A program made the translations under genes and the position numbers. Shown piece by piece: positions 1 to 64,000 of a stretch of DNA of 64,000 nucleotides. Numbering within the stretch: position 1 is the stretch's first letter; every line of letters begins with the position of its first letter. This stretch comes from Candidatus Freyarchaeum deiterrae (GTDB lineage Archaea; Asgardarchaeota; Jordiarchaeia; Jordiarchaeales; Jordiarchaeaceae). The stretch lies in the NCBI GenBank assembly GCA_037305845.1, contig CP147778.1, positions 1,600,001 through 1,664,000 on the forward strand, read 5' to 3'. The notes beneath the pieces were generated by a model. The model was not told the origin of the DNA, ran no database searches, and saw only the letters and a program-made list of their open reading frames with translations.

Positions 1-438
1 TGGTTCTACAGCTCTCTCGTCCCCTATATCTCCGAGGCTTGCTATTGCTTCCTCTCGGATGTTTGCATCATTATAACCTAGTGCTTGTATTAGTGGTTCC
101 ACAGCTCTCTCGTCCCCTATATCTCCGAGAGCGTCTGCTGCCCTAGTTCGAACTTCTTTGTCTTCATCCTCTTTTAGTGTCTTTATGAGTGGGGTCACCG
201 CTCTTTTGTCTCCTATTTCTCCTAGGGCTGATGCGGCTTGTTCTCGGATGCCGCTGTGTTCGTTTTCCTCTAGAGCCCGTATTAGTGGTTCCACCGCTCT
301 CTCATCTCCTATATCTCCTAGAAGTCTTGCTGCTTCCAAAGAATACCTATCGTTCTCTAGGAGTTTTATTAATCCTTCGATATCGCCGTATCTTGCCATA
401 TTTTCTAAATCTGGCTTGTTTTGCTCAAATTCGTCCAT
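1..438 (-). CDS. HEAT (PBS-lyase-type) repeat protein, 3' end runs off the window
   Basis: Hand translation from ATG at 438: [27 protein letters not shown]... followed by four repeats of A..LG(D/E)IGD(E/K)RAVxPLI. Not in the supplied ORF track because it is truncated. Confidence 0.9.
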
Positions 439-450
439 CTCAACACCTGC

Positions 451-3400
451 TCATGCAAAATTATCTATACTGAATATTAGAAATTCAGCAAACGCATCCA
501 TTTTACCAGTTTTTCGCTCACTTATCCCCCAATTCTGCATCGCATCTAGTATTTTCCGCATCGGAGAAGGTAAAATAAGATAGTGGGTATCCTTGTAGTT
601 ATCGTTAAATTTCATTTCAAGACCCTTTAACGTCTCAGCCGGGGGTTGTTTAAATTTATCCCAAGCATTTCTAACCTTTACAGCATATCTCTCGTCTTCG
701 TAATCAATCCATTTTTTTTTGAGATTAAAGAACCAAGTATCTAAATCAAATTTTTCACCTACTGAAATTTTAGTGAATGTATTCCAATATAGATTAATTT
801 CATCCATTCTTTCTTGAGTAAGATTTTTTTCATATGGGATAAAATTAGGGCAATTAAGTTGAGCGAACTTTGGACTAAATATCTCCATAATAACTGATGG
901 TGCCAAGTCACTCTTGAGTTTAGTTCCTACACAAATCTGCTGTCCATCTATTTCTATCTTATATTCTTCACCAAGACGGGGATCATGGTTAGGATAAAGC
1001 GCCTCTTTCCCCCTAAACTTATCGATAGGAAGAATTACCTTAGCTTTTCTGCTTAAACCAAACATATGCAACATAAGTATAAATGATTTCATTGACGCCG
1101 GAACAGTTTCACGACTAGTATTAAGTGCGCATATTAAATCTAATTCCGATTTAGGAGCAAGTATAGCATTTCTTATATCTTCTTCGGTTCCCTCGCTCCT
1201 GTAAATGTTATATACAAAAATACCCTCTCCATAAATACTAGAACTTGCTGATAAAAGCATCCTTTCACGTAGGGATGCTATTCTCTCTAAAATGCCCATA
1301 GAATCTAACAAACGTAAACACTCCGTAGGATTGGTGAAAAGAAATCCTTGAAGCTGTTCATAAATTTTAGCAATACTACCGTGACTTGTTCCCTGCTCAG
1401 TACTGAGAAGTTCATGTGCATACTCGAACGTTTTTAGACCCTGATATACATCATTCAAAGCAATTGGAACGGATTTGCATTTATCCCAAACATTTGACCC
1501 TTTCAGTAAGTGATCATAACCGGGGATGGTTGTAATTTCTGGATTGGTAACGGGAGTTAAATCAAGTTTTCCATTAGAACCTATTTTGAGCCTGTATACT
1601 AAAAAGGAGTCAATTCTTGAAAAAAGTTTTTGTTCACAACTGGAAATTGGCATTTGTGGGCGTCTAGGGTCTCTGTTCCAAAATTTGAATAGTATTGATT
1701 CTGAGACAGTATCTTGAGTAATAGTAAATTTGTCGCCGTCAATAAGGCTTTGCTCACTTTTACTCTTCCAGATTGGAACATAGACATACGTATCACCATT
1801 TGGATCCCTTAGGCTACGTGCTTGATCTATAAAAGCAATAGTATCTTTAGCAGGGTCAAATTTTTCTTTAGAAAGCCACATAGTCTGGTCGTCTGGGTCT
1901 CTAGGACGCTCACTAATAGTATCTTTTGGAATTATCATAAATCCAAGGTTATCTATGTACTGTCCAAAATGCTTATGGAGTGAGGAGAGCTGGAGATTAT
2001 CAATTGTTTTGTCAATACTAATCTCTTTACCATCGTCAGTCTTCACTCTCCATCTATTATAGTTGAGCATATCGGCTGCTCTGTACTCGCCTAATAGGGC
2101 TACACCTTTTTGAGTCATTATTAAATGTTCAGTCATAAAACTTGCCTTATCGATGATATAAGTAACTCTTGAAAGTTCATTGCTAGGAATTGTAAGAAGC
2201 TTCTTCAACAAGTCTGGGTAGGATACACTTGATGCCCATTTACCTGACACATCTTTTTTTAACTCGGAGCCTAATCTGCCGTGAACATACCAAAGTGGTT
2301 TTCCAAGTATGTTCATGTATATTCCCCGCAATAAACTTCTAAGATGCTTGTTATCCGAAAATTTACCCTTTTCCGAGTTCCAAATGGGGGTCCATAATAG
2401 ACCAGTAACATGATCTAAGTTTTTTCTGAAAAAGCTGACCACTTCTGTAAAACCATCGTTCGACGCCGACCTTCTCCAAAATTCATATTCAGTACTACCA
2501 GACTGTGTTCGCATACCCTCTTCAGTTACATCAGTAGGAGGTTGCTTCAGATCTATCCATAGACCTGTATCTGGTTGGAAGAAAGCGATAATTTTCCCTG
2601 TTTTCCGATCGACTGTAAGCCGCACAATCGGCTGACCAGTCTGTGGGTCTATCGTTCTTCTAGCTAATCCGTTGTGTAATAGCCACTCATCATCCAGTAG
2701 ATATTTAGGATCTCTTGGGTCAGATTGTGAGGCAGTTAATTGTAAGAGTCCGATTCTTTTAGAACAAGCGTATGGACCATTATCAATTACTACTGTTACT
2801 TTGGGAACCGCATGCTCAGTGTCCTCAGTTACAATATATGAATATTTGAAAACCATTCCCCAAAAATCTAGACTAAATTCATTCTCATAATCGTCATATG
2901 CCCCAATTAAAGTTGATGTACGGTTGAAAAACACATTAGCAAAATCAACGGTATGCTCCCATAAAATTCCATAAAGCCCTAGTCCACCAGTAAACTTGCC
3001 TAATCCTCCGACGTACTCGTTTCGCCAAGTATAATACTTCGCCATTTTTTGATGTATTACGTTCCACGTGTTGTCCCTCTTTCCTACGATTTTATACGGG
3101 TTATAAGTCATCATAAGCCTTAGTAACATATTACCCCAAGTGGTTTGGCTCTCATCTCCATACCCGCCTGCTCTAGGCACATACACTATGAAATCATTCC
3201 AGATACCTGCGTGGTTTTTTGGGTCTAGAATCTCCTTTTGCCCATCCTTTAAAAGTTTATAAATCTCATTCCAATCGTATCCCAACCAATATTGCACAGC
3301 ATTAGTAGGCAAAGGTTCAGGATCGGCGTTGGTAGCGAAGCTGGTTTTTGAACTCCTTATCAATTGGGAGTACGATTTCTGGAATATCTGGTTGATTCTT

Positions 3401-5541
3401 CGCTGGACTTTTTCACTTGTTTCTTCCACGTATTTGAGGGCATCCATAAACACATCATATGGGAATTCGTGGCTCATGAGCCACTCGTCGAACAAGGTGT
3501 CGTAGAATATTGCTCTTCTTTTTTCCTTTCCCTCTTGCTCCGCAGGCTCTTTCATGCTATCCGCTTTCTTCGACACTTCCCCAGATAGTTTCAGAATCTC
3601 ATCCAAGGTTATGAAGTGAACTGTTCCATTTGGTTCACGGATGCGGAAAAATCCTTCAAGATTCAACGCTCCTTCCGTAGCGCGTAGAGCTTCCTTCGCG
3701 TTTTCATATATCTTGTTCAGAGTTTCCATCGTTCTTTTGGGTGTTCTCTCCAGTATTTTTACGAGTGATACGAAGGTCTGCTTATCCATTATTTTGTTCG
3801 TGTTGTACTCGTATCCGCGAATCTGTTTCTCGTCGAAGGGCAGTTTCCTTTTCTCCAGCGCCTGCACGACGTGATTCACATTACCCTTAAATTTCTCAAG
3901 AACTCTTTGCATCACGTTATCCATATCTCTACTCATAACCGGTTTGGGCATCACTACCCTGCGTTCACCAGCCTCTCTTCCCGAATCTCTTCCTTCAACC
4001 TTATTACCTTCTTTGGATGATTCCCCGCTTCTCTCTGCTGGTTCTCGCCTTTCTGCTTTCTCCGTCTTTTCGGGGGATTTATTGGAATCTGCTTCTTGGT
4101 TTTGTGGAATTTTTTCGGTTTCAGTCTTTTCTATTGGAGATAGGACTTGTTTTTCATCCTCGCTCTTCACTTCTTCTCCGGTGCTTCTCTCCTTAGGTGT
4201 GTATTCGACACTTACAGCCTTTTCCTCTGAGGAAATAAGGTATCTGTCTTCCTTCGCCTCGCCTCCACCCATCATTACATGTAGTGTTCCATTAGCTCCT
4301 CTATGCTCAGTTTCCACAGAGCCGATGTATTTCCCCTCAACTTTTCTTTCCCCCATTCCGAGGCTCCCCTCGCTTTTCTCAGAGCCTTCCGATGTGTGCT
4401 TCACCTCTTTTAGGGGTAAGTCTCCTTCTCTCTTCCAGAAATCCACCTCAATTGTTTTAACTGCGCCTTTGCCGTCTTCTCCCTCGGTTTTTTCGCGAAC
4501 CAGCATAGTTCCACTTATATGAGAATAACGAATATTCCCATCGCGGCTCAACCATTGCTCGGTTTTAGTCTTCCAGCCTAGTACGTTGGCGTAAGCGGGG
4601 TCGCTAGTTTGTTTTATTTCCGTCTTCACTTCGGGGGAATCCTTTAAAACGAGGATTGAGGCTTTATCTGAAGTGGTTTCCAATTTACTTTCCGATCTTT
4701 GCAGAGAAACGTCTAGGATATGTTTGATGTTGTCTACGAAGTCCTTCTGCTCCATGCTGAGCTCGAAACTTTTCCATTCTTGGCTCTGAATCCCTTCGGG
4801 TGTTTCGTGCGGTGGAACATTGGAACTCATACCACGAATATCCATGGAAAACGTTCCATCGTCATAATGAATTTCAACAGGTGGAAGATTCTCGTACCCG
4901 CTAACCCGCTCACCACTCGTTTCACTGTCCTTATTCTCTCCCTTCTTCTCTTCTTCTCTCCCTGCTTTCTCATATTCCCGCTTTTCCTTCTCCTCTACAT
5001 CATGTTCCCTCCTTAGTTCCTCCTCCTTCTCCTGCTGCTTCTCCTCTCTTTTCTCTGTCTCTTTCTCCGGTTCTTCTTCGCGATTTCTATCAGAGGCGGA
5101 CTCACTTTCTGGTTTTTCTGCGGTTTCCGGCTGGTCTCGGTTCTCCGCAAATTCCCCAGCTGGTTCAGAGTCTTCAGGTTTCTCTTTATCCTTTTCAGAC
5201 TCCTCTTCATGGCCTTCGGACGAAGGATGCTCTTCCTCAGTCTCTTTGGCGGCTTCCAACTGTTCTTCAGTCTCTACGTCTTCTCTGTTAGCCACTAAAT
5301 CCTCAGCACTACGCTCATCCATCTCCAAGTCTTCTCTGTTAGCCACTAAATCCTCTGCGCTTCGCTCATCTGCTTCCACATCTTCTCTATTCGCAACTAA
5401 ATCTTCAGCACTCCGCTCATCGTCCTCTAATCCCTTTTCATGAGCTTCGTCGCTATGAGGTTCCCTGTCTTCGTGTTTATCGGACGACCCTCTCTCTCCT
5501 CGCTCCATATGATTATTCCTTCCTCTGAGGGTATTTTTCAA
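451..5541 (-). CDS. Giant hypothetical protein (about 1696 aa) with acidic, low-complexity, repeat-containing N-terminus
   Basis: Long uninterrupted ORF overlapping the end of the upstream ATPase. E/K/R-rich first ~520 aa, globular-looking C-terminal ~1000 aa. No family recognised. Confidence 0.8.
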   Translation of the reverse strand: MKNTLRGRNNHMERGERGSSDKHEDREPHSDEAHEKGLEDDERSAEDLVANREDVEADERSAEDLVANREDLEMDERSAEDLVANREDVETEEQLEAAKETEEEHPSSEGHEEESEKDKEKPEDSEPAGEFAENRDQPETAEKPESESASDRNREEEPEKETEKREEKQQEKEEELRREHDVEEKEKREYEKAGREEEKKGENKDSETSGERVSGYENLPPVEIHYDDGTFSMDIRGMSSNVPPHETPEGIQSQEWKSFELSMEQKDFVDNIKHILDVSLQRSESKLETTSDKASILVLKDSPEVKTEIKQTSDPAYANVLGWKTKTEQWLSRDGNIRYSHISGTMLVREKTEGEDGKGAVKTIEVDFWKREGDLPLKEVKHTSEGSEKSEGSLGMGERKVEGKYIGSVETEHRGANGTLHVMMGGGEAKEDRYLISSEEKAVSVEYTPKERSTGEEVKSEDEKQVLSPIEKTETEKIPQNQEADSNKSPEKTEKAERREPAERSGESSKEGNKVEGRDSGREAGERRVVMPKPVMSRDMDNVMQRVLEKFKGNVNHVVQALEKRKLPFDEKQIRGYEYNTNKIMDKQTFVSLVKILERTPKRTMETLNKIYENAKEALRATEGALNLEGFFRIREPNGTVHFITLDEILKLSGEVSKKADSMKEPAEQEGKEKRRAIFYDTLFDEWLMSHEFPYDVFMDALKYVEETSEKVQRRINQIFQKSYSQLIRSSKTSFATNADPEPLPTNAVQYWLGYDWNEIYKLLKDGQKEILDPKNHAGIWNDFIVYVPRAGGYGDESQTTWGNMLLRLMMTYNPYKIVGKRDNTWNVIHQKMAKYYTWRNEYVGGLGKFTGGLGLYGILWEHTVDFANVFFNRTSTLIGAYDDYENEFSLDFWGMVFKYSYIVTEDTEHAVPKVTVVIDNGPYACSKRIGLLQLTASQSDPRDPKYLLDDEWLLHNGLARRTIDPQTGQPIVRLTVDRKTGKIIAFFQPDTGLWIDLKQPPTDVTEEGMRTQSGSTEYEFWRRSASNDGFTEVVSFFRKNLDHVTGLLWTPIWNSEKGKFSDNKHLRSLLRGIYMNILGKPLWYVHGRLGSELKKDVSGKWASSVSYPDLLKKLLTIPSNELSRVTYIIDKASFMTEHLIMTQKGVALLGEYRAADMLNYNRWRVKTDDGKEISIDKTIDNLQLSSLHKHFGQYIDNLGFMIIPKDTISERPRDPDDQTMWLSKEKFDPAKDTIAFIDQARSLRDPNGDTYVYVPIWKSKSEQSLIDGDKFTITQDTVSESILFKFWNRDPRRPQMPISSCEQKLFSRIDSFLVYRLKIGSNGKLDLTPVTNPEITTIPGYDHLLKGSNVWDKCKSVPIALNDVYQGLKTFEYAHELLSTEQGTSHGSIAKIYEQLQGFLFTNPTECLRLLDSMGILERIASLRERMLLSASSSIYGEGIFVYNIYRSEGTEEDIRNAILAPKSELDLICALNTSRETVPASMKSFILMLHMFGLSRKAKVILPIDKFRGKEALYPNHDPRLGEEYKIEIDGQQICVGTKLKSDLAPSVIMEIFSPKFAQLNCPNFIPYEKNLTQERMDEINLYWNTFTKISVGEKFDLDTWFFNLKKKWIDYEDERYAVKVRNAWDKFKQPPAETLKGLEMKFNDNYKDTHYLILPSPMRKILDAMQNWGISERKTGKMDAFAEFLIFSIDNFA
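5270..5422 (-). repeat. Three tandem 51-bp (17-aa) repeats DERSAEDLVANRED(V/L)Ex
   Basis: tcttctct(g/a)tt core recurs at 5279, 5330 and 5381. Confidence 0.9.
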
Positions 5542-8002
5542 CAGCTAGTTTTTGGAGAGTGCTTAGAATTTCCTCTTTTCTGTCTGGGGCGTTTTGGAAA
5601 CTGGCTATGTTTTCCGCGGTTCTCTCAAGAAAACGCGTCAGCTTTTGATACGGGGGTTGATTCATCTCTTGGTATATCTCGCCGAACTTTGCGGTGTTAA
5701 CTACCTCCCTGACTTTTGCATACAACCTATCCTCAACCGGCTCCTTCCCCACAACTGCTGCTGCTTTTACTGCATTTTCTCCTGTGTTTTCCTGATGGCT
5801 TGCGTGTTGAGCGTAGACTTCGCTGGGCATCACGTCTAGTAAGGGGTTGTGTTCACGCCAGCGGTACCTCTTGTAGAGGTGCTCCATGCTTTTCTTCACC
5901 GTCTCGTTGCTGACCGGCTGGAGGTCGTATCCCAGCTCCTTGAGGTTGGGTACCTTGACCTGCTTCACCGGCTGGCCCTGATTCCATAGGAGGGCGACCC
6001 CGGTCTCGAAGTCCAGTATGGCCCGCATCTGCTCCTCGTTCAGCCCAATGCTCAACCCCATGCGCTTCCGATCCTCCTCGTCCGGCAGCTGGAGCAGAAA
6101 CTTGGTGTTAGTGTTCTTCATAGCGTCCTCAGGCAGCCTCCCCGGGTACTGGTCGACGAGAACCACTCCCAACCCGAAGGATCGCGCCTCACTCAGAAGC
6201 TGACTCAGAACCTTGCTCGAGAACTCCCCCACACGTGATTTATCATCCCCGAAACTGCCCTTCCTGTTTCCAACGACACGGTGAGCCTCCTCTATGACGC
6301 ACAGCATATCCACACCCTCCTTCTTTTTCTCCCCATCTTTTTCCCTGACGCGTTGGTTCTCGTATATCCAGTTGAGGAGCAGGGAAGCTACGAGGGCTTT
6401 GTCATCATCTGACAGGCTCTGAAGCTCGAATACAGCGGGTTTCTCCAGGAGGACTTCGAAGGGCATGCTCTCAGTGGGAACCAGCATTCTGCCCCGAACG
6501 TCCATGGTTAGGCTGCGTATACGAGTTATGAAGGCTCCGATAACGTTGCGCTTGAATTCCTCATCGTAGGTTGCGTTTTGGGCGACCTCCCTCATCGCGT
6601 CGCACAGGTCTATTAGGTTTGGGGTGGTCTCTCCGTGAGCTTCTCCCTCCGTGTCCCATCCCTTCTTTCTGTAGGCTTGATTTAGAGACATTCGGAGGAA
6701 CTCGGGCATCGGGTCCCAGAGGTAGAAAACGTAGCTGAATATCTCGACGAGTTCCGCGATGTGCGTCGCCACCAGTATTCCCTTAGTCACTTCTAGCGGG
6801 TTGAATCTTATGGGGCAGAGGAGTTCGTTGCCAGCCGTGAACACGTTTATGTCCATGTAGTTCAGGAGGGCTCGGTACTCCTGCTTTATGGGTTCAATCA
6901 CGATAAAGTTTATCCCCATCTCTTGGAGTTTAATGCAGAAGTAGAGCATAAGGTTGCTCTTCCCAGCCTTAGTCGACCCCACAACCAGTACGTGCGCGTC
7001 GAGGAATCTGAGCTCGAGACCCACCTTCATATCCAGCATACGCCCATCCCTCATGAGGCTGCCCACCGGTAGGCTCGGACTCTTTGGGGACGTCGGGGCG
7101 TGGGCGAAGGCCGCAACCTTCCTGATCCTGACCCCCACATCCTTTCTGGGTAGCTGGAGCAGGGCTGAAGCTTCCCAGCGGGATATGTTCATGGGGGCTT
7201 CGCAGCGCAGGTTGATGAGTTCCTCCAGAATCTTTTGAGCCTTTGTGCCAGAGGCGGTCTTCAGATGATTGGGTTTCGGGTTCTCGAGACCTGAGGCTAG
7301 TGAGCCGGCTAGGGTTTCGGCGTTCAGTTGGGCTTCCTCGGCTGTTTTTCCGGAGACCACTACGTAGATGCCCATTTTCACCAGGCCGTGCTCTATTTCG
7401 AGCTGGAGCCGCTTCTCTCTGAGGGACATCTGGTAGTTTTTCTTCTCCGCCCTCTTCTGGGTGAGTTCATTGAACAGTTTTCTTCTCCGGTACAGGTGGA
7501 GCCTTTCGGATATGGGGGTGAGGGGTTCCACGTAGATGTACACGAAGCCGTTCAGCTCGCGCTGTACGAGTTGCTCGTAGACTGCTTCCAGGGGAAATTC
7601 CGCGAGGGGGCGGGCTTTTCCAGACAGGTGAATTATGAAGGCGTTCGGAACCACGATGTTCGCGTGTTTGGTATGTTCTGTTTTCAGCCCCGGGATGCGG
7701 GATTCGTAGATTGCTCCAAGGTATTGTGCCGCCTGTTCTCCGCCCTGAACTATGAAGAACATGCTTCCCACGCCCTTCGTGAAGCCGGTGATAAAAGCGA
7801 ACCTTCTCCTCTTAGCCGCCATGGCGTGGATGAGTGCCCTGGCTTCGGAGTTCTCCGGGACGGGGAGGGCGTCTGGTGGAGGCGTCTCGTGGTCTTGATC
7901 CTTCTTCAGTTGCCGTATGAGGTAGTTTTCGGGAATCTCTAGAATCTTGACGTATCCCAGTTCATACTTCTTCTTCCTGCGTCTCTTACTACTATTAGGC
8001 AC
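5513..8002 (-). CDS. HerA/FtsK/VirB4-like P-loop ATPase (DUF87-type)
   Basis: Walker A HVLVVGSTKAGKS, Walker B VIEEAH, EARSFGLGVVLVDQxP motif. Confidence 0.85.
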   Translation of the reverse strand: MPNSSKRRRKKKYELGYVKILEIPENYLIRQLKKDQDHETPPPDALPVPENSEARALIHAMAAKRRRFAFITGFTKGVGSMFFIVQGGEQAAQYLGAIYESRIPGLKTEHTKHANIVVPNAFIIHLSGKARPLAEFPLEAVYEQLVQRELNGFVYIYVEPLTPISERLHLYRRRKLFNELTQKRAEKKNYQMSLREKRLQLEIEHGLVKMGIYVVVSGKTAEEAQLNAETLAGSLASGLENPKPNHLKTASGTKAQKILEELINLRCEAPMNISRWEASALLQLPRKDVGVRIRKVAAFAHAPTSPKSPSLPVGSLMRDGRMLDMKVGLELRFLDAHVLVVGSTKAGKSNLMLYFCIKLQEMGINFIVIEPIKQEYRALLNYMDINVFTAGNELLCPIRFNPLEVTKGILVATHIAELVEIFSYVFYLWDPMPEFLRMSLNQAYRKKGWDTEGEAHGETTPNLIDLCDAMREVAQNATYDEEFKRNVIGAFITRIRSLTMDVRGRMLVPTESMPFEVLLEKPAVFELQSLSDDDKALVASLLLNWIYENQRVREKDGEKKKEGVDMLCVIEEAHRVVGNRKGSFGDDKSRVGEFSSKVLSQLLSEARSFGLGVVLVDQYPGRLPEDAMKNTNTKFLLQLPDEEDRKRMGLSIGLNEEQMRAILDFETGVALLWNQGQPVKQVKVPNLKELGYDLQPVSNETVKKSMEHLYKRYRWREHNPLLDVMPSEVYAQHASHQENTGENAVKAAAVVGKEPVEDRLYAKVREVVNTAKFGEIYQEMNQPPYQKLTRFLERTAENIASFQNAPDRKEEILSTLQKLAVEKYPQRKE

Positions 8003-8137
8003 TTATATTACCCTTTCAGAAATTTTTGTAAACAGCAAAATATTTTCTGAAGAAACTATTTAAAGACAGCAAATCTGGTGTTCTTTTGAAAAGGTAGAAG
8101 ATGTTATCGAAAAACTAATCTAGCTGTGAACTTTTTA

Positions 8138-8473
8138 TTAGATTAGTAGGAGTGCTGCGGCTGCGGCGGTTGTTGTGCCTCCTTGCTGGGCTAGCCATTG
8201 GTAGATGAGCGTGTAGAGGTAGATTGAGAGGTACTGCACCACTCCGCCCATGGCTTCCGAGATGAGGGGCAGGACGGTTTGCCATGTAACGGAGAGTCCG
8301 ATGATGAACAGGCTGACAATCAAACCTATAATGGGACCCGTGCGGTTGTAGGAGGTCGCCAGCTTCACCAGGTTAAGTACGAGCAGACCTATTCCGACCA
8401 CTAGGACAATCCCGAAGACAATGTTGAGCAGGCCATTAGTCAGAGGGTTGTACACAAACCAGAACGGATCCAT
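8138..8473 (-). CDS. Small hydrophobic membrane protein (2-3 TM, pilin/VirB2-like size)
   Basis: Hydrophobic segments. GGAGG-type RBS upstream. First gene of the minus-strand cluster. Confidence 0.75.
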   Translation of the reverse strand: MDPFWFVYNPLTNGLLNIVFGIVLVVGIGLLVLNLVKLATSYNRTGPIIGLIVSLFIIGLSVTWQTVLPLISEAMGGVVQYLSIYLYTLIYQWLAQQGGTTTAAAAALLLI

Positions 8474-8598
8474 GATAAACCATTCCTCCCTCTACTTTTT
8501 CAGGAAAGATATATGAACACCACGAAAAATGAAAAAACGGTGGGGGAAGAGAAACTCGCTCACTCACTCAAACCTCTAAACGTGTACATGTTTTACTC

Positions 8599-8717
8599 TA
8601 GGGAATAAGTACGCACCAGGCTACAAAAATAGAGATACTCCTATTCCGAAAAATAGGAGGAGAGGATTTGTGATGGACACGTACTGGAGCCTAGTGCGCT
8701 ACTTTATAGTTGCCCTA
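8599..8717 (-). ncRNA. Candidate structured RNA or cis element upstream of the membrane-protein gene
   Basis: 12-bp stem GCGCACUAGGCU/AGCCUGGUGCGU that pairs fully on the minus strand only (two G-U pairs). It encloses an 8-bp hairpin ctcctatt/aataggag. Confidence 0.35.
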
Positions 8718-9226
8718 AAGACTACATTCTCTAGTGGCAGCCTCAAATACTATGAAATCTCTTAAAAACCCCGCGTTACTGCAAATATTCCAAAATTTCT
8801 AGCAATATCCTCATTGCCAAGGCGATTTCAAGCGCCATTCTTCATATTCTCTAGATAATCCCATGTCTAAAGAACTATAACTAGAAGATAACTCTGAAAC
8901 AACAGAAGTACGGTGAGCAATTATATATAACGAACTATGTATAACGAATGGATAACAGATATCTGTAGAAAACACGATGGGGAAATATTTTGCCTGCCTG
9001 ATTCATAAACAGTATTCAGTAACTTGAACACGAGTTATGGATCAACCAAGTATAGCAACTACGTTTACGAGAAAAAATTTCCAGTGCATGTCCGAATATA
9101 TTTCAAAAAATTTTTATGAGGCCTAGGATCTCTCGGCATTTCTGTAATAATTATGAGATATTAATAACCATAAAAATTTTATCTATTAACCTCAAATATA
9201 TTTCAGCAACGAGAAGGATGAGAGTA

Positions 9227-12200
9227 ATGAACGTTAAAAATGAAACAAATTTAAGTGAAACGTTCTTGAAGCCGGGGAGTATTCTAGAAGGCCCTTTCTG
9301 GCCTGAACGCATAAAGATTATTTCTTATAAAGAAATTGGAACTGGCGTCGAAGTTCAAGGTATAGGTTTAAAGTCTGAGCGATTCTACTCGCGCATTCTG
9401 CGGAAAAGTGATTTGGAAAAGGTGAAGAGAGTTGATTTGAGAAGGAAGGATTTTTCTGGAGATTCGGAAGCTTTCTTTTTAGTAATGGAAGGTAAGAGAA
9501 TTCGTTTTGCTTTCCAGTTTGACCCTCTATACGCAGTTAATGTCTCACAAATCGACCCTTTGCCTCACCAGATCGACGCTGTTTATCACTACGTCCTAAA
9601 GCAGCCGAGAATTAGATTCCTTATTGCCGATGACCCTGGCGCCGGCAAAACCATCATGGCCGGGCTTATACTTAAAGAGCTAAAGCAGAGGGGAATAGTT
9701 GAGAGAGTTCTTATAGTTATACCTGGACACCTCAGGGATCAGTGGGTTAGAGAGCTTAAGGAGAAGTTTGGCGAAACTTTCCGTACTATGGATAGGTCTG
9801 TAATGGACGCTTCGTGGGGGCGTAACATTTGGCTGGAAGAGAACCAAGCAATAACTTCAATGGATTTTGCAAAACAGAAAGATGTTATATTGAGCTTGGC
9901 GGAAACAAGATGGGATTTGGTCATTGTTGATGAAGCACACAAGATGGCAGCTTACGAGTATGGCGAGAAATTAAAGAAAACTGATAGGTACCAGCTCGGA
10001 GAGCTTTTATCAAAAAACAGCAACTTCATGCTCTTTTTGACCGCCACACCCGACAGGGGAGACCCGAGCAATTTTAGGCTTTTCTTAGACTTGCTTGAAC
10101 CCGGATTCTTTGCAACGAATGAGATGCTTGCAGAATCCATACAAAATAAAGACAATCCTCTCTTCCTAAGACGAATGAAAGAACATTTAAAGAACTTTGA
10201 CAATACGCCTTTGTTCCCTCCAAGAAAAGTAATAACAATCAAATATCGTCTGAGCGAAGATGAGAAACGTCTCTACAATGCTGTAACAGAATACGTTGAG
10301 AAACATTATAATAGAGCTATGCAAAAAAATAAGAGGAATGTCGCTTTCGCTCTCCTGATTCTTCAGAGGCGATTGGCATCTAGTGTAAGAGCTGTGAGAA
10401 GATCCTTGGAACGGAGAAGAGACCGTCTTCTAGAATTACACGAGCAGGGAACAATAATACAAGAAGCAGGATATATAGACGAAGAAGCCTTGGATGATTC
10501 CACAGAGCTTGAGAGATGGAAAAAGGAAGACGAACTGCTAGAAAAACTCACTTCCGCCGAAACACTCGATGAACTTGAAGATGAAATCGAGAGACTTAAC
10601 GAACTCATTAAATTGGCTAAGGAAGCCGAAAAGAAAGAAGTTGAAACAAAGCTTAACGAGCTCAAAAAGGTGATAGATGAAGAGAAACTTAAGAATGGAG
10701 AAAAGCTCCTGATATTCAGCGAATCTAAAGACACACTTGAATACCTAGTTGAAAAAATACGCAAGTGGGGCTATTCTGTAACATACATTCACGGCGCAAT
10801 GAACCTTGATAAAAGAATAAACGCGGAGCATGAGTTCAAAGAGAAGGTCCAGATAATGGTTTCTACAGAGGCTGGTGGAGAAGGAATAAACCTTCAGTTT
10901 TGCTGGATAATGGTTAACTATGACATTCCTTGGAATCCTAATAGGCTCGAGCAGAGGATGGGACGGATACACAGATATGGACAGAAGTACGAAGCCCACA
11001 TTTACAATCTCGTAGCTATTGACACAAGGGAAGGCAGAATTCTTGAAACACTTTTCAACAAGCTTGACATCATCAGGATGCATCTGGGAAGTGACAGAGT
11101 TTTCGATGTCATTGGAGATGTGCTACCTGGACGGAGCCTTCAAGACCTTATTATAGAAGCCATCACAAACAAACGCTCTTTAGAGGATATATTGAAGGAT
11201 ATCGAAAGAATTCCTAATGAGGAAGCTATTAAAAGGACAAGAGAAGCAACTCTTGAAGGTCTCGCAACAAAATACATCGACTTGACCCGCATTCTGGGCG
11301 AGACAAGAATAGCAAGAGAAAGCAGATTAGTCCCAGAATACATCGAGAAATTCTTCCTCAAAGCCTCAGAGAAGCTCGGCTTGAAGGTAGAGAAGAGAAA
11401 GGACGGTTTCTACAGAATAGCTAGTATTCCATATGAACTTAGAAAACTTCCTTTCGAATTCAAAACCAAGTTCGGCGAAGTTTACAGAGAATATGGCAAG
11501 CTTTCTTTTGATAAAGAGCAAGCATCAAAGGGACAAGCAGAGTTTGCAGCACCCGGACATCCTCTTCTTGAGGCAGTGGTGGAGAAGATTTTCGAAAAAT
11601 ACAGTGATGATGTTGAGAAGGGCACTGTTTTCTTAGATCCTTCTTGCAATATGAATGGTTATATCTGGTTTTTAGAGAGTATGATAAATGACGGGACAGG
11701 CTCTGTTGCTGGCAAGAGAATTTTCGCGCTATATCAAGACAGCCAGAATGAAATAAGACAGATTTCTCCCTCGGTTCTCTGGGACTTAAAGCCTCATCAC
11801 GCTTCGATGAACACGGAATTGCTGAACGCAGTGCCAAATGAAGATGTGATTCTTACTTTTGCTGTGGAAACTGTTTTGCCAAAATACCTTGACGAGTTAA
11901 AGAAGCAAAGGGAGCATGATGCAGAAATCAAAAGAAAGTACGGAGTTAGGTCTATTAAAGAACTAATTCTGCAATCCGAGGGAAAATTGCTCGATTATGA
12001 AACGAGAAGAGCGAAGGGGGAAAACATTCCAGAAGCCACAATCCAGAATGAGAGGAGAAACCGGGAGGAGTTGGAGAGAAAGAAGGAACAGCTTGAAAAG
12101 CAAATAGAGGCAGAAGTCAACCTTTTACTGTCGCCGCCGAAAATTCTTGGGGTTGTGGTTGTGTTGCCTAAGCTACCCGAAGACGATACTCTTAAAGAGG

Positions 12201-12580
12201 ATAAGGAGATTGAAGAAATTGGGATGCGTGTTGCAATGGATTTTGAAATTGCTCAAAGTCGAAGCCCGGAGGATGTTGCCGCTCAGAATTTAGGCTTTGA
12301 CATACGTTCAAAAGCGACAGATGAGAACATTAGGTACATAGAGGTTAAAGCTAGGGCAAGAGAAAGCAAGATAGCACTTACCCCTAATGAATGGTTAATG
12401 GCTCATAGATTGGGAAACGAATACTGGCTTTATGTTGTGGTAAATGCTTCCAAGACACCTGAACTTTACACAATACAAAATCCAGCAGAGAAACTAAAAC
12501 CTGAGGAAGAGACAGAAGTCGTTCGATACATCGTAACAGAGTGGAAAGACGCAGCTAACAAAGAGATAGTAGATGGTTGA
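9227..12580 (+). CDS. SNF2-family helicase with C-terminal DUF3883-like nuclease domain
   Basis: [45 protein letters not shown]-terminal GFDIRS...YIEVK...LTPNEW. The start may lie further upstream (ORF opens at 9116). Confidence 0.9.
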
Positions 12581-15285
12581 TATGGAGGATAAAAGGCTTA
12601 TAGAAGTTGATTTCCCATTAAAAGAAGTAAGTGAAGAATCAGCGAGGGAGAAGAGCATTCATCGTGGTCATATTTCCGCCCTTCACATTTGGTGGGCTCG
12701 TCGACCACTAGCTGCGTCTAGAGCAACTACTTTTGAAGCTTTAGTTCTTGTGCCAGATAATCATGAAAAGTTAATGAAAAAACTCGAGTTTGTTGCAGAA
12801 CTTTCGAAATGGGAAAACTCTCTGAACCAAAATTTAATAGAAAAGGCTAGAGGAGAGATTAGAGATTTTTTTGGTGAAAGAATACCTAAAGTCTTAGATT
12901 GTTTCGCTGGCGGAGGAGCAATCCCTTTAGAGGCGCTAAGGTTGGGATGCAACACTTATGCGTTGGAATACAACCCTGTTGCTGTTTTGATACTTAAGGC
13001 TATACTCGAATATCCCCAAAAGTTTGGAAAAGGAAAAACTACAGTAAAAAGAGAGCTTCATTCAGCGAACAATCAGCTCATTGACGATGTTAAAAAATGG
13101 GGAAACTGGGTATTGGAGGAAACTAGGAAAGAAATCGGAAAGTTTTATCCACCAGACCCTGACGGAAGCACTCCTGTGGGTTATATATGGGCAAGGACTG
13201 TAAGATGCAATAATCCCTCCTGCGGCACTGAAATCCCTCTTGTAAGGCAAACTTGGCTTGCTAAGAAGAATGTCAAGAAGGTTGCTTACAAGGTTATTTC
13301 TGAAAACAATAAAATTGGGTTTAAAATTAAGGAAGATAATGGAATAGACTTTGACCCAGAAATAGGCACTGTTTCAAGAGCAAAGGTCATTTGCCCTTGT
13401 TGTAGAGGGGGGCTATCAGATAAAGAAGTAAGAAAACAATTTGTTGATAGAAAAGCGGGGCAGATGATGGTTGCAGTCGTGCTTCATCATTCGAAAAGGC
13501 CAGGCAAAATCTACCGGCCCTGTACTGAAAATGATATACACGTTTTCAGAGAAGCCGAGAAATATCTACAGAAGAAGAGAAAAGACCTCTTTGACAAATG
13601 GGGGTTCGATCCTGTGCCAGATGAACCAACACCAGAAGGAAAGGGTAGCGGGGCTGAAAGAGCATTTTCAGTACGTAGCTATGGTCTCGATACCTGGGGT
13701 GATCTTTTCAACTCAAGACAGAAATTAGCGTTAATAACCTTTGTAGAAAAAGTGAGAAATATAAATAAGAGTATAATCGAGAAAGGGTACGAGGAAGAAT
13801 ATGCAAAGGTCGTGGCGAGTTATTTGGCACTGGGAGTCGATAAAGTAGCAGATTATAATAATGTCTTATGTCAGTGGAGAAATAATCTTGAGACTGTTGG
13901 ACATGCCTTCGCAAGGCAAGCGTTACCAATGCTTTGGGATTATGTGGAGGGAAATCCAATAACGGGTACTTCAGGAACATGGTCAGGCGCAATTGAATGG
14001 ATTGGAATGGCAGTCGATGCTTCCGAAAAAGTTTCTTCTTTCTCTGCTACTTTATCTCTATCCTCTGCCACAGATCTTCCATATTCCGACGACTTCTTCG
14101 ACGCAGTAATCACTGATCCACCCTATTACGACAATGTGCCTTATTCTTACCTGTCTGATTTCTTTTACGTTTGGCTCAAAAGGACAATAGGGGATTTATA
14201 CCCTGAATTCTTCTCAACTCCTCTTACACCCAAATCAAAGGAGATCGTGGCTTATTCTCATGGTAAGAGTGGCTTAAGAAGGAAAAAGATCCTTTGAGGG
14301 TATGATTACTCAATCCTTTAAAGAAATCCATAGAGTTTTGAAGTATGATGGTATAGCCGTAATAGTGTTTGCTTACAAATCTACCGAGGCATGGGAAACC
14401 ATCATTAATAGTCTTCTAAAATCAGGTTTGGTACTCACAGCTTCTTGGCCAATTCATACAGAGATGAAGGCAAGGCTTAGAGCTATGGAAAGCGCAGCCT
14501 TAGCTTCTTCTGTCTATATGGTGTGTAGAAAGCGCACGGAAGAAAAGATTGCATATTTTAACGAAATAAAAGAAGAGATTGAAAGTAGAATCAAGGAAAA
14601 ACTTACCCAGTTTTGGCAACAGGGCATAAGCGGTGCGGACTTCTTTGTTAGCGCAATAGGTCCTGCTGTAGAAGTATTTGGAAAATACTCAAAGGTCGAA
14701 AAATTTTCGGGTGAAGAGGTTTCTGTTCAGGAATTGTTAGAATATGTGAGAAAAATTGTGAGTGAATTCGCTTTGGAAAGAGTTTTAAAAAGAGCGGATC
14801 TGGGAGGAATAGACGCTGAAACAAGATTCTACTTGCTGTGGAGATGGACATTTGGCAATGCCAAAGTGCCTTTTGACGACGCAATAAAACTTTCCAGACC
14901 CATGGGCGTTGAGCTTACAAAATTATGGGATGGTGGAGAACTCGTCAGAAAAGAAAAAGGATCCGTCAAAGTCCTTACTTCTCAAGACAGGGCAAAAGAT
15001 CCTTCCTTCTTAAGAAAAACAAAGTTCAAATCCATGATAGATGTTCTTCATTACGTGTTAGTGTTGTGGGAACATGGAGAAAGAGAAAAAGTCAAGGAAA
15101 TCTTGAGTGAGACAGGGTATGCTGGAAACGAGATATTTTGGCAAACTGCTCAAGCCATTTCAGAAATTCTTCCAAAAGGGGATAAAGAAAAGCAATTACT
15201 TCAAGGATTTCTTTACGGTAAAGAAGTTTATGTTAAAGCAGCTAGAGGAAAAACAAGTTTACTTGATTATATGGAGAGTGAATAA
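12573..15285 (+). pseudogene. DUF1156-family adenine DNA methyltransferase, split by a frameshift near 14275
   Basis: [23 protein letters not shown] and TDPPYY in ORF 12573-14297. The expected continuation [14 protein letters not shown] is in the frame of ORF 14302-15285. Could be an assembly indel. Confidence 0.75.
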
Positions 15286-17946
15286 ATGAGCGTAAAGCCT
15301 TGGTGGCAAGTCGCAGTCCCACATAAGGACATTCGAGAAGGCAGATTGGAAGAAGCTGTCTTCGCAGCTAATCTCGGGGATGTATTCCAAAACAAAGGCC
15401 CTATAGACTACAGAGACCCAGAACTCTTCTTTAAAGGAACATACTTCACCGCTGGACTAACCAATCTAATCGGAGCTGTTCTATCAAAACTCTCAGGCAA
15501 AAGAAAAGGCGACACAGTCGTCCAAATTCAAACACCTTTCGGTGGTGGCAAAACCCACGCGTTACTCGCATTATATCACACTTTCAAATATGGCAACAAA
15601 ATTGCACACATACCAATAGTTAAAAAAATACTGGAAGAAAATAAACTTGAAGGCATACCAGAAACAAAGGTCGTAGTTTTTGTAGGAGAATATGGAGACC
15701 CGCTTAAGGGCAAAACCCTCTGGGGAGAAATAGCCCACCAACTTAAATCTTATAAACTTATGGAGGAATACGACCAAAAGCGTGTAGCCCCTGGAAAAGA
15801 GCTAATAGCTGGCCTCCTCTCGAAAAACCAACCCGTTCTCATACTGATAGACGAACTCCTGCAATACGTTGTAAGAACCATGGGCGTTAAAGTTGAAGAA
15901 GGAACACTGAAAGGTCAGGTCGAAGCTTTTCTCAAGACGCTCACAGAAGCTGTGGCGTCCGCTGATAACTGCGCCATAATCTCTACGCTTCCTTCAAGTG
16001 TCTCTGAAGGCTTTGAAGATGCAGAAAAATCCGAAAGAATCTTGGGAGAACTTCAGAAAATCTTCGGAAGAGTAGAAAAAATCTATGCTCCAGTTGAGGG
16101 CGAAGAAATCTACGAAATAATAAGAAAGAGACTTTTCGAAGAGCTAGGAGATGAAAGCGAACATAGAACAGTCGCAGAAGAATACTTTAATATGTACCAA
16201 AAACTCGGCGAGGACATCCCATCCGAGTACAGAGAAGTGGCTTACAAAGAAAGAATTGTGCGAGCTTACCCTTTTCATCCAGAAACGATAGATATACTCT
16301 TTGAAAGATGGGCAACAATTCCCGGTTTTCAGAGAACTAGAGGGGTGCTGAGACTCTTAGCCGAAGTTGTGGCAGACCTTTTCATGAAAGAACATTCAGC
16401 TCCACTAATCCAGCCAGCCCACTTAAATTTCGAAAATACCTCCATAAGAAGAGAATTCGTTAAACATATTGGAAACGCATTCGAAGGAGTAATTGCTTCA
16501 GATGTTGACGGCCCAGCGGCTAAGGCACCGAAAATAGACAGAGAAATGGGAACAGAATATGCAAGGTTCAAAGTTGCAACAGGCCTAGCAACTTCCGTAT
16601 TTTTCTACTCATTTAGCGGCAGCGAAAGAAAAGGAGTAACTACTCAAAGACTTAGACTAGCGTTTCTCCGTCAAGGCATACCTGCTACAATTGTAACCGA
16701 CGCCTTAAGAAGACTTGAAGACGAACTTTGGTTCCTCCACTTCGAAAAGAACCTTTACTCCTTTAGCAGCACAGTTGGTCTTAACCGAGTCGTGATAGAA
16801 AAGGAAGAAGCAGTAAAAGATGAGGAAGTGGAAGGAGAAATTAGATGGAGAATAGAAAAGATCCAAGGCACAGACTTCACTGTCTACACATGGCCAAAAA
16901 CAAACAGCGATGTCCCAGACAACAAGAAACTCAAACTCATAGTGCTTTCCCCAGAGTTAATGATAAATGACCCAACAACCGAAAATTTCGTTCAAAATAT
17001 AATTAACAAATATTCAACTGGGTTCAGAACATACAAAAACACTTTAATGTTCCTGATAACCGATCCTAACGAGTACGAAGGACTTAAAAGAATCACTCGT
17101 CGCTTTTTAGCTCTCAACGCAATAAAGGAAGACAGTGAAACCATGAAAAGGCTCACCGAAGAGGACAGTAAACGAGTGGAGCAGAAGCTAAAAGATGCCG
17201 ATGCTTCCCTACCAATTAAACTTCTTTCAGCATATCGCTACTTGGCTAAGGCTTCAAGAGACGGAAACCAAACATTCGATCTAGGCATACCAACCATAGG
17301 TGAAAAGCCAAATCTCGCAAAAAGGGCAAAACAATATCTCAAAGACCAAGAAATAATACTAGGCAAAGTTTCCCCAAAATTCCTTTTAGAAAAAACATTT
17401 TCTAAAGAGGACGAACACAAAAGCGTCACAGAAATATGGGAAGCCTTTCTCAAATACCCAGAATTGCCAATACTTGAAGACGAAAAAGTGCTAAAAGACG
17501 CCGTAGTTCAAGGGATTCAAAACGGAACCTTCGGACTGCTGATAGATGACAAAATACAATACGGAGAAGTTATTTCTCTTCTAAAAGTTGCAGAAGAAGC
17601 TCAAATCATAAGAAAGGAAATCGCCCAAAGAATAAAAGGAGAAGAAGAAAATCCCACAATCAGAATAGAAACAAAACCCAAACCAGAGGATCAAGGCATA
17701 AAGGGCGCAAGCAAAAGTGGGGCCGTAAGGAAATTTATACTTAGAGCAAATGTGCCATGGGATAAACTTTCAGAACTAATGCGAGGAGTCTTCACACCCC
17801 TAAGTCACGAGGGAGCCCAAATATCTCTAGAGGTCAAAATAGAAGCGCAGTCTGAACAGGGAATCAGCAAAGATACCTTAAACCTGAAAATAAAAGAAAC
17901 ACTATGCCAAATAGGAGCAATTGTTTTAGAAGAGAAGGAAGAATAA
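15286..17946 (+). CDS. DUF499-family AAA+ ATPase
   Basis: PWWQVAVPH N-terminus, QTPFGGGKTH Walker A, LIDE, YPFHP, FQRTRGVLR. Confidence 0.9.
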   Translation: MSVKPWWQVAVPHKDIREGRLEEAVFAANLGDVFQNKGPIDYRDPELFFKGTYFTAGLTNLIGAVLSKLSGKRKGDTVVQIQTPFGGGKTHALLALYHTFKYGNKIAHIPIVKKILEENKLEGIPETKVVVFVGEYGDPLKGKTLWGEIAHQLKSYKLMEEYDQKRVAPGKELIAGLLSKNQPVLILIDELLQYVVRTMGVKVEEGTLKGQVEAFLKTLTEAVASADNCAIISTLPSSVSEGFEDAEKSERILGELQKIFGRVEKIYAPVEGEEIYEIIRKRLFEELGDESEHRTVAEEYFNMYQKLGEDIPSEYREVAYKERIVRAYPFHPETIDILFERWATIPGFQRTRGVLRLLAEVVADLFMKEHSAPLIQPAHLNFENTSIRREFVKHIGNAFEGVIASDVDGPAAKAPKIDREMGTEYARFKVATGLATSVFFYSFSGSERKGVTTQRLRLAFLRQGIPATIVTDALRRLEDELWFLHFEKNLYSFSSTVGLNRVVIEKEEAVKDEEVEGEIRWRIEKIQGTDFTVYTWPKTNSDVPDNKKLKLIVLSPELMINDPTTENFVQNIINKYSTGFRTYKNTLMFLITDPNEYEGLKRITRRFLALNAIKEDSETMKRLTEEDSKRVEQKLKDADASLPIKLLSAYRYLAKASRDGNQTFDLGIPTIGEKPNLAKRAKQYLKDQEIILGKVSPKFLLEKTFSKEDEHKSVTEIWEAFLKYPELPILEDEKVLKDAVVQGIQNGTFGLLIDDKIQYGEVISLLKVAEEAQIIRKEIAQRIKGEEENPTIRIETKPKPEDQGIKGASKSGAVRKFILRANVPWDKLSELMRGVFTPLSHEGAQISLEVKIEAQSEQGISKDTLNLKIKETLCQIGAIVLEEKEE

Positions 17947-18245
17947 CAAGAGTTTAGTGTCTTGATGGAGAACGAGAATACAGGACATTACTTGATACAG
18001 CTGAAAAGATGTTAAATGTATGCCTACTCAACCAACTATGACGAATTCCATTCATTAATGAAAACATAGTAAAGTCATCTAACCTCATATTTATTCACTC
18101 ACAAATTAGTAGTGCTTAAGAAGTTCACTAAAATTTTTTTGACACCTTTAATTTCTTGCCGACCGGTATTTGTACGAAATTAAGCCGGTTGTTTCCTTCT
18201 TATTCTAATTTTTGATTTTCGACTTGTTAATTTTCAAAAAGGAGA

Positions 18246-18383
18246 TGGCGCACGGAGAGGGATTTGAACCCCCGCATCCCGCAAGGGATACTGGCTCTCA
18301 AGGCCTACGCTTGAAAGAGATACCTCATTCAACCAGCGCCGTTTGGTGGCACATTTCATGTGCTTCCGCTTGGCTATCCGTGC
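18246..18383 (-). tRNA. tRNA-Ser(TGA) with two BHB introns (18344-18363 in D-loop; 18305-18333 at 29/30), CCA encoded
   Basis: Acceptor stem GCACGGA/TCCGTGC. After splicing the anticodon arm is CTGGC-CTTGAGA-GCCAG. Long variable arm, GTTCAAATC T-loop, G73. Confidence 0.9.
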
Positions 18384-18513
18384 TTTCTGTTATTTGTTAG
18401 GTGTGATTGGAATATATTTATTTTTAACTTTTCTTGTTCTTTAATAACTTACCGTTTATATTCGAATGTTCGGATATGAAATAGTGTTTATGAATGTTTT
18501 TCTATTTAAAAGT

Positions 18514-19332
18514 TTATTTTTTGCTAAGCTGGTATAGTTCATCGAATATTTCGGGTCTAAGGTCTCGTAGTACTGGTGCTGCTATTCTTGATGCTTTTAA
18601 ATCCGAATAGTCGATTGTTGCGGTTACTAGGTCTTCCTCATCGTATTTTGCTTTTATTATTATTGTGCCGTCTGGGCCAACTATGCGGCTTCCTCCCCAG
18701 AAAATTAAACCGTCTTCAACTCCTACTAGGTTCACGTAAGCCAAAAAAACCGTATTTTCCATGGCTCTGGAGGATATAAATGTTTCAAAGTACCCGGTGC
18801 GGGTGGCAGGTGAAGCTGATATACAAACTATTAATTGTGAACCCATGAGCGTGAGCTGGCGTGCGATTTCTGGGAAGTATATGTCGTAGCAAATCATTAA
18901 ACCGATTTTTCCAATTTCGGTTTCCAGTATTTGTGTCTCGTATCCTTGTCTGAAATATCTTTTTTCTTCGAAAACTAAGTGTGTTGGTAGATATTTCTTA
19001 CGGTACTTTCCAATATACCCTTTTGGCCCCACCATTACTGAAGTGTTATATAAGACGCCTTCTCCGGCTTCTTCTACCATTCCGAATACTACATGTATAT
19101 CATTCTTGTTTGCAGTGTTCTCTATTTTTTTCACCGAGGTTCCAGGGATGCTTTCTGCTAGGGAGTAGTATTGGTCTTTGCATGAGTAGCCGGTGAGTAT
19201 TAGTTCTGGGAAGATTACTAGCTGTGCTTTTTGGCTTGCCGCTTCGGCTATTATTTTATTCATTTTTTGCAGATTCTTTTCTTTGTCTTCGAGTGTTGGT
19301 ACCATTTGTGCTAGGGCTAGCTTTACTTTCAT
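18514..19332 (-). CDS. Nitrilase/carbon-nitrogen hydrolase family amidohydrolase
   Basis: FPEL, YRKKYL and ICYDIYFPE (E-K-C triad). Confidence 0.92.
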   Translation of the reverse strand: MKVKLALAQMVPTLEDKEKNLQKMNKIIAEAASQKAQLVIFPELILTGYSCKDQYYSLAESIPGTSVKKIENTANKNDIHVVFGMVEEAGEGVLYNTSVMVGPKGYIGKYRKKYLPTHLVFEEKRYFRQGYETQILETEIGKIGLMICYDIYFPEIARQLTLMGSQLIVCISASPATRTGYFETFISSRAMENTVFLAYVNLVGVEDGLIFWGGSRIVGPDGTIIIKAKYDEEDLVTATIDYSDLKASRIAAPVLRDLRPEIFDELYQLSKK

Positions 19333-19429
19333 AAGTTCGTCTCCAACAATTTAATATATTTTGGGAATTATAGTAGCTTGATACACTTTTATGTTTATAC
19401 AAGTTATTTCTTATGGAGGCTTTAGTAGA

Positions 19430-20305
19430 ATGAAACTTTCAAAAGAGGTACTTAATATTGAGCCAGAATTTGTTGAGAAGCGTGTTCTTAAATTTATTCG
19501 TGCTCGGGTTACTGATGTGGGTGTTTCAGGAGTGGTTATGGGTCTGAGTGGAGGTATTGATTCTTCGGTTGTTGCTGCTCTTTGTGTAAAAGCTTTGGGC
19601 CCGGAAAGAGTATTAGGGCTGATGTTACCCGAGAAGGATAGCGATCCTAACGATATTAAAGATGCTGTAAAAATAGCTAAGCAGCTTGAAAATCCCTATG
19701 AAGTAGTAGATATAACTTCAATAATTAATGCTTGCCGGGAAACCTATTTAAAGGATGCCTCGGATGCTCCTACAGTAGTGGGAAATGTGAAGGCACGTGT
19801 ACGCATGTTAACACTTTATTGCTATGCAAATAAACTGCATCGCTTGGTCGTTGGTACTGGAAATAAAAGTGAAATATTAATCGGATACAGTTAACGGTTG
19901 ATCACCGTAACTGCCGAAAACTTTACCAAGTACGGCGACGGCGGCTCAGATATATTACCAATAGGTGATCTTTATAAAACCCAAGTTCGTCAACTGGCAG
20001 ATTTCCTAGAAATCCCAAAAGAAATAATTAAGAAAACTCCTACTGCGGGACTTTGGAAGGGTCAAACGGACGAAGCCGAAATTGGTGTTTCATACGATGT
20101 TTTGGACCTGATACTTTATGGTTTAGAACATTGGATGAATGAGTCGGAAATAGCGGAAGAACTCAATGTACCACTTGAAAAAGTGAATAAAATAGTAGAA
20201 ATGTGGAGGAAAAGTGAACATAAAAGAAAAGGCCCGGTTGTCTTTAAATTATCACATAGAACTCCAAGTTTAGACTGGAGGATTCCATTTAACTATTATG
20301 TGTAA
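19430..20305 (+). CDS. nadE: NAD+ synthetase, two exons (19430-19886, 19920-20305)
   Basis: GLSGGIDS, NVKARVRM and PTAGLWKGQTDE. Removing the 33-nt insert restores GTGNKSEILIGYFTKYGDGG. Confidence 0.92.
19887..19919 (+). other. 33-nt BHB-type intron in nadE mRNA
   Basis: TCGG-AT^A-[CAGTT a ACGGT tgatc ACCGT AACTG]-CCGA-AA^A. Contains an in-frame TAA. Confidence 0.85.
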
Positions 20306-20328
20306 AATAATGAAAAGGAGTGAATGAA

Positions 20329-20583
20329 ATGGGGCGTAGAAGAAGGAAAAAGGTTCAAAGAAGACCCGAAAAACGGATACCCACGGTGTTTACCTGCCCC
20401 TCATGTGGAGAGGATAGTGTAAAAGTGGAGATTAAAAAAAACGAGGGATACGCAGTGGTAGGATGTGGTAATCCTAATTGCGGGTTAAAGAAGAATATAA
20501 AAATTGGCAAACTTACGGAACCGGTAGATGCGTATAGCGAATTTGTGGATTCATTTTATGAAGAAGAAAAAGCAGCCAAATAA
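20329..20583 (+). CDS. elf1: Transcription elongation factor Elf1
   Basis: MGRRRRK, FTCPSC, CGxxxCG and EPVDAYSEFVD. Confidence 0.92.
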   Translation: MGRRRRKKVQRRPEKRIPTVFTCPSCGEDSVKVEIKKNEGYAVVGCGNPNCGLKKNIKIGKLTEPVDAYSEFVDSFYEEEKAAK

Positions 20584-20613
20584 GAAAGATATGGGGGCTT
20601 TTATTCTCTTTTT

Positions 20614-21522
20614 CTAGAATAGTAATAGGTAGATAGCAAAGGCACTAATTGCTCCAACGGCTGTTGAAACAAAATTAACGATATTGTTATCAATGGCTTT
20701 GTGTCCTCTCAAGTGGACTGTTATCTCTCCGCAGTGAATATCGTGCTCAGTGATTTTACCGCACACTGGACATTTGTAGAGTGCTTGAATCGTGGCGCCT
20801 ATTACACTATCCGCTGTGCTTCCAACAAATCCTGCTCCTATAGCTATTATCAGTAGTTTTAATCCAGTAGGTAAGCCGAAGCTTAGCGTATCTAACCAGG
20901 GGAACAAACCTAATCCAAGAAGGTTAAAATGCTGCATGAGAAAAGCCATACCACCAGTGAGTAAACCACCCAAGAGTATTGCAAGTTCTCCTAGAGGTGA
21001 AACCCCTCCTGAAGTGCCTGCTACGACTTTTTTCTTTAGGTTTGTTATTAATCTGGGAGGATGAGGATTTAACAAGCCGACCTCAGTGGCTAATGTATCT
21101 GCAGCGGCTGTAGCTACTACCCCCAGGAAGCCAGCAAAGAAAATGTCAAAGGGGCCTGATGGAATGAAAAATAAGAATACTCCTTCCATTACTGCAAGGA
21201 ATGCGGCGAGTCCTCCGTTGGCGATGACGTTTGTCCATGCTCTGGCTCCACCTTTTTCCTGAGCTGCTCCCAATCTTCTTTTTCGTTCATACTTGAATTT
21301 CGTGAACACCGCGGAAGCTAAGAAGAATACCAGTATAACTAAAAACCACGCCCAGTTGCCAAATATCCATACCGCTAAACCCACGACTAGCCCAGCTAAG
21401 AACCCCGAAAAATCGACGGCGTGTAATTTGATCGAGAGAGCTCCTACTCCTCCGACTACCGCAATACCAATTAAGAGATAAATTATATTTGTGAATTCGT
21501 TACTGAACAATGATTCAAACAT
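20614..21522 (-). CDS. DUF92/TMEM19 family membrane protein
   Basis: GARAWTNVIANGG, AADTLATEVG, GTSGGVS, DSVIGATIQ and DNNIVNF. Confidence 0.9.
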   Translation of the reverse strand: MFESLFSNEFTNIIYLLIGIAVVGGVGALSIKLHAVDFSGFLAGLVVGLAVWIFGNWAWFLVILVFFLASAVFTKFKYERKRRLGAAQEKGGARAWTNVIANGGLAAFLAVMEGVFLFFIPSGPFDIFFAGFLGVVATAAADTLATEVGLLNPHPPRLITNLKKKVVAGTSGGVSPLGELAILLGGLLTGGMAFLMQHFNLLGLGLFPWLDTLSFGLPTGLKLLIIAIGAGFVGSTADSVIGATIQALYKCPVCGKITEHDIHCGEITVHLRGHKAIDNNIVNFVSTAVGAISAFAIYLLLF

Positions 21523-21846
21523 TTTTCACGCGCCTCAATGTAAAGCATTTGCAAGGTAACGGCGGTATTTACATCCGGGGTGAATATAAAGTACTAATAT
21601 TTTGCATAGTCTTTTTTGTTTTTAAGATAAAAACGTTTCCCAAGTTCTATGCTTTAAATCGTGTTGTGTCGAAATAATAGTGGTTCTACATAAAAAGCCG
21701 AAAAATATAAGAGCTAATAATAATCCCCTGAACCTTAAAAAATATACAAGTCCATGTTTAAATTTGTACAGCACCGAAGGTGTAAAACTTTATAAAAACT
21801 AGTATAGGTATACTTTTCTAAGATTGATAGGAAGCGATGAAAAGAC

Positions 21847-22548
21847 ATGTCAAAAGTCCTTTGTGTCTCTCCAGCTTATAACGAGGAAAAAGCAGTTTCT
21901 AAAGTAATAGAAGGCGCCTTAAAAAGTACTGATGGAATAATTGTCGTCGATGATGGAAGCATAGATAACACCTTCAAAGAGGCAAGCAAGGCAGGGGCTA
22001 CAGTCGTTCAGCATGATAGAAACAGGGGCAAAGGAGTTGCACTAAAGACTGGTTTTAAAAAGGCTTTAGAGATGAACGCAGATATAGTAGTTGTTTTGGA
22101 TGCAGATGGTCAACATAATCCAGAAGAGATACCCAAACTGCTTAAAACCATGAATCGTGAGAATTCAGATGTAGTGGTGGGATCCAGATTTCTAGGGGAT
22201 ATAAAGGGTATGCCTCGAGCTCGAATTCTAAGCAACACATTAACTACAAGGATTTTACGCTTGTATTTTGGCTTACCTATCACTGATAGTCAAAGTGGTT
22301 ATAGGGCGTATAAAAGACAGCTTTTGGAAAAAGTCGAGTTTTCAGCTACCCGATTTTCTGCCGAAACAGAGATATTGGTTGATGCGTGTAGGAAAGGCTT
22401 TAAAATATCAGAGACAAAAATTCAAACGATTTATGGAGAAGAAAAATCGAAAATGCGAGTTTTTGGAGACACAGTACGTTGGCTTTGGGATGTCGACAAG
22501 CAACTAATTAAAAGTCTGAGCTATAGGCTCTCACATCGAAGCAGATAG
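21847..22548 (+). CDS. GT2 glycosyltransferase (DPM-synthase-like)
   Basis: PAYNEE, VDDGS, DADGQH and DSQSGYR. Confidence 0.92.
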   Translation: MSKVLCVSPAYNEEKAVSKVIEGALKSTDGIIVVDDGSIDNTFKEASKAGATVVQHDRNRGKGVALKTGFKKALEMNADIVVVLDADGQHNPEEIPKLLKTMNRENSDVVVGSRFLGDIKGMPRARILSNTLTTRILRLYFGLPITDSQSGYRAYKRQLLEKVEFSATRFSAETEILVDACRKGFKISETKIQTIYGEEKSKMRVFGDTVRWLWDVDKQLIKSLSYRLSHRSR

Positions 22549-22594
22549 GTGACCTATCATTCACCTATTGAAAGTTTTTAGAGACAAATATTTT

Positions 22595-24895
22595 TTAAAG
22601 ATAGTATTGTTTATCTCTGATTTCGTGTTCCTCCCATTTGGGGGTTGTGGGTAAGATAAAGTAATGGCCAATATTGCGGCTATATCTTGCTAAGTTGTCC
22701 ATTGAAGAACCACATTCCGGGCACTTGCTTTGAACACCATTGAATGATTTCGAGCAATGAAAACAGTATGTAATATCTCTAGTAAAGGCAAAATTTCCGA
22801 TTTGTGTCTCTTTACAAATCTTTTCACTTAACTCTATTAGTTTATCAGAAGATACTTTTTTTTCAAATGAAATATTCATTAGGTGTCCACCTGAGAGTAA
22901 TGGATGAAACATATTTTCTAATTTTATTCTTTCATCAAGAGTTAAGGGCGATGAAACTCGAATATTACTGGTTGAATAATAAACATTACTACCCGTGCCT
23001 CTCACATTAACGTTTTTTTTGCCAAATTTTTCAACATCTAGCTTCGCTAGTCTATTTACAGAGGAATCGGTTGTAGGTTGAGTTACTACCCATCTTAGCC
23101 CTGTGTTCGTTTTTAACTCATTTGCACGCTCGTTAAAATATTTTAAAATCTTTAACGCAAAATCTAAAGAGGACTTATTACTATCGATTGGTGTGCCTAC
23201 TTGTTTTTTAGTTGCTTCATCTAATCCAACAAAACTCAGCGAAAGTGCCGCGTTATCTATTCTATAGTATGATTCGCCTTCCAAGTCAGAACTTAGAGCA
23301 GTTAGTGTTTTATCATTAAACATTCGTTCTCTAATTGCTTCTAATTTTATTGTAAGTGCAGTTGAAGCCAAGTTTAGTCTATCATTAAGCAACTCAAAAA
23401 AAAGTTCATCATCACCATTTGATTCATAAGCAATTCTAGGCAGATTAACGATTACTGTACCGAGATTCCCAGTTCTTAGAGTATCAAGCTCCCAATCTTT
23501 ACTCCAGTCAGTACCTAGGCGTTCTAACCCTCCAGTGTAGTTAACGTTCCCATTTTGCCATATAGGTGAAAAATTGGCAAAAAATGGGTTCCCCCAAGTG
23601 GCTGAGAGTTCAAACATCTTATTAAGAACTGGCAGCAGTGTATCATCTCCCCAAATGTCAGGTCTTAATTTAAAAACTATGTTGCAATTAAGAGTCGGCT
23701 TGTCTGCCAAAGTTTCTTCTTTCATTAAAACTTCAATTAAGGCATTAACGAATAATTGGGCTTCTGCCTCAAAATCTTCGTATTTTCCTACAATTTTTCC
23801 GTTTGGGCCTATCGCAGGTTTGTTTTTCAAATGTTTGGGTGTTATGAGCTCTAAATTAAGGCTGGTTGAATGATTTATGTTACGGCATAATTCACTAATT
23901 AAACAATGCGCAACCCTTTTTGTTTCCTCGTAAGACATACCCTTTAGAAAGGGGGCCAAAAGAATGTTAAAATTGTCAATAGACTGCTCCCCACTTAAAT
24001 CGGTTTGAAACAATTCCAGCAATCTAGACAATTGCGCAATTATAGTCTCTGCAGAGACTATACTGCTTAGTGGGGTAAATAACCCTGCTTTGGATCTCAA
24101 TTCTAAGGAGAGCAGACTGTAGATATCATGTTGAATGTTATTCGGGCGTAGTACCCAGTAACTGGCATCAGGAATATGTATGACTCCAGAAAGGTGAGCA
24201 TCAGCTATTTCTCTAGGCAAGACCTTCAAAAGAAGATACTGTTCTAGAACAGCGTCCCCCGCAAGCTTATGAATGCTTTCAGAGTTTGAAAACTCAGTCT
24301 TGGGATTTTTTATTATAGTCGTAACATCGTAAACTGGAAGCCCTAGACGGGTTAATGCGTGACGATACTCTTCCAATCCTTTCTCTAATAAAATTGCATT
24401 AACAAATTCACGAATTAAGGGGGCGGTTAGATATCTTATTTTAGATTTAATCAACCGCTCTTCAGCTTCGGTAGCGATATTTTCTGCGAGTTGCCGTGGA
24501 ACTTTAGCTTCTCTTACCAATGAATCTGCAATTTTTTTTCTTTCAAATCTTTCTATTGCTAATCTTGAAGTTCTAACGAAGAGTTCCCCCTTTTCTCGTC
24601 GACTAAACTCTTCTAACATTCTAATAAATTCAACTACCTTTTCTCCTAAACTTGTTAGTGTATAGTTGTTATCTTCATCGCAGTTTACTAGCTGAGCTTT
24701 TTTGGTTAGTTCCCCAAGATGATAAGCAAACTTTCCTGCTTCTTTTTTTGTATCCATTTCCAGTAGCTGCATAATTTTAGTAAAAGAGAGAGAGCTTTTC
24801 ATACTGAGAGCTTTTAATATCTGGATGCGTGTTTCGCTAGATAACGCAGACAAGACCGCTGAAGTCAACTCCCAGTCTTCTGATTCTCCAGACAA
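22595..24895 (-). CDS. ArsR-type wHTH + ATP-cone + class III ribonucleotide reductase (NrdD)-like protein, probably catalytically degenerate
   Basis: N-terminal HTH (TRIQILKAL...YHLGEL), ATP cone (FERKKIADSL...TAPLIRE), AHLSGVIH, GNLGTVIVNLPRIA and C-terminal CxxC...CPEC. Confidence 0.8.
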   Translation of the reverse strand: MSGESEDWELTSAVLSALSSETRIQILKALSMKSSLSFTKIMQLLEMDTKKEAGKFAYHLGELTKKAQLVNCDEDNNYTLTSLGEKVVEFIRMLEEFSRREKGELFVRTSRLAIERFERKKIADSLVREAKVPRQLAENIATEAEERLIKSKIRYLTAPLIREFVNAILLEKGLEEYRHALTRLGLPVYDVTTIIKNPKTEFSNSESIHKLAGDAVLEQYLLLKVLPREIADAHLSGVIHIPDASYWVLRPNNIQHDIYSLLSLELRSKAGLFTPLSSIVSAETIIAQLSRLLELFQTDLSGEQSIDNFNILLAPFLKGMSYEETKRVAHCLISELCRNINHSTSLNLELITPKHLKNKPAIGPNGKIVGKYEDFEAEAQLFVNALIEVLMKEETLADKPTLNCNIVFKLRPDIWGDDTLLPVLNKMFELSATWGNPFFANFSPIWQNGNVNYTGGLERLGTDWSKDWELDTLRTGNLGTVIVNLPRIAYESNGDDELFFELLNDRLNLASTALTIKLEAIRERMFNDKTLTALSSDLEGESYYRIDNAALSLSFVGLDEATKKQVGTPIDSNKSSLDFALKILKYFNERANELKTNTGLRWVVTQPTTDSSVNRLAKLDVEKFGKKNVNVRGTGSNVYYSTSNIRVSSPLTLDERIKLENMFHPLLSGGHLMNISFEKKVSSDKLIELSEKICKETQIGNFAFTRDITYCFHCSKSFNGVQSKCPECGSSMDNLARYSRNIGHYFILPTTPKWEEHEIRDKQYYL

Positions 24896-25104
24896 ATTTA
24901 AACCCCGTGCTAATTAGGTTTCATTTATTTTAAATACTTATTGAACAACATATTGAAAAAAATTTTTGTTTTTTACTTATTCCCATCTTTGATTAAATGT
25001 ATAAACGTAATTGTACAGCAAGCCGCCTCTCCTCACCATCTTACAAAGCACCCTATAGATAAAACGAATTTAAATGAATTAGAAATTAATGAAGAATTTA
25101 AAAT

Positions 25105-25833
25105 TCATGAAGGACTAATCTGCCTTAATTCTTTAATCATGTCCTCAACGGATTCTATTTTGGATATTGCCAATGGAATGCCTTCCTTCTTTGCCAGCTC
25201 GATTGCAAGAGGATCAGGATCTACAAGCCCATGTAAAACGATCAGACTTGGTTTGCGCGCATTAATTTTTATGGTGATTAACGGGGAGCGCCCCGTACTA
25301 GCATTTGTGAAAATAACTCCTCTTTCGCTAGATGCATCGTACAACTTAAGAAAAGCATCACCAGAAAGCTCTCTAAAAGCACTAATACTATCAACAACTA
25401 CATATCCAAATAAATTCCTATCTAGAAACTCCTCTCCTACAACACATTCCGCCCGGATAGTAGAACAAAACTGCCGGGCATTTACAGGAGTAGTGAATTC
25501 CCGTATATCTAGAATTATGTCCGTAGGAATCTCAACACTCATTAACCGCCCAAACGCAACAGTTATTTGCCCTCCATTCTTTTCATCGATTGCAAGTAGC
25601 CCCTCAACAAAACGCTTTATAGTTTTAGTTCCAGGAGACTTTCTCCTGCTTCCCTCATAATCACTAATAACTGAAGGAGAAACATCCAAATATTCTGCTA
25701 AAATAATTTGAGGTACATGAAAAAGTTCCCGCCACTTACGCATCATCTTGCCCGGATCATCTGAAAGAGAAACCTCACCTGCCACTCTTCGAGCTAACCT
25801 CTCTGAACTACTTTTATAGATGTTCATATTCAA
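25105..25833 (-). CDS. Conserved archaeal XRE-HTH transcriptional regulator
   Basis: RVAGEV, RKWRELF, SPSVISDYEGSRRKSPG and STGRSPLI. Confidence 0.88.
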   Translation of the reverse strand: MNMNIYKSSSERLARRVAGEVSLSDDPGKMMRKWRELFHVPQIILAEYLDVSPSVISDYEGSRRKSPGTKTIKRFVEGLLAIDEKNGGQITVAFGRLMSVEIPTDIILDIREFTTPVNARQFCSTIRAECVVGEEFLDRNLFGYVVVDSISAFRELSGDAFLKLYDASSERGVIFTNASTGRSPLITIKINARKPSLIVLHGLVDPDPLAIELAKKEGIPLAISKIESVEDMIKELRQISPS

Positions 25834-25967
25834 GTTTCATAGAATTAACGCACATAAATATTTCGGCTATTATCGAAAATTATAAAAATCAGAAATTCGA
25901 AATCCTCAACAAAAATCTTATCTGTTAAAACAACTTAACCCAAACAAAGGATTTTCTAATAAACTAT

Positions 25968-26071
25968 GGGCGGATGGTCTAGAACTCTTCCTATGAGAAG
26001 AGGAGTGGAAAGTTTGGTATGATTCCTGGTTCGGGACCAGGAGGCCGTCGGTTCAAATCCGGCTCCGCCCA
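25968..26071 (+). tRNA. tRNA-Pro(CGG) with a 30-nt intron at 15/16 (25983-26012)
   Basis: Acceptor stem GGGCGGA/TCCGCCC, anticodon arm CTGGT-TCGGG-ACCAG, GTTCAAATC. The intron forms a BHB-like motif. Confidence 0.92.
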
Positions 26072-26214
26072 TCAAAAATACAAGGTATTTATTCTCCACT
26101 TTGGGGCGCTGATTCCGGCATTTCATTTAAGGAATTTTCCGGCAAATATTTTTAAGTAGATACAATTCTAAGTGTAATCAATTCGAATTAAGCTAATTTA
26201 GCGGTTAAAGGAGA

Positions 26215-28014
26215 TTGCTGAAATTGGCGGTTAAAGAAAGAATCGGAAAGATAATTAGAGTTACCGGACCTGTAATCGAAGCGGAAGGACTAATCGGAAT
26301 TCAAATGTATGAAGTATGCCGAGTTGGAGACGAAGAATTAATTGGCGAAGTAAACAGAGTTGAAGGTTCAAACGCAACAATTCAGGTTTACGAAGAAACG
26401 ACGGGCTTGAAGCCGGGCGAAAAGGTCGTAGCTACTGGAGCACCTCTATCTGTAGAGCTGGGTCCTGGTCTTATAGGTCAGATTTTTGACGGCATTCAAA
26501 GACCATTACCTATTCTCAAAGAGCAGACTGGAGACTTTATTCATAGGGGAGTGTTAGCAAAAGCTCTGCCTCGAGATAAAAAATGGAAATTTACACCAAC
26601 TGTTGAAGAAGGTGCTACGGTATCTCAGGGAGATATTGTAGGACTCGTACCCGAAACAACTACAGTAACCACTAAAATATTGGTACCGGTAGGCATCAAC
26701 GGTAAGATTACCAGCTTGGTCTCAGAAGGGGAATATACTATAGAGGACACCATAGCGCGTATTAAAACACCCCGTGGAGAGCAGGAAATCACCCTTATGA
26801 CTACTTGGCCTGTACGGCAGGGGCGTCCTTATCTCAGAAAAATGGGATCAACAACCCCCCTGATAACCGGACAGCGTGTAATCGATACTTTCTTCCCCAC
26901 AGCGAAAGGCGGAACAGCAGCAATACCCGGAGGGTTTGGCACAGGAAAAACAGTAATGCTTCACCAGCTTGCAAAATGGGCAGACAGCCAAATAGTAGTA
27001 TACTGTGGTTGTGGTGAAAGGGGTAATGAGATGACGGAGGTTTTGGAAGATTTTCCAAAGCTGGAAGACCCACGCACTGGTGAACCGCTTATGCAGCGTA
27101 CAATACTGATCGCTAACACTTCAAACATGCCCGTAGCCGCTCGAGAAGCCTCTATCTACACTGCGATTACTTTAGCCGAGTATTTCAGGGATCAAGGATA
27201 TGACATTGCGTTAATGGCCGATTCAACTTCGAGATGGGCTGAGGCACTGAGAGAGATAAGTGGAAGACTCGAAGAAATGCCTGGTGAAGAGGGGTATCCA
27301 GCATATTTGGCCTCGCGTCTCGCAGAGTTTTATGAAAGAGCTGGACGCGTTGAAACATTAGGCTCCACAGAGAGCAACCAAAGACTAGGTTCAATAACCG
27401 TTACCGGAGCTGTGAGCCCACCAGGAGGCGACTTTTCCGAGCCTGTTACCTCAAACACACTCCGCGTGGTGAAGGTCTTTTGGGGGCTAGATAAGGATTT
27501 AGCAAGCAGAAGGCATTTCCCAGCGATTAATTGGTTAAATAGTTATAGTTTGTATATTGAAAATCTAAAGGAATGGTTTTCGGCTAATGTTAATAAAGAA
27601 TTTTTAGATTTACGAAGTGAGGCTATGACATTGCTTCAGCGCGAAGATGAACTCCGTGAGGTTGTACAATTAGTTGGCCCTGACGCGCTTCCAGAAAGTG
27701 AGCGTGTGGTGCTTGAGGCAGCCCGTATGATCCGTGAGGATTACTTGATGCAATCAGCTTTGCATCCTGTTGATACTTATTGTAGCCCAGAAAAGTCGTA
27801 TGAGATGCTGAAAATTATTTTGAAATTTTATAATCAAATGAAGAACGCAGTGGAAAAGGGGGTTCCTATCACTTCGATTCAGAAAATGAGTGTACTTAGC
27901 GATATTTCTCGTTTTAAAATTGTGCCCCCAGATGAAGTTGACAAGCGTGTTAATGAAGTGTTTAAAAAGATTGACGCAGAATTCGCATCTCTGACAGTAG
28001 AAAGCCTAGCTTAA
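26215..28014 (+). CDS. atpA: A/V-type ATP synthase subunit A
   Basis: [26 protein letters not shown] and [10 protein letters not shown]. Confidence 0.97.
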
Positions 28015-28225
28015 ATTTTCCCACATTTCTATTTTTCCATAAAAATTTCTTATATTTTTATCTTTATTTCATATTCTTGATTAGCAATATAAATTCAGAA
28101 AATCTTAATAGTCTATTGTCAGAGACTAGGAAATTAGCTTAATTGCAAAATTAATTAGACCTTTCCCAAGAATAAATTAAGAATTAGTAAGAGAGATTTT
28201 TCAATATAGTTTTGTTATTTTATTT

Positions 28226-28549
28226 TCAAACCTTGATTTCTATTCCCACGGCTCGTTTGATTAGAGTTAATATTGGATCCTCACCTTTTCTTTCACCTAA
28301 CCGGCTCGGAATTTCTAGTATAATAGGAGTTGGGCTGTCTTCGGTTAGTTTATTCAGAAAGGGGCGTATTTGATCTGCTAAAATATCTGTTGTTATGATG
28401 AGCCCCACCTCTGGTTCCTGAAAAAATTCTCGTATCTTGTGCTGCGCTTCTTCCTTATTGTTTGTCTCGAATGTTTTCGAGACTCCTGCTAGTTTTAATC
28501 CCAATATAGTATCTTTGTCCCCGACAATAGCGATTTCCAAATTCTTCAC
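28226..28549 (-). CDS. atpF: A/V-type ATP synthase subunit F
   Basis: IAIVGDKDTILGLKLAGV...PIILEIP...IKRAVG. Confidence 0.9.
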   Translation of the reverse strand: MKNLEIAIVGDKDTILGLKLAGVSKTFETNNKEEAQHKIREFFQEPEVGLIITTDILADQIRPFLNKLTEDSPTPIILEIPSRLGERKGEDPILTLIKRAVGIEIKV

Positions 28550-28730
28550 CTTGATTTACTGAGTTTTTCTTTCCATTCCCCCAATAAGGGAAGGGGATTA
28601 ATATTCTTTATGCTTGAATTTAAAATCAAAACACATTATCGTGTTGTAAATGTGCTATCTTATATTGGTTAAAATTGTTTTTTACAGAGACTTGTACAAT
28701 TTTAGATTTCTCTCATTATTTGGGGGGAAT

Positions 28731-29195
28731 TTAGATATTAGCAACTATATCCTCGAACTCCATTATTAAGTTACAATATCTGCATCTAATTCTTACTGGA
28801 TCCTTGGATATAACTGTAAATGAGGGCTGGGCTGGCTCTCTACTATTTATAATACAGTTAGGATTAACACAGCGGGGAAAACCAGTAATAACGGAGGGTA
28901 GCGATACTCTTTGCTTTTCAACTACCTCGTAGTTACGAATAATATTGATTGTTGCTTTGGGGGAAATCAGTGCTATTTTGTCCACCTCTCGGGGGTCCAA
29001 CTCTCTTCCTTCAATTTTTACTACATCCTTTCTTCCTAATTTACTGCTAGGTGTATTAATCAAAATGCTTATCGTGTATCCTTCTTTACCAGTTAACCCA
29101 AGTATTTTAAAAACGTCCAAAGCGGTACCGGCGGATATATGATCAATTACCGTACCGTCACGAATTTTACGAATCCTAAGCTCCTTTTCGGTCAT
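28731..29195 (-). CDS. pyrI: Aspartate carbamoyltransferase regulatory chain
   Basis: IRDGTVIDHI, KDVVKIE, CVNPNCI and CRYC. Confidence 0.95.
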   Translation of the reverse strand: MTEKELRIRKIRDGTVIDHISAGTALDVFKILGLTGKEGYTISILINTPSSKLGRKDVVKIEGRELDPREVDKIALISPKATINIIRNYEVVEKQRVSLPSVITGFPRCVNPNCIINSREPAQPSFTVISKDPVRIRCRYCNLIMEFEDIVANI

Positions 29196-29476
29196 AAAAT
29201 GCCTCTCGAAATTAATTCTATAACATTTCAAGTGCATAAATAATTTATTACTCTTTGGTATAACTAACTCCAATTACACTCCAAAAGATTTGCAGTAACA
29301 CCAATCTAGATAAGAACTCTATTAAATAAAGCCTCATGAAACGACAAGTATAAGTATCATGAATAGATATTACCAATCGAGACAGCGACTTATGTTTTGA
29401 GAGAACCAAGTCATTAATAAAAAGGTTTAAATGAAGGTTTTAAAAGACAAATAAAATTAGAAAGAGGGAAAAAAAT

Positions 29477-29743
29477 ATGAGCGGTACCGCAGAAAAAATG
29501 GAACAAGCGATGTTTATTTTAAAACAAATCTCAGAGGATACTGCAACCCCCCGTAACATACGCAGAGCAGCGATACAAGCAATGGATGCGTTGCAGACTA
29601 ACGAGGATTCTTCGGCAGTTAAAGCCTCAAACGCTATATCCATACTGGATGAAGTATCACAGGACCCAAATTGTCCATTACATAGCAGGACAAAAATTTG
29701 GAACACAGTTTCGATATTAGAAACGATTAGCGACGAGGAGTAA
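29477..29743 (+). CDS. UPF0147 family protein
   Basis: D.ATPRNIRRAA and ILDEVSQDPNCPLHSRTKIW. Confidence 0.9.
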   Translation: MSGTAEKMEQAMFILKQISEDTATPRNIRRAAIQAMDALQTNEDSSAVKASNAISILDEVSQDPNCPLHSRTKIWNTVSILETISDEE

Positions 29744-29988
29744 TCTGAAAAATGTTTTGTTTAAAAAAGAAAATTGAAGCCCATAAATTAATTATTGGTA
29801 AAAGTATAAACACAGCTGTTCTTGCAAGTTTAATCAAATTCTTTGCAGCTTGACTTTTTCTAGATACATTTTGAAATCTAGAATTAATATGATATCATTT
29901 GGTTAATAAAGTCATATTTACAAATTTTAATATTTTTGATACAAAAAAACTATAAGTAATTGAGAACGATTATTTTTTGGTTTTATAA

Positions 29989-31416
29989 TTGACTCGGCAA
30001 TCAATTTTAATTAAAATTCGAGGAATATATTCAACAGCATTTACTAAAATTGTGAGAGACAGTGGATTTAAAATTACGCAAGCCACACCCGTACAAGTTG
30101 AAAGATTTAATTTAGAGAATAATTTTGAGCAGCCAGATGTGGATATAGTTGATTTCGAGAATAAACAGGGAGTTATAATTACCGGAGAAACCAGTAAAGT
30201 AAAAAAATTTGAAGAAGTATTAAGAACAGAACTCGAAGATGCAGTGTTTAGAATACCAATTATTAAATTGAACTCGCTGTATAAAGGAAAAGTAGTAAAA
30301 ATTGCAGGCAATAAAGCATTTGTTGATATTGGTAACTGTCACGCTCTTCTCCTAGACGAGGCAGTAAATGAAGGAGAAGAACATGTGATCGAAATTGTAA
30401 AAACAAATATACAAAATCCCATAGCAACAACCGAGATTTCAATAATCGGAAAGTATGTAATACTAATCGAGCAAGAAGGCATCAAAATCAGTAAAAAAAT
30501 CAGAAACAGCGAAAACAGACAAGAGCTATACTCACTGGGGGAGAAAATAAAACCAGATAACTGGGGGATAATTTTTAGGACCGGAGCAGCAAATCAAGAT
30601 CCAAACGTTTTAATTCAAGAAGTATCCGAACTAAACAAAAAAGCAAAGGAGTTAATGAAAAGAAAAAAAGAAACCACAAGCCCAGCACTTCTGTTGGAAG
30701 GCAATGAAAATATATTCATCGAGTTTACAAGCAAAGCTAAGAAAAAGCTGGATGATATCAGACAAGAAATCGTAAAAACCATTAATCAGCATCATTACTA
30801 TAAATCAATAGGACATGAATATTCTCTACTCGTTGACTTTGCAGAAGAAATTTTAACAAAATACCCAAAAATGGAAAATAGCGTCCTAGAAATTTTTAAC
30901 AAAATATACAACAGCGAATTTCCCAAAGAAGGTGACCCAATCCTAATCGAACACATAAAAATAAACGGCTATCAATTCATACTTTCCGGCATTCTAACCG
31001 ACATAGAACCCCACAATCACAATTTGGTTGTGAGACGGCAGTTTAAAGGCGGCGGATACTTTGATGGACTCAATACACCTAAGCAAACAGGAGACTACGG
31101 AATAACCGAAATCAAACTCGGATCCTGGAACCTACAAACAGAATATTACTCAAAAAATGGTGAATTTAAGGGAGCATACTACAACATAAACTCGGGAATA
31201 GAGTTTTATCCACCTAACAGACTTAGATACATAGACCTCGCTATAGACGTAATAAAATGGCCCAATGGAGAAGCAAAAATCATAGATAGAGAAGAACTCA
31301 ACGAAGCGTGCAAAAGCAAGCTAATATCAGAAAAGCTGAAAATAAAGGCTGAACAAGAAGCCGAGGGAATACTTGAAAAATTGGAAACGGAAAACAAAAC
31401 TAATAATTCCACATAG
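29989..31416 (+). CDS. fau-1: FAU-1-like RNA-binding ribonuclease (RNase E/G-like + DUF402)
   Basis: IRGIYSTA N-terminus, HHYYK, C-terminal GAYYNIN...RYIDLAIDV. Confidence 0.85.
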   Translation: MTRQSILIKIRGIYSTAFTKIVRDSGFKITQATPVQVERFNLENNFEQPDVDIVDFENKQGVIITGETSKVKKFEEVLRTELEDAVFRIPIIKLNSLYKGKVVKIAGNKAFVDIGNCHALLLDEAVNEGEEHVIEIVKTNIQNPIATTEISIIGKYVILIEQEGIKISKKIRNSENRQELYSLGEKIKPDNWGIIFRTGAANQDPNVLIQEVSELNKKAKELMKRKKETTSPALLLEGNENIFIEFTSKAKKKLDDIRQEIVKTINQHHYYKSIGHEYSLLVDFAEEILTKYPKMENSVLEIFNKIYNSEFPKEGDPILIEHIKINGYQFILSGILTDIEPHNHNLVVRRQFKGGGYFDGLNTPKQTGDYGITEIKLGSWNLQTEYYSKNGEFKGAYYNINSGIEFYPPNRLRYIDLAIDVIKWPNGEAKIIDREELNEACKSKLISEKLKIKAEQEAEGILEKLETENKTNNST

Positions 31417-31534
31417 AGAAAAAATAATATATAATGGGAAAACTTTTAAAAAAACACGACCATTCTCCTTTAGAAAATCTAATAAAAATTTTTGTCTACA
31501 AATGAGCCCCAAAGTGTAATGTGGTATTAAAGTT

Positions 31535-31720
31535 GCGGGGATTTCCAAGTGGTCAAAGCCTGACGGGTGGCCAGAGGAGGCAGACAGGAATCAAATCCCT
31601 GGCCGAGGCTCAGGACCTGCTGGCGCAGAGGCTCTCTGAAAGCTAGAGCCGCGAAAGCCTTCGCGTGTTCGAATAGAAGCATCATAAAGATGCTCCTCGA
31701 GTGTCACGCTCCCCGCACCA
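31535..31720 (+). tRNA. tRNA-Leu(CAG) with four BHB introns (31557-31574, 31584-31607, 31629-31656, 31674-31703), CCA encoded
   Basis: Splicing at canonical BHB cut sites gives an 86-nt cloverleaf: GCGGGGATTTCCAAGTGGTCAAAGGAGGCAGGCTCAGGACCTGCTGGCGCAGGCCTTCGCGTGTTCGAATCACGCTCCCCGCACCA. Confidence 0.9.
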
Positions 31721-31872
31721 TTTTCTAAATTTTTCAAATTTTAATTCTGAGTACCAATGTTTAGTTTTATGTATTAGAAATACTAATAGAAGGTAATAAG
31801 TTTCATAATATTTATAAGTTAATGGGGTGAATGTTAGTCTAGCTTTGCAAGTTTGTTTTGAGGCTGAAAGGT

Positions 31873-32220
31873 TTGAAGAAAATTACGGTTGTAATATCTA
31901 GTGGGCCTTACACTCATGAGAGGTCTTATACTGCATTGAGACTAGCCCTTACATCTCTGGTTGAGGGGATGGAAGTTAATTTATTTTTGGTTGAAGATGG
32001 AGTATTTTTAGCACATAAAGGACAAGAACCTAAAGATTATGCAAATGCATTAGAATGGTTACAAAGAGCTATGGCCGAAGGCGCGAAGGTACGGGTCTGT
32101 GGGGTGTGTGTCCAAGGAAGAGGATTAAAACAAGAGGAGTTAATAGAAGGAGCTGAAGTGACAACAATGGAAGGACTAACCGACTGGATACAAGAAAGCG
32201 ATCAAACAATTTGGATATAG
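31873..32220 (+). CDS. DsrE/TusD-like sulfur relay protein
   Basis: GPY..E....ALRLA, LFLVEDGV and VCGVCVQGRGL. Confidence 0.88.
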   Translation: MKKITVVISSGPYTHERSYTALRLALTSLVEGMEVNLFLVEDGVFLAHKGQEPKDYANALEWLQRAMAEGAKVRVCGVCVQGRGLKQEELIEGAEVTTMEGLTDWIQESDQTIWI

Positions 32221-32232
32221 GAGATGGTTTGA

Positions 32233-32457
32233 GTGGAGGCGGAGTATCATCTGGACGTGAAGCAAAAGGCTTGCCCAATTCCAGTAATATTGATGAGAGA
32301 TAAACTTAAAGAAATGAAAGAGGGGGAAGTGATAGAAATTATTACTGACTTTCCCTCCTGCAAGAATAATATAGAAAGAGCTGCCACGAAAGCGGGACAT
32401 GAAATTTTGGGAATAATAGAAGACAAAGGAAACTTCAAGATATATGTAAAGAAGTAG
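32233..32457 (+). CDS. tusA: TusA-family sulfurtransferase
   Basis: LDV....CPIP motif in a 74-aa protein. Confidence 0.88.
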   Translation: MEAEYHLDVKQKACPIPVILMRDKLKEMKEGEVIEIITDFPSCKNNIERAATKAGHEILGIIEDKGNFKIYVKK

Positions 32458-32630
32458 GAATTAAAGAGTTAAAGAGCGTGGCATGTATATATTTTGGCTA
32501 ACCAATTTTTTTACGGGAAATGATGTGAATTTCAGCATTAGATTTAAACCATCTAAATACTTATTTTGAATAAAGTATATTTTGATAATGTAATCTAGAA
32601 TAGAATTCAACTTACTAGAGGAGAAATTCA

Positions 32631-33521
32631 TTGCGTATTGATTTTTTAAAAACCTTTTTGGAAGTTGTTTCTGCTGGAAGTTTCCTTGAAGCAGCGAAGA
32701 GGTTGAAAGTAACACAAGCCACAGTAAGTAATCAAATAGCTTCTCTCGAGGAATATTTTGGAGTTAAACTTTTCGTGAGAACTAGAGATGGAGCTTACCT
32801 TACAGAAGAAGGTAAAATTCTAAACAAAAGGGCTCAACAGATTTTGGGTCTGGTGAACATCACTAATAAAGAAATTAGCAACTCCTCAGAAAAATTGAGA
32901 GGTATAATAAAGATTGCAGCGAGCACAACTCCCGGTGAAAACATCTTACCAATTATTGCAGGAAGCTTCAAAAAAGAGCACCCTGAGGTAGATATTGAAA
33001 TAGAAATTGGAGACACAGGAACTAGCCTAAAAAAGCTCGCTGAGGGACGCGTTGACTTCGCTGCAATTGGTAGTTTAATGGATACTCAAAACATGTTTGA
33101 AACCAAAGTAATCGTAAGAGAACGCTTAGTAATTATAACCTCGGTTAATCACGAACTATCTAATAAAAAAGCTCTCGAACTCTCAGAAATTTTAAATTAC
33201 CCTTTTGTGTCAAGGGAACAAGCTTCAGGTACCAGAAACGAAATTAACAAGATATTTACCGAGCAGCACATTGACCCCAAAAAATTAGACATTATATTAG
33301 AATTGGGAAGCACAGGGGCTGTGATTACCGCGGTTTCAGAAGGAATCGGAATTAGTATAGTGTCTTCAATAGCAGCGGAGAAAGCTAAGGCAGCAGGATT
33401 GGTGAATATAGTTGAAATAAAGAATGCGAGAAATTGGCGTGAATTATTTCTCGTTAGACAAAAAAAACCAGAATACCCAGAAACATTAGAAAAGTTCTGG
33501 GAAAGCGTAAAAAAAGTATGA
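32631..33521 (+). CDS. LysR-family transcriptional regulator
   Basis: GSF..AA..L.VTQATVS.QI..LE and REQASGTR. Confidence 0.92.
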   Translation: MRIDFLKTFLEVVSAGSFLEAAKRLKVTQATVSNQIASLEEYFGVKLFVRTRDGAYLTEEGKILNKRAQQILGLVNITNKEISNSSEKLRGIIKIAASTTPGENILPIIAGSFKKEHPEVDIEIEIGDTGTSLKKLAEGRVDFAAIGSLMDTQNMFETKVIVRERLVIITSVNHELSNKKALELSEILNYPFVSREQASGTRNEINKIFTEQHIDPKKLDIILELGSTGAVITAVSEGIGISIVSSIAAEKAKAAGLVNIVEIKNARNWRELFLVRQKKPEYPETLEKFWESVKKV

Positions 33522-33603
33522 CCCCATTTTAATCATTCATCCAACTTTGGAAAATATACTTGTATTTAGAAGAACGTTAATTATAAATGTTGAACATTAA
33601 AAA

Positions 33604-34571
33604 CTAAGTTAAGTCAGCAATATCGATTCCACATTCGGCTATTCTGTCAAGCATATCCACTATAGTATTTAGTGGGGTTGCTAAAACTGGTGCTTGATTT
33701 AGGATTTCTTCGTATGCTTCGTTTAAAGCTTTTTCTAGTTCAGGTTTTTTATCTATGGTCTTAGCCGCTAAATTCACGTCTTTTCTCAATAGTGCCTCGA
33801 TTGCATTTGAGTGAATCTCTTGTGTTATTTTACTTGTTTCTAGAATTTTTTGCAGCACAGTTTGGGGTATTGGTGTTTTCTGGAGCAGTGTAATTTGCCT
33901 AGCCATTTTTACAGCATGATCCGCTAGGGTTTCGATGCTTTTTACCACCGCACGATAGTCTAGACATTCTATTGCAGTTACTCCCATTTTCTCTGCTAAC
34001 CGAGGGTCTTGTATTGCGGCTCTGAGTTGCCGAACTATTAAGAAATAAAGCCTATTGACTTCTTCGTCACGGTTAATAACGTTCTTTGCCAGTTTATCAT
34101 CAAGCTCTTTAAGAGCGGTAATTACCTCTTCCTGCATTTTGGCGGCGATTAGATAAGTCCTTTTCATTGTTCTCCTTAAAGGAACCGCAGATGGAGACAG
34201 TAAACATTGTAGGGTAATATCCCGAGCATCTTCCTCAACTATTTCCACGCCCACCAGCTGTTGCAATGATTTTTTAACCTCTTCTCTTTGGTAAGGATTT
34301 ATTCGAGGGCCCTTTGATTTTAAACGAATAATATCATAGCCATAAAGATACTTTGCTGTAATTTCACGGGTGAAACCTTCATCCATTTCAATTTCAGCGA
34401 CTCTCAAATTTTCTCTTTCCGAATATTTAGGATCTACTAAAAGGGCTCCATCTCCTCTTTCGGTGATTGCAACCAAATCTCCTCTTTTTAATCCAAGACG
34501 TTTTATCCATTCCTTAGGGAGACTTATAAAAAAGTGCTGCCTCCAGTTTTCTGCAATTTTCGGATTTCCAT
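33604..34571 (-). CDS. phoU: AbrB-PhoU phosphate regulator with an apparent 1-nt frameshift near its 5' end
   Basis: Canonical start MEIRKLQKTGGSTF (ATG at 34571) is out of frame with ISLPKEW... across a T6 run (34528-34533). Two PhoU repeats follow. Confidence 0.8.
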
Positions 34572-35000
34572 ATTTTTCAAACCCCATTTGATTAAAAGAT
34601 ACTGACTAGTTTACAATATGCTATCAGAATATCATAAAAAGTTAAAATTTATAGTTCTTTTAAATTATTCAACGGAATTCTTTAGAAGTATATATAGTTT
34701 TGGGTATCTTAATATAGTACTAATTTTTTGTCTTTACTACAAAGAGTTTAGAAGTATGACCCATCTCTTAAAGGGATGTAATGAAACACAGCAAGTTTAA
34801 ACACCGAAAAAAAGAAAAAAAGTAATAGGATATGCCCCACTGAAATAACAGGCAAATACTATTAACAGGACGGCGATGCGCCCACCCTAGGCCTAATAAT
34901 GATAGCCCTCTGACCCTTTGTATTTGGAATTAGGCCAGCAAAAGCTATATCTTCCCAATAAACTTGTAAAGAATTAGAGTTTAATAGAAGTTGAAGAATC

Positions 35001-36620
35001 GTGCAAGCCAAGGATAGAGTCAAGAAAACATTAAAAATTATTCTCGAGGCAGGTTATCAGGTAACTCCAGACGCGTTGAAAGCCTTTTCACTTTATGAAA
35101 ACCCTGAAGATCTTGCAAAGGAGTTAATTTCGAAAATCGAAGAAGACTCGGAAAACATCATTACTATAGACAACAAATACATTAACGCATTAGAAGAAAA
35201 CCTTGAAACGGATAAGGAAATAGAACCGTCGGACCCCTCGAAGATAAAAAATCAAATCAGTGAGATAGCAAAACCAGAAAAAATAACACCAAAAACCCAA
35301 GAAACCATTAACAAAAATACAGAAACCCAAGAAATCAATACTAACAATCAATCTCTGTTAACTCAAGCAAGCCCAAAGAAATATTTAGCGAAAGATATTG
35401 ACGCAAGATTCGAAGTGATATTTGATCCAACCGGAAGAATGAAGGGTAAAGGCACATTTGAAAATTTCATAAACTATTTCAGAGACAGATACATGAGAAT
35501 TTACAATATCTTCCTTAAAAGGGGGGATATGGAAAATATTTCAAAATTTTCGGAAATTCCACCAGGCAAAGATAAGCAAACCAAAATAATAGGAATAATA
35601 ACCTCAATACAAAAAACGAAGTCTGGCAATATTCTAATGGAATTAGAAGACCTTGAGGGCTCAATCAAAGCAATCATCAATGAGAAGAATAGCGATGTAA
35701 TAAAAAAGGCAGAATATGCAATGTTGGATCAGGTATTATGTTTTGAAGGATATTTATCTAACGATATGTTCATCGTAAATGATTTCTTGTGGCCAGATAT
35801 TCCAATTAAACGAGAAAGGAATAAGTCGGATGAACCAATCTGTGCAGCGTTCATTTCGGATACACACTTTGGTAGTAGGGAATTTCTATCCGACTCATTT
35901 AAACGGTTTACCCAATGGTTAAAAGGACAAGTAGGAGACGAGAGAAGTAGAGAATTGGCAGGGCGTGTAAAATACCTAATAATTGCCGGAGACATAGTGG
36001 ATGGTATAGGTATCTATCCCACGCAGGAAGAAGATCTAGTAGTTACTAATATCCATGAGCAGTACGAGCTAGCAGCAAAATATTTTGAAGAAGTACCAGA
36101 TTATGTAAAAATGATCGCGATACCTGGAGGCCATGATGCAACTAGAATAGCACTCCCTCAACCCGCAATACCTAAGGAATACGCGGAACCCTTATACGAA
36201 ATCGGTGTAGAGATGTTAGGAGACCCCGCCCAGATTTTAACCCACAACGTGGAAACACTAATTTTTCATGGTGAAAGCTTAAACGATGTCACAGCAGCTA
36301 TACCTATAGAACAAACAAAACCACACAAAGCAATGACAGAATTAATAAAAGGAAGACATCTGAATCCAATATACGGAAATACACCAATAGCCCCTGAACC
36401 ACAAGATTGGCTTGTAATAGAAAGAGTTCCAGACATAGTACACTGCGGCCATATACATATCAATGATACAGGAGGATATAGAGGAGTAATCCTATTAAAT
36501 TCTGGAACTTTCCAATCACAAACAGCATATCAAAAATCGATGGGGCTAGAACCAACCCCCGCAAAACCATTAATTCTCGACCTGCAGTCGTATAAAATGA
36601 TTCAATTAGATTTCCTCTAA
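35001..36620 (+). CDS. polB: DNA polymerase D small subunit (DP1, proofreading exonuclease)
   Basis: OB fold, ISDTHFGS, AGDIVDGIGIYP, HGES, GHIH and NSGTFQSQT. Confidence 0.95.
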   Translation: MQAKDRVKKTLKIILEAGYQVTPDALKAFSLYENPEDLAKELISKIEEDSENIITIDNKYINALEENLETDKEIEPSDPSKIKNQISEIAKPEKITPKTQETINKNTETQEINTNNQSLLTQASPKKYLAKDIDARFEVIFDPTGRMKGKGTFENFINYFRDRYMRIYNIFLKRGDMENISKFSEIPPGKDKQTKIIGIITSIQKTKSGNILMELEDLEGSIKAIINEKNSDVIKKAEYAMLDQVLCFEGYLSNDMFIVNDFLWPDIPIKRERNKSDEPICAAFISDTHFGSREFLSDSFKRFTQWLKGQVGDERSRELAGRVKYLIIAGDIVDGIGIYPTQEEDLVVTNIHEQYELAAKYFEEVPDYVKMIAIPGGHDATRIALPQPAIPKEYAEPLYEIGVEMLGDPAQILTHNVETLIFHGESLNDVTAAIPIEQTKPHKAMTELIKGRHLNPIYGNTPIAPEPQDWLVIERVPDIVHCGHIHINDTGGYRGVILLNSGTFQSQTAYQKSMGLEPTPAKPLILDLQSYKMIQLDFL

Positions 36621-36715
36621 TTATCCAATTATTTTATAAAATATTAAGTTGTAAAAAATTATTTTAACTAAAAAGTCTAGATATCAATTTTAGATATCAA
36701 CCACTGATATCATCA

Positions 36716-37954
36716 TTAGCCTTGTGGGAGAGGAGGAACGTAATTAACCGTTTTTTTAATGTGATAATCGTTTTCGAGTATCCCTTTTATCTGTTCAGGA
36801 GGCATGTTGATCTTAATTTGTTTAGTCATGCCGTAACGACCCTCACTCTTGAGCTTAGCAATTATTATTCCGAGCATATCTAACTCTGCGATAAGTCCAC
36901 TGACACGCCTTTCTCCCAATATTTCCAGATTAACAATTTTACAAAGATCCGAATATACATCATAAACCAAACCAGTGGTTATTTTTGAGGATTTATTCCT
37001 GTCTAATAAGTAAATACTATAGAGGACAAGCTTAGATTGAATAGGAAGAGTTGAAATCACTTCCGAAACACGATCAGTCTCTAAAATACTTTGAGCCAGC
37101 TTAACACATTCCTGAGTAATTTTAGTCGCTCCCAGTCTTTCACCCTGCTCACCCGCAACACGCAAAAGATCCAAAGCGCGTCTAGCATCACCATGCTCTC
37201 TAGCCGCAAGAGCAGCGCAAAAATTAATCACGCCCGGTTCATCTAACACACCATCAGCGAAACTCATTTTCGCCCTCTCCCTAAGAATATCCTGCAACTC
37301 CAAGGCCCCATAAGGCGGAAAAACCAGCTCCTCTTCGCCCAAACTACTCAAAACCCGGGGATCCAAATTTTCTTTGAACTTTAGATTATTGGTAATGCCA
37401 ATAATACTGACACAAGCCGCCTTCAAAATAGAATGGTTAATCCTTGTTAAGTCATAAAGTACAGAATCTCCATCTTTATCCACTAATTTATCAACTTCAT
37501 CTAAAACAATAATCATAAGTCCCTTTCTAGAGTCCATTGCCGAGATAAAACGGTTGTAAACCTCGTCAGTAGGCAACCCTGTGAAGGGCACCTCAACACC
37601 AAGATTCTCACACAAATGAGCCAAAACACGATAATTAGTGTTAACAGTACTACAGTTCAAGTAAACATAATTGGGCGTTGAAACACCCATCTCTCTACAC
37701 TTTTCAGCCAAGTGTTTTAAAACATATTTAACCACTGCTGTTTTACCGGTTCCAGTTTTTCCATAAAGGAATACGTTAGACGGAGTTCCACTCTTTAGAG
37801 CAGTGGCTAAAATAATTCCCACTCGCCCTATCTCCTTAACACGATGCGGCAAGTTATCTGGAATATAAGTCGGACGAAGGACCTCCCGATCTTTGAATAT
37901 TCCTGGTCCCGAAAGGTATTTTTCGAATATGGAATCAAGGGGCTTCTCGCTCAT
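36716..37954 (-). CDS. cdc6: Orc1/Cdc6 replication initiator
   Basis: YIPDNLPHR, GKTGTGKT, VLDEVD, GDARRALDLLR and C-terminal wHTH. Confidence 0.96.
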   Translation of the reverse strand: MSEKPLDSIFEKYLSGPGIFKDREVLRPTYIPDNLPHRVKEIGRVGIILATALKSGTPSNVFLYGKTGTGKTAVVKYVLKHLAEKCREMGVSTPNYVYLNCSTVNTNYRVLAHLCENLGVEVPFTGLPTDEVYNRFISAMDSRKGLMIIVLDEVDKLVDKDGDSVLYDLTRINHSILKAACVSIIGITNNLKFKENLDPRVLSSLGEEELVFPPYGALELQDILRERAKMSFADGVLDEPGVINFCAALAAREHGDARRALDLLRVAGEQGERLGATKITQECVKLAQSILETDRVSEVISTLPIQSKLVLYSIYLLDRNKSSKITTGLVYDVYSDLCKIVNLEILGERRVSGLIAELDMLGIIIAKLKSEGRYGMTKQIKINMPPEQIKGILENDYHIKKTVNYVPPLPQG

Positions 37955-38290
37955 GCTTCAACCTCTATTATTTGATGTCTACGATTTAAACTTTAATCTT
38001 GGTATTACACCCGTAGGATACTCCAACCTCTATTAGTTGATGGTTTCCTCAAGTAGCTAAGCAGCTGAATAAGAAACCGTTTCAACACCAAGCTCTTGAG
38101 AAAACAGTCCATCCTCCAGGGAGGGAACTAGCAAAAATTGCTTTGGAAATCAAGGTAATAAAGGTTGCGCAGAGGTATAATAATAAATAATTGAATAACA
38201 GACGCGAAATGATGAAATCATTAAAAGATATCAAGCTAGATATCATAAAAAGTAATCCAAAAAAGGATACCAGAACAGGATATCAACAGT

Positions 38291-38782
38291 TCAAGTAAAC
38301 AGATAATCAAGTTGAGAGACGGCCTCAATCCTATCCTTCACTTTTTCTGTTCTAAGACGGTAACGATACTGTTTACGAGTACCAGTTCTCTCAAGCATAG
38401 ATTCCTTACTCTCGTCATAAATTCTAGCAAGGTAAGTAGACATAGTACTCAGAGGAAGACCCTCTTTAAAGAGATTAACATACTGCTCCTGAACATCATT
38501 AGAAGTAAACCACCCATGCTTGAAACACTTCAATAAAACAATCTCCACCTTCTCCTTCAGAGAGAGACTATCCAAATCAGTATAGGTGGCAGACACAGAA
38601 CTATCGCCAGAAGAACTATTACTAGAAACTTCGGACTCAACTTCAAACGAAGAAAATTTTTTTGATAGCGCCTCTACCAATGAGGCTGCTAAATGGGGTG
38701 GTATATCCCCCTCTAGGGTAAGCGTTACTTTGCGATCTGTTTCCGAATCCGAAATCTCAAACTTGTATTTTCTTTTTGGCAA
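38291..38782 (-). CDS. Winged-helix DNA-binding protein upstream of cdc6
   Basis: C-terminal WFTSNDV...LSTMSTYLARI...LERTG...YRYRL pattern. Confidence 0.75.
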   Translation of the reverse strand: MPKRKYKFEISDSETDRKVTLTLEGDIPPHLAASLVEALSKKFSSFEVESEVSSNSSSGDSSVSATYTDLDSLSLKEKVEIVLLKCFKHGWFTSNDVQEQYVNLFKEGLPLSTMSTYLARIYDESKESMLERTGTRKQYRYRLRTEKVKDRIEAVSQLDYLFT

Positions 38783-39070
38783 GCAGTTCCACCCGAAATT
38801 GAGGTACGGTAATAATTGTATTCACATGTATATATAGTTTATCTTTTAATAAGAAATTTGTGAACCAACCGATAAAAGAATCATAAAGAAAACAATAAAA
38901 CATAGTATAATATTTTACAAAATAAACACGAAATATTGACCAAAATACAAAAAAGAGGAAAAAATAAACCTTAAACAAAAAATAGAGTGCATTTTCCATA
39001 TTTTTTTATATTCACAGATTCACAAAAACACCATACTTAAAAACAATAAAAAAGAATTTTTATTAACAAT

Positions 39071-39090
39071 CTCCACTGGAAACAAAGGGG
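39071..39090 (+). promoter_or_regulatory. ORB element 1
   Basis: CTCCACTGGAAACAAAGGGG matches the TCCA-N-TGGAAA-N4-GGGG consensus. Confidence 0.88.
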
Positions 39091-39494
39091 TAAGTAATAA
39101 AAATGACATTAACACAAAAAGCCGAAATCTTTTCTAAAAATAACCAATTTAAAGCCTTATTTCAACAATCAGATTAACAAATGACGCGTCAACTGTGAAT
39201 GACATTAACACTGGAGATCCCAAGGAAAATTCTACTAATAATCAAAACACCGCCCCAGGAAGGTGAGAAAACAAGTTTCCTGAAGATAATTTCAAGATAT
39301 GATACCAATTTCAGATATCAATATTTGATATCATGGTTTTTTTAAACAATTAAAAAGCTTGGAACACATGTTCTAACAAAAACATCTGGGGCATATCAAA
39401 TTTTAATATGTCTTATACCTAAAAGAAAAATCAAACTGACTATAAAGAGGGACTTGAAATTAATTACATTTATGTATATGACATTCTACCGGGC

Positions 39495-39746
39495 ATGAAA
39501 AGAGATCCAGTGAGGATGAAGTTTTATAAAGAGTTGTTCGGCTTCAATTATTCTTGGGAAACAAAGAACCAAAGAAAAGTTAAATATCAACCCGGTTTGC
39601 TAGACTATGAGGGATGCGAGACGGCGGGTGACAGCGCAATATTAGTTCCTGAAGAGTATGTAGAAGAGTTCAATTCCTTTTTCAGAAAGTATCGGAATAT
39701 TATCTCATGCCGAGTTTTTATAGTACAAGAGGAAGTAAAACTATAG
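39495..39746 (+). CDS. Small hypothetical protein inside the origin, possible ferredoxin-like (Cas2/VapD-like) fold
   Basis: The frame stays open upstream through YIYVYDI, then R.KFYKELFG...GLL...S.ILVP. True start uncertain. Confidence 0.6.
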   Translation: MKRDPVRMKFYKELFGFNYSWETKNQRKVKYQPGLLDYEGCETAGDSAILVPEEYVEEFNSFFRKYRNIISCRVFIVQEEVKL

Positions 39747-39815
39747 AAATTAGAACACGTGTTCTAATTAATTAAAATTCGGCCCTCAAAAGGTAAAAAG
39801 TCAATCAAACCCCTA

Positions 39816-39836
39816 CCCCAACATTTCTACTGGAAA
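39816..39836 (-). promoter_or_regulatory. ORB element 2 (inverted)
   Basis: Minus strand reads TTTCCAGTAGAAATGTTGGGG. Confidence 0.82.
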
Positions 39837-39991
39837 TACTAACTACCCTTAGCATGGTATTTGTTTGTTAGTTAGTAACTACTCCCCCGTTTAAAATTGT
39901 TTCTTTCTATATTTAAACATACTTATCAAAGTTTTTCGATTAACAACTCAAGATTTATTTCCAATAAAATTTGTAATCAACAGTAAACAGT

Positions 39992-40012
39992 TTTCCAGTA
40001 GAAACCAAGGGG
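39992..40012 (+). promoter_or_regulatory. ORB element 3
   Basis: TTTCCAGTAGAAACCAAGGGG. Confidence 0.85.
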
Positions 40013-42099
40013 TGCGTTTTTAAAACTTTCCAAGTCACCTTCCAGGATTAGAGAACCGAACTAAACTTTTCAAAAAATAGTAAACCCATTGGAATAGCTC
40101 TTAGAGTTAATTTATGGTAACTAAATGAGCAGCATACAAATTAAAGAACTGTGGTCAGTAAAGAATGGTTTCATTTCTTGTATTAGTGAACAATGTGAAT
40201 CTTTCTGAAAAAGAAAGTTACGAGTATCAAAAAAGTAATATCTGGATCCGCGTCGTCATTATTTTTTCGAACGATGTTTAACCGGTAACTAATGCTATAC
40301 CTCATCAGCACGCTATCTATTTTTGATTTCGAGAGTAGACATCATTGTCTGATATCAATTTTTAGCATCATTTTTTGATGTCAAGGTATTCTTAGTAGTC
40401 GGATTAGAATTTGTGCTGATAATCAAATCGAGTAGTACAATCTAATTCCTTTGAAATTGGTTGCAAACATGTAGTTCTTGACCGTTCAGGCACTATGAGA
40501 ACCTGAGTTAATTGTCCTGTAATCATAATTCCTGTAATTTAGTTTACTGCAGCTCTCAAAATTATTCTAAATTGTCAAATATTAAAAGTTTAAACCAATG
40601 GAACTAGGTGGATCTGTTTTTATGAATTGGATATATTTGGGGGCTTTTATTATTTCGAGAATATTGAAGATTGTAACTGCTATCCTTTTTACGAAGATCA
40701 AAGCAAGAAAACCTCATCACCTCTCAAAAGGTAGGGAATAAATTTACAGGGTTTAAAATGCAAAAAGGAAAAAAGTATAATGGGACTGGATTACCCTGAA
40801 AGTTGGGAAGATATTAATTTGAGGGTGATATGCCCCGCATTTCTAACTATAATTCAGAAGTGTAGATCCTAACCTTCAATTTTTTGGGGTATTCCAGAAT
40901 AAGCAGACAGCAATATTTGGGGGCATTCCCTCTTTCTATATATTGATTCAAAAACTCGCGTGGGATTGATCCGGAAAAGATAATTTCATTTTCTTACTTT
41001 TATTCGCCCCTATTTAATGTAAATTTGGAAGAGCCGAAATTTTGATATCAAAAGATGTAATCCATAAATGATATTTAATGCAGATATCAGATATCTTAAA
41101 TAGATATCAAAAATGATATCAAGCAGTTAGAGGAATAAGAAATCAGCGGCAGGACCAGGACTTACAAGACGTTGGCCTGCTTTACTTTAATCGAGGTAGA
41201 AAAGCTGAAGAATAAAAACAAAAAGATATCATTGTTATTGCTCTTAATCTGAAAGAATTATCTAGAAAATTTAGAAAAATGTTTACAAAAGTGTATACGG
41301 AGAACCCTCCTCCGTAGGAACCGCGAAAATTTCTTACTATATTAAGGGAGTAATATCTAGATAGTCTATATGGGTTAAAAAACGCATAAAAACCGATATT
41401 TTAACCGAACTCATTGAGATAATAGACAAAAAAGATTTTTAAAAAAGAAAATAATAGAGCTTTTCAACAAAAATAACGAATTTTAATCTTTGAATTTTCG
41501 TAAAATGAATGATATTAAGCGAGGCAATAACCCTTGGTAGTAATTTTTGAAACATAGATTTTGAGAATTAGCCTGGGGCTACTATCAAAATATACCAGCG
41601 CTTGCAAATCTTATCATATCTACGACTGGTTCCTATTTTTTCATTGTTTTTTAAAAAGACCACTGGTAAACCTGTTGCTTGAGTAAAGCTGAAAATTATA
41701 ATTCCAGCAATTGTAACGCTTGGCTTCGGAAATTGCACGCATGGAAAATTCTTTCGGATTAACGGTCAGGGTCTTGATCCCTTTTAGTTTTTAACTTTTT
41801 TATTATTTGAGTTGGTTTTCTACTATTACTGTTCCTCTCGTTTGTAGCTCTTTGATGCATTTTTTTATTACGTCTCGACCCTTTGATATCTCTTTCTGAT
41901 ATCTTTTTCTGAAATCAGTATCTGATTTCGATATCTTTATCAATTATGAGTAATAATAAAATATTTGCCAATTGTTATTTATTCCGTAGCCAGTTGGAAA
42001 TCATTTGAGTATATCATTAAATAATGGTTGAAATGTTATCCAAGGGCGTTGTTTCGTCTTTATTGTATGGTTGAAGCATTTAATTTAGAGGTGATACTC

Positions 42100-43161
42100 A
42101 TGGAAGAAAAGTCTGGTGTTGTTGGTAAGCTTTATCCTGGTGTGGCTGAGGCTAGAAATGCTTATTATGAGCGTGTTGGATGGAAGTGGAATCCTTTTGC
42201 TAAGGTTCGCTTGAGCGACCCTGAACTCTTTGTTGCTTCTACCGATGTGATTTTAGAGATTGATGATTATATTAAGGCGAAGGAAAGGCATCTCCTAATT
42301 ACGAGTGAAGAACCTGGTATGGGTAAGACTATGCTTTTGGAGCTGATTTTTAATGATCTTATTCTGTTGTCTAAGCAGGAGAATAAAGAGTATTTGTTTA
42401 ATCCCATAGTGGTGAATCAGAGTAAATTGTTTGTGCGTCAGATGGGAGAGGTGATAGCGAAGAAGTTGGATATAAAATACACGAGTAAAATGAGTTCTGA
42501 GGATATTTACACGTTGATTAAGAAGGATATTATGACGCGTTTTCTTTTGACGAATTGGATGACTCTGATTTTTATTGATGATTTTGGTGATAATGATTCC
42601 GAGGTTTTTATTAAGCTTAAGGAGTTGGGTGATCTAACCCAGAAAGACGCTAATAATTATCTTTTTAACCAAGAATCTGATTTTAAGAAGTATGCTAGTT
42701 CTGCGAATTATCAATTATCTAAGGACAAATTGAATGAGCTGAAAAAAAACGCTTTGGATCCTGAAAGTAGGGATCAAATGATTTGTATGCTGATACTTAC
42801 TGGAACTAAATCTCATGCGTTGGGGCTAAAGACCGGGGTTCCTCATCTTTATGATCGTTGCTGGGAAATTGAACTCGACAGACTGGATAGAAAAAAGGTT
42901 CGGGAGCTTATTGGAAGAAGATTGTATTGGGCAGGTGGAAAACTGGCGAGTTTTAAAGAGGACAACTTTGAAACTTATCCCTTTGATGAGGACGCCATTT
43001 CTGTTTTGACGGAAAAGGCTCACGGCGTAGGGCGGGACCTACGTCTGCTTTGTAATCAGGCAGTGTTTGTTGCAGCTTCAAACTTGAAGGACGGGCGAAG
43101 CGAAAGGATTACCAAAGAGATAATCGAATCTTTGCCACCGGTAGAAAAATTAGTAGATTAA
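42100..43161 (+). CDS. AAA+ ATPase (ExeA/Cdc6-like architecture)
   Basis: GAGGTGA RBS, N-terminal W.WNPF, Walker A EEPGMGKT, Walker B IFIDD, and YPF...G.GRDL..LC lid. Confidence 0.85.
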   Translation: MEEKSGVVGKLYPGVAEARNAYYERVGWKWNPFAKVRLSDPELFVASTDVILEIDDYIKAKERHLLITSEEPGMGKTMLLELIFNDLILLSKQENKEYLFNPIVVNQSKLFVRQMGEVIAKKLDIKYTSKMSSEDIYTLIKKDIMTRFLLTNWMTLIFIDDFGDNDSEVFIKLKELGDLTQKDANNYLFNQESDFKKYASSANYQLSKDKLNELKKNALDPESRDQMICMLILTGTKSHALGLKTGVPHLYDRCWEIELDRLDRKKVRELIGRRLYWAGGKLASFKEDNFETYPFDEDAISVLTEKAHGVGRDLRLLCNQAVFVAASNLKDGRSERITKEIIESLPPVEKLVD

Positions 43162-43259
43162 CTATAGTGATATCTAAAAGAGATATTTAATGAAACAATA
43201 ATGACCGATATCTTAATATTGACATCCTGATAATGATATCTTAATAATGATATCAAAAA

Positions 43260-43727
43260 ATGGTTTCAGGAGTAGATATCTTGCCTAGGCTTACTAAAAT
43301 CGCCGAGAAGGCGCGTGAACAAGAAGCTTTAAAGCAAGCGTCTGAGGATGCTTCTAAATCTCTTAGTACTGAAAACGTTGAAATTGCAAATTTAAAAACT
43401 TCAGATGCCATTGGTCGATTAACTGCGAGCGGTGGATTAGCTGGATTAGAGCACAGCCCCGAAGGCGTTAAGATTGTTGAGAAGATTGTTTATCGTTATG
43501 TAAGAAAGGATCCTGACACTCGGCTCGATACTAATTTTAATGTTAGAATGCCCAGTAACTACTTGGATTTTTTAAAAGGTAGATTTGGAGAAAGAGGCGC
43601 AACTGTTTTTTGTAGGATAGCAATTCTTGAGAAAATGGAGAAGGCTTTTTCAAAACCAGAGCTTGATCCTCTTAAGCTTTTTGAGTTATTGGATGAGCAA
43701 AAACAGAATCTCTCTCGAAAATCGTAA
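43260..43727 (+). CDS. Hypothetical protein with probable C-terminal ribbon-helix-helix domain
   Basis: TNFNVRMP-SNYLDFLK-GRFGERG-ATVFCRIAILEKM fits the beta-alpha-alpha pattern. Flexible N-terminus. Confidence 0.7.
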   Translation: MVSGVDILPRLTKIAEKAREQEALKQASEDASKSLSTENVEIANLKTSDAIGRLTASGGLAGLEHSPEGVKIVEKIVYRYVRKDPDTRLDTNFNVRMPSNYLDFLKGRFGERGATVFCRIAILEKMEKAFSKPELDPLKLFELLDEQKQNLSRKS

Positions 43728-43962
43728 ACATTTTTTTATTTTCCCTAATTTTTGATATCATTTTTTGGTATCTTTTTGTGCTATCTTATTTATTTTTGCA
43801 TTTATATAATTTGACAATTTGCTTTTTAGTATATTATATTTGCAGTATACTTTTCTGGAAATAGGAAATGAGAAAGCAATGGACGCTAGTCCTCGCTATA
43901 AAAGATTTGGTAGGTTACGAAAGAGATTGTATTGAAGAAAAAACTGAGGGATGTGATGCGTG

Positions 43963-44511
43963 TTACTCTTTTCGTCCGGTTAGGAAGAAGGGGTTTGCGT
44001 ATTTTTGGATCATGTCTAGTAGGTTTTTTTCTAGTATTTTGAGTGCCGCTTTTTTCTCTTTGGTTTGTTCCTTTTCGTGACTTAGTTCCATCTGCTCCAT
44101 GTAGTTGCTTATAATGTTGGACATGTCGAGATATGGATGTAAGCTTGGGCTATCCAGAATACCGACGTAGCCCAATAGCACGAGAGAGTATATTGCTTCT
44201 ATTAGGTTGGTACAGGCCTGTCCTAGAACTCTTCTAAAGGCGCCACGTGTAACCCCTTTTGTTTTTAATGGTGCGCGAAATTTACGCTTCTGGCTAGGCG
44301 CTCTTAAGAATCCTTTAATTTTATACTTTACAGGTTTGCCGGCGCCTTCATCCAGTAGGAAATTAATCATGAGGGTCTCAAATTGGACTGGCGTAATATT
44401 AGATGAACTGAGTAGTTTACTAACGATAGGATCTGCTAATATATTCTCAACATATTCCCGAACTTTCTCAATATCTCGCTTTTCTGAATCACTGTCATTT
44501 TTAGATAGCAT
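43963..44511 (-). CDS. Conserved-looking archaeal hypothetical protein (possible HTH)
   Basis: SNIT..QFETL...VTRGAF.R.L.QA..N...AIY..VLLGYVG. Flanked on both sides by GATATC clusters. Confidence 0.75.
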   Translation of the reverse strand: MLSKNDSDSEKRDIEKVREYVENILADPIVSKLLSSSNITPVQFETLMINFLLDEGAGKPVKYKIKGFLRAPSQKRKFRAPLKTKGVTRGAFRRVLGQACTNLIEAIYSLVLLGYVGILDSPSLHPYLDMSNIISNYMEQMELSHEKEQTKEKKAALKILEKNLLDMIQKYANPFFLTGRKE

Positions 44512-44581
44512 CTTATGCTCCCTTCTTTAAATTTTTATTATAGTAATGATGTCACTAATTGATATCATTTCACGAAATCTT

Positions 44582-46897
44582 TTAGTTTTGAGCTGCGACT
44601 ATTGCTTGCCCGATGCTAACGCCTGCGTCTCCTGGAGGAGTTTTTTGGTGCTGAATGAATTTTAGGTTATTTTCTTTTACTAGTTTGCTTATTATCTTGT
44701 TTATGGCTTCGTTGTATGCTACACCGCCCGTAAATCCTATAGTTTTTATTCCTGTTTTCTCCGCTGCTATTATTGCCATTTGTGCTAGCCCTTCTGCGAA
44801 TGCTCTTTGGCCTGAAGCTGCTAGGTCTTGGATTTTGTGCTGATTTATTTTTTCTAGAATGTCATTTAATAGTTTTGTAGTGTCGAATATATGCACGCCA
44901 TTTTGTTTGATTATTTCTGGGGTGATTCTTATGGAATCGTTGCCTTTCGCAGCCATTGATTCCAGTCTTATGGATGGTTCTCCTTCGTATGTTTTTTCTA
45001 GACAAATTTTTAGTAGTGCCGAGATTGCGTCTAGAACTCTCCCTGAGCTAGTAGTTGTGATGTAATCTTTTTTTCTTAAAATATTAAGAACTGCTTCCAT
45101 CTCCTGTTTGCCGTATTTAAATCCATCTAGATAGTTCTTAACTAGCATTTCTCTGAGTTCGTCTTCTGGTATTGCATCGCTGAGTATTGCGGTTAACATG
45201 CGTGTGGGGTATTTAGTACTAACATCCCCCCCTGGCATAGGTTGCGATTTTAGGTGTGCTAGTCTTTCTATGGAATTGTATGAGGTAAGCAGAATTTCGC
45301 CACCCCATATTGTTCCATCTAGTCCGTATCCTACTCCGTCGCTGGCTATGCATATTATTGGCTCCTCGATGTTGTTTTCAGCCATTAGTTTTGCTGCGTG
45401 GGCATGATGGTGTTGAACTCTTACCAATTGAATATTGTGAGAATCCGCGAATTCTTCCGCGTATCTTGTGGTGTAAAAATCAGGATGCAAATCACAAGCA
45501 ATCAAGTCGGGTTCTACGAGAGTTAATTTCAACATTTGATTGACTACACTTTTGTGGAATTCTATGGTTTCTAGGTCTCCTGATAAGTTTCCTATATGTT
45601 GGCTTGGAAAGCATCTGTTCCTTTTCATTACAGTTATAGTTGCAGTTAGTTCAGGGCCTACTGCTAAAATGCCTTGTCCTTTATACTCTATGATTGTGTC
45701 TATTGGTTCTGGTACATAACCTCGGGATCTGCGGATAATTTTTGGATTGCCGTCAATTATTCTTATAACGGAGTCGTCACACCTCTGATAGATTTCTCTG
45801 TTATGCAGTAAGAAGAAATCAGCGAGATGCGCTAATTGTGAAATTATCTCATTATTTGACGTCGCCATAGGGTTGTCTGTCAAGTTGCCACTTGTCATCA
45901 CAATAGCTGGATCATTAATTTGTTGAAGAATTAGGTTGTGAAGTCCAGAGTATGGAAGCATTACGCCGACATTGTGAAGCCCGGGGCTTATCTCCTCGGA
46001 TAGGTTGTAGTTTTCAGATTTTTTGAGTAAAACTATTGGGCGTCTAAACGAAGTAATCATATCTTCTTCATATTCATTTACAAAGGCATATTCTCGGACT
46101 TTATCAAGGTTTAGAGACATTATTGCGAAAGGTTTGTATTTTCTCTTTCCTTTTCGTCTGCGTAATTCTAGTATGCATTCGTCGTTGGTTGTTAGGGTAG
46201 CTAGATGGGTGCCACCGATTCCTTTTATCGCTAGAATCCTTCCCTCCTCAATTAAATTTGCAGTTTCTTTTATAGGATTCTCACAATTTACAGTATTACC
46301 GTTTTTGTCATAAAGAGTTAATTTCGGCCCACATATCGGGCAGCAAATACCTTGAGCATGATATCTTCTGTCTAGGGGGTTCTTATATTCCTGATTACAG
46401 TACGTGCATAAAGGGAACTTGCTCATGGTGGTTCTCATTCTATCATATGGTAACTCAATAATTGAAGTGAACCTAGGACCGCAGTCCACGCAACATGTAA
46501 AAGCATAGTTATAATGGCGGTCCGCCGGATTAAGGATGTCATTTAGGCAATTGCCACAGATTGAAATGTCGGGAGGAATATATGAACTTTTTAGAGTGCC
46601 TTCCTTTGAGCTTTTTCTGATATTGAAAGTTTTAAAGCGCCCTTGGTACCGTTTCCAATTTACATCTATTTTTTCATATCTAGCCATGGGCGGTTTTTCT
46701 TTTTCCAAATCTTGAATAAAGTTCTCTATCGCACTTCTCTCCCCTTCAACTACGATGCGAACCCCTGCGTCGCCAAGGTTAAGAACATATCCAGTAAGCC
46801 CCCACTTAACCGCAATTCTATAAACAAAAGGCCTCATCCCAACTCCTTGTACAATACCACTGCAGTTAATTTCACAAGAAGCTTTCAAGAAAATCAA
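44582..46897 (-). CDS. hypF: [NiFe]-hydrogenase maturation carbamoyltransferase
   Basis: GIVQGVGMRP, zinc fingers CxxC/CGPRF, QHHHAH, DGVGYG and GDAGVSIGQ. Confidence 0.96.
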   Translation of the reverse strand: MIFLKASCEINCSGIVQGVGMRPFVYRIAVKWGLTGYVLNLGDAGVRIVVEGERSAIENFIQDLEKEKPPMARYEKIDVNWKRYQGRFKTFNIRKSSKEGTLKSSYIPPDISICGNCLNDILNPADRHYNYAFTCCVDCGPRFTSIIELPYDRMRTTMSKFPLCTYCNQEYKNPLDRRYHAQGICCPICGPKLTLYDKNGNTVNCENPIKETANLIEEGRILAIKGIGGTHLATLTTNDECILELRRRKGKRKYKPFAIMSLNLDKVREYAFVNEYEEDMITSFRRPIVLLKKSENYNLSEEISPGLHNVGVMLPYSGLHNLILQQINDPAIVMTSGNLTDNPMATSNNEIISQLAHLADFFLLHNREIYQRCDDSVIRIIDGNPKIIRRSRGYVPEPIDTIIEYKGQGILAVGPELTATITVMKRNRCFPSQHIGNLSGDLETIEFHKSVVNQMLKLTLVEPDLIACDLHPDFYTTRYAEEFADSHNIQLVRVQHHHAHAAKLMAENNIEEPIICIASDGVGYGLDGTIWGGEILLTSYNSIERLAHLKSQPMPGGDVSTKYPTRMLTAILSDAIPEDELREMLVKNYLDGFKYGKQEMEAVLNILRKKDYITTTSSGRVLDAISALLKICLEKTYEGEPSIRLESMAAKGNDSIRITPEIIKQNGVHIFDTTKLLNDILEKINQHKIQDLAASGQRAFAEGLAQMAIIAAEKTGIKTIGFTGGVAYNEAINKIISKLVKENNLKFIQHQKTPPGDAGVSIGQAIVAAQN

Positions 46898-47160
46898 CCG
46901 TTTAATTTAATTTCAATTTAATCTTAATTTTTATTAATTCTCCAATTTTAGAGCATTACTAGAATTATATAATTTTTCTCGGTTGCTAGACCGCTAAATC
47001 TTTTATTATCTTTTTGAGCTTCCCTTTCTAGAGAATTATAGAGAGGTCTTTATCATGCCTAACGAACGACAAAGGTGAAATTAATATTCTCATGAGTAAT
47101 ATTCTTAAGGGTAATATTCCAAATATGTTTAGAGTTATCTTTTATTAGGGTGGGTTTAAT

Positions 47161-47715
47161 TTGTTTCGACTTCCAACTCCAGAAGATGTTAAAAAACTTA
47201 GGAAAAAGGTGGGTCTAACACAAACTGAATTGGCAGAAAAGGCAAGTGTAAGTCAATCTCTTATAGCTAGAATAGAAAGCGGCTCAGTGGATCCCCGCTT
47301 ATCTACACTACAAAAAATTTTGAATGCCATGCAAATAGCGGATGAGGGATCCTTAACTGCAAAAGACATTATGTTTTCTCCAGTCGTAACAATAGATTCA
47401 GATGCACAGATTCTTGAAGCCACCGAATTAATGAGAAATAAAGACATTTCCCAGCTTCCTGTTGTTAAACAGGGGCGGCCAGTAGGAAGTGTAAATGACC
47501 AGATCATAGTTCAGCATCTGTCCAACGGGCAACAAATTTTCCAGAAGAAGGTAGAGGAAATAATGGAAGAAGCTTTTCCCAGTGTAAGCCCATCAACTAA
47601 GGTAGAAATTATACACCAATTACTCGCAAGAGGCCACCCAGCTGTATTAGTGACAGACAAGGGCGCAATTGTAGGAATTGTTACAAAAATAGATTTAATA
47701 TCAGGCGCAAGATAA
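47161..47715 (+). CDS. XRE-HTH + CBS-pair transcriptional regulator
   Basis: TQTELAEKASVSQSLIARIE.G.VDPRLST followed by two CBS domains. Confidence 0.92.
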   Translation: MFRLPTPEDVKKLRKKVGLTQTELAEKASVSQSLIARIESGSVDPRLSTLQKILNAMQIADEGSLTAKDIMFSPVVTIDSDAQILEATELMRNKDISQLPVVKQGRPVGSVNDQIIVQHLSNGQQIFQKKVEEIMEEAFPSVSPSTKVEIIHQLLARGHPAVLVTDKGAIVGIVTKIDLISGAR

Positions 47716-47847
47716 AACCCAATTCAGATACCAAAATCAAAAATTTATACGATATTTTGTTCCTTAAAAAAAGAAAAAACAACAAATTAATATATGGGTT
47801 AATTCTTAAACCAAGTCTTGAAAAAATTATAAAATCAAAATATTTTT

Positions 47848-48026
47848 GCAGGGTTAGCCAAGATTCCACATAGTTTTGTGTGGAATGGGAACGGTACGGC
47901 GGTAGAAACAGCCTCTATTATGAGATGTTGCAGAAGCTCGAGATCACCTATGGCCAATAAAGTGGGTCAGAACGTGAAACTTACTGGCGGGTTTCCGCCG
48001 CGTGAGTTCAAATCTCACACCCTGCG
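47848..48026 (+). tRNA. tRNA-Ser(CGA) with three BHB introns (47863-47891 at 15/16; 47906-47935 at 30/31; 47943-47978 at 37/38)
   Basis: Acceptor stem GCAGGGT/ACCCTGC. Spliced anticodon arm GTAGG-CTCGAGA-CTTAC. Variable stem GGCGG/CCGCC, G73. Confidence 0.9.
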
Positions 48027-48220
48027 CTTACAAACAATATCAAATATGGGTAGGTATTCTTTTTGGAGACTATTTTACTTCGGTGTTTGTAATCTTTTTT
48101 CGATATCAAAAAAAGATATCTGAATGCGGTGTGTTTTCCTCTCATCCTGCGTTTTTGCTTTTCAAAGTAGGCTTGTAATTATTTTTTGGCGCCTTTTAGA
48201 CATTTATTCCCAAAGATATG

Positions 48221-48718
48221 TTACCCCAGTAGGTACCCCAGTTTTTTTACAAGGTCTCTTCTTTCTTGTCTTTGTTTTTCGTTTTCGATGGCGGTCACTT
48301 TTTGGCCGTCGACTGCACCAAGTATTGCTCTACCGAGCGAAGTTTCTGCTAAAATTATCTGAACCGGATTCGCTGATGCTACTGTGATGTTGCAAACTGT
48401 GGCTACGTTTTTTAAGGCTCCTAAAACATGTATTGGGTAAGCGTTCGTCATTAGAATAACGAATGCGTGGGATGCTCCGATTGCTAGTGCGTTTTTCGCT
48501 GCGAGTTTGGCTAATCTATCATCGTTTCCATTGAATCTTACCAATTTTGGGACTGCTTCATTCATCGCGACTCCAAATTTAATACCCGGAGCCGCTGCGA
48601 CAATTTCCCTGAAAAGATAGTCAACAGTATAAATAGAAAAATTAGCCATACCGCAAATAAACTGGTCATCTTTTTCTTTCTCGATATCCAACGTTATTAT
48701 TTTAATATCCTGAGCCAT
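48221..48718 (-). CDS. Adenosine-specific kinase / DUF355 family protein
   Basis: FGVAMNEA, AIGASHAFVI, NAYPI, ASANPVQII and GRAILGAVDG. Confidence 0.85.
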   Translation of the reverse strand: MAQDIKIITLDIEKEKDDQFICGMANFSIYTVDYLFREIVAAAPGIKFGVAMNEAVPKLVRFNGNDDRLAKLAAKNALAIGASHAFVILMTNAYPIHVLGALKNVATVCNITVASANPVQIILAETSLGRAILGAVDGQKVTAIENEKQRQERRDLVKKLGYLLG

Positions 48719-48899
48719 ATTATCACCAACACTTTTATCTCTTTAAGAATTTCAAATTCTAAACTCCTCTAATATAAACTGTCACAAAAAAACTTTATGT
48801 TTGTGATATTTGAGTTGTAAAAATAAAATTTTTATCGGTAACAGTAATTAACATTTTTTATCGATTTTGTGGTGTCTCTGGTAATGTTTATTAACTGAG

Positions 48900-50189
48900 T
48901 TAGTATGAAATTTTTGCACTGTAAGGTAGTCCTAGGACTTTTTCTGTTGCTTTTGCTACTGCTTCCCTATTATCCTTATCCGTGTATACTCTTATAATAT
49001 TTAGAAAGCCTTTCATAACTTCAACTATGTTAGAAACTTCTGATAGACTGCGTGGTACTTTTTCACCTTCTTGTGTTACTTGAAATATAGGGATTTCCAT
49101 TGGTTCTAGACTTATTGAATGATGGTACGGCACGGAGGGCAGTGTTGGTACATCTATGTAGACTTTTTCTCTTTCAACTCCTGCCTTTTCCGCAACTTCT
49201 CCTTCTATTTCGTGGCGTATTTTATCTTTGGTTATAATTGTTGAGAAAGCTTCATCCTTCGCAAAAGAGATTCTTTCGTACGCGACCTTTAGCAACTTTC
49301 TATTTTTCAAACAATTAATTATCTCTTTTGAAGCCTCACATTGTTCTAACATTGTCCACATAGTATAATCGTCTAACTTCAAGTAGTCGTATACCGATTC
49401 AAAGTTCATGAATTCTAATTGTTCATTTGCTTTCTCCATAGCTGTTTCTAGCATGATTTGAGCGGCACGAGAAGCTTTGTGGAAATAAATTGTTTTAAAA
49501 AGTTCTAAACGAGCAACAAAAAAAGTTTCTAGAGTAGATATGGAATTCAAATTTACTGCGAGGTTTTCGTCTAAAAGATCCATAGTGTAAATCAAACGAA
49601 AAATATCAATAGAACCAAAATCGCCACCAGTATGATAACTATCCCTCAGGCAGTAATCAAATTTATCCACATCTACCGCACTAGAAATAATTTGATCCAA
49701 AAACAATCTATTTTTTTCCTCCAGTTTTCCAACAGCTAGCCTAGCAATCTTCTCAGTATCTAAACCCAAAGTGCTTATTATATCATTTAATTCAGAGTTT
49801 CTAATCATCCAAGAGGTGAAATCCTCGTGGGTCTTTTCTAAATGCCTTAATAATAAAGCTTCAAAAATGTGCGAATAAGGCCCGTGACCGACATCATGCA
49901 ATAGACTTGCGATTTTTGCCATTGTTATTTCTAAGGGGTCGATCTCAACTTTTTGTGCGAGAGAATTTAATAATTGCTCTGCTAGGTACATGGTTCCTAA
50001 AGAGTGTTCGAATCTTGTATGCACTCCTGCTGGATAAACGTATTCGCTTCCTGCTAATTGTCTTATGCGCCGTAGTCTTTGGACGGGTTCGGCGTCAATT
50101 ATTTTTTTCTCGTCATATGAAATGTTTATGTAGCCAAAAATTGGGTCTTTAATGAATGACCATTTCCCCTTTTTTCTATTTTCTATCAT
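48900..50189 (-). CDS. HD-domain phosphohydrolase (SAMHD1/dNTPase-like)
   Basis: QRLRRIRQL, HTRFEHSLG, LLHDVGHGPYSH and DVDKFDYCLRD. Confidence 0.92.
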   Translation of the reverse strand: MIENRKKGKWSFIKDPIFGYINISYDEKKIIDAEPVQRLRRIRQLAGSEYVYPAGVHTRFEHSLGTMYLAEQLLNSLAQKVEIDPLEITMAKIASLLHDVGHGPYSHIFEALLLRHLEKTHEDFTSWMIRNSELNDIISTLGLDTEKIARLAVGKLEEKNRLFLDQIISSAVDVDKFDYCLRDSYHTGGDFGSIDIFRLIYTMDLLDENLAVNLNSISTLETFFVARLELFKTIYFHKASRAAQIMLETAMEKANEQLEFMNFESVYDYLKLDDYTMWTMLEQCEASKEIINCLKNRKLLKVAYERISFAKDEAFSTIITKDKIRHEIEGEVAEKAGVEREKVYIDVPTLPSVPYHHSISLEPMEIPIFQVTQEGEKVPRSLSEVSNIVEVMKGFLNIIRVYTDKDNREAVAKATEKVLGLPYSAKISY

Positions 50190-50600
50190 TCTAAATCCCC
50201 TATTCTGTATTACTTTATGCATAATGTTACTTTATAATTTTGATAGATGTATTCCGAATCTTCTCTAATAACTTTTCTATTATATCTCTGGATTTATAAG
50301 CCAAATGCTTTTTCTCACATTAATACTTGACTTTTTGGGTTGTTTCTTCGTGTTTTATACATATTTGAGGTATAGGTGTAAATTGTAGTTGGGCTGACTT
50401 CCATAATTTTCGGAATTTTATTTTTTTATTCTCAGTAATCGCGTATTAGAAACCAGTCTACCCTTTCATCCGCTAAGATTGGAAAAAATAAAACCCCCAC
50501 GAAAATATGGAAAATACCATAATTAAAATAAGAAATGAGAAGCCATAAAATGCTTCATGAAAAATTAGGCTAATAACCTCTCAACTAATATTTTTGAGAT

Positions 50601-50909
50601 TTATAAAAGTTCGACTTCAATATAAACATCTTCGGGTACACGGATACGCATAATCTGCCTTAATGTTCTTTCATCAGCGTCAAGATCAATCAATCTCTTG
50701 TGAATCCTTATTTCCCACCTTTCCCAAGTGGCATTACCCTCACCACTGGGGCTTTTACGGACAGGGACTCTTAGCCTCTTAGTGGGAAGAGGAACTGGAC
50801 CGGACATTCGAATTCCGGTTTTCTGAGTAATATTCTTAACCTGATTGCAAACCGTGTCCAACTTTGAAGGATTAGTACCGGAGAGTCTGATTCTAGCCTT
50901 TTGTACCAT
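50601..50909 (-). CDS. rps10: 30S ribosomal protein uS10
   Basis: [10 protein letters not shown]...[23 protein letters not shown]. Confidence 0.97.
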
Positions 50910-51331
50910 TGTTTATTCGTCCAGAATATTTTTTCCACATGTAATTGCAAAGCCTTCATAAAATTTGAAGCTTAAAAAACTTTTCCCCAAATTCAATTTT
51001 CGGCAAAGTACTTCAGCAGGGGGGACTTTCAATAAGTAATTCTTTTTTTAAAAGATAAGAATTCTCTACAAATGTGTCTGGTTTCGAGCTTTTTTTGAGC
51101 GAATTATTCTTAAATTTTTAAGGTTCATTTATTGGATTGGGGTAATAACCCAAAATTAAGAGAATTTTCTTCTAAAAATGCTGGATTTTTTAAAGGGGAC
51201 GACGCGTTGTTAAACGTTCTGTGGCGTTTATAGAAGGAACTAATAGTAAAGTATGCTAAATGAGTAGAATAATCTTTTAGAAAAAGAAAAGTTTAAGAGG
51301 GATTAATACACATTTTTGTTCGCAAAGGGTT

Positions 51332-51462
51332 GCCGAGGTAGCTCAGTTGGTAGAGCGTCAGGCTGTTAACTTGATGGTCAAGAGGTCTGTTTAAGATCTC
51401 TCCACAAGCAGGTCCGAGATGATATTGAAGCGTTTCATATCACGGATATCCTGTCCTCGGCG
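51332..51462 (+). tRNA. tRNA-Asn(GTT) with two BHB introns (51380-51407 at 48/49; 51419-51448 at 59/60)
   Basis: Acceptor stem GCCGAGG/CCTCGGC, anticodon arm TCAGG-CTGTTAA-CTTGA. Spliced T-arm GCAGG-TCCGAGT-CCTGT. Confidence 0.9.
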
Positions 51463-51666
51463 CCTTTATTTAGTTAGTTTATGGCATATAAGACTTCATA
51501 GTTTGGTTGTTTTTAGGTTCGCTTCATATTTTTATAAAAAAGTATATAATAAAATCCGTATAGTTATAATATTCCACTCGAATAGGTGTTGCAAAACTTT
51601 TAATAAGTAATAAGAAAACTTGTTTGATATCCTTATAATAACATTTGCAAAATGGAGAGATGCTTT

Positions 51667-51957
51667 ATGAAGAAATCAAGGGGTTATCGTTCTGGAACTC
51701 GGAATGTATTAAAGAAGTCTGTTAGGGAACGTGGGCTTCCACCTCTAAGTAGGCTTTTACGAACATATGAGCCAGGGGAGAAGGTTAGCATTGTTATCGA
51801 CCCTAGTATTCACAAGGGCCAACCGCATAGAAGATTTCATGGAAGGGTTGGAACCGTATTAGAGAGACGTGGACGAGCTTATGTAATTTCTGTTTATCTT
51901 GGAAATAGTAAGAAGACTCTCATTTCTAGACCTGAACATATGAGGCCTATTAAATAG
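51667..51957 (+). CDS. rpl21e: 50S ribosomal protein eL21
   Basis: S.GYRSGTR, IDPSIHKGQPHRRFHG and RPEH. Confidence 0.96.
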   Translation: MKKSRGYRSGTRNVLKKSVRERGLPPLSRLLRTYEPGEKVSIVIDPSIHKGQPHRRFHGRVGTVLERRGRAYVISVYLGNSKKTLISRPEHMRPIK

Positions 51958-51970
51958 GAGGTAGGTCCTT

Positions 51971-52300
51971 TTGCCTGTTAAAATTTTGAAAGAAAAACTT
52001 CTTAATTTAGCAGAGGTTAAAAAAATTTTGGAGGAGCGTAGCGCAAAGGGAGAGTTAAGCTATGTTCAACGTGTCACATTAGATTATGCTACTAAGTTTT
52101 CACAATTTCCTGTTGAAAAGTCTGTAGAAATTATTAGAAAGTTAATCGAAACCTTTGGAATAAGCGAGAGTACTGCTATCCAAATTGTTAATGCAGTTCC
52201 AAAGAGTATTGATGAGCTTCGTGCCTTTTTAACAAACGAGCAAAAGACTTTCACTGAGGGTGAATTAGGAGAACTTTTAAAGATTCTGGAAGAAACATAA
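51971..52300 (+). CDS. rpo4: RNA polymerase subunit Rpo4 (RpoF)
   Basis: ELSYVQR.TLDYA.KF...P.S.DELR. Conserved rpl21e-rpo4-DUF655-rsmA order. Confidence 0.9.
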   Translation: MPVKILKEKLLNLAEVKKILEERSAKGELSYVQRVTLDYATKFSQFPVEKSVEIIRKLIETFGISESTAIQIVNAVPKSIDELRAFLTNEQKTFTEGELGELLKILEET

Positions 52301-52337
52301 CTCTAATTCTACTTACTATCGGAGGCGGGAGTAGAGA

Positions 52338-52919
52338 ATGATGTTTAGTTCTAAGAAGTATGAAGAGTTTGCATACGTGTTAGACCATCTACCAACAGGA
52401 CATGCAGAAGACCCGCGGCCCTCTTTTCAGAGGGAACCCCTTACACAAGCTCTTGGAGAAACATATTTCACATTACTAGAACTTGTCCCAAGAAAAGGAG
52501 CTACATTTTCTTTACATGAAAGAATTTACATCGGAAAAGGCTCTCGTAAAAAAATTGATCATGTTCAAAGGCGTATCCGTTATGAGGATATCACTTCAAC
52601 CGCTAAATCCGAACTTCCATTTGTTATTGAAAAAATAGTACAGCTAAGAGAAAAGGAATTTGTATACTTCTTCAATAATGCTCGTCCAATTACTACAAGA
52701 ATGCATCAGTTAAAGCTTATTCCTGGTATAGGAAAAAAGACAATGTGGCTCATTCTTGAGGAAAGAAAGAAGGCCCCCTTTAAAAGCTTTGAAAACATTA
52801 GCGAAAGGGTGCGAATGCCTGAACCCAAAAAGACCATAGTCAATCGAGTAATGAGTGAATTAAAAGGAGAAGACAAATATTACCTATTTACCCGCCCATA
52901 CACAACTAGCCAAGAATGA
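52338..52919 (+). CDS. DUF655 putative nucleic-acid-binding protein
   Basis: EEFAYVLD, GETYFTLLE and RMHQL.LIPGIGKK. Confidence 0.9.
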   Translation: MMFSSKKYEEFAYVLDHLPTGHAEDPRPSFQREPLTQALGETYFTLLELVPRKGATFSLHERIYIGKGSRKKIDHVQRRIRYEDITSTAKSELPFVIEKIVQLREKEFVYFFNNARPITTRMHQLKLIPGIGKKTMWLILEERKKAPFKSFENISERVRMPEPKKTIVNRVMSELKGEDKYYLFTRPYTTSQE

Positions 52920-52926
52920 TTTAGAA

Positions 52927-53760
52927 TTGAATAAGAACAATCTATTTTTAGAAACCATAAAAACATTGAGAAACCACAATATTAAAGTAAGCAAGAAAAA
53001 GGGGCAACATTTTCTAGTCAGCTCTAACCTGCTTAAAAGGGAGATAGAATACTCGGAAATGCAATCCTCCGATACGGTACTTGAAATAGGTGCGGGACTA
53101 GGAACGCTAACGAGAGCTCTGGCGGAGAAAGCAAAAAAGGTTTTTGCTATAGAAAAAGATCAAAAGTTACTCCAAGCCCTAAGAGACAATTTATCTAGTT
53201 TCAATAACGTTGAAATAATTTCTGGTGACGCCTTAAAGTTAGAGTTCCCACCAACTCAAAAAATCGTCTCAAACATACCCTACTCTATATCTTCTCCGTT
53301 AACTTTCAAAATACTCTCAACAAAGTATGAAAGAGCTGTTTTAACCTATCAACTTGAATTTGCAGAGCGTTTGGCTGCAAAACCTGGTACAAAAAATTAT
53401 GGTAGAATAACTGTTGGGGTATACTATAAGGCAGAAGCGAAGTTACTGGAGAAGATTCCAAGAATCGCATTTTATCCTCCACCAAAAGTCGAATCGGCAA
53501 TAGTTATGCTGAAACCCAAGCCGCCGCCATTCGAAACATTAAACGAAAAAACATTCTTTGAGATAGTGCGTTTTCTATTTATGCACCCCAATAAAAAGGC
53601 AAAACATGGTGTAAGATATTATCTAGAAAATAAGAATGGTACAGATATCAAACTTTCTGATCTAGAATTCCTCCCTGAAATTTTGGAAAAACGAGTAAGG
53701 AACCTAACGCCGAGTGAAATAAACGAAATCTCAAACATCCTAATTTCGGAGTATGAATAG
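52927..53760 (+). CDS. rsmA: 16S rRNA adenine dimethyltransferase (KsgA/Dim1)
   Basis: GQHFL, VLEIGAGLG, SNIPYSIS and F.PPPKVES. Confidence 0.95.
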   Translation: MNKNNLFLETIKTLRNHNIKVSKKKGQHFLVSSNLLKREIEYSEMQSSDTVLEIGAGLGTLTRALAEKAKKVFAIEKDQKLLQALRDNLSSFNNVEIISGDALKLEFPPTQKIVSNIPYSISSPLTFKILSTKYERAVLTYQLEFAERLAAKPGTKNYGRITVGVYYKAEAKLLEKIPRIAFYPPPKVESAIVMLKPKPPPFETLNEKTFFEIVRFLFMHPNKKAKHGVRYYLENKNGTDIKLSDLEFLPEILEKRVRNLTPSEINEISNILISEYE

Positions 53761-53763
53761 TCC

Positions 53764-54378
53764 ATGAAAAACTTCGAGTATAAAGGCTTCAAATTTCAAG
53801 TCTTTAAAGATGTTTATGCCCCCTCAGATGATACCTTCTTGTTAGCGGAGAATTTAAATGTTTTCGAAAGTGACTATGTTCTTGATATGGGTACAGGCTG
53901 TGGTATTTTGGCTATTATTGCGGGGAACCTAGCCGCAAAGGTGGTAGGCGTTGATATCTCCGAAAGAGCCGTTATGAATGCGAGAATAAATGTGACTTTA
54001 AACAATATGGAGAGTCGTGTTGAAATACGTTTAGGAGATTTATGGAACGCTTTAAAATCTGATGAGCGGTTCAATTTGATACTGTTTAACCCGCCTTATT
54101 TACCGATTTCAAAATCTGAGACGAATACAGGTGTACTTGAAAAGGCATGGAACGGAGGCGAGAATGGGAGAGAAATAATTGATGTATTTCTCGCAAAATT
54201 TGATGATTTTTTAGAGGGAGAAGGGCGCGTACAGATGGTTTTGTCTTCATTATCCGGAATTGAAACCACTCTATCTTACCTTGAAAAGAAAGGATTTCAA
54301 GTTGAAAAAAAGACTGAAAAGAAATTTTTCTTTGAGAAATTGGTTTTAATTAAAATCAAAAGAGTGCAATTTGTTTGA
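53764..54378 (+). CDS. HemK2/PrmC-like N5-glutamine methyltransferase
   Basis: VYAPSDDTFLL, LDMGTGCG, FNPPY and GGENGR. Confidence 0.9.
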   Translation: MKNFEYKGFKFQVFKDVYAPSDDTFLLAENLNVFESDYVLDMGTGCGILAIIAGNLAAKVVGVDISERAVMNARINVTLNNMESRVEIRLGDLWNALKSDERFNLILFNPPYLPISKSETNTGVLEKAWNGGENGREIIDVFLAKFDDFLEGEGRVQMVLSSLSGIETTLSYLEKKGFQVEKKTEKKFFFEKLVLIKIKRVQFV

Positions 54379-54478
54379 ATCTTAATATTAGACATATTTA
54401 AAAATATAACAATTTTTTATTTTAATGAAGGTTAAGACTCTACCAGTAAGAAATACTTTGATTCTTGAAGGGACCGGG

Positions 54479-55639
54479 TTGCCAATAAATTTACATCCTG
54501 AAGCTCAGAAGGCTCTGAGAAAATTAGAAGAAGCAGAAACAAAGGAAGAGAAAGTCGTTGCTATACAAGAGTTATTACAGCACCTGAACAAGCATAAAGG
54601 AACAGAAAAATTTGAAAATCAGCTCAAAAAGCGATTGACGAAACTTAGAGCTGAACTTGAAAAAGAAAAATTAAGGAAATCTGGTGCATCTTCTGTTTTT
54701 AGTGTCAAGAAACAGGGGGCGGGGCAGGTAATTTTAGTTGGTTTAACAAATACCGGGAAGAGCGCTATTTTAAACCATCTCACAAGAGCTAAAGCTAGAG
54801 TTGATGATTATCCCTTCAAGACAACTCGCCCTGAAGTTGGAGTTTTAGATTTTAACTCAGCCCCCGTACAGATAGTCGAAGTTCCCGCGCTTTTTGAAGG
54901 TTTCAGCGGAAGTGAAAGTGGCCCTCAAATACTGTCCACTATTAGAAATGCTGACTCCATAGTTTTGGTCATTGACTTATCTCAGGACGTTTTGGAGCAG
55001 GTTAAAATTTTGTTGAATGAATTGGAGTCTGCTGGAATACTACTTAATCTAAGTCATCCCCCCGTTGAAGTAAAGAGGACTGGGAGTGGCGGAATCCAAT
55101 TAAGGGGAATTCAGTTTTTTGACGGGTCGCCTGAAGAAATTACAAATTTTTTGAATAAGAAACGCCTGGTTAACGTGGTGGTTCGTATTAGGGGTAAGGT
55201 TTCCTTAACTGATATCGAATTAGCTATGGATACTGGTATATTATACAAGAAGGCCATAATGGTTGCTACCAAGGGAGATTTGGTTGGGTCTTCAGAGAAT
55301 TATCAAAAGCTTCTGGATACTTACGGTCAAAGATTTGATATTTATCCTATATCTGTTTTAAAGGAAAAGGGGGTTGAGGAGTTTAAAGAGGGGATATTCA
55401 AATCACTCAGTGTTATTCGAATTTACACTCGGGAGCCTGGAAATGTTATTTCTGATAAACCACTAATTATTGAAAGGGGCGCCAGCGTCGAGGATGTAGC
55501 AAAAAAGCTTCATACACGTTTCATTAAAAATTTCAAGTGCGCTCGCATCTATGGCAAATCTGCGAAGCATGAGGGTGAAAGAGTAGGATTGGACCACGTG
55601 CTCGAAGATAATGATACTGTTCAGTTTTATCTCAATTGA
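54479..55639 (+). CDS. DRG/OBG-family GTPase with TGS domain
   Basis: TTG start MPINLHPEA, HKGTEK, GLTNTGKS, YPFKT, TKGD and C-terminal TGS. Confidence 0.9.
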   Translation: MPINLHPEAQKALRKLEEAETKEEKVVAIQELLQHLNKHKGTEKFENQLKKRLTKLRAELEKEKLRKSGASSVFSVKKQGAGQVILVGLTNTGKSAILNHLTRAKARVDDYPFKTTRPEVGVLDFNSAPVQIVEVPALFEGFSGSESGPQILSTIRNADSIVLVIDLSQDVLEQVKILLNELESAGILLNLSHPPVEVKRTGSGGIQLRGIQFFDGSPEEITNFLNKKRLVNVVVRIRGKVSLTDIELAMDTGILYKKAIMVATKGDLVGSSENYQKLLDTYGQRFDIYPISVLKEKGVEEFKEGIFKSLSVIRIYTREPGNVISDKPLIIERGASVEDVAKKLHTRFIKNFKCARIYGKSAKHEGERVGLDHVLEDNDTVQFYLN

Positions 55640-55644
55640 AGTAG

Positions 55645-56364
55645 ATGGTAATATTGCTAAAAACTAAAGTGGTTGTTTTAGAACCGGAAAATGCGGGAAA
55701 TGTTGGTGCAATAGCGCGCGCCATGAAAAATTTTGCTTTAGAAGAACTTGTACTTGTTAATCCCAAATTTGAGGATATGCTTGAAGCCGAAATACGCACG
55801 ATGCATGGCATAGATGTTCTCAAAAATATGAAGGTGGTTAATAGCTTCGAAGAGTCGATTTCGGACGTGGATTTTATAGTAGGTACAACAGCAAAAACTG
55901 GAATGAATTATAATGTTCTTAGAACTACTATCACTCCCGATTTGCTAGTAGAAAGACTTGTGAGTGTTAATGGAAAAATTGCTTTACTATTTGGGCGAGA
56001 AAGCATGGGGCTAACTAATGAAGAATTAGCGAAAGCGGATACCATTGTTACAATCCCGGCTTCAAATTATTCCACTCTAAATGTTTCACATGCTGCTGCA
56101 ATTATATTTTATGAAATTTACAAAAGCCAGGCGCATAAGAAAAAGGGCGCCCCAAGAAGCGCCTCAAAAGTGGAAAAAGACAAGGCCTTAGACTACTTTT
56201 CCCTTATTTTGAAGGACATAAAATATCCTTCTTTTAAATATGGAATTGCGGAAAGAGTTTTTCATAATGTTATTTCAAGAGCATTTATTTCAGGGCGCGA
56301 AATTTACACCCTAATAGGCGTTCTTCGTAGAATACATTCATTTTTATCTTCAAAAAATACATAA
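55645..56364 (+). CDS. trmJ: TrmJ-family SPOUT tRNA methyltransferase
   Basis: NVGAIARAMKNF, LLFGRESMGLTNEEL and LNVSHA. Confidence 0.9.
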   Translation: MVILLKTKVVVLEPENAGNVGAIARAMKNFALEELVLVNPKFEDMLEAEIRTMHGIDVLKNMKVVNSFEESISDVDFIVGTTAKTGMNYNVLRTTITPDLLVERLVSVNGKIALLFGRESMGLTNEELAKADTIVTIPASNYSTLNVSHAAAIIFYEIYKSQAHKKKGAPRSASKVEKDKALDYFSLILKDIKYPSFKYGIAERVFHNVISRAFISGREIYTLIGVLRRIHSFLSSKNT

Positions 56365-56459
56365 AGATAGGTTAATAAATCAGAATAAATTGAATCTCTT
56401 AGTTTAAAGTATTTCTGTTATACTTGCAGAGGTATCTTAGTGGATTATGGTGCTTTGAC

Positions 56460-58241
56460 ATGATGGTTCAAAACGAGTTATCTGAGTTATCAATTTTATT
56501 TGAGGTTGGTTTCCTTTCTGATAAAATTGTAAAATCCATTCTCAGTTCCGCCTCTGGATTACCGCTAATAAATGAAGATGTTTTGAAGGAAGCCTTAACA
56601 TTCCTTGAAATAGTTAAGAACGTTAAAGACAATTTCCCTCCAAAGACCCTTGAAGAAGTCACAACTACACATTTAACAATCTACCGCCTCGCATTGTTTG
56701 TCTATTCAGGGCTAGATGAAAAGAGTTTCATGATTGAAATCTCCAATATGATAAAAAAATTAGAAAAACTAATAGTTGAAAAAAATACTAACGAAGATTT
56801 AACTAATATAGTAAATTTTTTTAGTAAAATTAGCCAAAAAACTTTAGAAGAAAGCGATGAATTTTTCAAAGTATTCGAGTCTTACAAAGAATTCGCTAAC
56901 GCTAAAAAACTCATAGAATTTGAAATAGAAAAAAATTTATCGCAAAACCGTTTATTGAGTCGGCTTCGATCAGAAGAGTTCCCAACAGATGCGCAAGTGA
57001 AGGCCATAAACCTACTATTAAAAACCTCTTCAATGTTATATACAAAGTTGTTTTCCATTTTAGGAGAACTTGAAAGCGCGGATAAATTGCCTCATGAGAA
57101 GCAAGAGCAATTATGTCAGATAATTGAAACTACTGGAGAAAGATATAACCACATTACCGAGATAATACGAAGAATAACCAAATTTATAGAAGCATCTAAC
57201 ATAAGAAACTTCCCACTGGGCATATTCTACACTCTGGAAAATGTGATAAACACGTTTCAAAAAAATATCCTTCTAATTGTGAGTGTTTCAGGCGAGAACA
57301 GCTTTTCATATATAGATCTTTTGGTCATCTTAAAAGGCCTATTAAAAAATGCTCTAGATAAAGAAGAAATAAAAAAATTGGAAGAGGGCTGCTCTCAATG
57401 TATCCTGCTTTTTAATCTTCCAGTGCTTGAAAAAGAGAATATACTTTTACAATGCCTTGTAGCAAATCCGATAGGTAACTACATAATTGAATGCAATAAC
57501 CTTTTTCAAAAAATAGTGAAGACAGAAGATTTCTCTAAATTTCTCCATTTTTCTAAATCAAACTCTTTTCCGAATTTTAAAGAAAAAGAATTAGAAAATG
57601 TTAGAATCGTTGAACAAACTCTAGAAAAAATTAAAAATTGGATTACATTTATTTCCTCAGACTTGTTAGCAATTCACACTTTTGGGCCATCATACCTATT
57701 CGCTTTTTTCAAACACATTTTTTATATCAACAACTACAAATTGAATGCCCCACCAAAAAGTCGTTTAAAAGTTATGGTGGAAGAAATTAAACAGTTGAAT
57801 TATACAAAAAACATTCAAATAAGTAAAGAAATTCAAAAATTAGAAAAATACACCGAAGATGAAACCAGCTACGCAAAGGACGAAATAACGAATCTAATTC
57901 CCAAAATTATAGAGGAAATAAAAAAATTGACGAAGGGAAAGCGGTATACTCTTCAAATTTTTGAAGAAGAAGTTCCTTTCTTAATTTCATCGCTTCTAAA
58001 CCTTATACCTCCAAACGAGATTCTAGATTTTAGAAATAAAACTAGTCGCCCTGCAAGAATAATCTCAATTTTAAACGCAGGCTGGTTATTGATACTAACC
58101 CAAATAAATAAAGTATATCAAATGCTTAGTGCCAAAACCCCCGAAGAAAAAAGCCAAGTAGATATTAAACTAAACCGTCTAATACAAAAGTCAATAGAGC
58201 TAAGCGAAATACACAGAAAGATGGGAGAGGTAGCAGAATGA
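56460..58241 (+). CDS. Large AT-rich hypothetical protein, possible degenerate zincin-like domain
   Basis: Long ORF whose stop overlaps the dcd start (ATGA). Contains SDLLA...FGPSY and PP..SR. Confidence 0.7.
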   Translation: MMVQNELSELSILFEVGFLSDKIVKSILSSASGLPLINEDVLKEALTFLEIVKNVKDNFPPKTLEEVTTTHLTIYRLALFVYSGLDEKSFMIEISNMIKKLEKLIVEKNTNEDLTNIVNFFSKISQKTLEESDEFFKVFESYKEFANAKKLIEFEIEKNLSQNRLLSRLRSEEFPTDAQVKAINLLLKTSSMLYTKLFSILGELESADKLPHEKQEQLCQIIETTGERYNHITEIIRRITKFIEASNIRNFPLGIFYTLENVINTFQKNILLIVSVSGENSFSYIDLLVILKGLLKNALDKEEIKKLEEGCSQCILLFNLPVLEKENILLQCLVANPIGNYIIECNNLFQKIVKTEDFSKFLHFSKSNSFPNFKEKELENVRIVEQTLEKIKNWITFISSDLLAIHTFGPSYLFAFFKHIFYINNYKLNAPPKSRLKVMVEEIKQLNYTKNIQISKEIQKLEKYTEDETSYAKDEITNLIPKIIEEIKKLTKGKRYTLQIFEEEVPFLISSLLNLIPPNEILDFRNKTSRPARIISILNAGWLLILTQINKVYQMLSAKTPEEKSQVDIKLNRLIQKSIELSEIHRKMGEVAE

Positions 58242-58843
58242 CTGTACTTTCAACAAAGAGTATAACAGAAAGACTTTTCCACGAAGACCCCTTGAAAAGG
58301 CTGGTTATTACACCAATAATTCGTCACGAAACTCAAATAGCTCACGGTTCAATAGACCTAAGACTGGGAACGGAATTTATCATCACAAAAAGAACTAAAT
58401 ATCACCTTTTGGATCCCCTGCAGGAAGACGTCGAATCACAAATAGAACAATACCAAGATAAAATCTACATAGGGTACAAAGGAAAACTTATCCTCCAACC
58501 CCACCAATTCGTGTTGGGAAGCACCTTAGAATATATAAGATTACCCAACGACCTTCTAGGATATGTAATCGGAAGATCCTCTTGGGGGCGCGTTGGACTA
58601 ATAATTGCTACGGCAACAATGGTGGGACCGGGCTTCGCAGGATCACTAACGCTCGAGCTTGTCAACTTGGGTGAAGCCGATTTAGCATTATACCCCGGAA
58701 CCAGAATAGCCCAATTAGTACTCCATACCTTGGATCAGGAAGATGCTGGATACATTAGCAAACCTGAGTCAAAATATATAGGCGCTGTGGGCCCAGAATT
58801 CAGCAAAATATACACAGACAGGGAATGGAAACTCCTGAGATAG
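58238..58843 (+). CDS. dcd: dCTP deaminase
   Basis: SIDLRLG, GRSSWGRVGL, PGFAGSLTLEL and IAQL. Confidence 0.92.
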   Translation: MTVLSTKSITERLFHEDPLKRLVITPIIRHETQIAHGSIDLRLGTEFIITKRTKYHLLDPLQEDVESQIEQYQDKIYIGYKGKLILQPHQFVLGSTLEYIRLPNDLLGYVIGRSSWGRVGLIIATATMVGPGFAGSLTLELVNLGEADLALYPGTRIAQLVLHTLDQEDAGYISKPESKYIGAVGPEFSKIYTDREWKLLR

Positions 58844-58926
58844 AAAATAACACAAAAACAAGTGGAGAAAAATAGTTAAAGAATTAGGAATGCATTAGAC
58901 AAAAATTAAATGGGAGAAGAACATCC

Positions 58927-59448
58927 CTAACTTTTATTTTCTTCAGATACAAGCTTAACTCTGGAGGGTCTAGGGAGTTTCATGCCACCTATGTGAAGAA
59001 TTTTCTTTAACACTTCTCTGTTCTTTGGTGAATCATTCACCCAAGCACTGCAAATAACCTGGTTTTCATGAACGCGAGCTGCACTGCCAACAGGCTTACC
59101 AAACGCCCGACGCATGCCGTCCTGCAAACGGTCTGCACCCGCAAAAGCCATCATCCTGTTTTCTCTGATAACATGGTATGGTTTTACATGTATGACGAAG
59201 TGGAAGTCATTATTTCCCATCATATTTGTAAGGTTTCTGTTAACTGAGATACGCAAAGCTTCAAGCGCCTTGTGGCTAATTTGGCACCTCTCGTTCATGA
59301 GAAGGTCGCCTCTTAGATTTAATTTTACTTGACGATTACCCATGTCATAGATTCTTATTTTCGATTCTGGACCACCACGGACGTATTCCCTTCTAGTGTA
59401 GGGCGGGCGGTCAATTTCGGTATAGCATTTTGCGGGTCTCTTAGACAT
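58927..59448 (-). CDS. rpl10e: 50S ribosomal protein uL16 (L10e)
   Basis: RPAKCY, PYTRREY and REN.M..AGADRLQDGMRRAFGKP. Confidence 0.96.
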   Translation of the reverse strand: MSKRPAKCYTEIDRPPYTRREYVRGGPESKIRIYDMGNRQVKLNLRGDLLMNERCQISHKALEALRISVNRNLTNMMGNNDFHFVIHVKPYHVIRENRMMAFAGADRLQDGMRRAFGKPVGSAARVHENQVICSAWVNDSPKNREVLKKILHIGGMKLPRPSRVKLVSEENKS

Positions 59449-59621
59449 TTTCTTCACCTCTGTGTAAGTCACAAAAATAAACTTCAGAATCCCATATTAA
59501 TCTTTCCATGTTTCCAATTTTTTCTAGCAAATTCTTTGTAATACTGTAGAACGACTAGTCATTGTAGTATATTTCATTTAAGCATTTTATTAAAAAAAAT
59601 GGGTGGTGAGTGATGTAACTA

Positions 59622-62069
59622 TTAGTCCTCAATCAACTTCCAGAACTCCACATCATCCATAAAGCTCTTACCCACCCGTATACGCGAAGGCCCCGTAACA
59701 TTTTCCAATAATAACTTGCGTTCGATTTTGTCGACCATGCGACGCGAGAACAAAACTGTATCTGGATTTACACTAATGCTGTTAGCTCCTAATCGAACTA
59801 GAAACTCCAAATAATCAGGGTAAACACTGGGGGCCTGTCCACAGATAGAAGTAGTTACTCCGTATTTTTTACATATCTTAATAGTAAATGCTATTGCACG
59901 TAGAACTGCTAAATTACGCTCATCATATATCTCTTGAACACTAGCATCGTTTCTATCTACACCCAGAATTAACATTGTTAAATCGTTAGTACCAAAGCTA
60001 ACTCCATTGATTCCTTCTTGACAGAATTTGTCTATTAATAGTACACAGCTTGGAACCTCAACCATAATCCAGATTTGGAAGTCTGGGTCTACTCCCGGAT
60101 CTAGTCCTTCTTCTTTCATAATCTGTTTTACTTTCCTGAAAACGTCTACTGATTGCACAAAGGGTAGCATTACCCAGAGATTTCTCAGCCCGAATTCTTC
60201 TCTGACTTTTTTTATTGCTCTACATTCAAGTCGAAAAACATCGGGTTCTTTTATGTATCGGAATTGCCCTCTGTATCCTATCATAGGATTGGGGCCTACA
60301 TGCCCCGTTTCTTCCTCGTATTTCCTTCCACCTTCTAAAGCCAAGAATTCATCGGGTTTAAAGTCTAGAAATCTGTACACCACTGGACCTGGGCTGAAGG
60401 CATCGGCGACTTTTCTTACTCCGTCTGCAAATTGGTCTATCATTTCTTGTTCCCCGCCTTCTTCAATGAGTTTTCTTGGGTGTTTCCCTAATGTTATCAT
60501 CAAGTGCTCTGCTCTGAGTAGTCCAACACCATCCGCCTGTGTCTGTTTTGCAACTCTTTCTGCTATTTCAGGCATCGATAAGTTCACGTAGATTTTAGTA
60601 GCTGTAGATGCTGTCGTTGTGCCTACAGGCGCGGCTACGGTTTCTTCTTCCTTTTCGGCTTTTAGAATTCCTCGATATATCAGTCCTTTTCCACCATCAA
60701 CAGTTATTTGCCTCTCGCTTTGTAGAACATTGGTTGCCTTTTTTGTTCCTACTACACAGGGGATTCCGAGTTCTCGGGATACTATTGCCGCGTGGCATGT
60801 GTACCCTCCTTCGTCAGTTACTATCGCGGCTGCTTTTTTCATTACTGGAACCCAATCAGGTGTAGTCATTCTAGTCACTAAAATGTCTCCTTCCTTCAAT
60901 TCTCCTATGTGATTAATGTCTTTAATGACTCTCACCGGGCCAGCTCCTATTCCTGGGGATACGCCTAGTCCCTTAAGTATCATCTCTCGTTCCGTAGTAG
61001 TTTCTGGTTGGTTGGTTTTGGTATTTTTTTTTGCGGGTCCTGTGCTTGAACCATGTACTGTTTCCGGCCTAGATTGAAGTAAGTATATTTCTCCCTTTTG
61101 ATCTACTGCCCACTCGATGTCTTGAGCTGTTTTATAATGTTTTTCGATTTGTTTGCCATACTGGGCTATTCTCTTTATTTCTTCATCTGTTAAGGCTGGG
61201 ATATTTTGTCTTTCCGGAGGGATTTCTAAATGTTCAGTCTTTTCTGTACTAGGGTTTAATGCGTACTCGAGCTTTTTGGTTACAATGTGTTTTTCGACTA
61301 TTTCTAGATTAGATTTGTTCACTACATACGTGTCTGGTGTTACTGCCCCACTTACTACCGCTTCTCCCAGCCCCCAATTAGCTTCTATCATTATTTTTGT
61401 ATTATCCCCCGTTGCTGGGTGAAGTGTAAACATAACTCCCGCTGATTTTGGCTCAACCATAAGTTGAACAGCCACGCTAATGAGGACGTCTTGATGTCTG
61501 AATCCCTTTTCTTCTCTGTAAGTTATGGCTCTTTTTGTAAATAGGCTACTCCAACATTTTTCTACGGCTTCCAGCAACCCTTCTCTATTTTCGTTTAGAA
61601 AGGTCTCCTGCTGTCCTGCAAAAGAAGCGCCTGGCAATAGGGGAAGAATGGTTTAACCCATTACTTTATCCTCTGCGGAGGCGCTCGATCTGACCGCTAC
61701 TAATGGCTCTTTCTCTTTTACTCTCTTAGCTAGTTCGTCATAACTTTTCATTATTGCTTCTTGAATCTCTTCAGGGATTGGTGTAGATTCAATAAGTTGC
61801 CTGATTTTGTTTGATGCTTCTTCAAGTTGTTGGAAGTCTTTAGTGTCGGCTTTTTCAAGTATTTTGAATACTTTATTTTTTATATTTGTGTCTTCTAGGA
61901 ATTTCTTGTAGGCATAGGTAGTAATTGAAAAACCTGGTGGAACTGGGACTTTGGCTTTTGTTATTAGTTCACCCAAATTAGCGTTTTTTCCTCCTACCTT
62001 GGACACGTCTTCCTTTCCTACCTCTTCAAACCATAAGATTAAATCATTTTCATCGCGGCTCATATTCAC
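59622..62069 (-). CDS. ppsA: Phosphoenolpyruvate synthase, two exons (62069-61668, 61637-59622)
   Basis: VGGKNANLGE, GGYTCHAAIVSRE and SFGTNDL. Removing the 30-nt insert restores VRSSASAEDLPGASFAGQ. Confidence 0.93.
61638..61667 (-). other. 30-nt BHB-type intron in ppsA mRNA
   Basis: GCA-GAGG-AT^A-[AAG t AATGG gttaaa CCATT CTT]-CCCC-TA^T-TGC. Contains an in-frame TAA. Confidence 0.83.
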
Positions 62070-62227
62070 ACCCTTAGCTTTAAGTGTACTATGTCAATTG
62101 ATACAACTTTTTTATTAATGTTTTGTACCTAGGCGATATGAAATGGTTTTTCCAAATTGCTTAATAACTTATATTACTATAAAATAGAATATTAAAAAAT
62201 ATCAAATCATGTTTTCTTTATCTATTT

Positions 62228-62668
62228 TTACCCTTCTTTAATCTGAAAAATGTTTAATACTGTTTTTTTATAATTTATGATTCTGTGTTTTGGATGATTA
62301 ACACAAACGGTCTCATTTGTTAGTAATCTGAGTATTAGGTCTGATTTTACGGTGTTTGCTATTCTCAAAAGATAATATTGCAATTCGGGCGGTGGGCGAA
62401 TAGAATAGATAAGGTCACTATTCTTGTATATTCTCATATTCGGTGAGGTTACGTCATCAATGACGGATTTAATATGGTGGCAATTTGATAGTTGTACTAG
62501 AATATTAGGAATTACGTCTGTAACTATGATTTCTGCATCTGGTAGTTTCTCCTTAAGTGCAATAGCTATTTCAGGGAGCCTTCCTACTCCTACTTCAACA
62601 ATTTTTCTAGAGTTACTGTAATTACTCACAATGTACTCAATTATGTTTTCAGTATCTATTAGCTTCAT
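62228..62668 (-). CDS. UPF0146 family protein
   Basis: KIVEVGVG, DDVTSP...Y and LIYSIRPPPEL. Confidence 0.88.
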   Translation of the reverse strand: MKLIDTENIIEYIVSNYSNSRKIVEVGVGRLPEIAIALKEKLPDAEIIVTDVIPNILVQLSNCHHIKSVIDDVTSPNMRIYKNSDLIYSIRPPPELQYYLLRIANTVKSDLILRLLTNETVCVNHPKHRIINYKKTVLNIFQIKEG

Positions 62669-62716
62669 TTTCTCAACATTGGGTATTTTTTTACAGAGAT
62701 GAGTTCTAAAACTTTT

Positions 62717-63955
62717 TCAAATTGGAGGTTTAGACATAGGTATCTTGAGTGTATCCTCTATTCTGATAAGCTCATTGATCTTAGCCATGCGTTCCCCTCC
62801 CATTATCCCTATTTTAATTATTGGACAGTTTAGCCCAACGGCAATATGTGCTAAGGCTGGATCTGTTGTTTCTCCTGATCTGTGGGATGCAGCTGGGATT
62901 ACTTTGCTTTTATGACATAGCTCAACAGTGGATTTGGTGTCTGTTAGGGTGCCTACCTGATTAGGTTTTATTATGGACCCAGTTATCGAATTTTTTTCTA
63001 TTGCTGTTTGAAGACGTTTTTTATTGGTTACTATGAGATCATCCCCTGTTATTATACATTTATTTTTAGTATTTGCGGTTAACTTCGCGAAATACTCAAA
63101 GTCCTCTTCTCGAAATGGATCTTCAAAGAATGTAATTTCATAGTTGTGTATAAGTTCTAGTACATACTCCAGTTGTTGTTCTGAGGTTAATCTTTTGTTT
63201 TCTTTTTTGTAAACATATTCCTCTTTTCCACTATCCCATAATTCTGATGCTGCTGCATCTATCCCTATTTTTGCTCTTACTCCGGTCTCTTCTTCCACTT
63301 TTTCTATTGCTTTGGTTAGTATTTCTAAGGCTTCGTTTATTGTTAGTGGAGCTGCCCATGCTCCTTCGTCATTTCTTCCGAGTACATAGTTTGGATATGT
63401 TTTTGTAATTATTTCAGCTACTGCTCGGTGAACCATTACATTGGTTTCCGCTGCCACTTCAAATGTTTTGGCCCCTAATGGTAGAACCAAAAACTCTTGA
63501 AAGTCTATAGCGTCACCTTTTGTGTGAACTCCGCCTCCGATAACATTACTCAGAGGGAAGGGAAGTTTTAGGTTACTGCCTAAATATTGACAAAGCATTA
63601 GATTTTTGTTTTTAGATGCGGCTTTGGCTACAGCAATAGAAGTGGCTATTGCTGCATTTCCGCCAATTTTACTCAGATTTTTTGTGTCATCAACTTTCCA
63701 TATAATTTTGTCAATTTCTGCTTGATTTTCTGTGTTCATTCCTTTTATTTTAGTGGACAACTCATTTTCTATAAGTTTTATTGAACTTTCCACTCCTCCT
63801 TCAGGAAAGGCTTGAGCTTCGAATTTTCCAACACTAGCTCCTGATGGAGCGCAGGCAGCTATTTTAAAACTTTTAGTGTGGATTACAACTTCTATTGTGT
63901 ATTTACCTCGAGAATCAAGAATTTTACGCGCAGAAATCCCTTCTATTGAAGACAA
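62717..63955 (-). CDS. eno: Enolase
   Basis: ILDSRG, PSGAS, EDPF, GDDL, KPNQ and SHRSGET. Confidence 0.95.
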   Translation of the reverse strand: MSSIEGISARKILDSRGKYTIEVVIHTKSFKIAACAPSGASVGKFEAQAFPEGGVESSIKLIENELSTKIKGMNTENQAEIDKIIWKVDDTKNLSKIGGNAAIATSIAVAKAASKNKNLMLCQYLGSNLKLPFPLSNVIGGGVHTKGDAIDFQEFLVLPLGAKTFEVAAETNVMVHRAVAEIITKTYPNYVLGRNDEGAWAAPLTINEALEILTKAIEKVEEETGVRAKIGIDAAASELWDSGKEEYVYKKENKRLTSEQQLEYVLELIHNYEITFFEDPFREEDFEYFAKLTANTKNKCIITGDDLIVTNKKRLQTAIEKNSITGSIIKPNQVGTLTDTKSTVELCHKSKVIPAASHRSGETTDPALAHIAVGLNCPIIKIGIMGGERMAKINELIRIEDTLKIPMSKPPI

Positions 63956-64000
63956 TTTCTATCACCTCTCCGAAAATTTTGCTTCTGCGATAAGTTAAAT

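What the first reader, a model, noticed from the sequence alone, without database searches (positions are those of the whole stretch)
61634..61677. Second BHB mRNA intron, in PEP synthase (ppsA)
Seen: a 30-nt insert containing TAA splits the conserved AED|LPGASFAGQ motif. The fold on the minus strand is outer helix GCA/TGC, central helix GAGG/CCCC (one A-C mismatch, like several tRNA introns here), bulges ATA and TAT, and inner stem AAG.AATGG/CCATT.CTT. Canonical cuts remove 61638-61667 and join GAG GAT|TTG CCA. Both halves are otherwise undamaged, which argues against a pseudogene.
Basis: partly seen in the sequence, partly recalled or inferred. Interest (0 to 1): 0.92.

Follow-up and report, generated by a model that had tools for sequence, protein, structure and literature searches.

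The report
tRNA-type intron splitting Asgard PEP synthase
The only PEP-synthase gene found in this Asgard archaeon is interrupted by a 30-base hairpin shaped like the introns cut out of archaeal tRNAs, kept at the same spot across its whole class, so a central metabolic enzyme very probably has to be made from a spliced messenger RNA, something so far shown for only one archaeal coding gene.

Summary
Confirmed. A 30-nt insert (61638-61667, minus strand, in-frame TAA) splits the AED|LPGASFAG motif of ppsA in Ca. Freyarchaeum deiterrae. Cutting by the bulge-helix-bulge (BHB) rule gives an unbroken 804-aa protein. Five independent sequencing runs carry the insert. All 9 genomes of the class in which the gene was found are interrupted at this codon boundary; the readable inserts are 18, 19, 20, 28, 29 or 30 nt, every one breaks translation, and every one keeps BHB geometry. 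Other Asgard classes lack it. Both exons are under purifying selection (dN/dS 0.08-0.19). The A-C mismatch is real and derived; tRNA introns here show such mismatches, and the genome's EndA carries the broad-specificity loop. It is not alone: 15 of 16 homology-defined inserts in this genome are BHB-shaped (0.17 expected), including cbf5 at its known site. No spliced RNA or protein was found, so splicing is inferred. The papers I could search report only cbf5 and one Haloferax 5' UTR. This scan has already noted the same kind of intron in other genes of this genome and other Asgard genomes; ppsA is a further case.

The parts
61668..62063 (-). ppsA exon 1, 132 codons from ATG 62063 (GTG 62069 possible), ending RSSASAED; N-terminal part of the nucleotide-binding domain
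   Evidence: TIGR01418 positions 1-125, E 6e-41; dN/dS 0.13-0.19 against same-genus genomes
61638..61667 (-). 30-nt BHB intron with in-frame TAA at 61655-61653
   Evidence: best homology-defined excision; identical in five Logan assemblies and in an 89.5%-identical relative
59622..61637 (-). ppsA exon 2, 671 codons from LPGASFAGQ: rest of the nucleotide-binding domain, phospho-His domain (TCHAAI) and PEP-binding domain
   Evidence: TIGR01418 positions 126-784, E 1e-235; motifs intact; dN/dS 0.08-0.09
61670..61673 (-). 5' strand of the central 4-bp helix, GAGG (exon 1)
   Evidence: invariant in all intron-bearing relatives; mostly GAAG in intron-less outgroups
61667..61669 (-). 5' bulge AT|A; predicted cut between 61668 and 61667
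   Evidence: BHB rule, agrees with the homology boundary
61644..61666 (-). inner hairpin of the intron (8 bp, one bulged U, 6-nt loop holding the stop)
   Evidence: 95% of cells paired, two pairs with two-sided change
61640..61643 (-). 3' strand of the central helix, CCCC (CCTC in all but one relative); 61642 opposes A 61672
61637..61639 (-). 3' bulge TA|T; predicted cut between 61638 and 61637
   Evidence: BHB rule, agrees with the homology boundary
61629..61682 (-). outer exon-exon helix: GCA 61676-61674 with TGC 61636-61634, extended by GCCT 61682-61679 with AGGC 61632-61629
   Evidence: pair probability about 0.99; synonymous positions frozen; 98% of cells paired
19887..19919 (+). second mRNA intron of the same kind in this window, 33 nt with in-frame TAA, in the NAD synthetase gene nadE
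   Evidence: same intron with a compensatory change in G002; intron-less G003-G005 read exactly the predicted spliced sequence

Best explanation
The insert is a bulge-helix-bulge intron in the ppsA messenger RNA. The transcript folds across the junction into outer helix, 4-bp central helix, two 3-nt bulges and inner hairpin. The tRNA-splicing endonuclease EndA (alpha-beta type with the broad-specificity loop) cuts after the second base of each bulge, and RtcB joins the exons, giving full-length PEP synthase. The intron was gained once in the ancestor of Freyarchaeia/Jordarchaeia and is one of at least 15 such introns in this genome. Shown here: the insert, the cut sites by homology, conservation, selection on both exons, presence of the enzyme genes. 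Inferred: folding in vivo, cleavage, ligation, translation of the joined RNA, and tolerance of the A-C mismatch.
For: Homology places the excision exactly at the BHB cuts. Same-site inserts of 18, 19, 20, 28, 29 and 30 nt, all breaking translation, all with 4-bp helix and two 3-nt bulges. Structure count 96.6% paired against 38-54% for slid partners. Exon codons forming the helices are frozen: only 27 of 442 invariant-residue columns have an invariant codon, and 4 lie within 5 codons of the junction. dN/dS 0.08-0.19. No other full-length match to this protein in the genome. About 290 homologues with the motif show no insertion there. EndA alpha with Tyr149/His157/Lys188 and loop Lys66 (A. pernix K44), a beta subunit, and RtcB are encoded (PMC5829648). 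15 of 16 homology-defined inserts are BHB-shaped, 0.17 expected. cbf5 is cut inside the catalytic Asp codon, as in the crenarchaeal case with proven splicing (PMC2738675).
Against: No spliced sequence found: the metagenome scan gave only unspliced copies and three protein searches gave no junction-spanning protein above 65% identity; these searches are weak for RNA. In this lineage the central helix has an A-C mismatch and the energy model prefers another register. Exon 2 begins with TTG, a possible start codon. The genomes compared are kin, not independent samples.
Confidence: 0.92

Rival explanations
1. Split enzyme: exon 1 ends at the stop, exon 2 starts at its TTG, and the two chains assemble into PEP synthase; the hairpin is only a spacer.
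For: Exon 2 begins with TTG here and in most relatives, and gene callers predict two proteins of 136 and 671 aa.
Against: The break is in the middle of one Pfam domain (PPDK_N on both halves) inside an insertion-free motif. Read-through tails vary from 0 to 23 unrelated residues. G009 has CTG. The DNA before the TTG is pyrimidine-rich with poor anti-SD pairing (-3.6 against -8.4 kcal/mol at the true start). YTG is explained by the outer helix. It does not explain the BHB geometry at 14 other inserts.
Confidence: 0.03
2. Ribosomal recoding (readthrough, frameshifting or bypass) steps over the insert without splicing.
For: A stable hairpin with a stop codon is a feature of known bypass and readthrough sites (own knowledge).
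Against: Orthologous inserts need frame 0 with a stop, +1 or +2; readthrough would put 6-10 residues into a motif that takes none; no matching take-off and landing codon (GAT against CTA).
Confidence: 0.02
3. Pseudogene or assembly error.
For: In-frame stop; no spliced product on record.
Against: Same insert in five Logan runs and a JGI contig of a related lineage; class-wide conservation; dN/dS 0.08-0.19; no other damage in 804 codons; the source paper's table lists the gene.
Confidence: 0.01
4. It is an intron, but removed by another route (excision from DNA, or a nuclease other than EndA), or spliced so poorly in this lineage that little enzyme is made.
For: A-C mismatch and low predicted population of the BHB fold.
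Against: All DNA assemblies hold the insert; no target duplication and no second copy in the genome (nearest 6 mismatches); geometry equals that of the tRNA introns, 16 of 58 of which have mismatches.
Confidence: 0.02

Closest known systems
cbf5 pre-mRNA intron of Crenarchaeota (Desulfurococcales, Sulfolobales; PMC2738675)
   Same: Short ORF-less insert in a conserved motif of a coding gene, BHB-type boundaries, cuts between second and third bulge bases, alpha-beta EndA; variable length and sequence at a fixed site.
   Different: Gene is a central metabolic enzyme, host is an Asgard archaeon, it falls between codons, and it is one of at least 15 in a genome rather than a lone case. Splicing is demonstrated for cbf5 and not here.
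Archaeal tRNA introns at non-canonical positions (Freyarchaeia tRNAs, PMC11291895)
   Same: Same geometry, same size range (tRNA introns mostly 19-32 nt), same tolerance of central mismatches, same enzymes available.
   Different: Sits in an mRNA and blocks translation until removed. The source paper reports tRNA introns only.
Haloferax HVO_1309 5' UTR BHB intron (PMC7714728)
   Same: EndA substrate in an mRNA, shown in vitro.
   Different: Lies in the untranslated leader and does not interrupt a reading frame.
HAC1/XBP1 non-conventional mRNA splicing in eukaryotes (own knowledge)
   Same: A short mRNA intron cut by a protein nuclease and joined by the tRNA ligase (RtcB in animals).
   Different: Cut by IRE1 at two stem-loops, not by the tRNA endonuclease at a BHB; regulated by stress. 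No regulation is shown here.

Membership tests
Archaeal BHB (EndA/RtcB) intron | 4-bp central helix flanked by two 3-nt bulges on opposite strands | tested here: met
   3 of 4 pairs plus A-C here; 4 of 4 Watson-Crick in all other readable variants except L117, which shares the A-C
Archaeal BHB (EndA/RtcB) intron | Helices on both sides of the motif (outer exon-exon, inner intron) | tested here: met
   outer 3+4 bp, inner 8 bp
Archaeal BHB (EndA/RtcB) intron | Cuts after the second base of each bulge restore the functional sequence | tested here: met
   804-aa ORF; profile positions 125 and 126 abut; holds for six different lengths
Archaeal BHB (EndA/RtcB) intron | Host encodes EndA with catalytic Tyr-His-Lys and a ligase | tested here: met
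   EndA alpha and beta, loop lysine present; RtcB present but itself interrupted by a BHB-shaped insert
Archaeal BHB (EndA/RtcB) intron | The BHB fold is adopted by the RNA | tested here: inconclusive
   energy model prefers a slipped register, but does the same for half of the tRNA introns tested
Archaeal BHB (EndA/RtcB) intron | Spliced RNA exists and depends on EndA | not testable with these tools
   no spliced record found; raw RNA reads and assays not available
Phosphoenolpyruvate synthase (TIGR01418) | Full-length match with nucleotide-binding, phospho-His and PEP-binding domains | tested here: met
   exons cover profile 1-125 and 126-784; exon 2 alone passes the cut-off; motifs intact
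Group I/II intron, homing-endonuclease intron or intein | Ribozyme core or encoded protein | tested here: not met
   18-30 nt, contains a stop or shifts frame; Rfam finds only tRNAs in the window
Miniature transposable element | Multiple copies, terminal repeats, target-site duplication | tested here: not met
   single copy, no duplication at the junction

The most novel reading that the evidence does not exclude
Asgard archaea run routine, protein-catalysed mRNA splicing: dozens of tRNA-type introns in the most conserved motifs of essential genes (ppsA, nadE, gatE, tyrS, alba, rpS26e, rtcB, actin in an Odinarchaeon), still being gained or lost within genera. EndA/RtcB capacity would then gate central metabolism and translation, possibly as a control point, and the archaeal relatives of eukaryotes would already process mRNA before translation.
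Probability: 0.8. Interest if true: 0.9.

Novelty: new variant of a known kind. Interest (0 to 1): 0.83.

Why it matters
Archaeal coding genes are treated as intron-free apart from cbf5. A class-wide intron in a gluconeogenic enzyme, as one of at least 15 in a genome, means mRNA splicing by the tRNA machinery is probably ordinary in the closest prokaryotic relatives of eukaryotes. It bears on how introns arise (gain at exon hairpins with a 7-nt loop), on coupling of transcription and translation, and on annotation: these genes are called as two fragments, so protein sets and metabolic reconstructions of Asgard archaea hold truncated products. It is directly testable with existing metatranscriptome reads of this organism.

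Tried and rejected
Structure-only scans: the relaxed BHB pattern matches about 183,000 times per strand, and an ab initio ORF-joining scan gave 509 sites against 465-486 for displaced-cut decoys; it cannot count introns and was not used as evidence. Search for a spliced form: DNA pattern allowing 0-30 inserted bases in metagenome and genome contigs found only unspliced copies; three protein searches found no close junction-spanning protein. G011 was fetched as an intron-free control and turned out to carry such inserts itself, so it is not a negative control and introns shared by both genomes could be missed. tRNA intron recovery by ARAGORN and by homology was poor; published coordinates were used instead. 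The first refinement script scored excisions unevenly and was redone. The alignment-score cut-off of 150 uses homology only but was set after I had seen. In G010 the insert bases are withheld; only its presence and length by coordinates (about 19 nt) were noted. In-frame inserts without a stop: none new among 303 gap sites. Literature searches for Asgard mRNA introns found none; the library lacks most subscription papers.

Full report
Identity. The window lies at 1,600,001-1,664,000 of a single-contig genome of 3,576,204 bp. Its tRNA coordinates match the published table for the complete genome of Ca. Freyarchaeum deiterrae, an Asgard archaeon (PMC11291895). That paper reports introns in 92-95% of tRNA genes, lists a pps gene for this organism, and mentions no mRNA introns in the passages found.

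Observation. On the minus strand the ppsA frame runs RSSASAED, then 30 extra bases (61667-61638) that read KVMG-stop, then LPGASFAGQ. Removing them gives 804 codons without a stop. The two halves match TIGR01418 at positions 1-125 and 126-784 with no gap or overlap. The junction can be drawn as outer helix GCA/TGC, central helix GAGG/CCCC with one A-C, bulges ATA and TAT, and an 8-bp inner hairpin; cutting after the second base of each bulge removes exactly the 30 bases. Aligning an intron-less orthologue picks the same excision with no structural input.

Not an artefact. Logan assemblies of five sequencing runs carry the identical insert. A JGI contig that is only 89.5% identical to this region has the same 30 bases, A-C included, although third codon positions differ at 14% (chance of 30 neutral bases staying identical about 0.01).

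Conservation. Of 11 genomes of the class, 9 gave a match to the gene, and all 9 are interrupted at this codon boundary; the two without a match are fragmented assemblies. Readable inserts are 30 nt (this genome), 29 nt (four same-genus genomes), 28 nt (a metagenome contig), and 20, 19 and 18 nt (second family); in G010 the bases are withheld. Each shifts the frame or holds an in-frame stop. All but the two 30-nt copies have a perfect GAGG/CCTC helix, all have two 3-nt bulges, and the inner hairpin differs in length and sequence. Across 7 distinct rows 96.6% of cells pair, against 38-54% with slid partners; two inner pairs change on both sides (kin, and an alignment of unequal lengths, so indicative only). 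Eight ppsA genes of other Asgard families have no insert, and a tree separates them from the intron-bearing genes (support 0.99), which fits one gain at the base of the class.

Selection. Against same-genus genomes dN/dS is 0.13-0.19 for exon 1 and 0.08-0.09 for exon 2. Among six divergent intron-bearing genes, 27 of 442 invariant-residue columns keep one codon; four of them (Ser -5, Ala -2, Glu -1, Gly +3) are at the junction and three of these form the helices. About 290 homologous proteins have three residues between AED and AS(F/Y)AG and no insertion. No second full-length match exists in the genome.

Machinery. The genome encodes two EndA subunits. One aligns best to the A. pernix alpha subunit, with Tyr149, His157, Lys188 and the loop lysine Lys66 equivalent to K44, which PMC5829648 ties to cleavage of relaxed motifs and reports for Asgard enzymes. 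The other lacks the catalytic His and is taken as beta. RtcB is present. Of 58 published tRNA introns, 42 have four central pairs, 12 three and 4 two; 8 contain an A-C or C-A. The ppsA mismatch is thus within what this cell must already splice.

Not a lone case. Proteins of an Odinarchaeia genome were aligned to this genome and every stop or frame break was refined by homology alone. Of 16 well-aligned breaks needing removal of 10 nt or more, 15 fit BHB geometry (13 under the strict rule); 0.17 and 0.12 were expected from same-length placements nearby. They interrupt conserved motifs of cbf5, rtcB, gatE, tyrS, nadE, alba, rpS26e, pcm, ahcY (twice), a leuC-type gene, an HD hydrolase, an endonuclease Q-like gene, a small Cys-rich protein and ppsA; 13 are 29-33 nt. 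The cbf5 cut falls between the first and second base of the catalytic Asp codon, the site of the crenarchaeal intron whose splicing is proven (PMC2738675). For nadE, three same-genus genomes lack the insert and read exactly the predicted spliced sequence. The reverse comparison found four such inserts in the Odinarchaeia genome, one in actin, absent from three relatives. The count of 15 is a lower bound, limited to genes shared by the two genomes.

Against. No spliced ppsA sequence was found. The energy model gives the central helix a probability near 0.01 here, but also 0 for four of eight tRNA introns tested, so it does not discriminate. Exon 2 starts with TTG; the split-protein reading is weakened by the mid-domain break, variable read-through tails, a CTG in one genome and the lack of a ribosome-binding site. 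Recoding would need three different frame events at one orthologous site.

Mechanism. Most likely (0.92) EndA cuts the folded transcript at the two bulges and RtcB joins the exons. Steps shown: sequence, boundaries, conservation, selection, enzyme genes. Steps inferred: folding, cleavage, ligation. Origin is more speculative: the joined exons form a stem with a 7-nt loop, like an anticodon arm, and one intron-less Baldrarchaeia-type outgroup (L010) already has these exon bases, which would suit insertion at a pre-existing hairpin. Whether the intron regulates PEP synthase is untested; persistence may only reflect that exact loss is rare.

Known and new. The mechanism is that of the cbf5 intron. 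As of 2020 cbf5 and one Haloferax 5' UTR were the reported mRNA cases (PMC7714728); the 2009 paper notes unconfirmed predictions in other genes. My searches found no paper on Asgard mRNA introns. Earlier notes of this scan describe the same kind of intron in other genes of this genome and in Loki-, Odin- and Jordarchaeia genomes; I found most of the same-genome sites independently before reading them, and I did not check their claims of spliced RNA contigs. Verdict: real, very probably a spliced mRNA intron; new variant of a known kind; interest 0.83.

Noticed in passing
window 19887-19919 (+): 33-nt BHB intron with in-frame TAA in nadE; shared with G002 (one compensatory pair change), absent from G003-G005 and the second family, so gained or lost within the genus.
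   Followed up: yes
G000:C1:1452796-1452824 (-): The RNA ligase gene rtcB has a 29-nt relaxed BHB insert right after the conserved Asp of its PD.HQGYG motif, so the ligase may be needed for its own synthesis.
   Followed up: partly
G000:C1:1483415-1483446 (-): cbf5 has a perfect 32-nt BHB intron at the same codon position as the crenarchaeal cbf5 intron.
   Followed up: partly
G000:C1:1876203-1877066 (-): ahcY has two clear BHB inserts (29 and 56 nt) and a third, longer break near 1876294 that my script did not resolve; a RuBisCO-like gene near 2174614 has a similar unresolved break.
   Followed up: partly
L060 about 15680-15715 (G011:C1 about 535690, +): Actin of an Odinarchaeia genome has a perfect 34-nt BHB insert at PPERMYS|VWIGG, absent from three relatives; gatA-like, citG-like and glycine-cleavage P genes of G011 have similar inserts.
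   Followed up: partly
G000:C1:1589354-1589381 (-): Strong 28-nt BHB candidate from the ab initio scan (two AAA/AAT bulges, 9-bp inner stem) joining 35 and 363 codons; not checked by homology.
   Followed up: no
L140:1454-1457: One Logan assembly (SRR29366191) has a 1-nt deletion plus a substitution 15 nt upstream of the intron that shifts the frame of exon 1; assembly error or a rare variant.
   Followed up: no
G000:C1 about 634507 (-) and 2485084 (-): Two genes with 1-2 nt frameshifts and no insert (a transporter, a radical SAM protein); a different kind of break from the introns.
   Followed up: no
window 18246-18383, 25968-26071, 51332-51462: tRNA-Ser, tRNA-Pro and tRNA-Asn with five introns at non-canonical positions; ARAGORN miscalls or misses them.
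   Followed up: partly
window 59622-63955 (-): ppsA lies downstream of enolase and a UPF0146 gene on the same strand, a possible gluconeogenic cluster.
   Followed up: no
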